From: Corallochytrium limacisporum Hawaii
Lineage: Eukaryota; Protista; Pluriformea
NCBI GenBank assembly: GCA_002811645.1
Contig: PDIP01000079.1
Span: 94,447 to 158,446, forward strand
Direction of reading: 5' to 3'
DNA: 64,000 bases
A model generated the notes under the pieces. The model did no database searches and was not told the DNA's origin. It worked only from the letters and a program-made list of their open reading frames with translations. A program made the translations under genes and the position numbers. Positions within the stretch are counted from its first letter, which is position 1. Every line of letters begins with the position of its first letter. Of the stretch, positions 1 to 64,000 are shown in pieces.

Positions 1-1069
1 TCCTAGTGCTTCCCTACGTTACGCGAACAAGCGTTAGTGGCAATCTTCAGTGTACCCCTTCAAGTACTCGTACTCGTTCCCGCTGAGGCCATGCAAAATC
101 CCCCTTGGCACCAACCAGCTCTCAGGGGGGTTTGCTTTATCGCTAACCCTGGGGTCGGGGATTAGCCGCACTTTCACTATGGTGAAGGGGAAGCTCAGTA
201 CTGATATAACCACCGTTAGCTCGTGCTGCAGTGAGCAGTGGCACTGTCCACTGATGCCACTTTTTCTGAACAGTTTCAGGGGAAGACCGGGGCATGTGAG
301 AGGCTTAAGGCCGAAGAGGGGGCACAGGGGTGATTATCGCATTCGTTGTGCTGATTAGTGAACAATAAATGTCATATAAAGAATACTGTGCAAAGTAAAG
401 TTCTCTTCAAAGGGACGTATAGAAACGCACAAAATATGAACATGAAACGAATATTTACCAGATCCAGTTTGCGCATATGGACCTATTTCATTGCATAACG
501 TAATATGTTTAGTATTAAATATGAGAAAAGCCTTCGTCCCTGGACCTATCAATTCGAGTAGGAAAGCCCCTTCACACCCCGCGTCCCATTCCGTGCCGTG
601 TGTTCCGTAGCCGCGCTCGTCGAAGCCTGGCCGCTGCGGGATTGGAGCGGCCCGCAGGCTCTCCATTACTGAAGTCGCTCACTTCTCGCTGGCGCGCGCT
701 CTCTCGGTCGGCCCTCTTACCCCCCCTCTCTCTGTGTCTCTGACCAGCTGCCTTGGTCTCTCCCGAGCCAGGCAGGCCGAAGGCAACTCACTACTCACTG
801 GCCTACCCCCTCGCTCTCCAATCCTGCAGACCCCCTCCTCGCCTTTGTGTCTCTCTCCCGGAAAGTTGGGAGTGCAGCGCAACCTTCAACCTCCAACTCT
901 CTCTATCTCTCCCCCCCCCCTCCCCGCGTGTGCGGCTGGGACGTCGTCCCAAGGCCCGGTTAGGGAGGCCCTCGCCTACCCGACTTGGGCGATTCTTTTT
1001 GGTCTTGGCCTACACTTTTGTTCCCGAAGCCCCACCCGGGAAGGGGAGCGAGGTGGGACCCCGCCACTT

Positions 1070-1103
1070 CCCCCCCCCCCCCCCCCCCCCGGGGGGGGGG
1101 GGG
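1070..1103. repeat. C21-G13 homopolymer palindrome (hairpin/G4-capable)
   Basis: C run at 1070-1090 directly abutting a G run at 1091-1103. Confidence 0.9.
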
Positions 1104-1340
1104 CCGGTGGGGGGCCTTGCGTGCTGTTTCTTCTTGAGGGGTTGCCTATTGAAGAACTTTGGTGAACCGCGGGGCAAACCACCAGCGCCCATACCTGAGC
1201 AATGTCCCCAAGAGAAGATGGTAATGTGGATGGGCTCTGTCGCTAACCCATGTATAACTTTTAGGAATGTTTCTATTGGGTTGTTTCATTTTGGGGCCGC
1301 TTGCCCGCAGCGAACACAACTGTGCTCCATCGATGAGCTC

Positions 1341-2003
1341 TTAATCCGAAATCTCACCCTCTTCCACATCCCCGTTACCGGCCGCAGCAGAGGCATCGTA
1401 CAGAACACTTTGCACAACCTCCAAGTCGTGAGGATAGTATGGAATCCGGACGCCTCCCTGAAGAGGAACATCGACCTCATCTTCCGTGGGCGGCCTCGTC
1501 GCGTGCACGGAGTAGGCCGCTTGTCGCATGACATCGTCAATGTTCACAGCGTTCTTGTGGCTTCGCTGCATGACAGCCAACCGTACCTTGGCCTCTACCA
1601 GCGATTCGCCGAGTCTGAACTCGGCTTTGCTCAGCAGTTCGGCCATGGCATTCAGTTTATCATCCTGATCTTTGACATACTGTGACAACCGGGTCATTCT
1701 TGCGTACTGCTCAGTATGCAGATCGGCCATTTTCGAAATTTCTTGCAGCCTCTTCTCTTCTTCAACTACTTTCTCAGTGAGTTCCCTCAGTTGTGTGTCC
1801 GACATATTGGTACTTCCCAAGTCAAGATCGTTGGCCCTGCTGTCTTTGTTTGTTGAGGCCGCAATGGCTTGCAGCAACTGGTGAACATGCATTCTGTAGT
1901 TGGCCAGGGACTGTTCCAGCGCGACCCGCGGCGGAATGTCACCATTTTTCAGGCCCACAATGAGGGCGTCTATAGTACCCTTGCCTTCCGTATTAGATTC
2001 CAT
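1341..2003 (-). CDS. MED4: Mediator complex subunit 4-like
   Basis: Coiled-coil body (LRELTEKVVEEEKRLQEI...DQDDKLNAMAELLSKAEFRL) followed by VNIDDVMRQAAYS and a Pro-rich YYPHDLEV...SVL tail, as in Med4. Start taken at MESNTE (2003); an upstream ATG at 2051 is possible. Confidence 0.7.
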   Translation of the reverse strand: MESNTEGKGTIDALIVGLKNGDIPPRVALEQSLANYRMHVHQLLQAIAASTNKDSRANDLDLGSTNMSDTQLRELTEKVVEEEKRLQEISKMADLHTEQYARMTRLSQYVKDQDDKLNAMAELLSKAEFRLGESLVEAKVRLAVMQRSHKNAVNIDDVMRQAAYSVHATRPPTEDEVDVPLQGGVRIPYYPHDLEVVQSVLYDASAAAGNGDVEEGEISD

Positions 2004-2638
2004 GGTTCTCTGTGCGCTTAGTTGTGTGAAAATGAAGAACTCCTTTGCCATATACAAAGCTACATCACCTATTGTATTTCACCGTTTTCTTATGATTGAC
2101 TTATGACATCTATTTCACAGACCGGATACTTATTTTCCGCGAATACAGTTCCGGCATGAATATTCATATCACACATACTCTCATATACTGAATCGAATTG
2201 ATAGCGCCATAGCCATACGAAATACCCCACATAGACTCTATGGTCTGACAACTACGGCGGACACGGGTGCTACAGTGGTTCCCGTGCTGTGGCACAGGTG
2301 AACAAGCAGCGCAGACGACGATGAAGGAGGGGGGACCTAGTGTGCTTGCGGAGGTGGCGAGTTACGCGCCTCCCCAAACCCCTTTCACCAAGGCTGTCAC
2401 AGACCGACCAGTGGGGGGAGTCCAAACGGGAATGAACCTGTACCCAACAGCAGTAGCATTGTGTCCGCATCAACAGTATAAGTGCAAGTTACGATCAAGA
2501 GGCAATTTCTCACCTCAGTGAAAGATAGGTTTATACACGAAGAGGCCTCTGGTATGTAAGGAAAATGCGTTTGATCAGTCTGAAACCGGCAGTCTGACGT
2601 CGCTCTGTGTTCACGTAACCGAGCACAACGCCAAAAAT

Positions 2639-3367
2639 ATGGACTTTGACATTAATCTGGACAGTGAGGAAGTTGACATTCTCACTATAGCATACAATGC
2701 CACCGGATCAAAGACCAGGCTGAATGTAGGTCCTTTGCGTGCGGAACCTACTGAGATACAGAAGTTTGTGGTCGAAAGAGACTGTGTAGGGCACAGACAC
2801 CAGAAAAGAACGGGCACCTTTCCAGAGAGCAATCCAGGCAGTGCGTACAGCGCCCCTTTTTCCTTTGCCGATCAAGGAAACATAAGCAATGGGCCGTCCA
2901 AAAAGCCAAACACCCATGTAGCCAACTCGGATTCCCGCTATTCCACGTCGAAGCACGAAAACCTAGTGAGAGGGCGAGCACCTGTGATAGAACAAGGTAT
3001 CGCTCGTGCTGTTCACAGCAAACAGCTTCAAGATCTGGCGAGAGAGAAGGTACCATCCCCTCAAGAACTTTTGGGGCGGATCAAGTTTCTGTCAGACGGA
3101 TTCTCGACAGGTTTTGCCAACCCAGGTGCGGAAGTCGACGATTTGACCGGCTCTCATACAGACATGGATGTCAACGGAACACAAGGAAAAGAAAGTCATG
3201 CCTATCACATGGGGTGCTCTCGAAGCAGTGCTGGAGGTCATTGCCACCCAACTGCAGTGCTCTGTGACTGCCAGCGAGGTCGGACACAGAGCCATGGACG
3301 AGCAACAAAATCGCTTACAGAGTCTGATGGATGTTATCGACCAGCAAATCGCATACATTGCAAGTGA
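2639..3367 (+). CDS. Hypothetical protein; possible 5' part of a gene continued by 3168-3731
   Basis: 242-aa ATG ORF with A-rich start context (AAAAATATG). No recognisable domain. Overlaps the next ORF in the +1 frame. Confidence 0.4.
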   Translation: MDFDINLDSEEVDILTIAYNATGSKTRLNVGPLRAEPTEIQKFVVERDCVGHRHQKRTGTFPESNPGSAYSAPFSFADQGNISNGPSKKPNTHVANSDSRYSTSKHENLVRGRAPVIEQGIARAVHSKQLQDLAREKVPSPQELLGRIKFLSDGFSTGFANPGAEVDDLTGSHTDMDVNGTQGKESHAYHMGCSRSSAGGHCHPTAVLCDCQRGRTQSHGRATKSLTESDGCYRPANRIHCK

Positions 3368-3731
3368 CGAGACTGCTCGCCAAGAAGCCCTGAAACGCTT
3401 GGTTACTGTCCTTCGTGACGTTGAGTCCCATCGCAGCAGTCTTCGGCTGTACAACCGTACCCTCGAAGGATTCAGGTCTACCATTGTCGACAGCCAGATT
3501 CTGGCGCACTACAGAGCACTCGGTCGAGAAGGATCGGGAATTTTGGAGATTCGGGACTATGAGCCAAACACAGCCAGGAGCGGTCACTCCCAAGAGACTA
3601 ATTTGGCGAGTGGTCAGATGTCCACAGCTTCTTCAGAACTAAATGATCATTATCTGGCCAACATGAATGATGCTAATGTGATCAGACAGCAGCAGAGACT
3701 CTTGCAACAGATCCGGGTTATGCAGGACTGA
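3168..3731 (+). CDS. Hypothetical coiled-coil protein (weak resemblance to the N-terminal part of a syntaxin-8-type SNARE)
   Basis: 187-aa helical, heptad-rich ORF ending IRQQQRLLQQIRVMQD. AATAAA motifs about 85 nt downstream. Confidence 0.55.
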   Translation: MSTEHKEKKVMPITWGALEAVLEVIATQLQCSVTASEVGHRAMDEQQNRLQSLMDVIDQQIAYIASDETARQEALKRLVTVLRDVESHRSSLRLYNRTLEGFRSTIVDSQILAHYRALGREGSGILEIRDYEPNTARSGHSQETNLASGQMSTASSELNDHYLANMNDANVIRQQQRLLQQIRVMQD

Positions 3732-3917
3732 CACAGCAAACCAACGGCACAACATAAACAGTAGTATTTCTCTTTTGGGATTCGACACGAACCAACTTAA
3801 CTTCCATTTAATTCAATAAATAAAGCGTGATGAAGGTGCCCCCGGGCATCCGTACCTTTTCCCGCGGTTGCCTTAAGAACAAACCCCGACAAAAAGACCC
3901 CCGGGGGTTTACTGAAT

Positions 3918-5216
<1,299 letters not shown>

Positions 5217-8200
5217 TTAAATATCTTTACAAGAGTCTGTCTTGGCACTAACCGACGAACTGAACGAGCAAGAAACTTCGTATGTTTGTTGTGACCGCTC
5301 TGCTCTGCTCCCTGGGGAGCCACCGCCCCGGAAAGTTCTCCCCCTTTGTTGTTCCAAGGCGAAAACAGTACGTCGCACCAAGTCCCTCTCTTTTTTTTTT
5401 TCCAGTCTTAATCCACTGCCCGTGCATTAGAAAGAATGCGAAAGAAACTGATCATGTCATGTCAAAATGGTTCGCGGCTCTCCTGTGGCCAATGTTTCTA
5501 GTATATGACGATAAAAGTAAGGCATACTGACACTGGTCGTGATCGAACCGTGAGCGTTTGTATAGGCTCTCTATCGGCTTTTCTTACCATTGTCCTCGAT
5601 TTCGTGTTTGTTCGAGAGCCCCACCCCCCTCTCCCACAAACTCTGGTGCCCCGGTACGGTAGCTGGCGCAGATAAGTGTCCTCCGGAACCCCCCCCCCCT
5701 CCGACCAACTTTTTTCGGTGTCCCCACGTCGTTATCTCTTTCCGTACGTTCACTACAGAAGCCGCCCTGCAGCGCGCAGTGCCCCGTCACGACCAACTAT
5801 TACACCAACCGTGCCAAAACGGCGGATGGAGAGACCCTCTGTGGTAGGGTCCATTGGGCAAGAAAAGCCCTCTCACACTTTCTTGCGGCTGCAAAGGGAA
5901 GACGCGAGGATTAGTCCCGGAAGTGGTTCATCTGAATACCTTTCAAATCGATTATTTCAACATTGGAATAGTGAATATATTGATATTTTAAGCACTCCAC
6001 CGCGAATTGGATGCCATGGGTGCGGGCACGAGGGAGAGCCAAGTGCACCAAGACCCTTCCGTAAGCAAGACGGACCAGCACAAGACCGAGGGGTACCGAC
6101 TAATACCTTCGCGCTTTTCCTTCCGGAAAAAAACCCATACCAGGGACATAGGAGCGGAGGAGTCAATCCCTACTCAACGTTCACTCTACGACTCGTCTAC
6201 AAATACTACTGGTTCATGCGCAAAGCTACGCCAACAACTCCCGCCCCCCTTTTTAACCCCTTCTCCCCAAACCCACCAAGTATCCCCACTATGGAAAATG
6301 CTGACGAATGAGATTAGGCGCACTTGGCGGGGTCGGATGGGGCCTCTTTTGGACAAGAGTGGCATACACTTCTGATGGAGAGTGATGACTCCTGGACTGC
6401 CGCTCCGTACATTCTACACTAACGAAAACGGGACACCACACCTACAAGAAGGAAAGGAGACTGGACATGGAGCTTGGCCCATTGGGGCGGGGCCCCCGGA
6501 AGGAAGTGGGGGGTGGGGGGTAGACGACTTTTTCTAGAACAATAGCACAGGGTAAGGAAGTCTCATAAAGAACCAATACCTTTTTCCACGACCGGACAAG
6601 GCAAAACAGCTCCATTTTGCTATTTAATGTTTAGCCTACAAAGTGAAATATCGGAGGCTCGTGCATAGTACATTGCGAAATCGGAACTGGCCCATTCAGA
6701 GCACGCCCAAACTCATACTTTTCTCTGCGTCAGGCTATCAGTCATCCATCATCAGCAGGCAGAAAGCTTCTGTGATCGTAATATGGGTACACTGAGAATG
6801 AATCTGACGATTTTAGTTAGAAACATTCGCTGGCTGAGCCGAACGGTAGGGACGGAGCACGGGACCGGGGCTTTGTTTGATGAAATAGTTAAAAACGGGT
6901 GTGGAAAAAGAGAGGGGGAGCGAAAACAGATCCTCTGGGATCGACACTTGCGCAAAGCTCAGGGTAGGAGGGGACATTGCAAAGTTTGGAGTTTTGTCAT
7001 AATGAGAGTGAGAAAGGGATAAAGAATACTTAGGGATATTTAGTAGCGGTGATGCGGGATTAGAAAACTTGGATTGTGGGACACCACGGGAACTATGCAG
7101 TTCACTGTGTACTTACAATGCCAAGAAAATTCGGTGATTTTTTGCATCTCTCCAAACTGGCACCCGGTAGGCGTAATGGGAGAGGCAACTCCAGACTCAC
7201 CAACCCAACACAGAACAAAGTTCTTGGGTCACCTCTGCTACACCTTCCCGGTTGGACGGACCCACTCATTTAGTACTGAATATGGGGCATGGTACAGACT
7301 GAACGGATGATACCCCCTCCCTGTAGTCGGGAAAGAAAGGAAATACCCCTCGGCTTCGGGCTTCGGGCTCCTGGCGATGCCAGAGCCACTAGCGGACCGA
7401 AGCAGGGTGTATATGGCTCCATCCGCAAAATCCCGGACTTGAACGCGTGAAAACGCGGAGCCGCGCTTCTTTCCAAGAGAGTCAAGAAGAAAGATAGTCT
7501 CAGGTGTGTGCGGTCCATTGAGTACGCACCCCTGCTCTTCGTGATTGTGGATGGCCTGATTGGCATTTTTGGGACGCGATGGCACGGATTTGTCGACGCA
7601 CAAAGATGCGCTCGCTGTGGGCGACACGGTTCTTGGCTGGCCTATTGCACGTCGTGAACGAACCTTGACGAGCCAGTCCGCGGCTGCTAAGCAAAGGAAG
7701 CAATGGCCGAGGAGAAGATAGCATGAAACCCTAGTGAATTCATAGGTAGTCTGGGTTCATTGGCTGTAAAGCGGAGTCCTTTTTATATAGTTCAGACTCG
7801 ATTTGGCGCCAAATATCTCCAGCTGCTGGGTGCCAAACATGGCTGCGAAAGCCATTGTGATCTGCGCATGAGCGTGCTCGTAGATTTGCGCCACGACTTG
7901 GTAATCGTCATGGACAACTTTGGTCCTGAATATTGGTCCTGAATACCTGACAGTATCCGAGCTGGATGTCGATCTCTCCATGGTCCGACAGGGTCTGGGA
8001 TCGGAATGATCGCTGTCTTCGTACCATAGTTGGAGACGGAATCGCTAGGATGTTCCTGCCTTGGATGATGCCCATCGACCATGACGGGGATGTGCTCCAA
8101 AGATCTTCCTGTTCTTCGCCTGCAGTCCTCGACACTTCCCCATGAGCATAGTCTGCCGGTCGTGTACTTACCACCACGTTCCCGGTCCCCGAATGTACTA

Positions 8201-9708
8201 GTCCCCCTAAACCGTGATTTAATGGACCCCCGTCAGCTCCCCACCCGGCCTTAAACTCTGTTGCGTAAAAGGCCACGAGCGTGACCCAACCAAATGACAA
8301 GTGGTAGTACCACTGCGGGGTCACAGGACCCTTGGTACATTCACTACGCTCTTTCCCGGCTCCAAGGTCGTCAGCTGAACCCTTTCTGTCCGCTGCCTGA
8401 TCCGTGGTCCGGAAGTGGAGCGCGTAGCGCAAAGATCAGAAGGTGTGCAACGACGGAGGTTAAGCAGAGATTTTTTTTTTCTTTTCTGCGGGGCCAAATC
8501 CATATATTTTCTTCCTCCTCGCACCACTGCCAGCTCGTCATTCTTACCGTATCGAGACCGACACTGTACCCACCTCCCGCGGAGGTCTTCCGATAGTGCA
8601 TGATTGTACCGATATTCTAATACTGCCTGGCTCAATGACCTCACAAGAATCTCTTCGAGGAGTGACTAGCAGCGGTCAACAATCCGTGGTCCTTATTTTC
8701 ATAGTAGATTTGTTGGATCTGCGCCACCCACTTGAGTTGTTTTGTCATTTGCAGATAATCACATCCCGCACCCGTGTGTCCCTTATTACCGGAAGCAAGA
8801 GTATGAACCATTTGTGCGCAACAGGACGTATTCAGGGGTCGAGGATGACTGAGTTGGGAACTGTTGTCTCAACCATAGCGGCTCCACGACTGATGAGATT
8901 TCCAACTAGATGCGCAGTACTAAACAAACTGCTTATAATTAACGACTGGCTCGTAGGCCACGCATGCGGGACATTACGAAAGCATCGGACCGGCCGCCCG
9001 CCTGGCATTCAAAGGTCAACAAATCGACGGAGAAGGGGAGGCGGGTTCTATTCGTCACATTTTCTCCCTCGGTTGGACTATCCATAGTCAATGTAATGGT
9101 CATGTGGGCGGTGCCACACCAATCACACACCGGGAGCGACACATCTACCGCCGCTCCTGCCGTTCGACGGGCGGTTTCCTTCGCTTTCGCTCGCGGGAGT
9201 GGTATGTCCCCGAAACCAAGTCTCGGGGCCTGACCGCAGTACACATTGGCAGAAATGGGACGAGGAAAAGAAAAGCCAGGGAAGAAAGGAAGGGGAGGCG
9301 TGCGCCGGTACCCTCTCTCCGGAGCTTGGCACGGGTCTCCAATCAGTCGGAAAACGGGAAAATCGAAAGTGACTGTCCAACGCTTTTCCATTTCGTTTGT
9401 AGGTTAGATTGCGTAGTGGTGTAGATGTGTTCACATCAAGGTATTTTGTGGGTATGGTATTACTTTTCCAATGGCAAGTTCTCAATAGAGTCATCTGTCG
9501 AAATGCAGACATAGCAGTGTCTCATGTAATACGTGTACACGTAGCAGGACATAAACAACAGTCTTGTTGACCAATCTGTGAGCCAGTGCGCTTTCATTCA
9601 GGTCCGTGCACACAGTGATTTGTCGAAAACGATACATTTGTTAATTTTGTACGAGGGAGGCCTTCGGGCGTAAATATTTTCAAGATAGCACCAAAAACTC
9701 TTGCTCAA

Positions 9709-10746
9709 ATGACCATGGGCGGGTCTCAAGAAAAAGAGACCACAATCTGGCAACAGATTCAATCCCATGAACAGTCTCGTCGGATCTTCTGGTATCTTAT
9801 GGTAACTTGCTCATTTGCATTCGTAGAATTCTTCTTTGGCTGGTACACAAACTCTCTCAGTCTGATTTCAGACAGTTTCCATATGGCGTTTGACAGCACT
9901 GCTCTGATCATTGGTTTGGCGGCCACGCTGGTGAGCTTTTGGCCAGCTGACGAACGCTACAACTTCGGATACGGACGCAGTGAAGCTGTTGGATCGCTTA
10001 TCATCGCCTTATCGCTGGCTGTCTCAGGGTTGATGGTCCTGCAGGAGGGTATTCAGCGCCTGTACATCATGCCTGAGATTGACACGAAAGGCCTATTGTT
10101 GGTGAGCACTTTGGGCTTTCTGGTAAATCTTCTTGGTATATTCATGCTGGGTGATGCGGATGAACTATCAGTAGTGCACAAGCTTGAAGCTCTTGCGGAG
10201 AAATCGGAGGAAATGTTGAGTAGCAGCAGCCAGAACGGCGTGGGTAAGAAAGCCGATCTCGACAACGAGGTTGCCCCGAAGGCGAAGAATACGCTCATGA
10301 ATGGAGTGATGTTGCATGTCGTGATGGATACGTTGGGATCACTGGGTGTTATGTTTAGCACATTCATGATTAAGAGGTACGGGTATCTTTGGGTGGATCC
10401 AATTTGTGCAATTGGTGTGGCCATTCTCATCCTCACCTCTGTGTACCCGCTTCTGCGTGATACCTTTGAGGTGCTTATGGAAGGTGTTCCATGGTCGGTC
10501 AAGCCTGCCGTCGACGCTTGTCGTCGAGATATCCAGGCCATGCCCGCAGTGCGCTCAGTAGTCGACTACAAAGCCTGGGCTGTGGACTATGCAACTTTCA
10601 ATTGCAATGTCCGCATCGAGGTTGGTTCAGAACGGGCTGCCCAGCACAATGACATTGTGGCGGCTGTACAGAAGCGAGCCCTTGGGCACGGACTGAAGAA
10701 CTGCTTCGTCGAAGTTCTCTATGTCGATGGAATACTAGTAGGCTAG
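9709..10746 (+). CDS. Cation diffusion facilitator (ZnT7/Msc2-like zinc transporter)
   Basis: SLSLISDSFHMAFD (TM2) and LHVVMDTLGS (TM5) HxxxD motifs, YNFGYGR, DPICAI, six TM segments plus a C-terminal domain. Confidence 0.92.
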   Translation: MTMGGSQEKETTIWQQIQSHEQSRRIFWYLMVTCSFAFVEFFFGWYTNSLSLISDSFHMAFDSTALIIGLAATLVSFWPADERYNFGYGRSEAVGSLIIALSLAVSGLMVLQEGIQRLYIMPEIDTKGLLLVSTLGFLVNLLGIFMLGDADELSVVHKLEALAEKSEEMLSSSSQNGVGKKADLDNEVAPKAKNTLMNGVMLHVVMDTLGSLGVMFSTFMIKRYGYLWVDPICAIGVAILILTSVYPLLRDTFEVLMEGVPWSVKPAVDACRRDIQAMPAVRSVVDYKAWAVDYATFNCNVRIEVGSERAAQHNDIVAAVQKRALGHGLKNCFVEVLYVDGILVG

Positions 10747-10880
10747 ATATTCCACTACCATCACAATAACGTTCGACATACCTACATATCCTTAATCATC
10801 ATCTCTGTTCGATTTAAAGAATTATCTTGCTCACAGTATCACGTACAAAACAATAAAAAGACAGAAACTACAGAAGGCAC

Positions 10881-11648
10881 TCAACTTGAATTTTCTTTAC
10901 TCGATGGCTGTGTTAGGTATTCCTTCCTAACAAGGTCTCTGCTCCGCAGATCCGCCTGACGGATGGGCTCCGGAATGCGAAAGTTCAGACCACAGTCCTT
11001 GACCAAAGTTGTGGCCGTCTCGAGAGTGACGCCATGGCCCACCGAGACGAAGACAGGCTTCGACGTGGCACCGCCACGAAGCACCGCTGTAGCCATAGGC
11101 TGGCCACTGCTCTGCCCGCTTATGGTCATAGTGTCACCGGCCTTGTGCAAATTCTTGGCTGACATGGTCCGGACATCATCCAAAGTGACACCATCTACAA
11201 GAAGCCAATTTTTTGAAACACCAACGGTCGGGATGATCCGTCCTTCCAACGAGTCCGCCACTGCAGTCCCAATGTGACAGGCCGCTCCACAACCCCTCGG
11301 ATGCAGCCTGCCGTTACCATCGACAAGGATTAGGGAAGGCATGTATTGGGGAAAGTCCCGGATGAGTAACAGAAGCTGCTGAGTCAGGGCCGGAGCTTCG
11401 CGGAACCCGAGATAGCTGGCAATGTACGGTTCTGTGAGTGTGACCCACTCGTATCGTTCTGCTACGACCTCCATAGTATCCCAGCGGCAGATCACTGCCA
11501 TGGCCAGGGCTTTGTTGTCATTTCCTTTAATAAAACTGATATCCAAGCCGGCCACGAAACGTGGCGGGTTGGATTTCAGGTCAGTGACATCTCCTTCCAC
11601 GATCTTCTGACGAATTGCATCCTCAGAATTCTGCCACCGTTCTTCCAT
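10881..11648 (-). CDS. ENDOV: Endonuclease V
   Basis: VAGLDISF, wedge PYIA, LGFRE, LVDGNGRLHPRGCGAACHIG, KPVFVSVGHG, RIPEPIRQADL. Confidence 0.97.
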   Translation of the reverse strand: MEERWQNSEDAIRQKIVEGDVTDLKSNPPRFVAGLDISFIKGNDNKALAMAVICRWDTMEVVAERYEWVTLTEPYIASYLGFREAPALTQQLLLLIRDFPQYMPSLILVDGNGRLHPRGCGAACHIGTAVADSLEGRIIPTVGVSKNWLLVDGVTLDDVRTMSAKNLHKAGDTMTISGQSSGQPMATAVLRGGATSKPVFVSVGHGVTLETATTLVKDCGLNFRIPEPIRQADLRSRDLVRKEYLTQPSSKENSS

Positions 11649-12257
11649 TACGGTGTCCTAGCCAGTGGAGCCTACTATTGTGTGGTGATCAATGACCATC
11701 GAGCTTACGAGACTTCAGTGTTTTAAGAAGCTTGGGCTTCAACAGAAGGAAGCTATTTGGGCAAGGTTTAAGCTTAGCGAAGGAGTCGACGCAGAATCTC
11801 CCACCCGCCGTCGAGCCGTTATCGGTGCTAAGCAGGACAGAAAAATAGACTCCGGTTTCCCTACGGTAGCGCCCACTAAGCTTTGACGAGCCTCTCCCCA
11901 CCACGCGACCCTGTTCGATTGCTGGAGTGCCCAGGCCCTCGGATGATTGGGCTTGTGGCCAATGGTCTGGTTTGGTTGAACGAATTTCCAGAGACTGGTG
12001 TGCAAGCAAGCTTATAGCCAGTTGGTCAGTATATTTCTTTTCCTTTCATCTCCTGGGTCAAGCCTATTGTCGAATGAGTAGTAAAGGTATGTAGGCCATA
12101 AGAGCTTACAATTGAAAGCCCTGGCAAAGAGACAGCACTAGTCTCCGCGACCGTTCATTCATTAGATCTCCGGCATCACTCGGGAAACGGCAGCAAACAA
12201 TATAAATAAGAAGGGGCCCTGTATGAGATCGATCCGAAACGGGAAACCTGCAAAAAT

Positions 12258-13199
12258 ATGGTTGTAATGTACCCTCGTAAGCCGGTGATTGGCACCGACC
12301 CGGTCGTACACATGCCCCCCAATGCCCATGGCAAAGGAATGTACGCCCGCAAGTCCATGATTGCCCAGGACAACGTTGAATTCATGCCCGGCAGTGTCAG
12401 TATACAAGGTCTTTCCGGGTACAACAGTGAGGAATCTGGGGATCTCGCTTTTCGCCAACAACAGCTGATCAATGGCTTGAAGAACCTGAAGCTCGAGGCC
12501 CAACGCCTCACCGAGACGTACGTTGGAGGAGGAGTTGCAGCAGCAGGCTCTGTGGCCAGTCTGACCGTACAGATTCCCTGCGAGGGATCCAAAGGCCTAG
12601 GAGCAGATGCTTTTGCAGTCTTGGCATTGCTGGCTTCTCTTCCGAATGGATCCGTGCGCACAACCTTCCACGTTGCATCGGACGTTACCGCGACAATGGG
12701 TACTGATGCGGCCCTAGCCCTGACTGAAGGTACCGCCACTGATCGTTTGCGCTCTACTGCACGTCTTTTTGGCTCTGCTCCGTCAATGGCCGGAGTGGTG
12801 CACGTTGGTATCACTCTCGTGCCCGGATCGGGCCCTGTGAGTGCCGTTGGAGACGCCGGATCGCAGGGACCAATTACAGGCTCTGACGGAGTTTTGCGGT
12901 TCCTCTGCCGTTGTATCCCTGACGCGGCCACTCTATACGAATCATCCACCGCTAAAGATGTTACGGCCATTGACCAACAACTTGACCGGATTTTGGGAGT
13001 GAGCAAGAGCCAGGAGAAAGAACTGTTGGCCATTGCCGAGCCGAGCAAGGAGCTCACTGTGGCGGATCTTGCACTCTACGGTCTGATCTGTGCCATCTAC
13101 GGCAGTCGCCCGGAGCAGAGCGGCGGCAACCTGGACGGCAACATCAAGCTCGTCGGATGGTTGAAGCAGTTCACCAACACTCGTTTGACTTTGGCATAA
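12258..13199 (+). CDS. AIMP2: AIMP2/p38-like multi-tRNA-synthetase complex scaffold
   Basis: Colinear with human AIMP2 as recalled: MYPRKP and MYARKS (cf. MYQVKP, MYRLPN), EES..LAFRQQQLINGLKNLK coiled coil, VRTTFHVASDV, VGITLV, PITGSDGVLRFL, and GST-C ELTVADLALY. Confidence 0.8.
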   Translation: MVVMYPRKPVIGTDPVVHMPPNAHGKGMYARKSMIAQDNVEFMPGSVSIQGLSGYNSEESGDLAFRQQQLINGLKNLKLEAQRLTETYVGGGVAAAGSVASLTVQIPCEGSKGLGADAFAVLALLASLPNGSVRTTFHVASDVTATMGTDAALALTEGTATDRLRSTARLFGSAPSMAGVVHVGITLVPGSGPVSAVGDAGSQGPITGSDGVLRFLCRCIPDAATLYESSTAKDVTAIDQQLDRILGVSKSQEKELLAIAEPSKELTVADLALYGLICAIYGSRPEQSGGNLDGNIKLVGWLKQFTNTRLTLA

Positions 13200-13402
13200 G
13201 AAACGCTGTCAGCACAAAGGTAAATAGAACATACATCACCTCCTCCCTTTTGGTTGCATGCATAAATGTACAGACCATAGGTATATTAATTCCATAACAC
13301 ATTTGATGTAATAAACCAATGCTATAACTTGACGCAGTGTTTCTATCTACACAACCATTTTCATGGTTCCCGTGTCTATGCTGTGAGGGGTATTGTGCAT
13401 TC

Positions 13403-13864
13403 CTAGTCAATGGTTAAATCATAGTCCACGCCATGGTCCGCCCAATCAGGGAAGAAGAAACCAATCTCTCGATTGGCACTCTTGCGTGAGTCCGCGCCGT
13501 GGAAACTATTCCGTGTATCGGTAACTCCGTACAGCGCTCTCAGATTACCTGGACAAGTCGTATCATTTCGAGCAAGCGGTGGCTTGGTCTTGCCCAGCAA
13601 TGCTCTCCACCGCACAACAGCGTCATCCCCTTCGATAACCAAGGGCATAATAGGCCCACTACACATGTACGTCGTCAGCCTGGGGAAGAAGAACTTTCCC
13701 TTGTGTTCTGCGTAGAAATCTTCAGCTTCTGGCAGTGTCAGATGCCTTCGTTCAGAGTGAACGACAGCTAGGCCTTGGGCCTGGATCGCATCGAGGGCGC
13801 TGATCACGCTCCGTGGTCGGGCCACGAGGTCCGGCTTGAAGATGGCCAATGTGCGTTGGGTCAT
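13403..13864 (-). CDS. NME6: Nucleoside diphosphate kinase, group II (NME6-like)
   Basis: RTLAIFKPD, FYAEHKGKFFFPRL, MCSGP, WRALLG, YGVTDTRNSFHGADS (catalytic His), REIGFFFP. Confidence 0.93.
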   Translation of the reverse strand: MTQRTLAIFKPDLVARPRSVISALDAIQAQGLAVVHSERRHLTLPEAEDFYAEHKGKFFFPRLTTYMCSGPIMPLVIEGDDAVVRWRALLGKTKPPLARNDTTCPGNLRALYGVTDTRNSFHGADSRKSANREIGFFFPDWADHGVDYDLTID

Positions 13865-14142
13865 TTGAACCTTGTGGATTTTGTTCGTTCTCCACTCTTT
13901 ATGTAAAGTGTAATGGTTTGGAGTTTACTGCCTACTACTTCGTACGTAAAATCACATCCTGTGTTGTAAACTGTAAACGAGTGTCTGTAGTTTACTGTTT
14001 ATCTTATTTTTTTGTTTATTTGACTTCTTTGGATCGCACAGTTGAACTACGAGTTCATGGACATCAAGTACCAAGGCAAATGTTCATGTTGGCCTTTGCC
14101 GAGACATCGCTGTTCCAGTTCACAGTCAGCAGCGTTCAGCTT

Positions 14143-16341
14143 TTATTGCAACAAGGCCTGTAGCTCCGGGATAAGGCCCCGGCTGGACGTTCTGATCGCC
14201 TCGGGAGGGGTGGGTCCCCTGTAAGCCTCGGGCCCAGATACACGGACAAATCGGATCGGACCCTGTGGTAGCGAACTGGATTCAACTTTGTGCTGGAGGT
14301 CTTGGACTGATACCGCTCTCCGGGAGATTTGAGGCTGGTCGTGCTGAAATTGCTGTTGAAGAGTTCTGGGTGTCGGATCCTTTGGGCTTCCCTTCTGCGG
14401 CCGGTGTCGTCTGGGAATGGCCGTGGTACCTAATTCTTTGAGCACAGCTATCTCCCTGCGCAGAGTATGGATTTCTTTGTCCAACTCCGTGATCACCTGA
14501 GCAGGTGTGGGCATCATCATGTCGAACTTCATGCTCAGGTCCTCCCTTCTGAAAGAGTTGCGTTGATTTCCGGGCAGTGCGCGACCGAAACTGGCACCCG
14601 CAGGTGCCGGCGGAGTAACAGACGAGAGTTTGGTGGTGATAGTCGACGAATTATGCTGCGGTGGTCGCTTCGCTGTGGCGTTGGAGTGCGTCGCAGACAA
14701 ACCTCTGCCGAATATCCGACGAATTGGGGTGTCGTCTCCGTAGCCTTTGGGGCTGCGACGGTGGCATTTGGCCGACGACAACGATGGAGGCTCGTTCATT
14801 GCCAACGAAGCTCGCGGTTCCGGACAGCGAGTGGGAAAGGACGTGGCTCTGGCTGGACTGGCACGGAGGTCGCCGTAGGGACGGTTGCCGCGCCCATAGC
14901 CTGCAGAGGGCATGATCGTAGGCAGGCGGGCACCACCATCCCCGGTACCTACTGTACTATTCCTGCTAGTGCTACTTACATCCTCGGGTCGACCGCCCCA
15001 GTAGTCTGCTGTCAATGATGCTGTTAGGTTTGAGTAACAGAGCGTCTCTAGGTCAAGCGTGAAGATGGGCTTGACACTACCTTCTTGACTCACTCCAGAT
15101 AGGGTCCGTTTCGCATCAGCGGCACTTCTAGTTGCACGTGATCGCGCATCGGGGAGCAACGCGCCGTTGATGATCATGTTAGCACCTTCGCCCACTATCG
15201 AGCGCTCGAGGGCGAACTTGTTTGGTGTTTTGCCCAAGATTGAAGTGTTCATCCGCAGCGGTGCTTCTTCCATGCGGTCCCAGCATTGCTGCGGGCAGCT
15301 CTGGTGGGTGCAGAGCAAGTCATCCGCACAATTAGTGTACGTTTCTCGGGTGACTCTGGTGGAACAGTTCCAGCGTGGGCGGTGCGGAATGTCTCGAGTA
15401 CCCGGGGCGTAGTGATCGCGACGAACTGTATCTGCCTTTCCCATTTGCTTTCGTTTACTGTCCATGGGATAACTCTGGACAGGCACTTCAATGTGCGTGT
15501 GCAGCGAAACTTCATGTTCCTTCTGACCGCCTTCCAAGGACGCGGCACTCACCACAGTGTGCGCGTAGTTCCATTCCCCTTCCTTGTTGTTCTCTTCTTT
15601 GGATGCCTCCCGTACATACTCGCTCCCAATGGCCCCTTGGCTGTAGTTCCTGATATCCTGCATGAATAGGGATTGACGTACAGCGGTATTTTCATCAGTG
15701 GCTTTTCTGCGGTTAATACGACCATCCGAGGTCACCGGGCATCCCAAGACTGCCGGCGGCTGTTCCAGTTCGTTGCCAGGCGCGGCTTGAAATTCCTGAG
15801 CCGGAGGCCGGGCCCAGATGTGCTCAAGCTGCTTCTCATCTTGCTGTAGTTGGGGGGAATGCTGCAAGCGGTGATCCTGCAGGTGCCGGCGTAGTTCATG
15901 TATGACGCTCTGTTGCCTCTCCGCCTCCTCCTCCTTGGCCATGAGGCGCTGCAGAAGCTGGTGGATGCGTTCACCGTGAGCGGGTGTGTAGTTGTCTTCG
16001 TCGTCTGTGCAGTCGGAGTTCTGGACCTCGCCATTTTCATCGGGCTGCAGCAGATGATCTTCATCTGTGCCCACGGCGGCACCGCTCGTACTGTGTCCGG
16101 GCTGTTTTTCAACGGCTTGCCGATTCTTGAGGCTGGTAATGTCGTACTCGTCGACCTGATCGCTCCGCTCGTATTTCCTCATCAGCTCTGTGAGGTCTAG
16201 ATTGGAGTACTTAAGCTTCTCTCCCTTTGCATTGTACTTCGGAACCGGCTCCTGGCGGATCTCCTGGGTTCTTTGGACACCCTTCGATTTGGGCTGGATC
16301 TTTGCCGGCGACGTCCATTCGATTGGGTGTCCGTCTGCCAT
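14143..16341 (-). CDS. Hypothetical 732-aa largely disordered protein with two coiled coils
   Basis: Long ATG ORF with coiled-coil segments RIHQLLQRLMAKEEEAERQQSVIHELRRHL and VITELDKEIHTLRREIAVLKEL. No family recognised. Confidence 0.8.
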   Translation of the reverse strand: MADGHPIEWTSPAKIQPKSKGVQRTQEIRQEPVPKYNAKGEKLKYSNLDLTELMRKYERSDQVDEYDITSLKNRQAVEKQPGHSTSGAAVGTDEDHLLQPDENGEVQNSDCTDDEDNYTPAHGERIHQLLQRLMAKEEEAERQQSVIHELRRHLQDHRLQHSPQLQQDEKQLEHIWARPPAQEFQAAPGNELEQPPAVLGCPVTSDGRINRRKATDENTAVRQSLFMQDIRNYSQGAIGSEYVREASKEENNKEGEWNYAHTVVSAASLEGGQKEHEVSLHTHIEVPVQSYPMDSKRKQMGKADTVRRDHYAPGTRDIPHRPRWNCSTRVTRETYTNCADDLLCTHQSCPQQCWDRMEEAPLRMNTSILGKTPNKFALERSIVGEGANMIINGALLPDARSRATRSAADAKRTLSGVSQEGSVKPIFTLDLETLCYSNLTASLTADYWGGRPEDVSSTSRNSTVGTGDGGARLPTIMPSAGYGRGNRPYGDLRASPARATSFPTRCPEPRASLAMNEPPSLSSAKCHRRSPKGYGDDTPIRRIFGRGLSATHSNATAKRPPQHNSSTITTKLSSVTPPAPAGASFGRALPGNQRNSFRREDLSMKFDMMMPTPAQVITELDKEIHTLRREIAVLKELGTTAIPRRHRPQKGSPKDPTPRTLQQQFQHDQPQISRRAVSVQDLQHKVESSSLPQGPIRFVRVSGPEAYRGPTPPEAIRTSSRGLIPELQALLQ

Positions 16342-16990
16342 GCCTTCGATTTACCTTCGTAAGCGTTGATTGCTGCCCAGCGGTTTGAAACTTCTTGGCT
16401 GAGCAGTGGCCTACGCTAGGGCTAGGCAATCAGCGACTGCTGAAAGCTGGGATAGAACTCTGAGATCCGCACGGATTTGATTCACAAAAAAGGCTACTCC
16501 TTGGTTCCAAAACTGTTCCTGCCCCCACTATCCGATCTTCATGGTCTGCGGTTTCAATAGCGCTGTCATTGTTGACTGCCATGACCTATCTATACGCCAT
16601 AGTGCAAGCAATCAGTGTCCACATTGCAGAAAATCTTGAAGTTCATTGTTTGGACTACCTTTAGTCGACGGACCACCAAAGGAAAACATTCCTGTAACCG
16701 ACATGCCTGTGGAATCGAATTTCGGTCTGGTGTCCCTGTGATCTCAGTATCCTTAACATTACTGAAATTTGATCTTGCTCTGTTCAGCGGTCCATGATGC
16801 TCGCAAACATCCAGACCTCAACCTCACCCACTCTCAGTTCCAAATCAGAGCGCTCCGCGAAATCCGGGCCTTTCTCGGCCGCGAACTGTGCGTGGATGTG
16901 CGTGTGTGTGCCCCCGAAGAACGCAACAAAGGAGAGCGGCTGTCTTGAATTATTAGACTCCCTTTCAGGGGGGGGGACCCGGAAGGAACT

Positions 16991-17022
16991 GTGTGTGCGA
17001 GGTTTAAGGGCCTCGCACACAC
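16991..17022. repeat. Perfect 12-bp inverted repeat with an 8-nt spacer
   Basis: GTGTGTGCGAGG-TTTAAGGG-CCTCGCACACAC. Confidence 0.9.
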
Positions 17023-19225
17023 TGTTTGCCCTAGCCACCCCCTCTACACACTCTAGAATCAGCCAGCCAGCCACCTTTGCCTCCTGTGAGGTTTAAGTAA
17101 CTAAAAGGAGGGGAGGGGGTGCAATAAACCAAAGTCTCAGCGGCAGTGGGAGTAGTGAGTGAGTAGCCACCATAGCAACGATTGAGCCCAAAGCAAGTTA
17201 TTTTATATACGGAAGCTACTAATTACAGTACCATTAGAGCTTAATGTAGCAATAAAAGATATACTTATAGTTAAGTGTTTCGGATGGCCGGTGCGTGTGC
17301 TCTCTCTCCTTTTGCAAACCAAGGTGAGGAGAGAGAAAAATGGACTCCCCACCACAAAGTTTATTAAAAAATAAATATCAAAATCCTTGGCAGCAATTAA
17401 TCAATAAAACACAAACTGCTGCCACAGTGATGTCTACACACTGCCATTTCACAATCGCCAGTATATAACAATGTCTGCCGTTTTATGTCAATTACCGTGC
17501 AAAATTAGCACATATTAAGAGTTTTAAGTATGTAGATTAGGGTACACCCAGGGCCTGATGGCGTCGGCGCGAATTATTCTAAGCCCAAGGCTGGGTGAGA
17601 AGGGGGAGGGGGTGAACCCTCGCGTCCGCGCGCCTACCAGCTGCTCATGTTTAGTTTGGGAGCCACGCGCTGAAAACAGGCGCAGTTGTAGCATGATCTA
17701 CAAGTACATGGTCAATGTAACCGAATTGCATGTCCACCCAAACAGAAGTCTTGACCCTACACGAACAGGTGAATCATGACGCCTTTGAACTCTCCAGCTG
17801 AATGTGTACGACAAGAATTGATTGGTGGCGGTGGAGATGAACTAGTTTTCAATGCTGTTGGTACCCCACACTCTGACGTCTTGATGTGGGGCATTTTGGA
17901 GTGATCCTTCCCTTGAACTTGACCTATCTCGGTAAGTGAACAGAAATCCACAATGTCAGCATCTGTTGTCCACGGTGACAAGCTAGGACGGAAAGACGTG
18001 TTGTGCAACGTTACTACTAGCTTGCGGGATAGTGTTGATCACCAACTTCTGACGGGCACAGTTGCATCCAATTTGCTGAACACAGAGTCCACTAGCAACA
18101 TGTAAAGGAAGGACCGTTTGAGCGAGTTGGTAGATGGCCGTGTTACGCCCTAAGCTGTCCTCCAAGGCGTATGTGGAGAATCGAAGCCTACACCACCACC
18201 ATGATCCCCATGACCTGTACACCAGCGGCGCATCCACAGTGACAGCAGTCCTTCACGGGACACAAGGAACATCTAACCCCCATGCATCAGAACACATCCA
18301 GAGCACAGAGTGTTGTTTGCAGTGTATGGTGGAGAACCACATCCACTTCCTGATGGACGACTATACAGCACCGGGTTTGAACAGCTGGCGGTCATTGGCT
18401 CGCTCGCAGGCCGTCGAGATCACACGATATTGGGTTCGCGGTACAACAACTGTGGAGCCTGTCCGATAGGGGCCCTGAATTCCCGCCTCTCTTTCCCACC
18501 TACTGTCTTACCGGCTTTTTTGATTATTGCAGTCCATCCCCGCACGATAAGCAGATTCTAAAACAAAATGGTCAACGGTACCAGCGACATGCTTCCGGTA
18601 CACTGCAGGATCGATACGCTTCCCCTGAGCTCAAGCTCGGTTTTGCGCATATGTGTCAACTTGCCCGAAATCTTCCACAACAACTCCTCGTAGCGCCCAA
18701 TTTGTCGTTGAATTTCTACGGAAGAGCCTTGTGTGCTCCCAAAAATGTGCCCAGCTCTCAGCCCCTTCCCTCCCCCACTTCCACGTTCCCTTCCATTTCT
18801 GATACAGAGCCCTCCCCCGACCCGCTCATCGCCGCAGCTCGAGGGGGGCCCCCAAGCACGACGGGGGTTGGAAACGGTCGGGCGAAAAGGTGGGAGGGAT
18901 AGGCGGGTTAGGGAGGGCGAGAGCTGAACGGGTGCCCTGAGGTTGGAGTGCAGGGTGGGGGCACATGCGCGCTTGGTCTTTCCCCCCCCCCCAATTCCCG
19001 GGCCCCAGTTTAGACTTCGCTCTCACCCTGTCCTGCAAGCGATTCTATACTCAGTGAATGGCAGAATAATTAGGCCCCGGAGAAGCATGCTCTCTGTTTG
19101 TTTCGCGGCGGGTGTTGCCTGCCGGCTGCCCAGTCAACAGTTTTCAACCGTCGGTGTTGGCGGGGTCAGCAAGTCGTGAGCTAAGAAGGAATGCGTGAAG
19201 TAGAGAAGACGAAGGAGGAGGGGGT

Positions 19226-19450
19226 NNNNNNNNNNNNNNNNNNNNNNNNNNNNNNNNNNNNNNNNNNNNNNNNNNNNNNNNNNNNNNNNNNNNNNNNNNN
19301 NNNNNNNNNNNNNNNNNNNNNNNNNNNNNNNNNNNNNNNNNNNNNNNNNNNNNNNNNNNNNNNNNNNNNNNNNNNNNNNNNNNNNNNNNNNNNNNNNNNN
19401 NNNNNNNNNNNNNNNNNNNNNNNNNNNNNNNNNNNNNNNNNNNNNNNNNN
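19226..19450. other. Assembly gap (N) with duplicated flanks
   Basis: AGAGAAGACGAAGGAGGAGGGGGT occurs on both sides, next to a poly-G tract. Confidence 1.
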
Positions 19451-22400
19451 AGAGAAGACGAAGGAGGAGGGGGTGGGGGGGGGGAGGGAAGAGGGGATAA
19501 GAGCAAGAAGAACGAAGAGAGGTTCCGGGAGGAGAGAAGGACGAAGATAAAACCAAACACCAAAAAAGTGAAAAAAGGATGGAGCCATCGTCGCGTTCCT
19601 TTTATCAGCGTTTGACTGCTTCTCTCCCTGTCCCCAACACACCCAAAGCAGCCCACAGCGCACCCCCCTTCCCCCCCGCGGCCGCTCCCCGCTGCGCTCG
19701 GTGTCTCTTCGTTGTTAGTTCGCCTCGCGTGGTTTTTGCTTTAAAGAGGCGTTCTGGTCATACCAGGCTCATAGTTACTGTATTGGAGTACGATTGGGTT
19801 TAAGCCGTTATAGTAGGCGACTGAGCACGGCAAGACCAGATCAGGCCCACTGCGAAGGGGAACCACACGAGTCCATTGCATCGAGGGATAGTGCAAGGGA
19901 GATGGCATGAGCTAAGAATCTTCCTCCCGGGAAATGACTTTGGGCCTGAAATCCGCGGTAACGATTTTAATACTGAACAGGAAAGCGACAGGAACGAGAG
20001 AACGATATCTCGGCCGCCTTTCTAGAATTTTAGAGCGAGACACTGCCGCGGACTTTCCTGTTCTTTCTGTTCTTAACCGATATGGACATCTCAAGGCATA
20101 ATACAGTTAAAGTACGGGGAGACGGCCACGAGGACGGGCTTCAAGAGAATAGTTCTCTTCCGGGGGGGGAGGGGAGGGCGCTGGTGTGACAAAGGAGTAT
20201 CAGATGTGTCCTCTCACCTCCTTTTTTTTTTTTCCTTTTCTCCTCGTCACTGTGCGGTTTTTCTAGGCAAACGATGAAGTCTTGGGTATATCGAGCTCTG
20301 AGTGTTTGGGTTCTTGTTTACGCATCCTTTCCGCGCGGGCATAGGATACGGGTAGAGAAGCTAAGGAACGAGAGAGTGTAAGGATTGCCACTGATCATCT
20401 CACCCACGCCTTTGAATTATTGAACAGAACTCTCTCGGCTTGCTCGGAAATGAAATCTAATGGATTGGGGTGCCTGCTCCAGTCCCATCCCGTAATTAAC
20501 AGTATAGTAAGGACCACGTTACTGTGTTCGCCGAAAACCCTGTACTGAAACTCACTCCCTTACTTCTCTTTCAGCCTGGCGCTTCTCCATTTAGGGAAAT
20601 TGATAGGTATATTGGGTTTCCAGGCAGGTGGAACTTAGCAGAGCACGCACCGTCTGATCTCCAAAAGGTAAGGGATATCGACGTTGATTGCGTGGCAGAG
20701 CGTAAATATTAGTTCCCTTTCAAGACAAGCATCCATCTCATTTGCTCTCCCAGCCATGCAGCATCGGATGTCATCGTCTTGTTTTGGACTGTACATGATG
20801 TACATGGTTCCAAAGTGCTATGATTGTGGGTTCAGATGTCTGTGGATTGTTGTAGATGGCAATACGTCTGTACATTACGGAGATGGGCCCCGAACAAAAG
20901 TGTACAGACAGTGCTCGCTGTGCGCCCCCTCCCCCCCCCCCCCCCCCCGCTCTGGCGCAGATCTTCGGTTGAACCCATTCTGCTGGGCTGAAATCCAAAT
21001 GCTCACGGGTCCCCGGAATGTTGAGGTATGGACCTGTCCATGAAGGAAACAGAATGGATATGAAGATTATGTTTTGACATGTACGGACAGGGAAGAAGCG
21101 CTTGGTGTCATTGCCGAACAGATCACATCAAAACGCCTCTTTCACTCATGGACCCATAAGCCAGAACCTGTACATTGTATACATAAAGTACCGAAAATCG
21201 GAAGGATCAAGAATTGATGGTCGCATGAGCCATTGTACATACAATGACTTCGAAAAATGCATGGATCTATGAATGCCATGCACTGAATGGCCCGCTGGAG
21301 ATAGCCGTTTGCTCCTACTAGGTCCAGCGGAAAAACGACAAGATGTCCACCCCGAGAAGCTTTTGAAGAAATGTCGTCATGAAGAACGACTGCTTCTTTC
21401 ATCCCTTCGGGATTTAGACGGAATGGGGTGGAAACGTGTAGTGATCGCAAACACAGCTGGTCGCAAGCACACACGAATCTCTATCGACCTACAAAATGAA
21501 TGGGTCTCTTTGGCGAATCGTCCTCCACCAGGTGGGTATCCCGCCACCGTCGTGATGGCCGTGGTCGTGATGGCCGTGATCACATGCAAATGAAGAATGA
21601 TTTGTTCTCCGAATCGTAGTGAATTGTATATCGAAGAGAATTCTCCCACTGGCCCAGCTATAGAAAATAGGTACTTACGGTGTGTGGTTGCTTCTCCCGT
21701 GATGATATGGTTTGTGCCAATAACTCAAGCTGGGCGAAGAAACAAGCAAGAAAACGTGGCCAGAGATGAAATTAGCAAAAGCCATTTCATACAGTGGTCC
21801 ACACTCAAATCATTTCTATGGGAAAATTCAAGGAGCAGGAGGGCAGAGTATCCGTGTACCAAGACGTCGAAATCCACCACGGATCGAACGAACTCTTTGC
21901 CCAAGGCATCCAATTCTGCAACAAAAAAAAGACCTGGCTGGCACCGGACGGTGTCCCTGCCCTTCGAGCCACACATGTGCTACACGTTTTCATACAAAGT
22001 GATCCTATCATGGCTAAGTTGTGTTGGACTGGAGATTGCGGCAGCGTCGCTCGAACATACTTAGTGGATCCAATGTCTCGGGTCCTCGTGTTCCTGAAAG
22101 AAACCCATATTGATAAGCCGCATTCAGTACGTTAGAATTAAAGCACCGATGGTTTCAGCCACGCATGGCATTCATGTAAAGCGATGGGACGTTTTGGCTA
22201 CGAAGACAATTAGGGGCGGAATCCATAATATCTATACTGATATATTAAATTTCAGCGGGGAGGGTGGGGCAAATTGATAGCATTGATTTGGTCCCCTTGT
22301 CCGTACCATTAAGGAAGAGTTTAGCCAAGTCATTTTGATCCGTAACGGCGTGGCGGGGTTACCGATCTCAACTCTCGGGGCAAAAGTAATGTTCATGGTC

Positions 22401-22620
22401 AATATGAATTTGACACCCGACCAATGCCGACTAGTCAAATACCTGAAGCTTAGGGATACCAAGACGGGTTCTGGTCGTTGGAGATGAATCACCTTTCCGT
22501 CTTACGTGTTCCCGATCGCTGTCTGGTCCCATTTGATTGTGGGAGGTCACGACGGGCGGACCTAAATCTGAGGACGCTCCACCCACGAATCTTTCAAAAG
22601 CATGCGCGGCCACATGCTCA

Positions 22621-22670
22621 TACACACACACACACGTACACACACGTACACACACGTACACACACAAACA
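22621..22670. repeat. (CA)n microsatellite containing a 10-bp unit CACACGTACA x3
   Basis: Read directly from the sequence. Confidence 0.9.
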
Positions 22671-24863
22671 TACAGAGGCATAGAGGCACACAGACCTTTC
22701 GCCCGCTAGGAAGCACGCCCCACCCCCCATAGAAATCAAAGACACGGGTATCGATTCTGGAGTACACAGCGATTGTACTGAAAGTTTCTCTGTTTCAGTG
22801 GAATTAACAGCAGGGATTGGAGCGCTCTCGAACCCATTGATCACTCACCGTTCGCAATTGCGAACATGGTGCAGCAGTACTCTCCTTTATCTCCATAGTA
22901 AACTCATTCAATTATGTGCAATGCGGTAAGACGTATTGTTAGAGTGGGAGTCCTAGCGCCATCGATCACTGTCATCGGTGGGAAGGTGAAACAAATAGAA
23001 TTATAATGGGAGAGGTGTGACTGTGCCGCTATTCCTAAGGGACTGCACCAAAACACTCAGCGCGGGGCGCGTCTTGCCCGTTTGTCGCACAGTGGAGAAA
23101 GGATTCTGACTGTGCAGGAGGGTTGGCGAAGGGCGGGTGTTTTACCAAAAGGGACCCCCTCCTGAGAAGATCGAGCTCACTTTGGGGTGGAGAACCCCGA
23201 GTGTTGGTGATTGTCTCGTGATTCTGAGTGCACCAAGAACCACTGCGCCTTTTTTTTACTTGTTACCCGTCCCAACAGCGTGGTTCATTGGTGAGCAACA
23301 ATGCACCTGTTTTCTTCACACGGGGCTAACGAACTGCTCTCCCAGTCAACTGCCGCGCCGCCGTATGGCAGCAACGGCAAAAAGCCAACCCACAAACAGA
23401 AAACACAGCGGAGCTGTAAAGAAAACAAAAGGCCCAGCGGATCACTGGTGCAAGCGTGAGTGTGTTTACTTGCTTCAAAAAACCCCCCCCCCCCCTCCCT
23501 CCCTCTCCCTTCCCCACAAATCTTGCTCCTTCCCTCTCAGCCGCAGTCAAGCCCCGAAATTGTTTTCTAAAAACCGCGTTTCCAGTGAATCGCGTTTAGA
23601 CCGATGGGACGGCATACCGCAGTCCTCTGATAAGTCTATAGTCATGGCCCATTTCCATTGTGGTTCGAACACTATCCAACCAGGTGCCTTCCCCCCAAAA
23701 AAAATATAACACCAAGAAGGGATGCCAGTGCTCCATTTCCGGTGCAGGACTCTTTTTTCAAACATTGTATCATCGTTGTAGTAAATCTTAGGTTTCTCCT
23801 TGGGCCGTTCCCGGTGTGTTTGTTTTTGTTTTGGACGGCTCTTAGAACAACTTCGGAGCGACACCAACGCGGGTTGCTATAACGGTAATTCGGTGGTAGT
23901 GGTGACTCATCAAAACTTGCAATTCCGAATTTCCGGACTAAGAAGGTGGACTTCCTTCCTGTTTGACAGGCAGGCAGCAACGATAAACACAGCAGGCGCC
24001 CCAAGAAATGCGGACCAGGCAGTGTTGGGGACAATGCTTTCGGGCGAGCCGCTTTTCAACAAGAGTTTTTGGAACACCACTCCGGTTTTCAGCGGAACTG
24101 GCACAGTAGGCAATGAACCGAGAAGAGTTTGTCCATTCACTGTCCTGGTCAGTCATTGCTGCTTTTGTGGCTTGCCAATTCGCCATGGTCTGTGGGCTGT
24201 GTGGTTTGGAGATTTCGTAGTTCATTCACTATCGAATTGGTTGATATGAAGATTCAGCAAGTTTCCAACAATAGAAAACTTCCTTGCAAATCCCGCTCCA
24301 GTGTCTCAGTTTTTTTTCGGCTGATGAGTGCGTTGTGTCTTTGGGTATTGGGTTTCTCCTTGCCGCAAAGGTCAAAAGGATTTCCCCAACCCTACCAAGT
24401 TTTTTTTTTGGGTGCCCTCTCACCAACTAGCCACAATGTTAAACACAGCGCTGACGGGCGTCACAGAAAAAGTTTCATGGAAGCCGCCAAGCCTCGTCCA
24501 CTCAAATATCTCCACTCACTGCCTTGCCCTCTTTTCCCATAGTGTTTTCTCGTTTAAAAGTCTGGCAAAGGGGCCAGGAACTCTTAGACAGCAAAGAAAC
24601 ACACACATTTTCCACCTGGTGCTGAGTTCCCCATCCTTGCAGTGTGTCTCGCCCTCTCACAGCGACAGACAGAGGTGTGTGGAATCTGTGCTACTACCAA
24701 ACCAAGAAACTCTAACTATTGCCCGTTCGTACACGCCGCTTTAAGGTTGAAGAAATTTCGGCTACTTATTTCACATCACAAATCACACACCGCATACGTT
24801 CCCATGCACACCGTGAATCTCTTCTCCCCCTCCCACCCTTTTCCTGTATTATGCTCTCTATAA

Positions 24864-24911
24864 CCACCACCACCACCACCACCGCGCGCTCTCTCTCTCT
24901 CTCTCTCTCTC
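24864..24911. repeat. Compound (CCA)n-(CT)n microsatellite
   Basis: Read directly from the sequence. Confidence 0.9.
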
Positions 24912-25612
24912 GCCAACATCTCTCTGTGGTCTTCACATACTCTCGCGTTACCGGGACCGGAGTTTGCAAAATAATAAAGAAAAAAAAACACGAGGCATCA
25001 TGTAGAGATGGAAAGGGAGGCGGGGGGCTACCGTAGAGCACGTATGCTAATAGTACGGGAGCAAGAAAAAGACCGTGCCATTATTGCAGAGCTCCTCCAA
25101 ACAAATTGAAACATTTTCTCGGAAACAAAAGCCGAGCTGTATCAATGCAACTAACGCAATAAAGTACTTTCAATATGGATAAAAATATCGCTGACCGTTC
25201 AACACCACCCCAACTCTCGTTGGTCGGAGGGTAAAAAATTCCGACTGTCTCCATGCTTCTGGTAATTCACCGCCTTCCTTCGTCTCTATCGCGGGGACAC
25301 GAGATGGGTCACTAATACGATCATCCCATAGCCCCGCAATCAAACTAGAACCACGCTGTTCGTACTCTGTACCTAGCGCTATGTACTACGTCTGCCACCC
25401 TGTGCGTGCGTACGATCGTTCCATTCTACTACCGGTGCCCAGCGGGTTCCCACACACTATCTGTGTGTCCATACTGAACGGACCGTAATTTTGTCTCCGT
25501 TGCAGCGAGGTAAGAATGGGTGTGGTATAAATGAAGCGAGCTTACAAGCTCACGGCAACAATATAGCACGGGGTGCACCTGGTCTCTCAAGTTTATCGGG
25601 TTCTCTACGTCC

Positions 25613-25613
25613 C

Positions 25614-25669
<56 letters not shown>

Positions 25670-25757
25670 CCTCGCTCTCGCCCTCCCCACCCAAACTCAC
25701 TCGACACACACACACACACACACACTCTCTCTCTCTCTCTCTTTCTTCTCTCTCTCG
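25613..25757. repeat. Compound (CT)n/(CA)n microsatellite
   Basis: Read directly from the sequence. Confidence 0.9.
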
Positions 25758-27714
25758 CGCTCTCCGCCCTCCTGTCTACCAACAAAACCGGTTGCCCGCC
25801 CGTGCAAAAAATGCTGGCCATCGTTCGCCATCGTCGACGCTTATCTCTCTGTCTCATCAAAACAAATTAGGCTGGGGAGCAGGGCCCGTGATGCATGTCA
25901 CCACAAGAAAGAGACAGCAGAGGGAGGGTGTGATCGATCGAGTCGTCTATTGCACCAATTCTGGTCCTCGTCGCAAGTCGCTGGTTAGAAACGACAGCCA
26001 TTGCAGATTGTTTCTAGAACATTCAGTATGTGGATTGACCCAGTGGTTGTCAGCACCCAAAGTTCCCTCCCTATCTCTCTGCAGCATCCTTCCGCGTGGA
26101 AAGAGGTTGGCGCATAGCGGGAAGGAGGCGGCGCGCACCGCAGACGCCGAAGCCCTTTAACATGGTGGCGATGCTACGCAGAGATTACGATATTTACCTA
26201 GTATTTGAAAGGAAGCTGGGTATTCTCCGTGACTGATAACCAAAAACACGTCCTTAATAATCGGCGAATACACTTGAGACGACGACATTCTAAGCCACAC
26301 ACATCCCGGACCGGCACAATTCCGATTCCCGTCTTTCCCATTTTCCACCACATCCAACGATCTTGCCAGCCAGGCCTTTGGCTTTTGTGACCAATGCACA
26401 TCGTTCCCCATGCTTCGCCTGTTTGTACAGAATACAAAGCACAGGTCTCGGATCAGCCCAACTGGCCCTGGCCAGAGACACATTTGCCGCGGGTCTCTAT
26501 GACAGTAGCCCTTCCTATCCTGCCTGCACCGCCCTCTGCTGATCGTTCGGGACCGGATGGCCACATAACGTTCTCAGATCGGGGTTTCGGTCCCGTTCTG
26601 TATTTTTAGCTCATCTTTTGAAAAAGAGAAGGGGGGGGGGTCGCGCTGGCTTTTGCCAAGGGTCGTAGCGAATAAAACCCTCATCTCTCTCGTTTGCTAT
26701 GTTAACCCCTTCCGAGGGGGAGTGTTCGGGGCAGGGACCAGCGCGGAGCCGGTGAAAAACGAGGTTGAGAAGGGGAGGGGGGTCTGCTGATGTCCTCCGA
26801 GCTCCAGCAAGGGGTATCAGGTTAGCCACCACCCGCCGGATCCCTGCCCCTTTGGCCAGCTGACCACCAATATTTTCTTCTCCTCTTCTGTTGTTAACCT
26901 TCGCGGCCGTACTCCTTTCTTCGCCGCCCGACCGGCGAGACCGCAAAACCCAAAGGAAAACCCAGGAGCCATACGAGAAGAACGATGTGTAGTAGCAAAG
27001 GGGAGGGAGCCGCGGTGGGGGGGGGGAAGAGAGGACAGGCAAAACCTCGGGGGACCCAATGGCCTCACCACGTCGAGCAACGCAAGGTTCAGATTCTTGG
27101 GGAAACGTTCAATGCTTGAGAAGGTTCCCAACGGTTGTGTTTCAACTGAAATGGTTCAGAAATTGGTAAAATTTTTTCAAGCTTCTCTAATTACACACCA
27201 CTATACATAATGTAGGGACCCCGCTCACCAAAACGTGTGAAACCGTGTTCCAACCTCCTGGCCCTTCTGGCAATGAGGTCACAAGAGCACATGTAACGGA
27301 CCCGTACACACACACCCTTTGCTCGCGAGCGCGCTGATGGGAAAAAAAATCAAATGGAGACCTTGGGATGCCCCTCGTTTCTTCGGCCTGTGAATCAAGG
27401 TTGCTGCACACGGACACACGGAACGTGACCGAATCAAATAGTGCTATACAGTTAGTACTAAAATCAGGTGTTTGTATGTTTCATTCGCCTTTGGCATGAT
27501 GGGATCGGGTGCCCCTCTGCCGCTCTGAAATTTTGGGGAGAGATCCCGCAGAAACCCCCCTCCCCCTTTTTCTCCTTGTCCACCTCCGAGGTGTATACGG
27601 AACGATGGAAGGAACAGGGGCCTGGTTTTTCCGTACATTGAATACGGCAGTGAGCACTGCGGGTGATGTGGCGGTTCAGAACTGGTTGGGGGGGACAGGG
27701 AATTCCCCGTAGTA

Positions 27715-27950
27715 GGGAGGAATCCTAATGGGCCGCCGGGGGTGTGGAGGAAGGGAGGAAGAAGGGAAGCGGGGAAGGGGAGGAGGGGAACCCGAGGGGG
27801 TGGGGGGAAGAAAGGGGAAACCAAAAGGGTGAGCTCAGGTCAGCAAAGAGGGATGGAGGAAGAAAAAGGGAAGGGAAGGGGGGGGAGGGAGGGGAAAGGG
27901 GGAAAAGGGGGGAAGGAGGCCGCACGAAACCGCGAGGGAGAAAGGGAGGT
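27715..27950 (+). repeat. Polypurine (G/A-rich) tract, G4/H-DNA-capable
   Basis: About 230 nt dominated by GGGA/GAAG runs, roughly 600 nt upstream of the 28529 gene. Confidence 0.85.
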
Positions 27951-28528
27951 GCTGTAGTCACAGTACCGAATGGGTGCCCTTCCTTGGTTCCTGTCCTCCG
28001 CGAGACCAGCGGAGACGGAAGGGACGGAGAACGTGGAGGGCGAGGGGGACGAGAAGAGAAACTGATATCGTCTGCAGTGTATTGTGTATAGGAGACGGAA
28101 ATGATGAGAGAACCAACGCGCGAAAGATCCTCCCGGCCACTGCCAATTCCTCTCCCCCTCTTTGTGCCAAGTGTCTGGTGTGGCACCGAAACTGGTGCCT
28201 TGTGCAGTTTGAGACACGAGAAAGTTCATGTTTTTGGACAGGTTCTGTCTGTTAAGGGTAGATAGATTAATAGGAAGGGCCAAGAATAAACAGACACACC
28301 TCATGAGACGCAAGTGACGAACGCGAGATTGTACCAACTAAATGGTCGAACCCAAGACTACCAAACGTATTTAAGCCATCCCAACCAATATAGTGTGGAC
28401 AATCGAGATCTCATCCCTAAGTAGTTACTTAAAGCGAGATACATAGAATGCGCACAAAGCCTTTTAGTAGAAGCGGAGTATTGCTACCACCAATAATAGA
28501 ACAAGCCGACCACTCACATACAACAAAG

Positions 28529-28810
28529 ATGCTGTCCCCTGCCCTGAAATCCGCAGGCTCCAGCCGCGATAACTCTCCTGCGAGCTCTCGCCGCAACAGC
28601 CAACAGAACAAGCGTCGTGTTAGCTTCAACGAGGCCAAGATGGTCTTGGAGACATACGATAACAATGTGTACAACCGCGAGTCTTGGAATATTATCCCCA
28701 ATGTGGAACACCTCGACGAGATCAAGATGGAGCTGACCTGGTACAAGCGGCTCGAAATGCCCGTGCACCCCGACAGCATTCAGTACATCAGCTGGCCGAA
28801 CCTAGAGTGA
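28529..28810 (+). CDS. Small PP1-binding protein (Phactr/Bni4-type C-terminal domain)
   Basis: RVxF motif KRRVSF followed by ETYDNNVYNR...EIKMELTWYKRLEMPVHPDS, matching the Phactr/Bni4 pattern Y(D/N)R...I(K/R).EL..(F/Y)K..EM.VH..S. ATG in CAACAAAGATG context; an upstream ATG at 28448 is in frame. Confidence 0.8.
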   Translation: MLSPALKSAGSSRDNSPASSRRNSQQNKRRVSFNEAKMVLETYDNNVYNRESWNIIPNVEHLDEIKMELTWYKRLEMPVHPDSIQYISWPNLE

Positions 28811-30221
28811 ATAGCTCTAATCGGCGTATGAAAAAACAAAGAAAATCACAAAAATGATTAGCATTTACTTTGAACGGTAATAGTCAATTCCCTGGTAACC
28901 CCAGAGTCTGCCAGCAGCGCAGTAGAATCACCAGTCGGACATCCAAGTTCATCCACATATAATCAACAAAAAAACACACCAGCTGGGCTGAATTGTGCCA
29001 CATTTCCATCACATCTTATCCATTCATGCATATATAATTATATCAAGACATCCATAGCATCATCACATTCATTGTAGTCTCTCACAGTCAGCAACTCCTA
29101 AATGCTCAACACCATGTCATTTGATCATTCTACACCATAGGGTTCATCCGGAACCATGTACCCTTCCCCCCCCCCCCTAGAAAAGTTTTGCATAACCCGC
29201 AAACAGGGTTTCCACGGAGTGATCCTGTCCCATACTGCTTGGTACTTAAGGATACAGTAATAAGGTGAAGGAAAGAAAATGGGGGTGGGGAGGCAGAGAG
29301 GGTGTACCGGGGGGGGGGGTTGGCTTTGCCCGTCCAGCTTACGGCATTGCTACCTTGGAAAGCCCGTTTCCTCCCTCTCCTTTGTGTCAGTATTATGACG
29401 GACGGTCCAATGTTTATACGCCGGGCCAGTTGGACGGTGCGGTTCCCACCCGTCTTGGCACTTTCCCTATGGAAAATGTACGAAAAATGTGGGGCCAGAT
29501 GCCCCGACTCCCGTACTGAATGTACTATTCCCTTATGAATGTATAGAAAAATTAGCGTCAACCCCCCCTTGGGAAAATAGACTCCCACCATGTGATTTTG
29601 GTGGGGAACGCCTTTGAAGTCTTTTGAAAACCAAACGGGCAATAACGCTCCGTTCCATGCAATTATTGATCCAATTGAAAATAAATAATATTGATTTATT
29701 GTAAGATTCGCGAAACACATTAGTTTTTAAATGTTAATTTAGGAATGAAGAGGGGCCCTCCCAAAAAGGGGCCCCGGGGGGGGGAGGGGCCGAGTCCGCT
29801 TGGAAAGAGTCTGCGGATTAACCTCATACCAACCCTTACGCAGCCCAGCCAAAGAGGGGGGGGGAGCAAGGGCGGCCGGACTGTGTAAGGAAGAAAGGGC
29901 GGGGTGGGGGGGTTGGCAGATACTGGCTTTTCCGGCCCAATGATGCCACACCAAACGGAGATGATCAGGAGACTGACGGTTTGGGTGCGTCAGCAATACC
30001 AGGCTGAAAAGAGAATACCATAAGCGACCGACCATGGGCCAGTATGAGAAAGTTGTCAAGGCCCATTATCTATCGCAAACGTATGTGAGATCTTGTAGGG
30101 AAGATGACCCAGCTGCTACCAACCGGAGAAAGCAAGTAGTCAGGAACGAGGCCGAACCGGCCTCCCTGGCAGCGGGTCATGTTTCGTTTGGTCGCTGATT
30201 GCATAACTATAGAAACAGTCA

Positions 30222-30884
30222 ATGGCTTACTTCATGAAAGCCTCCGGGCCGCGGGTGGACCGCAGCCAAATGACCTACCTTCCGGCTACTTTCACTGATA
30301 AGACAGGGGCCACGGTCGTCCTGGATTTCTATGACGCTGCTCGGGACGAGGAAATTCTGTACTTGATCTTCAAAGACATTGTTGAGGATGGTATGACCTA
30401 TCCGCAAGAGACATTAGATACCATCGATGAATTCCGTGCCTACTACTGCACCCATGACGTCTTTGTGATACGCGACGGAAGTTCCAAGGGAGAAGCTATC
30501 GGAGGTTTTTATGTTAAGCCCAATTTTCCGGGACGATCTTCTCACCTCTGCAACGCCGGATTCATCGTACACAAAGCACAGAGACGACGCGGTTTGGCTC
30601 GGATCATGTGCCATGCCTATCCGAAGATAGCAGTCGACCTCGACTATGAGGGATCGTTTTTCAATCTCGTGTACATGTGTCAGCCGTACGCTGTGCCATT
30701 CTACGAATCCATGGGCTTCAGGGTCCTATCCATCCTGCCCAAAGCAGGCCGAATGAAAGAATTCGAACAAAACGGATACTCCGACGCCGCCCAAATGTAC
30801 GCGGATTTTGCTGTGGACTTCGGCACGGATTTGAAGGCAGTGGATTTTGGAGCGTGGATGAAAAGTATGCGCAGAGCATCTTGA
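30222..30884 (+). CDS. GNAT N-acetyltransferase, Mpr1/Spt10-like
   Basis: TYPQE, GGFYVKPNFPGRSSHLCNAGFIV, acetyl-CoA motif QRRRGLAR, FNLVY, FYESMGF. Confidence 0.9.
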   Translation: MAYFMKASGPRVDRSQMTYLPATFTDKTGATVVLDFYDAARDEEILYLIFKDIVEDGMTYPQETLDTIDEFRAYYCTHDVFVIRDGSSKGEAIGGFYVKPNFPGRSSHLCNAGFIVHKAQRRRGLARIMCHAYPKIAVDLDYEGSFFNLVYMCQPYAVPFYESMGFRVLSILPKAGRMKEFEQNGYSDAAQMYADFAVDFGTDLKAVDFGAWMKSMRRAS

Positions 30885-30988
30885 TGTCCGTCGCCATGAT
30901 TTGACACAATCAAGGATTTGCACCCTAAGCAAGTCAACGGTGAATTCCTCAACATGGAATGATTAGACTCTTTGTAACTTATGTAGAT

Positions 30989-31987
30989 TTAATCGAACGT
31001 GATTTTGGTGCCCTGGTAAGTGGCCGAAGCCGCGGCCGCTTCCTTGGCACGCATTGCTGTCTTGGCCTGCCAAGACGGGTGCATTTGCTGAACTTTGCCC
31101 CTTACTTTCTTTTCGTCGTTGTCTTTAGCAAGCTTTGTTCCTGCCTGATCTCGACCACCGCTGCGGGTCGTGACCTTGCGGTCGGCCCGCTCTGTGCGTG
31201 CGCGCTTGGACTCCGACGCCTGCGTCGGCTTTCCCGCTTGCTGCTCACTGTCCCTAATGGTTCGCTTCATGCTCTTCCGCGCAGCAAACGCTGCTTCACC
31301 AGCATCCTCTGGCTCATTCGCGCCGCGGTTGTTATTGGTATCATCACCTGTTTGGTTTTTCGATTTCTTAGACTGTTTCACTTCCAGCTTGGGCATGTCC
31401 TGCACTGAGGTGGACGTTTTTTCTACCTGACGGTACTTTTCCAGTGCCAATTTTACCTGAGGATGCTGTGTGACTACCCTCAAGGCCCGTTCTGAGGCTG
31501 CATTTTTGTCGTTGCCCTTCTGTGCCGATGAGCTATGGACCTTCTTGTCAGCATCTAGGATCTTCACCAAAACGCTGTCCACGGTTAGATCGTCTTTAAT
31601 TGCAGACAATTCAGCCTCTGCCCGCCTAACAGCCTTCATACGATTCTTTTTAGCTGAGTCAGGTAGCTCGTCGACGTTCTCCTTCAGCTTCTTTAGTTTG
31701 CTTGCCACTGATGCTAGATGAGCACCCCTAGCCTTCTTTAGAGACGAACGCAAGGACTTCAGCCTCTGGTGGACTTTCGCATCCTTCGATTGCTTCACTA
31801 AAGCCTCCAAATCTGCCACAGCGCTTTCATCAGTGGTCAATTCTACGGAAGAGTTTTCGGTAGGTTTTGATCCTTTGTCCTTGGATTTGCTTCGAACAGC
31901 CCTTTCAGCCAGGGCGATTTCTGGCTTGATACCGGCCTTTGCCTGGGCTTTGCTAAGCTCCCACTTCAGGTTCTTTGGCTTTGGCAT
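30989..31987 (-). CDS. SRFBP1: Bud22/SRFBP1-like ribosome biogenesis protein
   Basis: Lys-rich protein with the diagnostic C-terminus MHPSWQAK...YQGTKITFD. First ATG at 31987. Confidence 0.85.
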   Translation of the reverse strand: MPKPKNLKWELSKAQAKAGIKPEIALAERAVRSKSKDKGSKPTENSSVELTTDESAVADLEALVKQSKDAKVHQRLKSLRSSLKKARGAHLASVASKLKKLKENVDELPDSAKKNRMKAVRRAEAELSAIKDDLTVDSVLVKILDADKKVHSSSAQKGNDKNAASERALRVVTQHPQVKLALEKYRQVEKTSTSVQDMPKLEVKQSKKSKNQTGDDTNNNRGANEPEDAGEAAFAARKSMKRTIRDSEQQAGKPTQASESKRARTERADRKVTTRSGGRDQAGTKLAKDNDEKKVRGKVQQMHPSWQAKTAMRAKEAAAASATYQGTKITFD

Positions 31988-32686
31988 GATTACACTACCA
32001 TCAACCAATACCCGGGCTGCTTCATGTCATTGTGTACGATGTCTTCACCAGTACGTAGCACGCAATTTTAACCGTTCCAAAGGAACTCTGGATCCAAAGG
32101 TACTGAGAGTTGCAGTCCGAAATACCAGACCACATGGTTTGCTAACCAACTGATCCAAGTCACACGCTCTCCATGCACATGTATACTGACATGCAGTTTG
32201 AAATGTAAACTTTCAAAGGTCTCACATTGCAAAACGGGACTCGAACACAAAGAGAAAACGGCCAAGCTTTCTCCACTGCCTGAAAATCGCGAAAGTGTGT
32301 GCCCCCAAGCGCGCGTGGGTGCCGCCCCGGCACACCATAGTCCAACAAACCCAAGGGGGGCGAGGGAGCAAGACCCGCACCCCTGTCCCTGATGAATCAG
32401 GGGCCTATTTTCCGCCTGCCAAAATGGGGCGCGCGAGAGTCAGTTTTTCGGGGTCAGTTTTGGGCGCGGTAGTTTTAGCAGCGGGGGGGGGGGGGAGGGG
32501 GACAATGCCTATTTAATCAGAGTAGCCAATTTAATCGTGGGACAAGGGACTTCGCTCGCACGGCCAACGGACGAGAAGTTGACAACATTGCATGATACTA
32601 TACAGTGTCGAGCCCTGTTTGAGCCCACGGGACACAGTAGGTCAAAGAGTTAAAGAAATATAATGTAGTTAGTTCGCACATGAACC

Positions 32687-33409
32687 ATGAACGTGTTTAC
32701 TATCGCGGCCGTGGAGTACGTCTGCCAGGGATTCAGCATGGGACTAATCTTAGCCCCGGCACCTTTGTTCATTCGAGCATTGTTTCGAAGGAGCACAACA
32801 GGAGTGGACTTGAATCCATCCTTAGCCCTAGTCGGAGGTTCTTTGTGTTGGCTATACTATGGCTTTCTTAGTGATCAGCAAGTTCTTATCCAGATCAACA
32901 CAATCGCATTAATTGCTGGTGGGTTCTATGTGGCAGTGGCGCTAGCCTTCTCAGACCGAGAGGAACATTTCCTCCGCAAGTGTTTGTACACACTTGTGTT
33001 TATTGCGGTATTATTTTCAATCGTGCACTGGAGGATTGAAGAGCACCATGCAAAAGCACAATTGCTGGGGATGATTAGTGCCATGGGATCGGTTATGCTT
33101 TTCGCGGCACCCCTTGTCGACATCCGACACATGTTGGCGGCAAAAACAACTGGAAACCTTAATTTTCAGGTGTGTTTGGTAAATTTTGGCTGTACATTAA
33201 TTTGGACATACTATGGGATCTTGATAGGCGACCTCAATATCAGCATCCCTAACGGTGTCGGTCTGCTGTTCACCAGCGTGCAACTCTCACTGTTCGGAAT
33301 GTTTACTCAACGAAAGTATACTCTCGCCCAACAGCGAGATGCAATCGGTATTCAGAAACACAAGCTGGGTCATGTCAACGGGAAAAGTAGACCTGGATAC
33401 CTGCCATGA
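32687..33409 (+). CDS. SWEET (MtN3/saliva) sugar transporter
   Basis: Two MtN3 repeats: LAPAP...RRSTTG...WLYYGFL...IQIN and FAAPL...KTTGNL...WTYYGIL...IPNGVG...QLSL. Confidence 0.92.
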   Translation: MNVFTIAAVEYVCQGFSMGLILAPAPLFIRALFRRSTTGVDLNPSLALVGGSLCWLYYGFLSDQQVLIQINTIALIAGGFYVAVALAFSDREEHFLRKCLYTLVFIAVLFSIVHWRIEEHHAKAQLLGMISAMGSVMLFAAPLVDIRHMLAAKTTGNLNFQVCLVNFGCTLIWTYYGILIGDLNISIPNGVGLLFTSVQLSLFGMFTQRKYTLAQQRDAIGIQKHKLGHVNGKSRPGYLP

Positions 33410-34190
33410 TTGTTCCCAATTTGAAAGTGAGACTTCAAGGCAACGGCACAAACCCGCTCTTGGACACGGACATTGCCAGCCTAATTTTAATCAATATATT
33501 TAAATTGATAGCGAATCACTTGGGAATGATTTTGCCACACGCTCAAACATTCTTCTCCCTCAGTCGTTTTTGGCGCGCAAGGCCTAAGGAAGCCCACTCC
33601 CCCCTACCCCCTCGCTTGCCGAGGCAGGGGAAGTGGATTGGTGTGGACGAGGATGCCCTTGGGAAATTGGCTGTTTGAAATATTTTCTTTGTCTTCTATA
33701 GCCAAAGTATGTCATAGAGGACTGTCGTGTTTTGCTCGGCTCTAGGTACCGGGGTTGGAGAGCGCTGGGAGGAGCCATTCTAGCTGCGTCGAGGCGTTTT
33801 TTGGTGCGTGCTGCCCAAACGCAGTGCAGGATCGTGACGGTGGAGACCATTCGCAGCGATCCAAGTGCCGGTAGGACTAGAAGTCCAGACAGAGTGTGGG
33901 CCACTGTGAGTGAAATATGAGCAGTTCAAATGTCGTAGAGAAAAGGCGGGAAGTGCTGCCGTTTTCCATCGATCCCGTTCCTGGTTGTTTTGTGGAGACC
34001 TCCAAAGTTTTTGTGGAACCAAGGGTTCATTTCTAGTTTGTTTTCTTTCGAAAGTGGCTGCACGTCATGCGTACCACTATGTGCAGGGAAGGTATTACAC
34101 ATGATGAAATGCTCGTTCCTCACTGGCATCACTTGTTTCCTTACGCTTCAATCACTAGAGAGGCCAACGCCAATAACACAAACCACAAAC

Positions 34191-34865
34191 ATGCCCAGCC
34201 CAACAAAGAATCTGAATTCCTACACGGTCAAGGAGCTGCAGGAGATGCTCCGCGAGCAGAACTTGAGCACCTCGGGAAAGAAGAAGGAACTGATCGCACG
34301 CCTGGAGAAGGCTGAGTTGAATGCCGCCGCCGCCACTCCCTACCGTGCCGAAAAAGAGATTGAATTCGAAGACGATGATGACGACGACGAGATCGAGTTC
34401 ACTTCTCCTACCGGTCTCATCGCAATCGACGACGACGACTTCGGTGACATGAGCCCCCTGCGCAACAGCCACCGCATCGCTCAGTTGCTGGTCACTGCTG
34501 AAATTCTGCTGGTCTTCGCTTATGTCCCGGCCGCCTTCAAAAGTCTGGAGTTCCCTATGCAGCACATCGAAAAGTTCACTGACCAGACCTACGGACAGAC
34601 CTGTCTCGAATACTTTACCATCCTGTTCCTGCTGCCTCTCATGGTTGGCGTCTTCATCAACCTAGACGAGTACGACGCCTCTCCTGTCTGCATCTTCGTC
34701 TTCGGTATTGCCCGAACTCTTGTCTTCTACGTGATCAAGCCCAGTGTTCTTAGCACCGTTCTGAACCCTGAGTGGTACCTGTTGGCTTCTGCAATTATGG
34801 TTTTGTGTGCTATGTGGGACAACCAGAAGGCTATTCTGGCAGGACTTCGGGGAACTGAGATTTGA
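34191..34865 (+). CDS. SAP-domain membrane protein
   Basis: N-terminal SAP domain (LNSYTVKELQEMLREQNLSTSGKKKELIARL), acidic linker, about four C-terminal TM helices. ATG preceded by AACCACAAAC. Confidence 0.85.
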   Translation: MPSPTKNLNSYTVKELQEMLREQNLSTSGKKKELIARLEKAELNAAAATPYRAEKEIEFEDDDDDDEIEFTSPTGLIAIDDDDFGDMSPLRNSHRIAQLLVTAEILLVFAYVPAAFKSLEFPMQHIEKFTDQTYGQTCLEYFTILFLLPLMVGVFINLDEYDASPVCIFVFGIARTLVFYVIKPSVLSTVLNPEWYLLASAIMVLCAMWDNQKAILAGLRGTEI

Positions 34866-35249
34866 AGGGTGTATCTAGCATATCAACATCAATCTTTAAA
34901 CCGGGAACCGTTGGAACGAGTGACCAAAACTCCCCGCTATAGGAAAAAAGACTTTAAAAACAAAGCATTACATTTCATCAATCTGTTCGGGATTGGCACC
35001 TATACCGTATCATTACAATCACTTGACGTGTTTACCAGCTGGTCGCCCTTGCATGTTGAAACATGGTCAGAGCATTGCAATCGTCGGGCGTCCCGATTCG
35101 AAAATGGACCCCCGTCTGATTTGCGCAGCCCCACTGCTTGAACCTCTGGTACTTGCAGCAGTGCACTACATTTCCCATACACGCTGGCCGGAGTAGTACT
35201 TTCACTATTGAACTGCCTAAAATCGCCCATAAGTCTGAACCCCCCTCCC

Positions 35250-35361
35250 CGCGGGGGCGCATTAGCGGCAGTGGCACGGTAACCCCCCTCCGCGGAACGC
35301 GAATGCGGTGCGCAGAGTTTGACCTCATTTCCAGCGACTCCGCCCACCGCGCATTTTTTTT
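35250..35361 (+). ncRNA. Candidate Pol III-type small RNA (panhandle, box A/B-like elements, T8 terminator)
   Basis: 5' CGCGGGGGCG pairs with 3' CGCCCACCGCG (10 bp with one bulge). Box A-like TAGCGGCAGTGG, imperfect box B-like GAGTTTGACCTC, then T8. Confidence 0.25.
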
Positions 35362-36047
35362 ACGAAGCATGCGAGGGTATAGGCCTCAGCCCCTACACGC
35401 GTAATTGCCGACTAAACTCTTGTACAATCGTACTTTCTTCGTATAGCACATCCGCGAGGTTTTCCACAGGGGCTAACCGACAGTGAGCCTACGGGACTGG
35501 ATTCCTTGCACTGTTGAAGACTTTGCTACCTGCATTTTCATGCCGTGCGCAGTCAATGGCCAGTGTGCTTTACCCAATTTGAATAGAAAAATTAGGTTAG
35601 CTTTTCGATACTGTCGAAGTTTTGCATCGGCAGACGTGAGCATTCAAATTTTCCGTAGAAATTGTAAGGAAGCACGCCTGTCTCTCCCGTCCCTAAATCA
35701 CTCACCAGTGAGGCGGTCTGGCAGAATGGTCGTGCTCGTAGGCGAACGACAGGAAGGGAAAGAAAGAGGGTGAAACGGCCGGGGGGGGAGGGGGGGAAGG
35801 GACCAAGTGGAGCCAGATTGGAAGACTGTTGGTACCGCATAGTTTGTCAACCCAGCCCTATATGGATGAAAGGTCTAATACTTTCGATGACGGAGCAAAA
35901 CATTGAAGTTTCTGTTCTTCGACAAATAGTGATGGTTAGAGTGCATAATGGTATTAAACGACACACATGCATCATTGATCCATAGGATTTGGAACCCGTG
36001 GTCATGTGCGATTGATCTGCATTATTGACGTTTAAAGAATTTCAGTG

Positions 36048-36959
36048 ATGTTGGGCCTGTATACTATCACGACAGTGATTCAGACTCTTGTCGATACCGA
36101 TGGCGATGGAGAAGCCAACACTTTGAACAAGATCATCCTCGGTTCCATCCTTGGTCTGGCAATAATATGGTATCAGTCATCGGTAGAAAAGCCCAGTACC
36201 AGCATAAAGAGTCTTGAATTTGATGTGAAATACCAGAATAGCGTACCTGTAAAGAAGATCGATGTGAAGGACCTTAAGAAGCCCTCTGTGAAGGAACTCA
36301 AGACTCTCTCCGCGAAAGACGACAAAGTTGTCAGGTTTGAAAGGGTCAACGCCAAGCTCGACCAGACCTGGGGTGAGCTGGTCCAGTGGTTCGATGACCC
36401 TACTTTCAATGAGTCCACGACCAAGAACGGTACGAGGGTCGCTAGCAAGCTTGTTGATGATACTGGTATTCCAATTTTGCGCGTCAAGACCTTGCTCCCT
36501 CAGTATAAGCCTGAAGAGATCATCAACATGCTATGGAACGCTGACACAGCGACAACCAAAATCATGGAGCCTGATTTCCTGGAGCGGAACAATTTGGAAC
36601 AGTCCGAGAACCTGACTATCGCACACCAGGTCATCAAGACCCCCATGATCATTGCCAATCGTGACAACGTTTGTAGCCTTACTCGTCGTCAACAAGGCAA
36701 CACTGTCGCTATGGTGTCTCGGAGCTGTGATGACATTTACAACGGATGTCCTGCAGGATACAAAGGATGTGCTCGGGCAACCCTGATTCGCGGATGTTTT
36801 GCAGCACGCCCAGCTTCTGGTGGTGGTTCCGAAATAGTGCGCATGGTCCAGTCAGATGCCGGTGGCAGTATCCCAAAGTCGTTGGTCAGCGCTATGAGTG
36901 CCAAGTGGGTTGCACAGGTGGAGAACCTCCCCAAGGCAATGAAAGCCAACGGGTATTAA
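36048..36959 (+). CDS. START/SRPBCC lipid-transfer protein with an N-terminal membrane anchor
   Basis: Hydrophobic IILGSILGLAIIW, then START motifs KTPMIIANRDNV, VSRSC, CARA and QSDAGGSIPKSLV. Confidence 0.85.
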   Translation: MLGLYTITTVIQTLVDTDGDGEANTLNKIILGSILGLAIIWYQSSVEKPSTSIKSLEFDVKYQNSVPVKKIDVKDLKKPSVKELKTLSAKDDKVVRFERVNAKLDQTWGELVQWFDDPTFNESTTKNGTRVASKLVDDTGIPILRVKTLLPQYKPEEIINMLWNADTATTKIMEPDFLERNNLEQSENLTIAHQVIKTPMIIANRDNVCSLTRRQQGNTVAMVSRSCDDIYNGCPAGYKGCARATLIRGCFAARPASGGGSEIVRMVQSDAGGSIPKSLVSAMSAKWVAQVENLPKAMKANGY

Positions 36960-37211
36960 ACTAAACGACCATGTTGAACATTACATCTATACGTGTCTAT
37001 CATTATCCCGGTCAGCATCTCCTAACAGACACCCTTCCTTCTTTTGTTCCAAAACCGCTCTGAACATGTCCAGCTTCCGTGCCCACCTACCGATGGTCTG
37101 GGTAGCCACCACAGTCCGAATGAAGAGCACATCACTAGGCAAAGCCAAATTGATCAATGAGTCGCTCCACAGCCCGGTCCCCCCTCCTTCGGGGAAAAAG
37201 AGAAGGGGGGG

Positions 37212-37239
<28 letters not shown>
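37212..37239. repeat. (GA)n microsatellite
   Basis: Read directly from the sequence. Confidence 0.9.
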
Positions 37240-37242
<3 letters not shown>

Positions 37243-37559
37243 GGGTAACGGGGTTGCACCAGTCTCCTCCAACCGCTTCTCCAGGGTCTGCACCGGGCCC
37301 AAAAACACGACGTATGGTTGCGCAAGACTTGAAATCTGGTTGACTCGACTTTGGCATTGTTTTCTAGTACATTTAGTACAGAGGCATGGATGGCTTAAGC
37401 GAGTTCAACTTTGCGAGAGAAATGGCAGTAGGCGAGTACCGAAAAAGTTGGGGGCATTGATGGCAGGTGCTTCGGTATATTTCGTTATGCAAAGCAAACA
37501 ACCAAGGGGTAGGCGGCGTGATCAACACCAACGGTGTACAATTGCGAGGGGAGAATGCC

Positions 37560-38323
37560 CTCATTCCGAGCAAGGCGGATTTCCGTGGTCTGACAACCTT
37601 GCATCCTTCGACAACACAGTGGGAAGGCGGTTGACCTTGTCTTTGGGGTTCGACTATTCAAAGTTATGGCTTCACTGACGTAGGCGAACGAAATGTAGCC
37701 TGGCTGTTCGATGCGCTACCCATTAAATGCGGTGGTGATGGCTGATTCGCAAGCCATTAGCCATGGCAGCAGTGACAAAGCACAACAGAGTCTGAACCTA
37801 TTCCACACACCGGCGTTTGTGCCGATGATGCTACCAAGTCCGAAACGTCACAGACCTACTGTCACGCCCGCAAACCTCAAGCAGCATAAGCTGACGGTAA
37901 GAGTATCCCAATGGATGGTCCAATTACCTATGCAATGCGTGTGCAGTGATGGTGTTGTGCAGACGGTGGCAGTCAGACAGCTGTATAACGAAGATGTTGT
38001 CGCCCCGTTCACTGATACGCACAAGCCTATGTATGCCTGGCCATACTAACGTGCTTCACCACCATGTCCATGAGCGTACGAAAAATTGCGAAACAGGTTC
38101 TCCACTGACCTTCCCAACACCCTAAAGGCGGCATGAAGTGCTCCTGTTCCATTTGCCCCGCACCTAGGGAAGACGGCCACCCAGTGGGCGTGCATACTCT
38201 GTCCTACAGGTCTTGCCCAAAGGGTAGTCACCTGTGAAGCGGCGGTCTACTTGTTTCAACGCTACACCCGGCGAGAGAGAAGTGTTGACCTGGAGCTCGC
38301 TTGGTCACAACAACGACATTTGA
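37560..38323 (+). pseudogene. Eroded ABHD17/BEM46-like alpha/beta-hydrolase relic
   Basis: Ordered fragments across three frames: LASF...GRRL...FDYS/YG...ERNV; CSDGVVQTVAV...VVAPFTD; RVVTCEAAVYLFQRY; EVLTWSSLGHNNDI. Frameshifts and stops intervene. Confidence 0.55.
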
Positions 38324-38581
38324 TCCGGCGGAAGGATGTGTGCCAATTTTGAAGAAAACAATCATAGCTAGATAAATACAAAGAGTATCGGTTGTAAAGA
38401 CAGGCGGAGTACAAGGGTAGTAGAAGGAGGTATTGACCGCGGAGAGCGAAGCTTTCAGTGTCTCCAGGACCGCCGACCGCAGCTCATTGAGGGATATTGA
38501 TCACCACCTCTCTCTCCTTTTGGGAAGTTTTCTCCATATACTGTCACGCCCGTGTGATGATGCTGTCCACGCTAGAAGAAT

Positions 38582-38669
38582 TGGAGGAAAATGTTTAGTC
38601 CCCCCCCCCCCCATCCCTCCGTGCTGGAGGAAAATGTTTAGCCCCCCCCCCCCCCATCCCTCCGTGCTG
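38582..38669. repeat. Tandem duplication of a ~43-bp unit centred on poly-C
   Basis: TGGAGGAAAATGTTTAG(T)CnATCCCTCCGTGC present twice. Confidence 0.85.
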
Positions 38670-39814
38670 CGTTTGTGGCTCCCTTACGGTGGGTCAGGGA
38701 ACCAGGAAAGGACAAAAATAGCGCAACGTCACATCACGGGCAAAAAGACTAGCCTAGCCATCACACACCCCAAGACCTGGAGAGCTGGTGTAAGCGCGCC
38801 ACGCAAAAAATCGCAAAAAAAAAAAATGGAAAAAAAACTCCATCTTTCCTTTCTCCCCGTGTGGCCGTGGCTGTGCTTCCCGGGCTTGAGAGTGTGGCGT
38901 TGTGCGGTGCGGGGAGTGGCTGATGTTGGATTTCCGACGATGGGCCAATTCTCACGCGATGGCGCATCCTCCGGTCGTTCATAAACGGAGCCCAACAAAA
39001 GAGGATCTGCGAAGAAAGTTCACAGATTTTGTAGGAGCAACTGCAACGACAACAAAAAAACTGGTACTCATCGACAACAAAAAAACTGGTACTCTTGGTT
39101 CGCACACATCCCCTGGGGGGGGGGGACAACCCGTGGGCGGAACAAGAGCCGATAGGCTCTCCAGATACGGCGCCAATTCTGAGGGATATACCGGAGGTAC
39201 TGGTTCTCACCACACATGAAACAATGATTTAGGGCTTATGGGGTTCCCTTTGGCCGTGTTTACGTGCGCGTAAGATGGCCGGGGGAAGAAAGCGACCAAC
39301 CGTCATCAATCATCCTATCATCTCCTTAGGCGCCCTCCCATATGTAATGACCAGTGGATACATGTGCGTGATGTGTGTGTGTGACAACCGCATCGACAAT
39401 CACACACAGCAGCTGTGACCGTGGTACCCCTTTACTAAAACACCCTGAATCAGCACCAAAGGACCCATTGTCACGTCGTCGTGTGTACTGCGCCCTAAAC
39501 CCCCGACCTCGGCCTTCCAAAAGCCGTGATAAAAGTGATTGGGAGTTTACTATAGAGAACGCTAGAAGAAAAGTTTGCCACGGAGGGAGAGTGCCGAAGG
39601 GAGGAGTGGGAGAGCTGCGGGGGACAAAAATAACGCTGGATTTTCGCCCGCCTCGGCTGAAAAAACACCAAAACAATACGGCATCTAATGAAGTGGTAAT
39701 AGGACTGTTGCAGGTATGTCAGAGTGCCTAGGAGATGCGTACACTGTACAGCCCCAACCTGACTTAGGTTTTCCACACTAAGAACCAAACTTGTTCGGAA
39801 TCACACAAGCAATC

Positions 39815-40750
39815 ATGGTACACAGCGCTCAGTCCCCGGCTCTGCGGAATAGCCGCTGGGCTGCCAACTCTGCCTCAGAGGCACAGCCCCCGCCTCTCAA
39901 TGAGATTCTGAAGAAGGCCGGCAAGCGTGCCATCGGTGGCGGTCTGCCTGGTGCCACTGCCATGGGTATTCAGGTCTGCTCGCTCATGTGGCTGCGTACC
40001 ACAATGAACTACCAGTACCGTCACGGAACCACCACCACGCAGGCCCTGAAGCACCTGTACGCTGAAGGCGGTATTCGCCGTTTCTACCGCGGTATCGGTC
40101 CGGCTCTGTTCCAGGGCCCTCTTTCTCGCTTCGGTGACACTGCTGCCAACAGTGGTATCCTGGCTCTGATGGACTCGTACGAGAACACTCGCGGCTTGCC
40201 CACTGCAGTAAAGACCCTGGGTGCTTCCGCTGCCGCCGCCACCTGGCGTATCTTCCTTATGCCTATCGATACTATGAAGACTATGATGCAGGTCGAGGGT
40301 TCCAAGGGTCTGGGTATGCTGCAGAACAAGATCCGCACCTCAGGTATTCGTGTCATGTGGTACGGTGCTCTTGCGGCTGCAGGTGCCACCTTCGTCGGTC
40401 ACTATCCTTGGTTCTTCACGTATAACCAACTGAACGAACTGCTGCCCAAGCCAGAGGACACTCTGTCCAAGCTGGCCCGCAATGCTTTCATCGGTTTCAA
40501 TGCTTCCGTGGTTTCGGACACTTGCTCCAACTCTATTCGTGTGATTAAGACCACTCGTCAGACCTTCGATCGCCCAGTGTCGTATATGGAAGCTGCACAG
40601 GTTGTCATCAAGCAGGACGGTCTCGCCGGTTTGTTCGGTCGGGGACTGAAGACCCGTTTCCTGGCTAACGGTATGCAGGGTCTTTTGTTCACTGTGCTCT
40701 GGAAGTATTTCGAAGAGCAGATGAACAAGCGCATGGACAAGAAGAACTGA
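39815..40750 (+). CDS. Mitochondrial carrier (SLC25 family)
   Basis: Three-repeat layout: PIDTMKT signature, EGGIRRFYRG, SGIRVMWYG, DGLAGLFGRGL. First ATG at 39815. Confidence 0.92.
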   Translation: MVHSAQSPALRNSRWAANSASEAQPPPLNEILKKAGKRAIGGGLPGATAMGIQVCSLMWLRTTMNYQYRHGTTTTQALKHLYAEGGIRRFYRGIGPALFQGPLSRFGDTAANSGILALMDSYENTRGLPTAVKTLGASAAAATWRIFLMPIDTMKTMMQVEGSKGLGMLQNKIRTSGIRVMWYGALAAAGATFVGHYPWFFTYNQLNELLPKPEDTLSKLARNAFIGFNASVVSDTCSNSIRVIKTTRQTFDRPVSYMEAAQVVIKQDGLAGLFGRGLKTRFLANGMQGLLFTVLWKYFEEQMNKRMDKKN

Positions 40751-41257
40751 AGTACAACATCTTAGTAACGAGAAACAAAACACACAATCACGGGCTCGCT
40801 GAAAGCGCATTTCGCACAGACGGGAAGTCCACTCTACATACATGTTCCCATCATCATGGTTCGTATTTAATGAATAGATGGTTCTACCACCAGCATCATT
40901 TTACCACGTAGTGCTTGAGTACTGCCCATGTCACTAGCTGCATGCGGAGGAGAAGTGCATACATAGATGACCACGCTCGGCCATACTCTCACAGTCCCGA
41001 TGGAATTCTAATCAATATTTAGTGGGGATATTGATCGGCTCCACAACGAAGAGCCGGCGCGGGGGATATCTCTACTTAGGTAATTTCAGAACATCTCTAC
41101 AGGTATAGAACGTAATTGGTACATGGATGTGTAATGATTATGTGTATGGTGGTGACTATTGTCATGAATTTTAAGAGACTCTACGAAATTTCTATGAAGA
41201 TGGCACCATGGAAGATGAGATGTTCGGAACATGGCGATCTAGTGTCTGCTGGTCCGT

Positions 41258-42424
41258 CTAGTGAACTTCAGACTCTTCCTTCTGGAGCATGACCTTCTGC
41301 TGCCAACGCAGATTCTTGTTGCGGTCCAGGTTGGCGACATCCACATCTTGTACCACATAGCGGTTTGCAATAATATTGTACACTCCTGCGATACGTCCGA
41401 ACGAATGCTTCTGCAATGCTTCACTGATATCCTGTCTGGAAATACCGAGCTCTTCCATCTGGGACAGCACCTCAGAGTGAGAAGGGTACACATTCTTCTG
41501 GTGCATGCCCGCAGACCTGATGAGGATGTCGTTCTTCAAAATCTTTGGCGGGGCACGCTTGGTGGGCTCAGGCACCAGCATGAGCTTTACAATGCGGCGG
41601 AAGGGCGGAGGTACCCAAGCTGGGAAGGTGTATGCTCCCTTCAATACCTTTTCCATCAACTCCCGGTGGCTGGTAGCCAAGAATGGCTTCTGACCGCAAA
41701 TAAGTTCGTACACAACAACACCTAAGGACCAAATGTCCACAGCCATGGGCAGGTAAGCCTCACGGCGGAACAGCTCTGGCGCCGCGTACGGAGGGCTACC
41801 AGGCCACTCTGTCTTCACGAATTGACCGGGCCAGCACTGTACACTCAGTCCGTAATCTACTAGTTTGGCGTTCATCTTATGATCCAGGAGAATATTCAGT
41901 GCCTTCATATCACGATGCGCAATGTTGTAGCTATGGATGTGTTCAAGAGCCAGGATAATCTGGCGAGTTAAGCGACGGACCTCCTCGAGCTTCTTCTTGC
42001 GGTCGTCAATGCTCTTGATGTATTCCCGAATGTTACCACCAGAGCACAACTCGAGGAACATATACAAAACATCCTCAGTATCGACAATCTCGTAGAGTTT
42101 GCCAATGTGCGGATGAGAAGCTGCCGGTGCTGACAGGCGCTGCAAGATGTGTACTTCGTGGAACAGAGCCTTCATGGAGCGCTGATCAAGAGCACGCTTG
42201 TTCACAATCTTTACTGCAACCTTGTCTTTGGTCAAAACATGTGTAGCTTCACGGACGACACAAAAGCCTCCGCGACCAATCATATCACCGATAATGTAGA
42301 GTCCGACCCGCTTTGGGATCTTAACTGTGTGTGGTTTCTCGTCCTTCTTCGAGCGACTGCTAGTGGCCGCGCTAGCGCCTGGACCCTGTGCAGCCATAAT
42401 TCTGTTCAGCGTTGTGGTCGCCAT
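41258..42424 (-). CDS. MARK/SIK/AMPK-related Ser/Thr kinase with UBA domain
   Basis: IGRGGFCVV, VAVK, HRDMKALN, DYG, GSPPYAAPE, DIWSLGV, and a UBA-like EVLSQMEELGISRQDISEAL. Confidence 0.93.
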   Translation of the reverse strand: MATTTLNRIMAAQGPGASAATSSRSKKDEKPHTVKIPKRVGLYIIGDMIGRGGFCVVREATHVLTKDKVAVKIVNKRALDQRSMKALFHEVHILQRLSAPAASHPHIGKLYEIVDTEDVLYMFLELCSGGNIREYIKSIDDRKKKLEEVRRLTRQIILALEHIHSYNIAHRDMKALNILLDHKMNAKLVDYGLSVQCWPGQFVKTEWPGSPPYAAPELFRREAYLPMAVDIWSLGVVVYELICGQKPFLATSHRELMEKVLKGAYTFPAWVPPPFRRIVKLMLVPEPTKRAPPKILKNDILIRSAGMHQKNVYPSHSEVLSQMEELGISRQDISEALQKHSFGRIAGVYNIIANRYVVQDVDVANLDRNKNLRWQQKVMLQKEESEVH

Positions 42425-42909
42425 TGCCCTACAAACTTGTTTTCTTAGTTTCTGTTCTAGATCTTGTGTAGACCCAGTATGTTCTTTCGCAATTTAGTCG
42501 CGTCTGTTGTATCCTATTTGAACCATGCCGTCCGACGTACTCATGGACTACTCTCCTCCGTGACTTCCAACTCATTATGTTCTGATGTAGCTTTCATTCT
42601 ACCAAACAGCCCTTGAGCACTGGAATTCTATTTTTCCCCACAAATCGATCTCTTATCTGGAATGTGACTGTGGGCCTCCCAATTTCATTGAACGTTTGTA
42701 GGCCAGGGTGCAGTGCGTGCCATCCCCCCCCACCCCCGTGTGTGTGCCCCACTGCAGAGATGGGTCATGGCTTAGTCCCTCCAAACCGGCTCCTTTGGAG
42801 CCCACACCACCACCACTCCTACGCCCCAGCTTTTCTTCTTCAAGTTCAATACTAAACATTCCCAACCTTTTTCTCGTCTCTACCAGCTTTCCGCCAAAAT
42901 TTAAAACAC

Positions 42910-43045
42910 ACACCTCCCTCCCTCCTATTCCATCCGCAGTTCTCCCCCCACCCCCCTTCCTCCCTCCCCCCTTCCCTTCCTTTCCCTCGAGTCCTTGCCA
43001 TTTCCTCCCCTTTCTCCCTTCCTTTCCTTTCTTTTTTTTTTTTCG
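42910..43045 (-). repeat. Polypyrimidine tract (purine-rich on the kinase sense strand)
   Basis: C/T runs about 500 nt upstream of the kinase ATG. Confidence 0.85.
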
Positions 43046-46000
43046 CAGTCCTCTCGGTGGGTGTGGGACGTGAATCAGCCCCTCCCTTTTCGTTCTCCTC
43101 TTCCGTTCTCGGGAGGCGGGAAGGGTGGGTTGTGAGAGTATGCAGACAAACAGAAAAAAAAAAGAGGGGGAGCCATCCCAAAATAGAGGACAATTTCACT
43201 GTTCTAAGCGTTTTTGCCCTCCCCCCCCCCTACGCATCTCGCCCAAATCAAACGCAAGGGTCAGACATCAAACAGAGATATCCTTGATCCTTGAACACAC
43301 TTTCTTCTCACAGTCATGCACTTGTGAGAGCCATTGGGTAGGAAAATGGGAAAATATGGGAGCGGGGAGGACAACAGCCAAGAGGAAGATATCGATAACA
43401 GCACTTTCTGAAATTGTTGTGTGTGCGGCAAAAGTTAGGGCGACGGGGAGGGAAAAGCAGCCAAAAGGAAGGAAAAGGAAAGAAAAAATGGAACGCCAGA
43501 AGGGAACCCCGAACAGACACCCCCCGCCGCCAAAACTCGTGATGGGGGGAAGGTGTGAAGCGGAGAGAACGATTAATTGGGGGCAGGGGCAGGGGAAGGG
43601 GGGGGGGACTCTTTCAGCTGTACTAACTCGGCCTGACATTCTTGGTTCGGCATTGCTATATGCGGACGGGTGCGAATGAGAGAGGAGTGGGAAGAAGGGA
43701 GAAAATCTCTCCGAGGCCAAGGATGAAAAGTTGCAGAGCCCGCTTCCATAAACAGAGACCGTGCCATGCAAAGACTATGACCGAATGCAGCCTGCCGTGT
43801 GATCTAGTTTGGTTGGTGTGTGTAAAAAGTTATAGATGGATAGGATAAATAGAGGTGAAACATCTGCGATCTGTTAGGCTTCAAAAGTGATTTGGTATTG
43901 ATATCCATACAACAAACGGGAAAGGTGTCGTCTGCAAGGTGTACGGACTGTTATCCGTGTATGGATGTGCGGATCTTTTGTTTTCAGAGCCGCATCAGGA
44001 CATGTGTGTGTGTGTGTGTTTTGTCAGACGTAAGGTACATACACGCCCCTAAAGCGGATACCGACCAGCCGCTTCAGACAAAAAGGTTTTTTGACAAACG
44101 CCTAATGGTGTTCATCTCCGGAACTTCAACCTCTCTCCTCCTCCGTCAGTGACCGTCCCCCCAACTATCAATAAGCGTGCGATACTTAGTCCACAGCAAC
44201 TATTTTTTTGATGAGGCCTGGGGATATGAGAAGGTCTGCGCGGGGGCTTTGCGGCGTATGCGTATGCGAAGTGGTGAAGGACTGGACCACAGGATTCTAG
44301 GAGGACCTCGTTTGAGGCGGTGGCTCCCGCAGCTCCGATGTGGACAAACGGGACCTGAGTTGTTCGGATAATAATGGGGAAGGCCACGCCATGGACAACG
44401 ATCATCATAGTATGAGAGGTATGGCGATGAGAGTTTGACTGGGAAACTGAAGGCTTTCTGCAATGCTTCAACCAAGAAGCATGGAAAAGATTTTTCTTCC
44501 GAAGCCACAACTCTCCTTTACGAAACCGGAGCAACCCCCAGCCGTCCTGAGGCAAAGTAGAAATTTGGGCTGAAAAAAAACAAGAGGCGGAATCTTTTCC
44601 CTAGTTTATTCTCTCTCTTTCCTCTCCTGTGAGTAACGTTTGTTTGTTTGGCATTCAAGTGCGCCTCCTATTGCTCCAACGCCAGCCGCTCAATTCAGCA
44701 GGAGCCCTTCATTAGACCGTGAGCCAAGATCTTCGTCTGTGACCCATGAAAAGATCCAAATTTGGCCCTAGCTCCGGTGACGGTGCAGAGGAAAATCCAA
44801 CATCGGCGATCGTTGCGAGACAGACAGCGCCGAGGAGCATACTGAGGAATGGTCAATGTACGGCGTTCGAAATGCTGGTTCTGTCCCGGTGTGCTGACAA
44901 AGTTGTAAGCCTTCCCGCCCCCCCCAGTCTGCCTGCGCGGTTGCTTCCGCAGAAATAGAAGCGGCAGGTGCATAAGTCAGCAAGCCTCCAGCACAGGAAA
45001 CAAGAACTCACCCAGCCGGTTCCTAAACGAGCGCTGCACGCCTTACCTGCTACAACGTACGCACACAAGAAACAAGAGCGATGCAACGAAGGGAGTGACC
45101 CACCGAACCCCAAGCACGCACGGAGCAACCCAGCACACAAGGGCATAAGCTCAGGAGGCCACAACGCACTGTGCAGCAGCCGAGGCACCTTGAGCCTGTG
45201 CTTGTGTACACGGAGACATCTGCATGCCAAATGTGGTCCAGTTAGGGGGTGGTTTGATTCGCACTAGTTGATTTGTGGTAGTGGTGGCATTTTGAACGAG
45301 TAAGGTTGGGTCGGGGACGAAGGTGAAGTGGTGGGGTGTGCATGCGGAGGTATGGATGGTTACCTTTGTATTTTTGGAACGCCAGGGTATTACGAGACGC
45401 AAGCGTTGGCATCGGCCGATTTTCGATAGTAGTGAACATTGAGAAAATCTCTATATGCGAGCCATTGCCTTGTACTGGGCCCCAAGGATGCGAGTGAAAT
45501 GAACCAAAATGGCAAGGGTGACACACCGAAGAGGAGGGGAGGGGGCCCATCAACCTGGGACGACCGTGCCTCAGAAGAAGAGGGGGTGACCAGACTAGTA
45601 GTACACACCGTTGTTTTGTCCTTCTCTGCCGTGTGTGTCTTTCAAAGGAGGGAGATATCCATCGCCATATGCACAGCACGAGGAAGCAGCAAGCAAACAA
45701 CTACGGCATCGGAACCGCAGTATATCCAATACTGAGTTCTCACTCCTAAAAAGTTTGTCAGCAAACAACGGGGAGGGAAGGGGCAAAGAAGGGACGGGGG
45801 TGACTGCTTGCGTGTTAGCGTGGTAGAGTGACCTTCAAAAAATCAATGACATCCGCAGCGAAGACGAACACATCACTTCTGGCGGACTCAGAGTGTGAAG
45901 TGGAAGTCCATTACCAAAGTATTGAGAAAGTGGGAGAATTCTTCGAGGAGAGGTATCTCTCCCGCACGACAGGCCATCGAATAATCTTCGCCTAAATATG

Positions 46001-46406
46001 ACTGAAACAAGACGAACGATTGCAAGGACAAAAGGGAGGAAGAACAAGCCGCACACTCATAAAAATAGTCTGTAAAAATCTGCCCACAATGTCAGTATAG
46101 CTTTGGGTTTAGTGCTGACTAATTAATAAAAAACTTGTTGCTGTGGATGTTGTGGGTGGACGTCTCACACTTTGCCGGAGATCGTACCGGAACACCGTTG
46201 GCAATCGGGGCTCTGTGTCACCATTTCGTGTTTATCGCTACATACTCAAAGAATGCGCATTTCTCAGTTTGAAATGATGTCTCGCTTGCGCTCTGTGAGT
46301 TCCGCGTCTCTCCCTCTCTGGGCGGCGTTCGAAACTTTCATAGTGGCCCTCTGAGTTATGGCGCTGCCTTCTCCATCTCTCTACCTCCACGCTCTCGTAG
46401 ATCTCT

Positions 46407-47138
46407 GTGGTGCGTGCGTGTGTTCGCTTGTGTTGCGCTCCAGGGAATCACATACAACTCATACCGTGTCCTGGAGCGGTGAACCGTAGGACTTGCACAT
46501 TTGGTGCTCAGCTCTGTCGATATCGTGTTTTGTCTGCGGTCCTAGGAATGATTTCAGCTGGCTCTGTGTTTACCATGGATTGTACGCTACTGCAAAAGAT
46601 GCTTTATTCCGGTGCAAGAGACACAGCCGAGGAATGCCCGGGGAGACACAACTTACGAGGACGACCTGCCCAGACGACGTCCACCACCACACAGTCACAG
46701 GCACACTGGTTGTGTGCGGACAAAAGGCGACTCTTGTATTTCTGACTGATCATAGTGGAAGATAAACTCACCATCCTGGATGTGGGCATGCTGGACAGAC
46801 AGGAGGGAACGAGTACCATAAACGAGACCCTGGAGGAATTGGTGGATCGTACCATGTTCTACTAAGTCATTCCTCTCTCTGTGTTCAAACGACCAGGCGC
46901 ATACCATACATGCAGGCGTAGGCCGCTGCTTGATGAGTATGGCAACAAACTTAGTCCCGAGTATGAGGAACATACACATTCAAGTGTTGTTCGTATTACC
47001 CCTTCCGGCCCCAGTACATGGATACCATTACAAATTGAAGCCCATTCAAACCCTTGCGAGCATGCGAAGTTCCCCCCATTCCCTTTGTTCGGACGTCGCA
47101 CACATCAGAGGGGACCCGGTTTCGACCTTCCCCATTAA
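46407..47138 (+). pseudogene. Possible eroded CDS of unknown family
   Basis: One frame is open for 244 codons except for stops at 46743 (TGA) and 46863 (TAA). Protein-like segment LIIVEDKLTILDVGMLDRQEG...TLEELVDRTMFY. Confidence 0.3.
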
Positions 47139-50033
47139 CATCCGTCGTCCCTTCCTCTTCCATGTATGCATTGACCCGAAGAGCCTAGTGGGATGCACAA
47201 ATAAAGGTCCATCCAGACAAGTATCAATCGAAATACTCCGCGTCAATTTTATGGGTTAGTTATCTACTATCTCTCTGCCCACCCATCAATCTTTGTCACC
47301 CCAGCTTTCCACAGAATCTTCTTATTGTTTTACCAGCATCCTGCTTTGTTCAAGGAAGCAAGTCTAATGAGTCTAGTTGTGAAGGATTGAGGAATTTTCT
47401 GACTGGGTCCAGAATGTTGTGGTCCCTCGTACTGGAGCAAAGGACACAATTGAGAAGGCCCCTAAGCAGGAGGGACAAAGGGGTGCCAGCAATTGGCTAA
47501 AATCCCAGCCAGTGATGGCGAGGAACCTGACCGTGTGCGTGCCATCGGTTGCTGTTAGTGAGGAGGATCCCATTGCTATGGAGGAAGGAGAGACCACAAG
47601 GAATGTGTTCGGTTGCTGTATGTCTCTAACATGAACATAGGATGATTTTTAGCGACAACGCTTTGTTTGCAACATGCATCGTACTCAACACGGATGACCA
47701 TTCTTGCAACTAGCAATTGGCCTGGCAACATGCATAATTTTTGTTGATCGTCAGCTCTTCCCTTCTCCTTACGATGCCGTCATTAAACCAGATCGAGCCA
47801 GACTCTGAAAGCTCGCCCTTTTGGATGCTCGTCGGACATGTTCCCTTTGGTCCATCCGAAGCGAAGTCACGGAAATAGTTGTGTAGCACGTTCGCTACAT
47901 GGTGATCCGTTCCAATCTTGTGGGGTATTATGATTTCAAAAGTGCCGCCCTGTCCGCTCGATCGACTCTAATTCGTTGGCCGGTGTCCCCGAATGGTCTA
48001 GGGCAGTGATTACACACATTGGCACATGGCAGAAATCATCAGCAAGGCGATAGGGAAGAAGTAATACACCCAATTGAGTTTCACAAACAAAGATTGTGTC
48101 CAGTTCACCATTTGAGCAAATCATCTCACAGAGAGTATCCAAACTTATACATCTCGCCAGACCATCAAATCAAGCCAACACCGTCCACTGCAAATGAGCC
48201 GTTGACACCATCTAGCCAATTGCCTAAACATCCGAATCAGTAGTCACACCCAACGTGGGTAGATCATCTGAACCCTTTGTCCTCCACTACACAACAGCAC
48301 CGCCTCAAACATATAGATCGCGATCAGAACACCTTGCCGTATGCTGCATGTTCCTCTTTTTATGGACGCGTAACACACGGACGGGCAATCACTTTCGATT
48401 GCAACATTCTAACCGCACAAAAATGAGTGCTCAACATCAGATGCCGCATTACAGGACTGATCTAGGTCAGAGTATTATTCACTGATGCATTGATTCGACA
48501 TGGTCACTCGCCTCCGACCACGATGCATCAATTTACAAAATGCTCGCGTGTTATTGATTATGTATTTATTGATTAAAATTTGATCCCCGGGGGCGTCGCT
48601 GTTTTGCGCAAAACATATGGAGCGGAGGTGGGGGGTGGGGTGTGTTGTCCTCATTCTAAATATGAAGGAGTAAGATTTTCCAAAAAACTGGCTTTGGAAA
48701 TTTCGCAGGCCTAGTGTGCTTGTGTCATTGTCGTCGGGGAATGACAAGGGCCCGAACTATTTTGCTCACTACACACACCATACGGATGCATTGGCTCCCA
48801 ATTTTTTTGCCTTACTTTAGACCCCGCACTCGTTCCCCCCTATCCTCCACACGGGCCAGCAGGTGCACACATTCCGGAAGACGGTGGGAGGACGAGGAGA
48901 GGACAGGAGGCCCGAGTGTTCCACACGGTCTGGGTGAGGGGTGTGTGTGTGTGTGTGTGCAAGTCAGCCCAGCAGTCGCCCTGCCCACTTGGGCACCGCC
49001 CGGGGGGTCACACAGAGGAAAACTCCCCCCCCCTCCCCCTCCCTCTGGAAAAGAATGGGAAAAACGACTGGGTTCACGTACGACGGAAGAAAAAGAGGCC
49101 CCGGAAGGCTTTGTGGGCTGAGCGCCCATACGGGCGGCGCGCCAGAAACCGAATCCGAAAAAGAACCGAAGCGCAGGAAAGAAAAAAAAAAAAACCGCGC
49201 GTTCTGACGGGACCACCGCCCGTGTGTGCGCGCTTTGGGGACAGAGAGAGAGAGAGAGACATCGCTGCGGAAGAGAGAGAGAGAGAGACATCGCTGCGGA
49301 GTAGCGAGGTCAAACTCTCCTTTTCTTCGCCCTTCTTTCTTTGCCAACTCTTCCGTGCCGCTGGTCCCGGCGAGGTGTCCAACACCACATTTGTGGGGGC
49401 TCACGGCTCAGTGGCCTCCTCACTAATTCTCTCACTCAATCTTGGCTTGCTTCCTTCTGTTGTGCTTTTTCTTGTTGAGAATGGGTTGAGGAGAATGTGT
49501 TGCTAAATCAGCGCGCCACCAGAAAATGGTTGTCACTTTAAGCGCACTTGGCTGTGGTCCTGGGCGGTCCCTGGTCGGCCGGCTGATGTAAGGGGCAAAA
49601 ATGGGATGAAGTCGTTCGCACAGAAGCGCGACAAGCCGTTGGTTCCAAAATCTCCAATCGCGGGACTACGAGGCAACATATACACAAGCCACTGCTGTGA
49701 ACCTTTGCCGTCTGGCTGTTATGCCCTGTGAGTATATCGGAGTGGGACGTTGCGAGCGTCTGTTTCATGTTGTAAGAATGCCTACAGCATGCGATACGAG
49801 TGCGTGGGTGCGGCGCTAGGCAAGCGTGTATGGACGGTTTATATTCGGTGTTGCAGTCATGATATTTGAAGCAAATTGGTAATACCAATAGGGATCTCAC
49901 AGTCACTAAACTATGGGAAACAATCGACAACGGCTAAAGTTTCAATTGCCACGACACTAGTATGCTGTGTGGCATGGTCTAAGGAAAGAGGCAACGGGAA
50001 ACAAAGATTCCAGTTCCCGATAGTTCGATCAAT

Positions 50034-52658
50034 ATGGAGCTTGAAGGCATTTTGAAGAATGCTTTGTCTCCGGACCCCAATGCTCGTGCACAGTCGCTGC
50101 AACAATTGGAGCAAGCGGAGCAGCAATTTTTCCAACAGTTCGTCGTTGCATTGGCAGATCTGTTGGCGGATGAGAGCAAAGGGGATGACACGAGGAGACT
50201 TGCTGGTCTGAGACTAAAGAATACTTTGACCTCTCGTAATGAGGGAATCCGGTCGTCAATGTTCAATCGCTGGCGCAGCATTGAAATTGGTACTCGGCAA
50301 ACCTTGCATGGGACGTTCTTGAGGACACTGGAGTCTCCCAAACCATCCATCGCGCCTATCATTGCTCAGGTTATTTCAAAGGTAGCTTCTGCAGAGTTAA
50401 TGCATGGAGAGTGGCCGGAGCTCATCCATAGTTTACTCAGGAACGTGACAAAGTCCGATCCTAGTATTCCTCTCAAACTCTCCACACTTGAAACCATTGG
50501 CTATGTCTGCGAAGAGGTGCACCCCAGTGTTTTGGCAGCACAATCTAATGAGATTCTCACTGCTGTGGTGCACTGCATGAAGAAAACGGAGCCTTCTGAG
50601 GAGGTACGGGTTACTGCCACGAAGACTCTCAGCAATGCCGTACCCTTTATTCGGGCCAATTTCGAAAGTGAACCGGAAAGGAACTATATCATGCAGATTC
50701 TCTGCGAGAACATGGTAAGCAACATTGTGCCGCTAGTTAAATCAGGCCTAGTCTGCCTGGTGCAGATCGCAGAGCACTACTATGAATATTTGCAGTCTTA
50801 CATGATGGCCCTTTTCCATATCACTACACAATGCCTGAAGAGCAACAATGATGATATTTCCATGCTTGCTTTGGACTTCTGGGACTCAATTTCAACCCAG
50901 GAAAAGGAACTGGAATGTGACAGAATTGAAGCAGAGGAAAGGGGGGAAGCACCCGACACTGTGTCCATGCACTACTGCAGAGGTGCTCTCCCGCAGCTGG
51001 TACCTTTGATCCTTCAGAAGATGACCCTCCAGACGGATGACGTTGAAGATTCTGGACTTAGCATTTCACAGGCTGCTGGCGTGTCACTGAATTTCCTTGC
51101 TGAAACCTGTGAGGATTCGGTTGTCGAGCATGTGATGCCGTTTGTGCGGGATCACATTCAGCACGGCGATTGGCACTATCGGGAAGCAGCCGTGATGGCC
51201 TTTGCCAGCATTTTGGAAGGGCCCAGTATGAAGGTCCTCGACCAACAGGTCCGTGGTGCTCTTCCAGTCATCGCTCAGTTGTTGGGAGACGAAAACGTGC
51301 AAGTGCGGGACTCTGCTGCATGGGCTGTGGGCAAGATATGCGAACAGTATCCAGACGTGTGTCTTCCGGATGAGGTATTTCCTCATCTCATACAAGCTCT
51401 GGCCCCCAATCTGGAATCCGCGCCCAGAGTTGCGGTCAATGTTTGCTGGGCCATTTCGACCCTGTCTGAGGCTGCCTATGAGCAGGCACAGGAGACCCAG
51501 GACAAGGAAATCCCCAACACGTACAAGTTATCTCAGTACTACAAGGACTTGGTGCACAAACTAGTCGCCGTAACCGATCGCCAAGATGCCGACGAGAGCC
51601 ACCTTCGGACTTCTGCATATGATGCCCTCATGGTCCTCATTCAGACTTCTCCGGAGGACTGCTACATGGTCGTTAAGGACATTGCAATGGAAATAATTCA
51701 CCGTCTCCTTGCTGTGGCTGAGATGGATGCCAAGGCTACTAACCAGGATGACAAGCGCCGCATTACACAGATTGTTGGTCTGTTGTGCGGCAATGTCCAA
51801 GCTATGTCGAAACGACTGGTCAAAGCCGATCTTAAGATGGTTGCAGACGCCATCATGAAGGCTGCTTTCCAGCTGCTGGAAACTGCGCAGACCCGCTATG
51901 GTACCGTCCACGAGGATGCCCTGTTGGCCGTAAACATTGTAATGGAGAGACTGGAGGAAGACTTTGCCCCATATCTGGAGCGGTTCCTGCCTTACCTACT
52001 GACCGGGCTTAGGAACATTGAAGAAGCAGAAGTCTGTCATATTTGCGTCGGCATCGTGGGTGACCTGGCTCTTTCTCTCGGCGGCAAGGTTCTGGCCTAC
52101 AACACATTTGATGTCTTCATGGAGGTCCTTGTAGAGAATCTGCGGAACGACAGGCTGGATGACAGTGTCAAGCCCTCCATTCTTTCCGCCTTTGGTGACG
52201 TGGCCCTTGCCTTTGGCCCTCAGTTTCAGCGGTACCTGGGCATTGTTATGGATGTGCTCGCGAGTGCATCGCAGTATTCTGTCGAGACTGATGATTATGA
52301 TAAGTTGGAGTGGATCTACCAACTCCGGGACAATTGTTTAACTGCCTACCAAATGATTGTCCAGGGTCTTGGAACAGAGGGTATATCTGGATTCAATCCC
52401 GCATACACTGTGCATATGCTGGACTTCATTGTCCGAGTAGCCCGGGACCGTGAATCACCAGAGACTGTCCTGTCTAAGGCAGCGGGTCTGTTGGGTGATA
52501 TTGCGCACGTCTTCAAACAGCAGGCAACTCCTTTGCTGAAGGAGCGTGAAGCAGACCTGCTTCATCTCTTGCAGCGCTGCGAGCGAACAAAGACTGCAAA
52601 AACGCGAGACACTGCACGCTGGGCTCACCAGATGGTTACGAAGGCAGCTGCTGCTTGA
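50034..52658 (+). CDS. KPNB1: Importin subunit beta-1 (karyopherin beta 1)
   Basis: IBN_N domain (RRLAGLRLKNTL), WPELI, LETIGYVCE, SNEILTAVV, DWHYREAAVMAF, VKPSILSAFGDVALA; HEAT repeats, 874 aa. Confidence 0.98.
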   Translation: MELEGILKNALSPDPNARAQSLQQLEQAEQQFFQQFVVALADLLADESKGDDTRRLAGLRLKNTLTSRNEGIRSSMFNRWRSIEIGTRQTLHGTFLRTLESPKPSIAPIIAQVISKVASAELMHGEWPELIHSLLRNVTKSDPSIPLKLSTLETIGYVCEEVHPSVLAAQSNEILTAVVHCMKKTEPSEEVRVTATKTLSNAVPFIRANFESEPERNYIMQILCENMVSNIVPLVKSGLVCLVQIAEHYYEYLQSYMMALFHITTQCLKSNNDDISMLALDFWDSISTQEKELECDRIEAEERGEAPDTVSMHYCRGALPQLVPLILQKMTLQTDDVEDSGLSISQAAGVSLNFLAETCEDSVVEHVMPFVRDHIQHGDWHYREAAVMAFASILEGPSMKVLDQQVRGALPVIAQLLGDENVQVRDSAAWAVGKICEQYPDVCLPDEVFPHLIQALAPNLESAPRVAVNVCWAISTLSEAAYEQAQETQDKEIPNTYKLSQYYKDLVHKLVAVTDRQDADESHLRTSAYDALMVLIQTSPEDCYMVVKDIAMEIIHRLLAVAEMDAKATNQDDKRRITQIVGLLCGNVQAMSKRLVKADLKMVADAIMKAAFQLLETAQTRYGTVHEDALLAVNIVMERLEEDFAPYLERFLPYLLTGLRNIEEAEVCHICVGIVGDLALSLGGKVLAYNTFDVFMEVLVENLRNDRLDDSVKPSILSAFGDVALAFGPQFQRYLGIVMDVLASASQYSVETDDYDKLEWIYQLRDNCLTAYQMIVQGLGTEGISGFNPAYTVHMLDFIVRVARDRESPETVLSKAAGLLGDIAHVFKQQATPLLKEREADLLHLLQRCERTKTAKTRDTARWAHQMVTKAAAA

Positions 52659-52812
52659 GCACAAGACGTGAAAGAATGGCATTCACAATGAAACATAAAC
52701 TAGTAGATTTCATCCTTTATCGCTTGTAGCAATTATCGTATTGGTCTTGGGTCCATCTTCTGGTGCAAACGCCCATCCTCGTGTGCCTTCCAACACCCCA
52801 GCAGGATAGGAC

Positions 52813-53919
52813 CTACTTTAACGACGTGTTGTAACTACCGCACTCTTCGCATTCCACATCTTCGTACTCCAGTGTATCAGAGTCTCTTTCGGTGCGAATT
52901 GTTTCATGGTGGCAGTCGTTGCAACTCCATGTCAATTTCCTGAGGCTGTTCGGCGGTCGGACTCCATTCCCATCAAGTTGGGCTTCTACCGTACGCGAGC
53001 TTGAAGCAACAACAGTTGCAGCCTCCTCTCCGTTACCCTCCATTTCCTCTCGGCTGCGCTTCTTTGCTTGCCTTGCATCCCTTTCCTGTCTCCGCTGACG
53101 AAGCGCCTCGAACTCCAGGCCGCGATTCACTCCACTTCGTCGGCAGATTGGACAGACCAAGTTGGCTGCTTGGAATGAAGCATCTCTGCAATGCAAATGC
53201 AGAACATGGCCGCAGGCCAAAAAGCTGAGAGGCTCACCACAGTCCAGTAGATGCTCCAGACAAGCAGCACATTCATCGTTATCAGATCGCAATCGTTGTA
53301 AGCTTTCGCAGGGATGACTTTCCTTGCGATAAATGTGAATGCATTGCCTGCATTTGTTGCAATGAAAAGCGGCATCCTCCCGTCCCCGCTTGCATTTCCC
53401 GCAGTCCTTACAGTGGAATACAGGAGCTGCACTATATACTTTGCATTTCAAACATACGTTGTCAGCCAAGCGTCTATCGCAATGCCTGCAGACCTCAGTG
53501 ATTCCATTTGGGCGCCCACAAAAGCCGCAGAAGACTTCCTTCACGGTTGACATATTCAAATGGTGTTCCAATTCACGATCGTGGCACCATCGGCAAGGAA
53601 TTGGTTCTTTACAACATGGGGCGATGTATGCAACAAACTTCTCCTTGGGGTGATGGATGCACGGAGGGAAGCTCTGACGGGGACCAAACCGCTTCATCCT
53701 TTTTCGTTTCGGTGATCCTGGCGTTTGCGGGACTTTGCCTCCACGTGCCCGGAGGAGGGCTTGAACACCCTCAAGTTCAGAAATAAATCTGAGCACGACC
53801 TGCCGTGGGCCCAAAGACTCGCCATCTGGCCCCATCTGCAGAGATGACACACCTCGTCGTCCGGTCTCGGAAATGGTCTCCGATATGCCAGTCGAATGAG
53901 TCTGAACCTCCTTTCTCAT
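52813..53919 (-). CDS. RCHY1: Pirh2/RCHY1-like CHY-RING-zinc ribbon E3 ligase
   Basis: CHY finger (APCC...PCRWCHD), CTCHY (FHCKDCGKC...FHCNKC), RING-H2 (CAACLE...CGHVLHLHC...CPIC), zinc ribbon (CNDC...CEECGSYNT). Confidence 0.92.
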   Translation of the reverse strand: MRKEVQTHSTGISETISETGRRGVSSLQMGPDGESLGPRQVVLRFISELEGVQALLRARGGKVPQTPGSPKRKRMKRFGPRQSFPPCIHHPKEKFVAYIAPCCKEPIPCRWCHDRELEHHLNMSTVKEVFCGFCGRPNGITEVCRHCDRRLADNVCLKCKVYSAAPVFHCKDCGKCKRGREDAAFHCNKCRQCIHIYRKESHPCESLQRLRSDNDECAACLEHLLDCGEPLSFLACGHVLHLHCRDASFQAANLVCPICRRSGVNRGLEFEALRQRRQERDARQAKKRSREEMEGNGEEAATVVASSSRTVEAQLDGNGVRPPNSLRKLTWSCNDCHHETIRTERDSDTLEYEDVECEECGSYNTSLK

Positions 53920-54438
53920 TTTCTTTATCCGATGCTGTCATACCAGCAAACTAGGCTACTGGCGGAACCATCCTTGAGGACCTGGTCGTTCCTCACCCTT
54001 TCGGAACATTATGAACCGCAGTGATCACGACGTCGAATTCGTTTATCGATACCCATGAAACACAATGTACATGACTTTCCTTTCTTTGTTTTGATAGCTG
54101 ATTACGGAACAAGACCACGGTGCTCATCAGAACCGTGTCCGCCCTGCATAAACATACCCTGGCGAATTCTCAGCGGATGATTGCGCCGTTGAAGATCTTC
54201 CCATAAACCTATCGTCTGACAAAGCCAGTCTCTTCAACAGCGCACAACCCTTCCCCGTTTCCACGCCCTCCTCACCTCGTCTTAAACACTCCCTGAATAT
54301 TATTGATTGATTGGAACAGAATGAAGTATGGTGTATATTAATCAATATATAAAAGTTACCTAGTGTGGGTGCTGGACACCTACTCCGCATTGCGCTGGCA
54401 GTAGAAGAATGAGCATTTGCACCCTCCATGTGTCAGCT

Positions 54439-54464
54439 CCCCCCCCCCCCGGGGGGGGGGGGGG
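54439..54464. repeat. C12-G14 homopolymer palindrome
   Basis: Read directly from the sequence. Confidence 0.9.
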
Positions 54465-54827
54465 CGGGTGCCCTGGTCCTTTAGTTTGAATCGGCAAATT
54501 TCAGGGAATTCTATTCCATACATTGGGTACTGGATTCCTCTCGAGATCGCGAATTCCTTGCGCACGGAATGTGCTCGGACGGGAACTTCGACGTTGCCGT
54601 CCGGACTAATGTGTGTGGGAGCGGAAGCGCAGCTCACAGGCGAGGGCGCAACGGACACAACCCCAGGGACGCAATTAAAGCGCCGCTACATGTCCCAAGG
54701 GTGATGAATTTCCTAATGCTATGTGTTCTATCTATGTACAGAGCAAGATACAGTATGGTTTGTGATTTGTCAGCGAGTAAGTCATCTCCAGAAGCACACG
54801 ATTAAATGAGGTGCGAGTTTCACAGCA

Positions 54828-57074
54828 TCATACCTTACGCACTGGAGTACTCATGGTATTGTCGTCATCGTCATGATGGTCAATGATGATGGTGTGGTCT
54901 CGTGGACTTGCACCGGGAGTGATACGTGGAGTGGCATTACTGCTGCTTCCGCTTACGCTCAAACCTCGTTTGTCAAGGAAATTGATGGCTGATTCGATAG
55001 TTGGGAAGATGAACTCTTCTCCAACTTCCTCCAGAAGACCACTCTTTTGGAAAACAGTAATGCTCGCCTGCGGAATCCGGGTAAAGCACACTATGACGTC
55101 CTTTTGGTGGTAGGATCGCACAATGTCGAGCAAAATGGAGGCGCCGGATATGTCCAGATACGGAACCTTCTTCACGTCAAAGACAGCGTACTCGATGCTC
55201 GGAATGGTTGCCTTCTCACTCGGATGTGTCTCCATGTTTCCGTACCGTTCCAGGCGGCCAATCCAGTCTCGCAGTTGGCTGGTGTTCCAAAAGTACAGGG
55301 CCTCATCGAGACGAATAAGTAGCACTCCTTGTAGAGGCTCAACATCTTCCCAGTCTGTGATTGGTTTCAAGGCTCCCGTCTGACGGTTTCGACCGATCAT
55401 CCGCATCTTAGGAAGGGTTGTATGCTTGAGAATCAGCAACAGGGACACCGTTACTCCGATGATAATACCGAGTTTTACTCCCAAACACAGAGTCGTAATG
55501 CAAACAGCCAGGTTTTGCGCAAATGAAGGAAAATCACGCATATGAATACTGTACAGAAGTTCGTGTGACTCAAACATTGCAATCGCAGCACTGACAACAA
55601 TGGCGGCCATGGTTGCCGTGGGCAAGTAAGTAAACAGGGGAAGAAGAGATTTCAGAATGACAGCAACCATTCCCGTCATGAATGCACTCACAAGCATGCT
55701 ACGACCTCCAGCAGCGTCCATTAAAGTTGCCCTTGGCATGGAGCCGTAAGCCGGAATGGCTCCGAAGAAAGACCCGAGAATGTTAGCAATCCCTAAACCA
55801 ACTAGCTCACGATTAGGGCTCATGGCTCGGTTACGTCGTCGAGCATACAGTTTCGCCACAGCCAAAGACTCGGCAATGCCGATGAGCGTAATAGAGGACG
55901 CCAAACCCAAGCAGGCGCTTACATCTGCCTTTGGCAATGTAACACTGGGGAAGTGCGCGTCGACTTGGCCGAGAACCGGCAATTCGTACCTCTCCACTGC
56001 ATTAGTTGACCACGCGACTAAACAGCCCAAGAAGCATACCACCGCGGGCATGGGAATCAACTGCAGGTGTGGGTTCTGTCCATTTTTGGTGTACACTGAC
56101 TTGATTGCACGCCACCCTGTCATGATTGCTAAACTTCCCAGCCCGTACATTGTGACTGCCCAATCAAGAGTGTCGATATTACGGACGTAGATCCAAATCT
56201 TCTCCACTGTGCTGGCATCGATTGGTTCTGCAATGGCAAGACCAAACAGCGGCCGAAACTGTTCTGTGAGCAAGGTAATTGCGGCTGCATTGGCGAAACC
56301 AGCGATCAGTGGCGGACTAAATACCACATCAAGATAGCCCATGCGAACAAAGCCTAAGAGGAAACACATGACTCCACTGAGCAGCGTGATCATAGCGATG
56401 TCACCACTGATCTCTGGCCCTTCCGCCACAATATCATTGCCAGATGGTGCAAGGCCTGCCTGCAGACCCCCTGGACTGAGTGCAACAGGTGGGGCACCAA
56501 ATGATCCGCCGGCAACACCATAAATGGAGCCTTCCAGGACATTTTGTGCAATCTCCCGACGGTAGGCATCTACCAACTCCGTCCCGAGCAAAATACTGAT
56601 CAGAGCTTCCGGTCCGATTACAATGTGTGGTGATGTCCCCATTAATGTATAGCCAAAAAGTGGCACAAGGCATGAATAGATACCCACCACAGGGCGCAAG
56701 TGTGCCAAATGGGCATAGGCTAAGCATTGCGGAATGAGCATGCACACGGTGGCGAGAGCCGCTACAAAATCGTACGGCATGGTCTCGGGCCTTACCTTGG
56801 TAATCCAGCTGAATAGTGGCAGGTAATACCGGACACGTTTCCGTACCGTAGACCACTTTCCCTTTTTCTTGACCGCAAACGTATCCTCAATGCCGCGATC
56901 TATGCTAGTTCTGTAGTTGAGCGGATCGTTGTTTTCATTGTCACTCGAGTTGGCAGATCCCTCAGTAGTAAAACTGTGATGAGGCGAACGGTCCCAAATA
57001 ATATTCGTTCCTAGGACGGACCCGAACGCGGACAGCAGTGGCTGCCGCTCTTGAGCGTTTGATGTTGATCCCAT
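54828..57074 (-). CDS. SulP/SLC26 anion transporter with STAS domain (YPR003C-like)
   Basis: YYLPLFSW, PQCLAYAHLA, GTSPHIVIGPE, PNRELVGLGIAN, STAS domain IRLDEALYFWN...RLERYG...YLDISG. Confidence 0.95.
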   Translation of the reverse strand: MGSTSNAQERQPLLSAFGSVLGTNIIWDRSPHHSFTTEGSANSSDNENNDPLNYRTSIDRGIEDTFAVKKKGKWSTVRKRVRYYLPLFSWITKVRPETMPYDFVAALATVCMLIPQCLAYAHLAHLRPVVGIYSCLVPLFGYTLMGTSPHIVIGPEALISILLGTELVDAYRREIAQNVLEGSIYGVAGGSFGAPPVALSPGGLQAGLAPSGNDIVAEGPEISGDIAMITLLSGVMCFLLGFVRMGYLDVVFSPPLIAGFANAAAITLLTEQFRPLFGLAIAEPIDASTVEKIWIYVRNIDTLDWAVTMYGLGSLAIMTGWRAIKSVYTKNGQNPHLQLIPMPAVVCFLGCLVAWSTNAVERYELPVLGQVDAHFPSVTLPKADVSACLGLASSITLIGIAESLAVAKLYARRRNRAMSPNRELVGLGIANILGSFFGAIPAYGSMPRATLMDAAGGRSMLVSAFMTGMVAVILKSLLPLFTYLPTATMAAIVVSAAIAMFESHELLYSIHMRDFPSFAQNLAVCITTLCLGVKLGIIIGVTVSLLLILKHTTLPKMRMIGRNRQTGALKPITDWEDVEPLQGVLLIRLDEALYFWNTSQLRDWIGRLERYGNMETHPSEKATIPSIEYAVFDVKKVPYLDISGASILLDIVRSYHQKDVIVCFTRIPQASITVFQKSGLLEEVGEEFIFPTIESAINFLDKRGLSVSGSSSNATPRITPGASPRDHTIIIDHHDDDDNTMSTPVRKV

Positions 57075-59282
57075 TATATTTCTCCTCCTCAGTTCATTTT
57101 GGGATCACATGGGTGCGCCACGTCTACCTCTCTACCGTCCTTAGAGAAGTGGTTTGTGTCCTCCACTTGAAATAACTTCTCAACATTGTGCTGTGACTTA
57201 GGAAGAAGCAGACTCATGCAACGCTGCATGCACGTGTGTAGCGTGATGCCTGAACCTGAGCGAACAGCGATTGAGCTGTTTGGTAGTGAAACAGAAAGAT
57301 TCGTCGCCCATCGATAATGGCGTGGACAGGATGGTGACGACGGGTCTTGGTGACAAATTGAATATCTATACAAATTGTATGCTACATTTCATCGAGATTG
57401 CCACAACTTTACTATCTTCAGTATCGGCTTGGCGCCAGTGAAATGGTGCGGTCGTCTTCCGAGGGTGCGTTCTTAGGCCAGTCGTACGCGGCGGGATTCA
57501 GTGACTTCAACCGTGGTTGGTACCAACCACTGCGCTGCAGAGTCCGAATGAGTGTGGCAGTGGGAGTGGGTGTGTGTCCCACTGGACAGTCCCGCAAGAA
57601 AACCCAACCCACCCCTCCCCCCAATCCTCGATGGAGGCGAGTAAGGCACTTCTCACCACCAAACAAAGGGGGCAAAAAGTGACCTAAATTTTCACACGGA
57701 CGAGTCCCAAAGCAGGTACCGGGACGGAAAACGACTCTTGTCCCGAACCAAACAATCCCCCCCCCCCCCCTCCCCGGGGGGGAAGGGATCAACAATCTAC
57801 AGCTCACATCGGTCGGTGATCTATCCAGCCCCTCTTCCACACCATTCAATCCCTCACTTTCTGTATATTGTGCGGGAGTACGGGGAAGGGGGGTTTTGCA
57901 GACGAACGGATCCGGAAGTGGGCAGGTGTACCCCGGTGGCGTTTGGCACTGTAGCAAAATTACAGGGGGGGGGGGGGAATGCAGAACTGAGGAGGAGAGG
58001 GGAAAACATCCCCCGGTGAAAAAAGAAAGGGGGGAAGGGAAGGGGAACAAAAGGCCGTCCGTCTAAAAAAAGCCAGTCCAGGCCTCCAGCGTTTGATTCT
58101 GCGCACAATCACTACCAGGTGGTACTGATTTTCTCTTTGACGCTCCCTTTCTTTGGGGGCCCCTTGTGATCAGTAGTGGGTATCGGAGGAACACAGCCGG
58201 GGACAAGCACGACATACACAGCAAGCAGCCACGTCTTGTAAGTTCTCCCCAGCTTCACTTTCAGTTGCAACATGGGCAGGGGGTTCCAGCAGTAGTGTTC
58301 GCTTATCGCTGAATGGGGCTTTGTTTGTGTCTGTGTTAAAAAACAATAGCCAAGTGCTTTTTCCCAAATGTCATAGCAAATTTGTGCAGTGGCGGTAAGA
58401 TAGTAGTCAATAGTTAAACGTTCTGCTATGGGAGTTGCTCAAACCCAATTGCATTGGCCATAGATGGCGAACGGTTCGCAAATGACGACATTCTCTAGCT
58501 ACATAAGAAACATGAAAGACACGTGCTACCGCCAACAGCGTTTCTTGCGGCTAGAAGCGTAGAGTTCACAGTCCTCCGAACAAGAGGAGGAGCAAACGAA
58601 GCGGGCAATAGAAAAATTCAGAGAAAAATTGCAGAATAAGCGCGTTTGCAACACCGGAGCGCGGATTTAGAAATATGGACTGTAAACCTGTGGGTGAGGT
58701 AGAGCACCCAGAACTATGAGATCAACCCAGGTGCAATGTACCTAGTCATCCAAGGGCCCTGCAGATTCACATGTGCTCCATTAGGATTGAGAACCTGTGT
58801 ATGCGACGAAGGCGAGAGGGGTAGATGTCCCTTCATGTCCGACACGAAGATCCGCTACTTTTGGATGGCGGTCTTGGAGAAGGACTGTCATTTGTCGAAT
58901 ATCATGCCCACCGCCCTATATTTTGTGCTGCATTGAACAAACCTCACAAAACCAGTTTTACATCAGTTGCTTAACCCAAATCTAATTGTTAAATCGAGGG
59001 GAAAGAGGTCCAAAGGCCTCTGTGCACTGCGCAAACTTCCCAACTGACGGCAGGGACTTTGCAGCGATGCCATCAGAAATGTTTGGAGGGCTAGCAATTT
59101 ACTCTGTTATGACTGCTTGCATCGTTAGTGTCAAAATGACATTCTGTTCCTGAATTGTGTTTAGTGGTATGTGGCTCATTCGGCAACTAACGGGTATAAG
59201 AACCACGATGATCAGCCTTGCAGTGCTCATTTCCGAGTGCCATTAGGCTTGCTGAAGTAACTCTGTATCGGTGCTGGCAGTC

Positions 59283-62200
59283 ATGGTCGCTGAAACAAAC
59301 CAAACATATCTGCACGAGCAGGTACCGGCCCAGGTGGTCGTTGTCGGCTTGGGCATGTCTGCTCTGAAGTGTTTGGATCGTCTCACGGAAAACAAAGCTG
59401 TCGCTCGTCTGGCAGAGATTACAGTCATAGGTGAGGAGATCCACCCTTGCTACAACCGTGTTGGCCTTACAAATTACTTTACCCATTTCTCAAATGAAAA
59501 GATGTATATGGTACAGGAGAGTTGGTACCAAGAGCGAAATATTACTCTTCAGCTGAACAGCTGGGTTCGATCCATTAACCGAGAAAACCGAACCGTCGAG
59601 TACTTGGACGCTGCCGGCAACACTGTCCACAAATCCTACGACTACCTTCTTTTGGCTACAGGATCGATATCCTTTATTCCTCCTGTGAAAACCGACTGTG
59701 GTATTGATAAAGATCATCTCCTTGATATAGAAGGTGTTTTTGCATACCGTGGTCTCGATGATGTAGCCAAGATGGTGGACTACGCCGTTAAGTCAACCAC
59801 TAAATCAGCTATCGTGATTGGTGGGGGCCTTTTAGGGCTTGAGGCAGCGAAGGCCCTGAAAGACATGAATCTTCGTACAACCGTCATCGAGCGTAATCCG
59901 CACATTCTGGCTAGACAAGTAGATGAAGCTGCTGGTCGGCTAATTGCTGAACAAGTGGGATCTCTTGGAGTCCACGTTCAGTGCCGCACCGGCATCCGCC
60001 AAATGCTTACAGAAAAAGGAGAAGCGGAAGACTCGCCTAAGATGAGCGGCGTGCAGCTTGGAGATGGACTGATTTTAGACGCTCAGATGATGGTATTTGC
60101 TGCTGGTATTTTGCCACGAGATGACCTGGCAAGCTGTGGACTTGAAAAAGAGCACAATCGCCGCGGTTTCAAAGTCAATGACCATATGCTAACCAGTGAT
60201 GATCGTATTTATGCTATTGGTGAGTGTGCCACCCACCGTGGTGTAAACTACGGACTTATTGCCCCGTGCTATCGCATGGCCGAAACTGCTATGCAGCATC
60301 TTTGCACCCGGTTATTAGAAGGCCTCCAAGTGGCCTCTCGTGATGTCACCCCTTATGCAGGCAGTGACATGAGCACCAAGCTGAAACTGCTCGGCGTTCA
60401 TGTTGCGTCTGTTGCAGATTACTTTGCTGACCAGCGGAATGAGGGCATCGCAATGACCTTTGTTGACCCCTTCTCAAGAACTTACAAAAAGCTCATCTTT
60501 GATCTCGATGGCCATCGTCTGCTTGGTGCTATTTTGGTCGGCGACACGAACGACTATGGCAAGTTGCTGCAACTAGCAACTAAGAGCACCAAAGAATGGG
60601 AATCTCCTAACGAACTCATTCTCGGTGTCTCCAAAGAAGAGGGCGGCGATGCACTTGCTGATGACACACAAGTGTGCTCGTGCAATAATGTGACAAAGAA
60701 GAATATCTGCGATGCCATCCGCAACAACAAGTTGACAGCCATTGGTGAAGTTAAGAGCTGCACAAAAGCAGGAACAAGTTGTGGAGGATGTATGCCGCTG
60801 GTTAATGATATCTTTTCCAAAGAACTTGCAAAAGCTGGTGGCAAGATCAGCAAAGCTGTGTGCACCCACTTTAAGGAATCTCGGGCTGAGCTTTTCAGCA
60901 TCATCCAGGTCATGAACTACCAGAGCTTGGAAGAGGTCATGAAGTCCCGCGGTACCAATCCCGACGCCGAGGGCTGTGAGGAGTGCAAACCTATGCTGGC
61001 ATCCATATTTGCATCCTTACACAATAAGCATATTCTGAAAAGCAAGCGTGCTGCACTTCAGGATACTAATGATCGCTTTCTTGCCAACATACAGAGAGAT
61101 GCGACATACAGCGTTGTCCCCCGTATTCCTGGTGGCGAGATCACACCTCAACAGCTGACTGTTCTTGGTGAAGTAGCTAAGAAATATGGCTTGTACACGA
61201 AGATCACCGGTGGCCAAAGAGTAGACCTCTTTGGTGCCCCTGTACACAAGTTGCCTGACATTTGGGCTGATCTTGTAAAGGAAGGATTCGAAAGTGGTCA
61301 CGCTTACGGAAAGAGTCTCCGCACAGTAAAAAGCTGTGTAGGCAGTACATGGTGCCGATATGGTTTACGTGACAGTGTTGGCATGGCCGTAAATGTTGAA
61401 GAGCGTTACAAAGGTTTGCGTGCACCTCACAAGCTCAAAGGTGCGGTAAGTGGTTGTGTTCGTGAGTGTGCAGAGGCCCAATCCAAAGACTTTGGAATGA
61501 TTGCTACCGAGAAAGGTTACAATGTATATGTATGCGGCAATGGTGGTAGTAAACCTCGCCATGCTGATCTTTTGGTGGCTGATGTATCTGAAGAAGATGC
61601 CATCAAATACTTGGACCGTTTTTTGATGTTCTACGTCCGTACTGCCGATCGCCTACAGCGTACGGCTCGTTGGTTAGAGAGTTTGGATGGGGGTTTGGAC
61701 TACCTCAAGGCTGTTGTTGTTGACGATAGCCTTGGTATTGCTGAAGAGCTGGAACGGCAGATGGAGGCTCATGTTGGTTCTTACAAGTGTGAATGGAAGG
61801 AAGTTGTCGAAGATCCTGAACTAATCGCTGAATTCAAGCAATTCATAAATACTGACGAAACTGAGAAACCAACCATTGAACCTATTGACCAGCGCGGTCA
61901 AAAACGCCCAGCAGATTGGCCAAAAAACCACAAGGTCGGCCAGCTGGGAGTAAAGAAGGCAGACGGTGCAGCTAATCCGGAGGAGAACAGCATCAAAGCA
62001 ATTATGGAACAATGGCGAGTAGACAACGTTCTGAGCTGGAAGACAGTTGGACACATATTTGATGTACAGAATTCCCTTGGGCGCTCGTTTCGCTACGGGA
62101 AGAGCCAGTTGGCAGTCTTCTTCCATGCAAAGACCGAGACATTCTATGTCACGCAGAACATGTGCCCACACAAGCGCGCCTTTGTACTGTCCCGAGGAAT

Positions 62201-62516
62201 AATTGGTGATGTGGACGAACAAACACCCAAGGTAGCATGTCCCTTGCACAAGAAGACATTCAATTTGAAAACAGGGGATAGCATTAGTGACCCCGATGAT
62301 TACGAAATCTTTGCATTCAAGGCACGTGGAAACCGTGACGGCACAATCGAAGCCCTACTACCTCCCACCGATCTGCTGGATACTTTTTTGGCAACAGAAC
62401 GACATGTCATCCGCAAGAACGACGAGACTGGCATTTCGTACATTGCCTCTCCGCCACCTGGCAAGGCTTGTGGCACGGGTGGTGGTGGTTGTGGTGGGTC
62501 AGCCATGGAGTGGTGA
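59283..62516 (+). CDS. niiA: Assimilatory NAD(P)H nitrite reductase (NirB plus Rieske NirD fusion, fungal NiiA type)
   Basis: FAD/NAD(P) folds (VVVGLGM, YNRVGLT, VIGGGLLGLEAA), BFD-like CSCNNV...CGGC, siroheme/4Fe-4S cysteines KSCVGSTWC and GCVREC, Rieske NMCPHK...ACPLH. First ATG at 59283. Confidence 0.97.
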   Translation: MVAETNQTYLHEQVPAQVVVVGLGMSALKCLDRLTENKAVARLAEITVIGEEIHPCYNRVGLTNYFTHFSNEKMYMVQESWYQERNITLQLNSWVRSINRENRTVEYLDAAGNTVHKSYDYLLLATGSISFIPPVKTDCGIDKDHLLDIEGVFAYRGLDDVAKMVDYAVKSTTKSAIVIGGGLLGLEAAKALKDMNLRTTVIERNPHILARQVDEAAGRLIAEQVGSLGVHVQCRTGIRQMLTEKGEAEDSPKMSGVQLGDGLILDAQMMVFAAGILPRDDLASCGLEKEHNRRGFKVNDHMLTSDDRIYAIGECATHRGVNYGLIAPCYRMAETAMQHLCTRLLEGLQVASRDVTPYAGSDMSTKLKLLGVHVASVADYFADQRNEGIAMTFVDPFSRTYKKLIFDLDGHRLLGAILVGDTNDYGKLLQLATKSTKEWESPNELILGVSKEEGGDALADDTQVCSCNNVTKKNICDAIRNNKLTAIGEVKSCTKAGTSCGGCMPLVNDIFSKELAKAGGKISKAVCTHFKESRAELFSIIQVMNYQSLEEVMKSRGTNPDAEGCEECKPMLASIFASLHNKHILKSKRAALQDTNDRFLANIQRDATYSVVPRIPGGEITPQQLTVLGEVAKKYGLYTKITGGQRVDLFGAPVHKLPDIWADLVKEGFESGHAYGKSLRTVKSCVGSTWCRYGLRDSVGMAVNVEERYKGLRAPHKLKGAVSGCVRECAEAQSKDFGMIATEKGYNVYVCGNGGSKPRHADLLVADVSEEDAIKYLDRFLMFYVRTADRLQRTARWLESLDGGLDYLKAVVVDDSLGIAEELERQMEAHVGSYKCEWKEVVEDPELIAEFKQFINTDETEKPTIEPIDQRGQKRPADWPKNHKVGQLGVKKADGAANPEENSIKAIMEQWRVDNVLSWKTVGHIFDVQNSLGRSFRYGKSQLAVFFHAKTETFYVTQNMCPHKRAFVLSRGIIGDVDEQTPKVACPLHKKTFNLKTGDSISDPDDYEIFAFKARGNRDGTIEALLPPTDLLDTFLATERHVIRKNDETGISYIASPPPGKACGTGGGGCGGSAMEW

Positions 62517-63799
62517 CCTCCCCGTCCGCACATTTTGCTGCCATACAGCATATTAAATTCGTACTATAATATCTACGTCCTCATGATCATATTGCTGTAG
62601 AACATTATAACACTGGAGGCGAGAGTACGATGCCAAGGAAACCGAGACGATCCAGCAGTTGGTGATAGTAATGCGACGTTTTCCGCGTGTGTGAAAGAGT
62701 TTCCGGAAACATCGCTCTTCTGTAGGAACCAGGTATTTTCTAGTTGTTGCGCTATTCCGTGTCCATTCGTGGTGATGATGATGAATGATGATGAGGAACA
62801 GGGTAATTTCTTACAAGCTACAACTAGGAACATGACACATCTTCAATACGCAACCCGACAGGAAGTGGTTCCGCGCAAGTGCTCAGCATAGCTTACGATG
62901 ATTTTAACGTGTCCATCACTGCGCAGCTTTACAACGAAAATCCCCACAAAAGGATTTCCGCAACCTGCAGCTTTTGTTTTCGTTTATTTAGGTATTTCGA
63001 CAACAGATTCCATCGTACCAGTACTGCCTATAACGTGCGCAGGTGGTCGAGTTTTATCGCGTCCTATAAGCAGCCTGGGAAGCCAGAGGCAATGGACCTG
63101 AAACCAAAATTATGACGGCGTTTGAAGGTTAGGTGGGAAAGCAGCTTCTCATACTGTTTGTCACTGGGGTTTGCAAATTGTGGCAGAGGGCAGCTATTGC
63201 ATTTTGCCTTAGATATCAATAAATCGGACGCCTGACAAATCCCACTCTATGATGCCACTTATAGGGCAGATCCAGTGGACAGTCCAGCCCAAAAGAAAGT
63301 ATGTATTGCTCCTACCCTTCCGACGACCGTGTGCTCTTATGCAGAGAGTACCCTCCATTCCGTGCTCGATCGAGTCGTGCTTATGAAGAGTAGGATACTA
63401 CGCGAGCGACAAAGAGTTCCGCGAGCAACCACAGGCCCCTTCTGAACCGGAAGGGAGAGCGACCCTGTGCAGGAACGACGGAAGAAAGAGACAGAGAGAG
63501 AAAAGGACGGGGGAGCGTACGGATTCAAATTCACAGCACAACTCATCGTTCCAAGCACCAGCGCCTCAGCGAACACAGGAAGCATGCTCCGAACATTGCT
63601 CATCGTGAATGACCATTATCCTACTAGATTGATAACGCATACCCTTTTTGATCACACTCGCACCGTCGTGGGAGAAAAATCATGTCTCATAGTCCCTATT
63701 TAAGAAGACCAATGTTTTACATCAGATCATTGATCTCAATGTTCTTTATTTAATTCACAGATCAACAGTATTCTGTGTTTGAGTAGAATCACTTTTGTA

Positions 63800-64000
63800 A
63801 TGAAGACACAATCCACTCTTATCAAAGCATCCTGTTTGACTGTTGGCTTGGCTATGTCCTTGGCAGTCAGCGTCTCCAGCGCACCTGCCGACACGCCAAA
63901 ATATGAGTCGTATGAGATCATCAAAATGGTCTGCAGTGACAGTATCTTGGCGTTACACCAGTGTGATGGGTTAGGGTTAGGGTTAGGGTTAGGGTTAGGG
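63800..64000 (+). CDS. Signal-peptide ORF truncated by, or reading into, the telomere (no stop codon)
   Basis: Hand translation: MKTQSTLIKASCLTVGLAMSLAVSVSSAPADTPKYESYEIIKMVCSDSILALHQCDGLGLGLGLGLG. Absent from the ORF track, presumably because it has no stop. Confidence 0.55.
   Translation, partial: MKTQSTLIKASCLTVGLAMSLAVSVSSAPADTPKYESYEIIKMVCSDSILALHQCDGLGLGLGLGLG
63968..64000 (+). repeat. Telomere repeat GGG(TTAGGG)5
   Basis: Perfect TTAGGG units at the window end, with the G-rich strand running 5'->3' toward the end. Confidence 0.95.

Follow-up and report, generated by a model that had tools for sequence, protein, structure and literature searches.

In Plasmodium falciparum 3D7, hallmarks of telomere healing are found at 5 of 28 chromosome ends, and in four of these the telomeric repeats lie within a truncated var gene (PMC5550746). 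Priming by telomerase prefers TG-rich sequence (PMC5550746). Breakage followed by telomere addition is a programmed event in Ascaris and Oscheius tipulae, where DNA elimination is developmental, uses defined break regions or motifs, and goes with a separate germline (PMC13060919, bioRxiv 10.1101/2020.04.18.047035). The telomeric repeat can also be a source of protein. Gly-Leu (GL) and Val-Arg (VR) dipeptide products have been reported from mammalian cells, where translation would start without an ATG in the repeat itself (PMC9992779).

We have analyzed a window of 64,000 nt of Corallochytrium limacisporum DNA (G000:C263:94447-158446), the right end of which is the end of a contig of 158,446 nt (C263, scaffold79_len158446) in an Illumina/SPAdes assembly. 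At this end an open reading frame with a signal-peptide-like start passes directly into telomeric repeats. We think it probable that a terminal break was healed by de novo addition of a telomere inside a gene for a small secreted protein, and that the resulting Gly-Leu reading frame is incidental.

The right end of C263 and its surroundings

An ATG at position 63800 opens 56 sense codons (MKTQ...HQCD), read and translated through to position 63967. The sequence that ends directly before the junction at 63967/63968 is ...CAGTGTGAT. From there the DNA has perfect TTAGGG periodicity (GGG TTA GGG ...) for 33 nt on the forward strand (63968 to 64000), beginning with GGG and with the G-strand running 5' to 3' toward the contig end. 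The tract is translated as (Gly-Leu)n, and there is no stop codon between the ATG and the end of the window. The three frames of TTAGGG read as GL, VR and Gly-stop, and ORF 63800 enters the GL frame. The stop-less passage into the repeat and the coding character of the three G-strand frames had both been described in an earlier note on this DNA; each was confirmed by translation, and the end is a true contig end.

The first 28 codons (63800 to 63883, forward strand) resemble a signal peptide, with a basic n-region, an uncharged hydrophobic core of 16 residues, and Ser-Ser-Ala ahead of the proposed cleavage site. The following 28 codons (63884 to 63967, forward strand) would be the beginning of the mature peptide; they include two cysteines, and the frame is cut at their end. 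No Met precedes this ATG in the open frame, and the n/h/c pattern comes directly after it. All scoring of signal peptides was by a crude home-made n/h/c-region rule. The start proposed in the earlier note fits this rule, which however also accepts about 5% of random positions or pseudo-junctions. The open frame extends 22 codons 5' of the ATG, giving 78 codons in total to the junction, for which the chance is about 2.4% per frame in DNA of 50% GC. Taken alone a frame of this length is within chance, and the case for a gene is strengthened by the signal-peptide-like N-terminus together with a TATA box.

The candidate TATA element of the cut gene is a TATTTAA box at 63697 to 63703 (forward strand), lying 103 nt 5' of the ATG, and there is another TATTTAA at 63747. 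In 9 of 11 genes of a secreted Cys-rich family the sequence TAT[AT]TAA lies 91-137 nt 5' of the ATG, and in three other telomere-facing signal-peptide ORFs the box is 87-127 nt 5' of the ATG. The background frequency of the box in the window is 1.4e-4 per strand position, corresponding to P ~0.008 for a given stretch of 60 nt. Codon usage was not discriminating. The log-odds score of 0.07 bits per codon is the best of the three sense frames, and falls within the coding and non-coding distributions alike.

No relative of ORF 63800 was found by protein search of its own genome or by word-index search, no homologue by phmmer against 1.84 billion representatives, and no match in Pfam; the best score with ESM Atlas features was 0.81, which is below recognition. 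A weak match in the same genome on contig C64 (E 0.03, low complexity) proved to be a CT-rich non-coding stretch. No other contig of the assembly carries a continuation or second copy of 63300-63966. The intact paralogue or allele continuing past the junction that the earlier note had envisaged was thus sought in the genome and in protein searches, and not found. There is thus no intact paralogue, allele or orthologue from which the lost part could be read. The ORF is missing from the public protein sets searched, and so was probably never annotated. Searches in both directions revealed no sequence similarity between ORF 63800 and the secreted Cys-rich family, the spacing of the TATA box being the sole trait they share. 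With some doubt, we regard ORF 63800 as the putative 5' part of a real, lineage-specific gene for a small secreted protein.

Upstream of the ORF lies a non-coding element of about 260 nt (63160 to 63412, forward strand), for which the only other copy is in the left subtelomere of another contig (C265:1295-1566, minus strand), with 73-82% identity. The copies differ by indels of 4-16 nt that are not in multiples of three. They have the same orientation relative to the telomere, and both lie 0.55-1.3 kb from it, upstream of a telomere-facing signal-peptide ORF. A search of 62517-63967 against Rfam gave no match. The element is probably what remains of an old duplication that involved two chromosome ends.

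Further to the left is a nitrite reductase ORF of 1081 codons (window 59271-62516). The NAD(P)H nitrite reductase of C. limacisporum has been placed at the end of scaffold79_len158446, with nrt2 on scaffold99_len85036 (Ocana-Pallares et al., PMC6400420), and a published PCR product of about 500 bp joins the right end of the contig C284 to window position ~57785 and rightward (PMC6400420). The primers can be located: F72C (PMC6400420) matches the minus strand of the window at 57786-57814, and R73C (PMC6400420) matches C284:84705-84736, in a contig of 85,036 nt. At the right end of C284 (C284:77600-85036) lie nrt2, a CLC channel and a molybdopterin oxidoreductase, and the contig ends in poly-C. 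In C263 the sequence left of the poly-C/poly-G run differs from the PCR product. We conclude that the assembly has probably joined C263 wrongly at the homopolymer at 57756-57783. Because the PCR links C284 to ~57785 and the sequence left of the homopolymer differs, the last 6.2 kb of C263, comprising the nitrite reductase, the gene stump and the telomere, probably belong after the nrt2 scaffold, in the likely order nrt2, CLC channel, ORF of unknown function, molybdopterin oxidoreductase, gap, nitrite reductase, stump and telomere. If C263 is mis-joined, the nitrite reductase is neither solitary nor truly paired with the SulP gene at 54828-57074.

Telomeric ends across the assembly

When the genome was searched for three units of TTAGGG, 20 contig ends and one short internal site were found, and examination of a further 120 contig ends added 18 more with tracts of 10-16 nt. 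In all 38 telomere-bearing ends the G-strand runs 5' to 3' toward the contig end, and at no contig end, including the 120 further ends, did we find a finish in CCCTAA. Interstitial repeats at which the assembly had broken would be expected in both polarities, and this explanation was rejected since one alone is seen. The single polarity of all the tracts indicates that these ends are true telomeres. Just 10-62 nt of telomere are assembled per end, as a result of the short-read assembly.

Unique DNA abuts the repeat directly at all ends. Apart from the 260-nt element common to C263 and C265, no sequence in the last 3 kb is shared among the first 21 ends. There is thus no buffer between genes and telomeres. 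The earlier note had remarked on the absence of degenerate repeats at the C263 junction; this is true, but it is not special to this end, since nearly all the ends of the genome are alike.

The fraction of G and T in the 20 nt before the tract is 0.55, compared with 0.47 (P ~0.009, 20 ends), a modest effect that fits the preference of telomerase for priming on TG-rich sequence (PMC5550746). In 14 of 20 ends the tract starts with GGG, AGGG or TAGGG. At C263 G or T occupies five of the six positions just ahead of the tract (GTGTGA-T) and the tract itself starts with GGG, which agrees with the suggestion in the earlier note that this GGG could act as a seed for telomerase.

Two tracts depart from the common form. 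At the left end of C262 variants of sequence TGAGGG lie between the unique DNA and the perfect tract, the sole such case in the first 21 ends, and this may be an older telomere than the abrupt junctions elsewhere. Within the 115-kb contig C47, at ~79390-79419, there is an internal (TTAGG)2(TTAGGG)3 beside a poly-G run, followed by unique DNA. This could be a remnant of healing or capture in the past, or the product of a chimeric join.

Several other ends cut genes. At the left end of C10 a signal-peptide ORF of 43 codons enters the GL frame of the repeat. Its paralogues, at least 12 proteins of 136-146 aa with identities of up to 67%, all continue for about 100 codons past the cut to a conserved ...PPKW end. 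The C10 end is a plain truncation. At the left end of C35 an exon whose FG-GAP_2 repeat passes the Pfam cut-off (E 6.7e-10) is cut within the next repeat, with a stop supplied by the TAG of the telomere. At the left end of C190 (C190:21-788, plus strand) a frame of 256 codons, acidic and rich in Glu and Gln, matches no Pfam family. Because this frame lacks Met and is open from the junction inward, we read it as a gene that has lost its 5' end, including the start, to the telomere. The left end of C143 carries a Cys-rich signal-peptide ORF of 65 codons that enters the GL frame and has no paralogue in the genome, while at the left end of C265 a signal-peptide ORF stops 30 nt short of the repeat. 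Open frames that are clearly non-coding also enter the GL frame, at C58 left and C260 right. The possibility that other ends too terminate inside ORFs has therefore been borne out, with at least three cut genes (C10, C35 and C190 left) and two signal-peptide stumps (C143 and C265 left). About 6 of the 38 ends have gene fragments in or at them, mostly from genes for secreted or surface proteins.

The secreted Cys-rich family is an orphan, having no Pfam match. It has at least 12 members, of 136-146 aa except for one two-domain member of 258 aa, with the pattern MK.F...GA.VGMA.ASP...C..PP.C....CC, a ...PPKW end and a conserved signal peptide. Loci are found on C38, C4, C59, C265, C231, C182, C133 and C91, with tandem copies on C59 and C38; several are no more than 3 kb away from the end of a contig, and one C265 copy has an in-frame stop.

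Origin of the junction

A break followed by telomere addition inside a secreted-protein gene was one of two explanations put forward in the earlier note. It is favored by the TATA box, the polarity of the repeat, and the cut genes at C10, C35 and C190, but it is unproven for ORF 63800, which has no intact relative. What the data show directly is the junction with its polarity, a promoter-like box, and genes that are cut at other ends as well; from these we infer the break, its healing and the former remainder of the gene.

By this explanation ORF 63800 would be a promoter-proximal stump that retains the TATA box, the 5' leader, the signal peptide and the first 28 residues of the mature protein. 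A double-strand break distal to or within the gene would have been followed by resection, after which telomerase could have primed on the G/T-rich 3' end (...GTGTGAT-GGG) to make a new TTAGGG telomere, with the loss of all sequence past codon 56. The Gly-Leu frame would then be an accident of the point at which repeats were added. Non-stop decay is expected to remove stop-less RNAs. Should the promoter still be active, the TERRA-like read-through RNA would be lost in this way, and no useful protein would result. In a telomere-facing gene the sense strand would be the primer strand, on which Cys (TGT), Gly, Val and Trp codons would give G/T-rich primers. Sense-strand priming may favor telomere-facing Cys-rich genes, because these codons offer primers. 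Both Ku70 and Ku80 are present in the genome, and their presence rules out a loss of end joining as the cause of frequent healing.

The ORF could alternatively have arisen by chance at an ordinary old chromosome end, where no gene was ever cut and the last 270 nt happen to be open in one frame that starts with hydrophobic residues. We consider this unlikely. The ORF has no homologue at any level, its codon score does not discriminate, and neither the 78-codon frame nor the response of the signal-peptide rule, at the rates given above for a random frame and for pseudo-junctions, is beyond chance; the non-coding frames at C58 and C260 that enter the GL frame point the same way. Against it, the canonical n/h/c pattern follows directly on the first Met of the frame, TATTTAA lies at the distance typical of the family with the low probability calculated above for a 60-nt stretch, and sister ends have verified cut genes (C10 and C35). 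It is also quite unlikely that the junction is a minority one, either a healed terminal deletion in a sub-population or a chimeric path in the short-read assembly, with the gene intact in most cells. The apparent mis-joining of C263 at a homopolymer 6.2 kb upstream, indicated by the published PCR (PMC6400420), and an assembled repeat of just 33 nt are consistent with such an origin. But neither a continuation nor another copy of 63300-63966 is found on any other contig; where a majority path competes, the contig would normally break ahead of the repeat; and all tracts at contig ends have the correct polarity.

There are two features that purely random breakage does not predict. The stumps are all short (43-65 codons), and the distance from TATA box to telomere is near constant in four ends, being 271 nt at C263 right, 282 nt at C143 left, 257 nt at C10 left and 240 nt at C265 left. 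These ends have the same layout of TATTTA[AT], then 87-127 nt, then an ATG with a signal peptide, then the telomere. A scan statistic for constant spacing of the TATA box gives P ~5e-4 at the measured box frequency, and in simulation four cuts placed at random in 400-nt transcripts are all within 42 nt in about 1% of cases; the statistics on the layout are post hoc, and C265 left is not independent, having been found through its homology to the C263 subtelomere. When the rule was fixed beforehand the combination of TATA box and signal peptide was found at none of 18 further telomeric ends (4 of 38 overall), and it was rejected as a general arrangement.

The layout could be taken as a selected unit at the very end of the chromosome, in which an outward-facing TATA promoter ~260 nt from the repeats is a TERRA promoter, or drives a signal peptide-(Gly-Leu)n protein with a tail dependent on telomere length. 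All three signal-peptide ORFs that enter the repeat (C263, C143 and C10) do so in the GL frame, the orientation is that of TERRA, and GL and VR dipeptide proteins have been reported from telomeric RNA in mammalian cells, the nearest known parallel (PMC9992779), all of which would agree with such a unit, as would the shared layout and its scan statistic. Yet when C263 is set aside the frame agreement is 2 of 2, with P ~0.11. The C10 ORF is a truncated family member, whose relatives continue for ~100 more codons, and the C265 ORF stops 30 nt ahead of the repeat. With the post hoc statistics, the lack of independence of C265 and the failure at 18 further ends, a selected unit is most improbable. 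We judge it very unlikely that a subset of ends is kept in a fixed layout, with a candidate TATA promoter 240-282 nt from the repeats and a signal-peptide ORF that always enters the GL frame, serving as a TERRA promoter or as the source of a secretory poly-GL that would report telomere length. If it were so, selection or a chromatin-guided preference in healing would set where new telomeres are tolerated, and if the constant spacing proved real it would have implications for the way in which genomes that lack subtelomeric repeats arrange telomeric transcription. The TERRA-like mRNA that was the second explanation of the earlier note is not needed to explain the sequence; the C10 stump, also in the GL frame, comes from a family that is normally ~100 codons longer.

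Comparison with known systems

To our knowledge telomere healing inside genes has not been described in a unicellular holozoan. Corallochytrium is a compact relative of animals that has no repeat buffer at its chromosome ends, and about one sixth of the assembled ends lie inside a gene, mostly one for a secreted or surface protein. It thus offers, outside parasites and yeasts, a simple system in which to study the healing of breaks by telomerase and the turnover of subtelomeric genes for secreted proteins. In annotation, ORFs at such ends are to be taken as stumps and left out of gene counts.

A transcript from the C263 end would be like TERRA, in that the candidate promoter lies in unique DNA and faces the chromosome end, and the RNA would carry UUAGGG. 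GL is one of the two open frames of TERRA RNA, and is the frame that ORF 63800 enters. In contrast to the mammalian products of TERRA, an ATG and signal peptide would be fused upstream of the dipeptides. The end would also resemble those created by programmed DNA elimination in Ascaris and Oscheius tipulae, where new telomeres likewise cap breaks with little need for particular sequence (PMC13060919, bioRxiv 10.1101/2020.04.18.047035). Unlike in those systems, nothing in Corallochytrium points to reproducible break sites, a shared motif or two versions of the genome, and no sequence common to the ends was found.

The likeness to P. falciparum 3D7 is closer. In both organisms telomere repeats are fused directly to truncated coding sequence with no subtelomeric elements between, and the sequences on which priming would have occurred are rich in G and T. 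Truncation in 3D7 affects genes for exported or surface proteins, which the parasite can do without in culture, and genes of the same type are cut at ends of Corallochytrium. In each cultured reference genome several ends are affected, 5 of 28 in 3D7 and ~6 of 38 here. The organism, a unicellular holozoan, and the repeat, TTAGGG, are different, and no end of Corallochytrium is buffered by repeats, so that healed and native ends look alike. Weak end joining has been invoked for Plasmodium, whereas Corallochytrium has both Ku70 and Ku80. For the presumed truncated gene at ORF 63800, in contrast to those of P. falciparum, no intact progenitor was found. The end of C263 most likely records an event of this known kind, an old break capped by telomerase, in a new organism.
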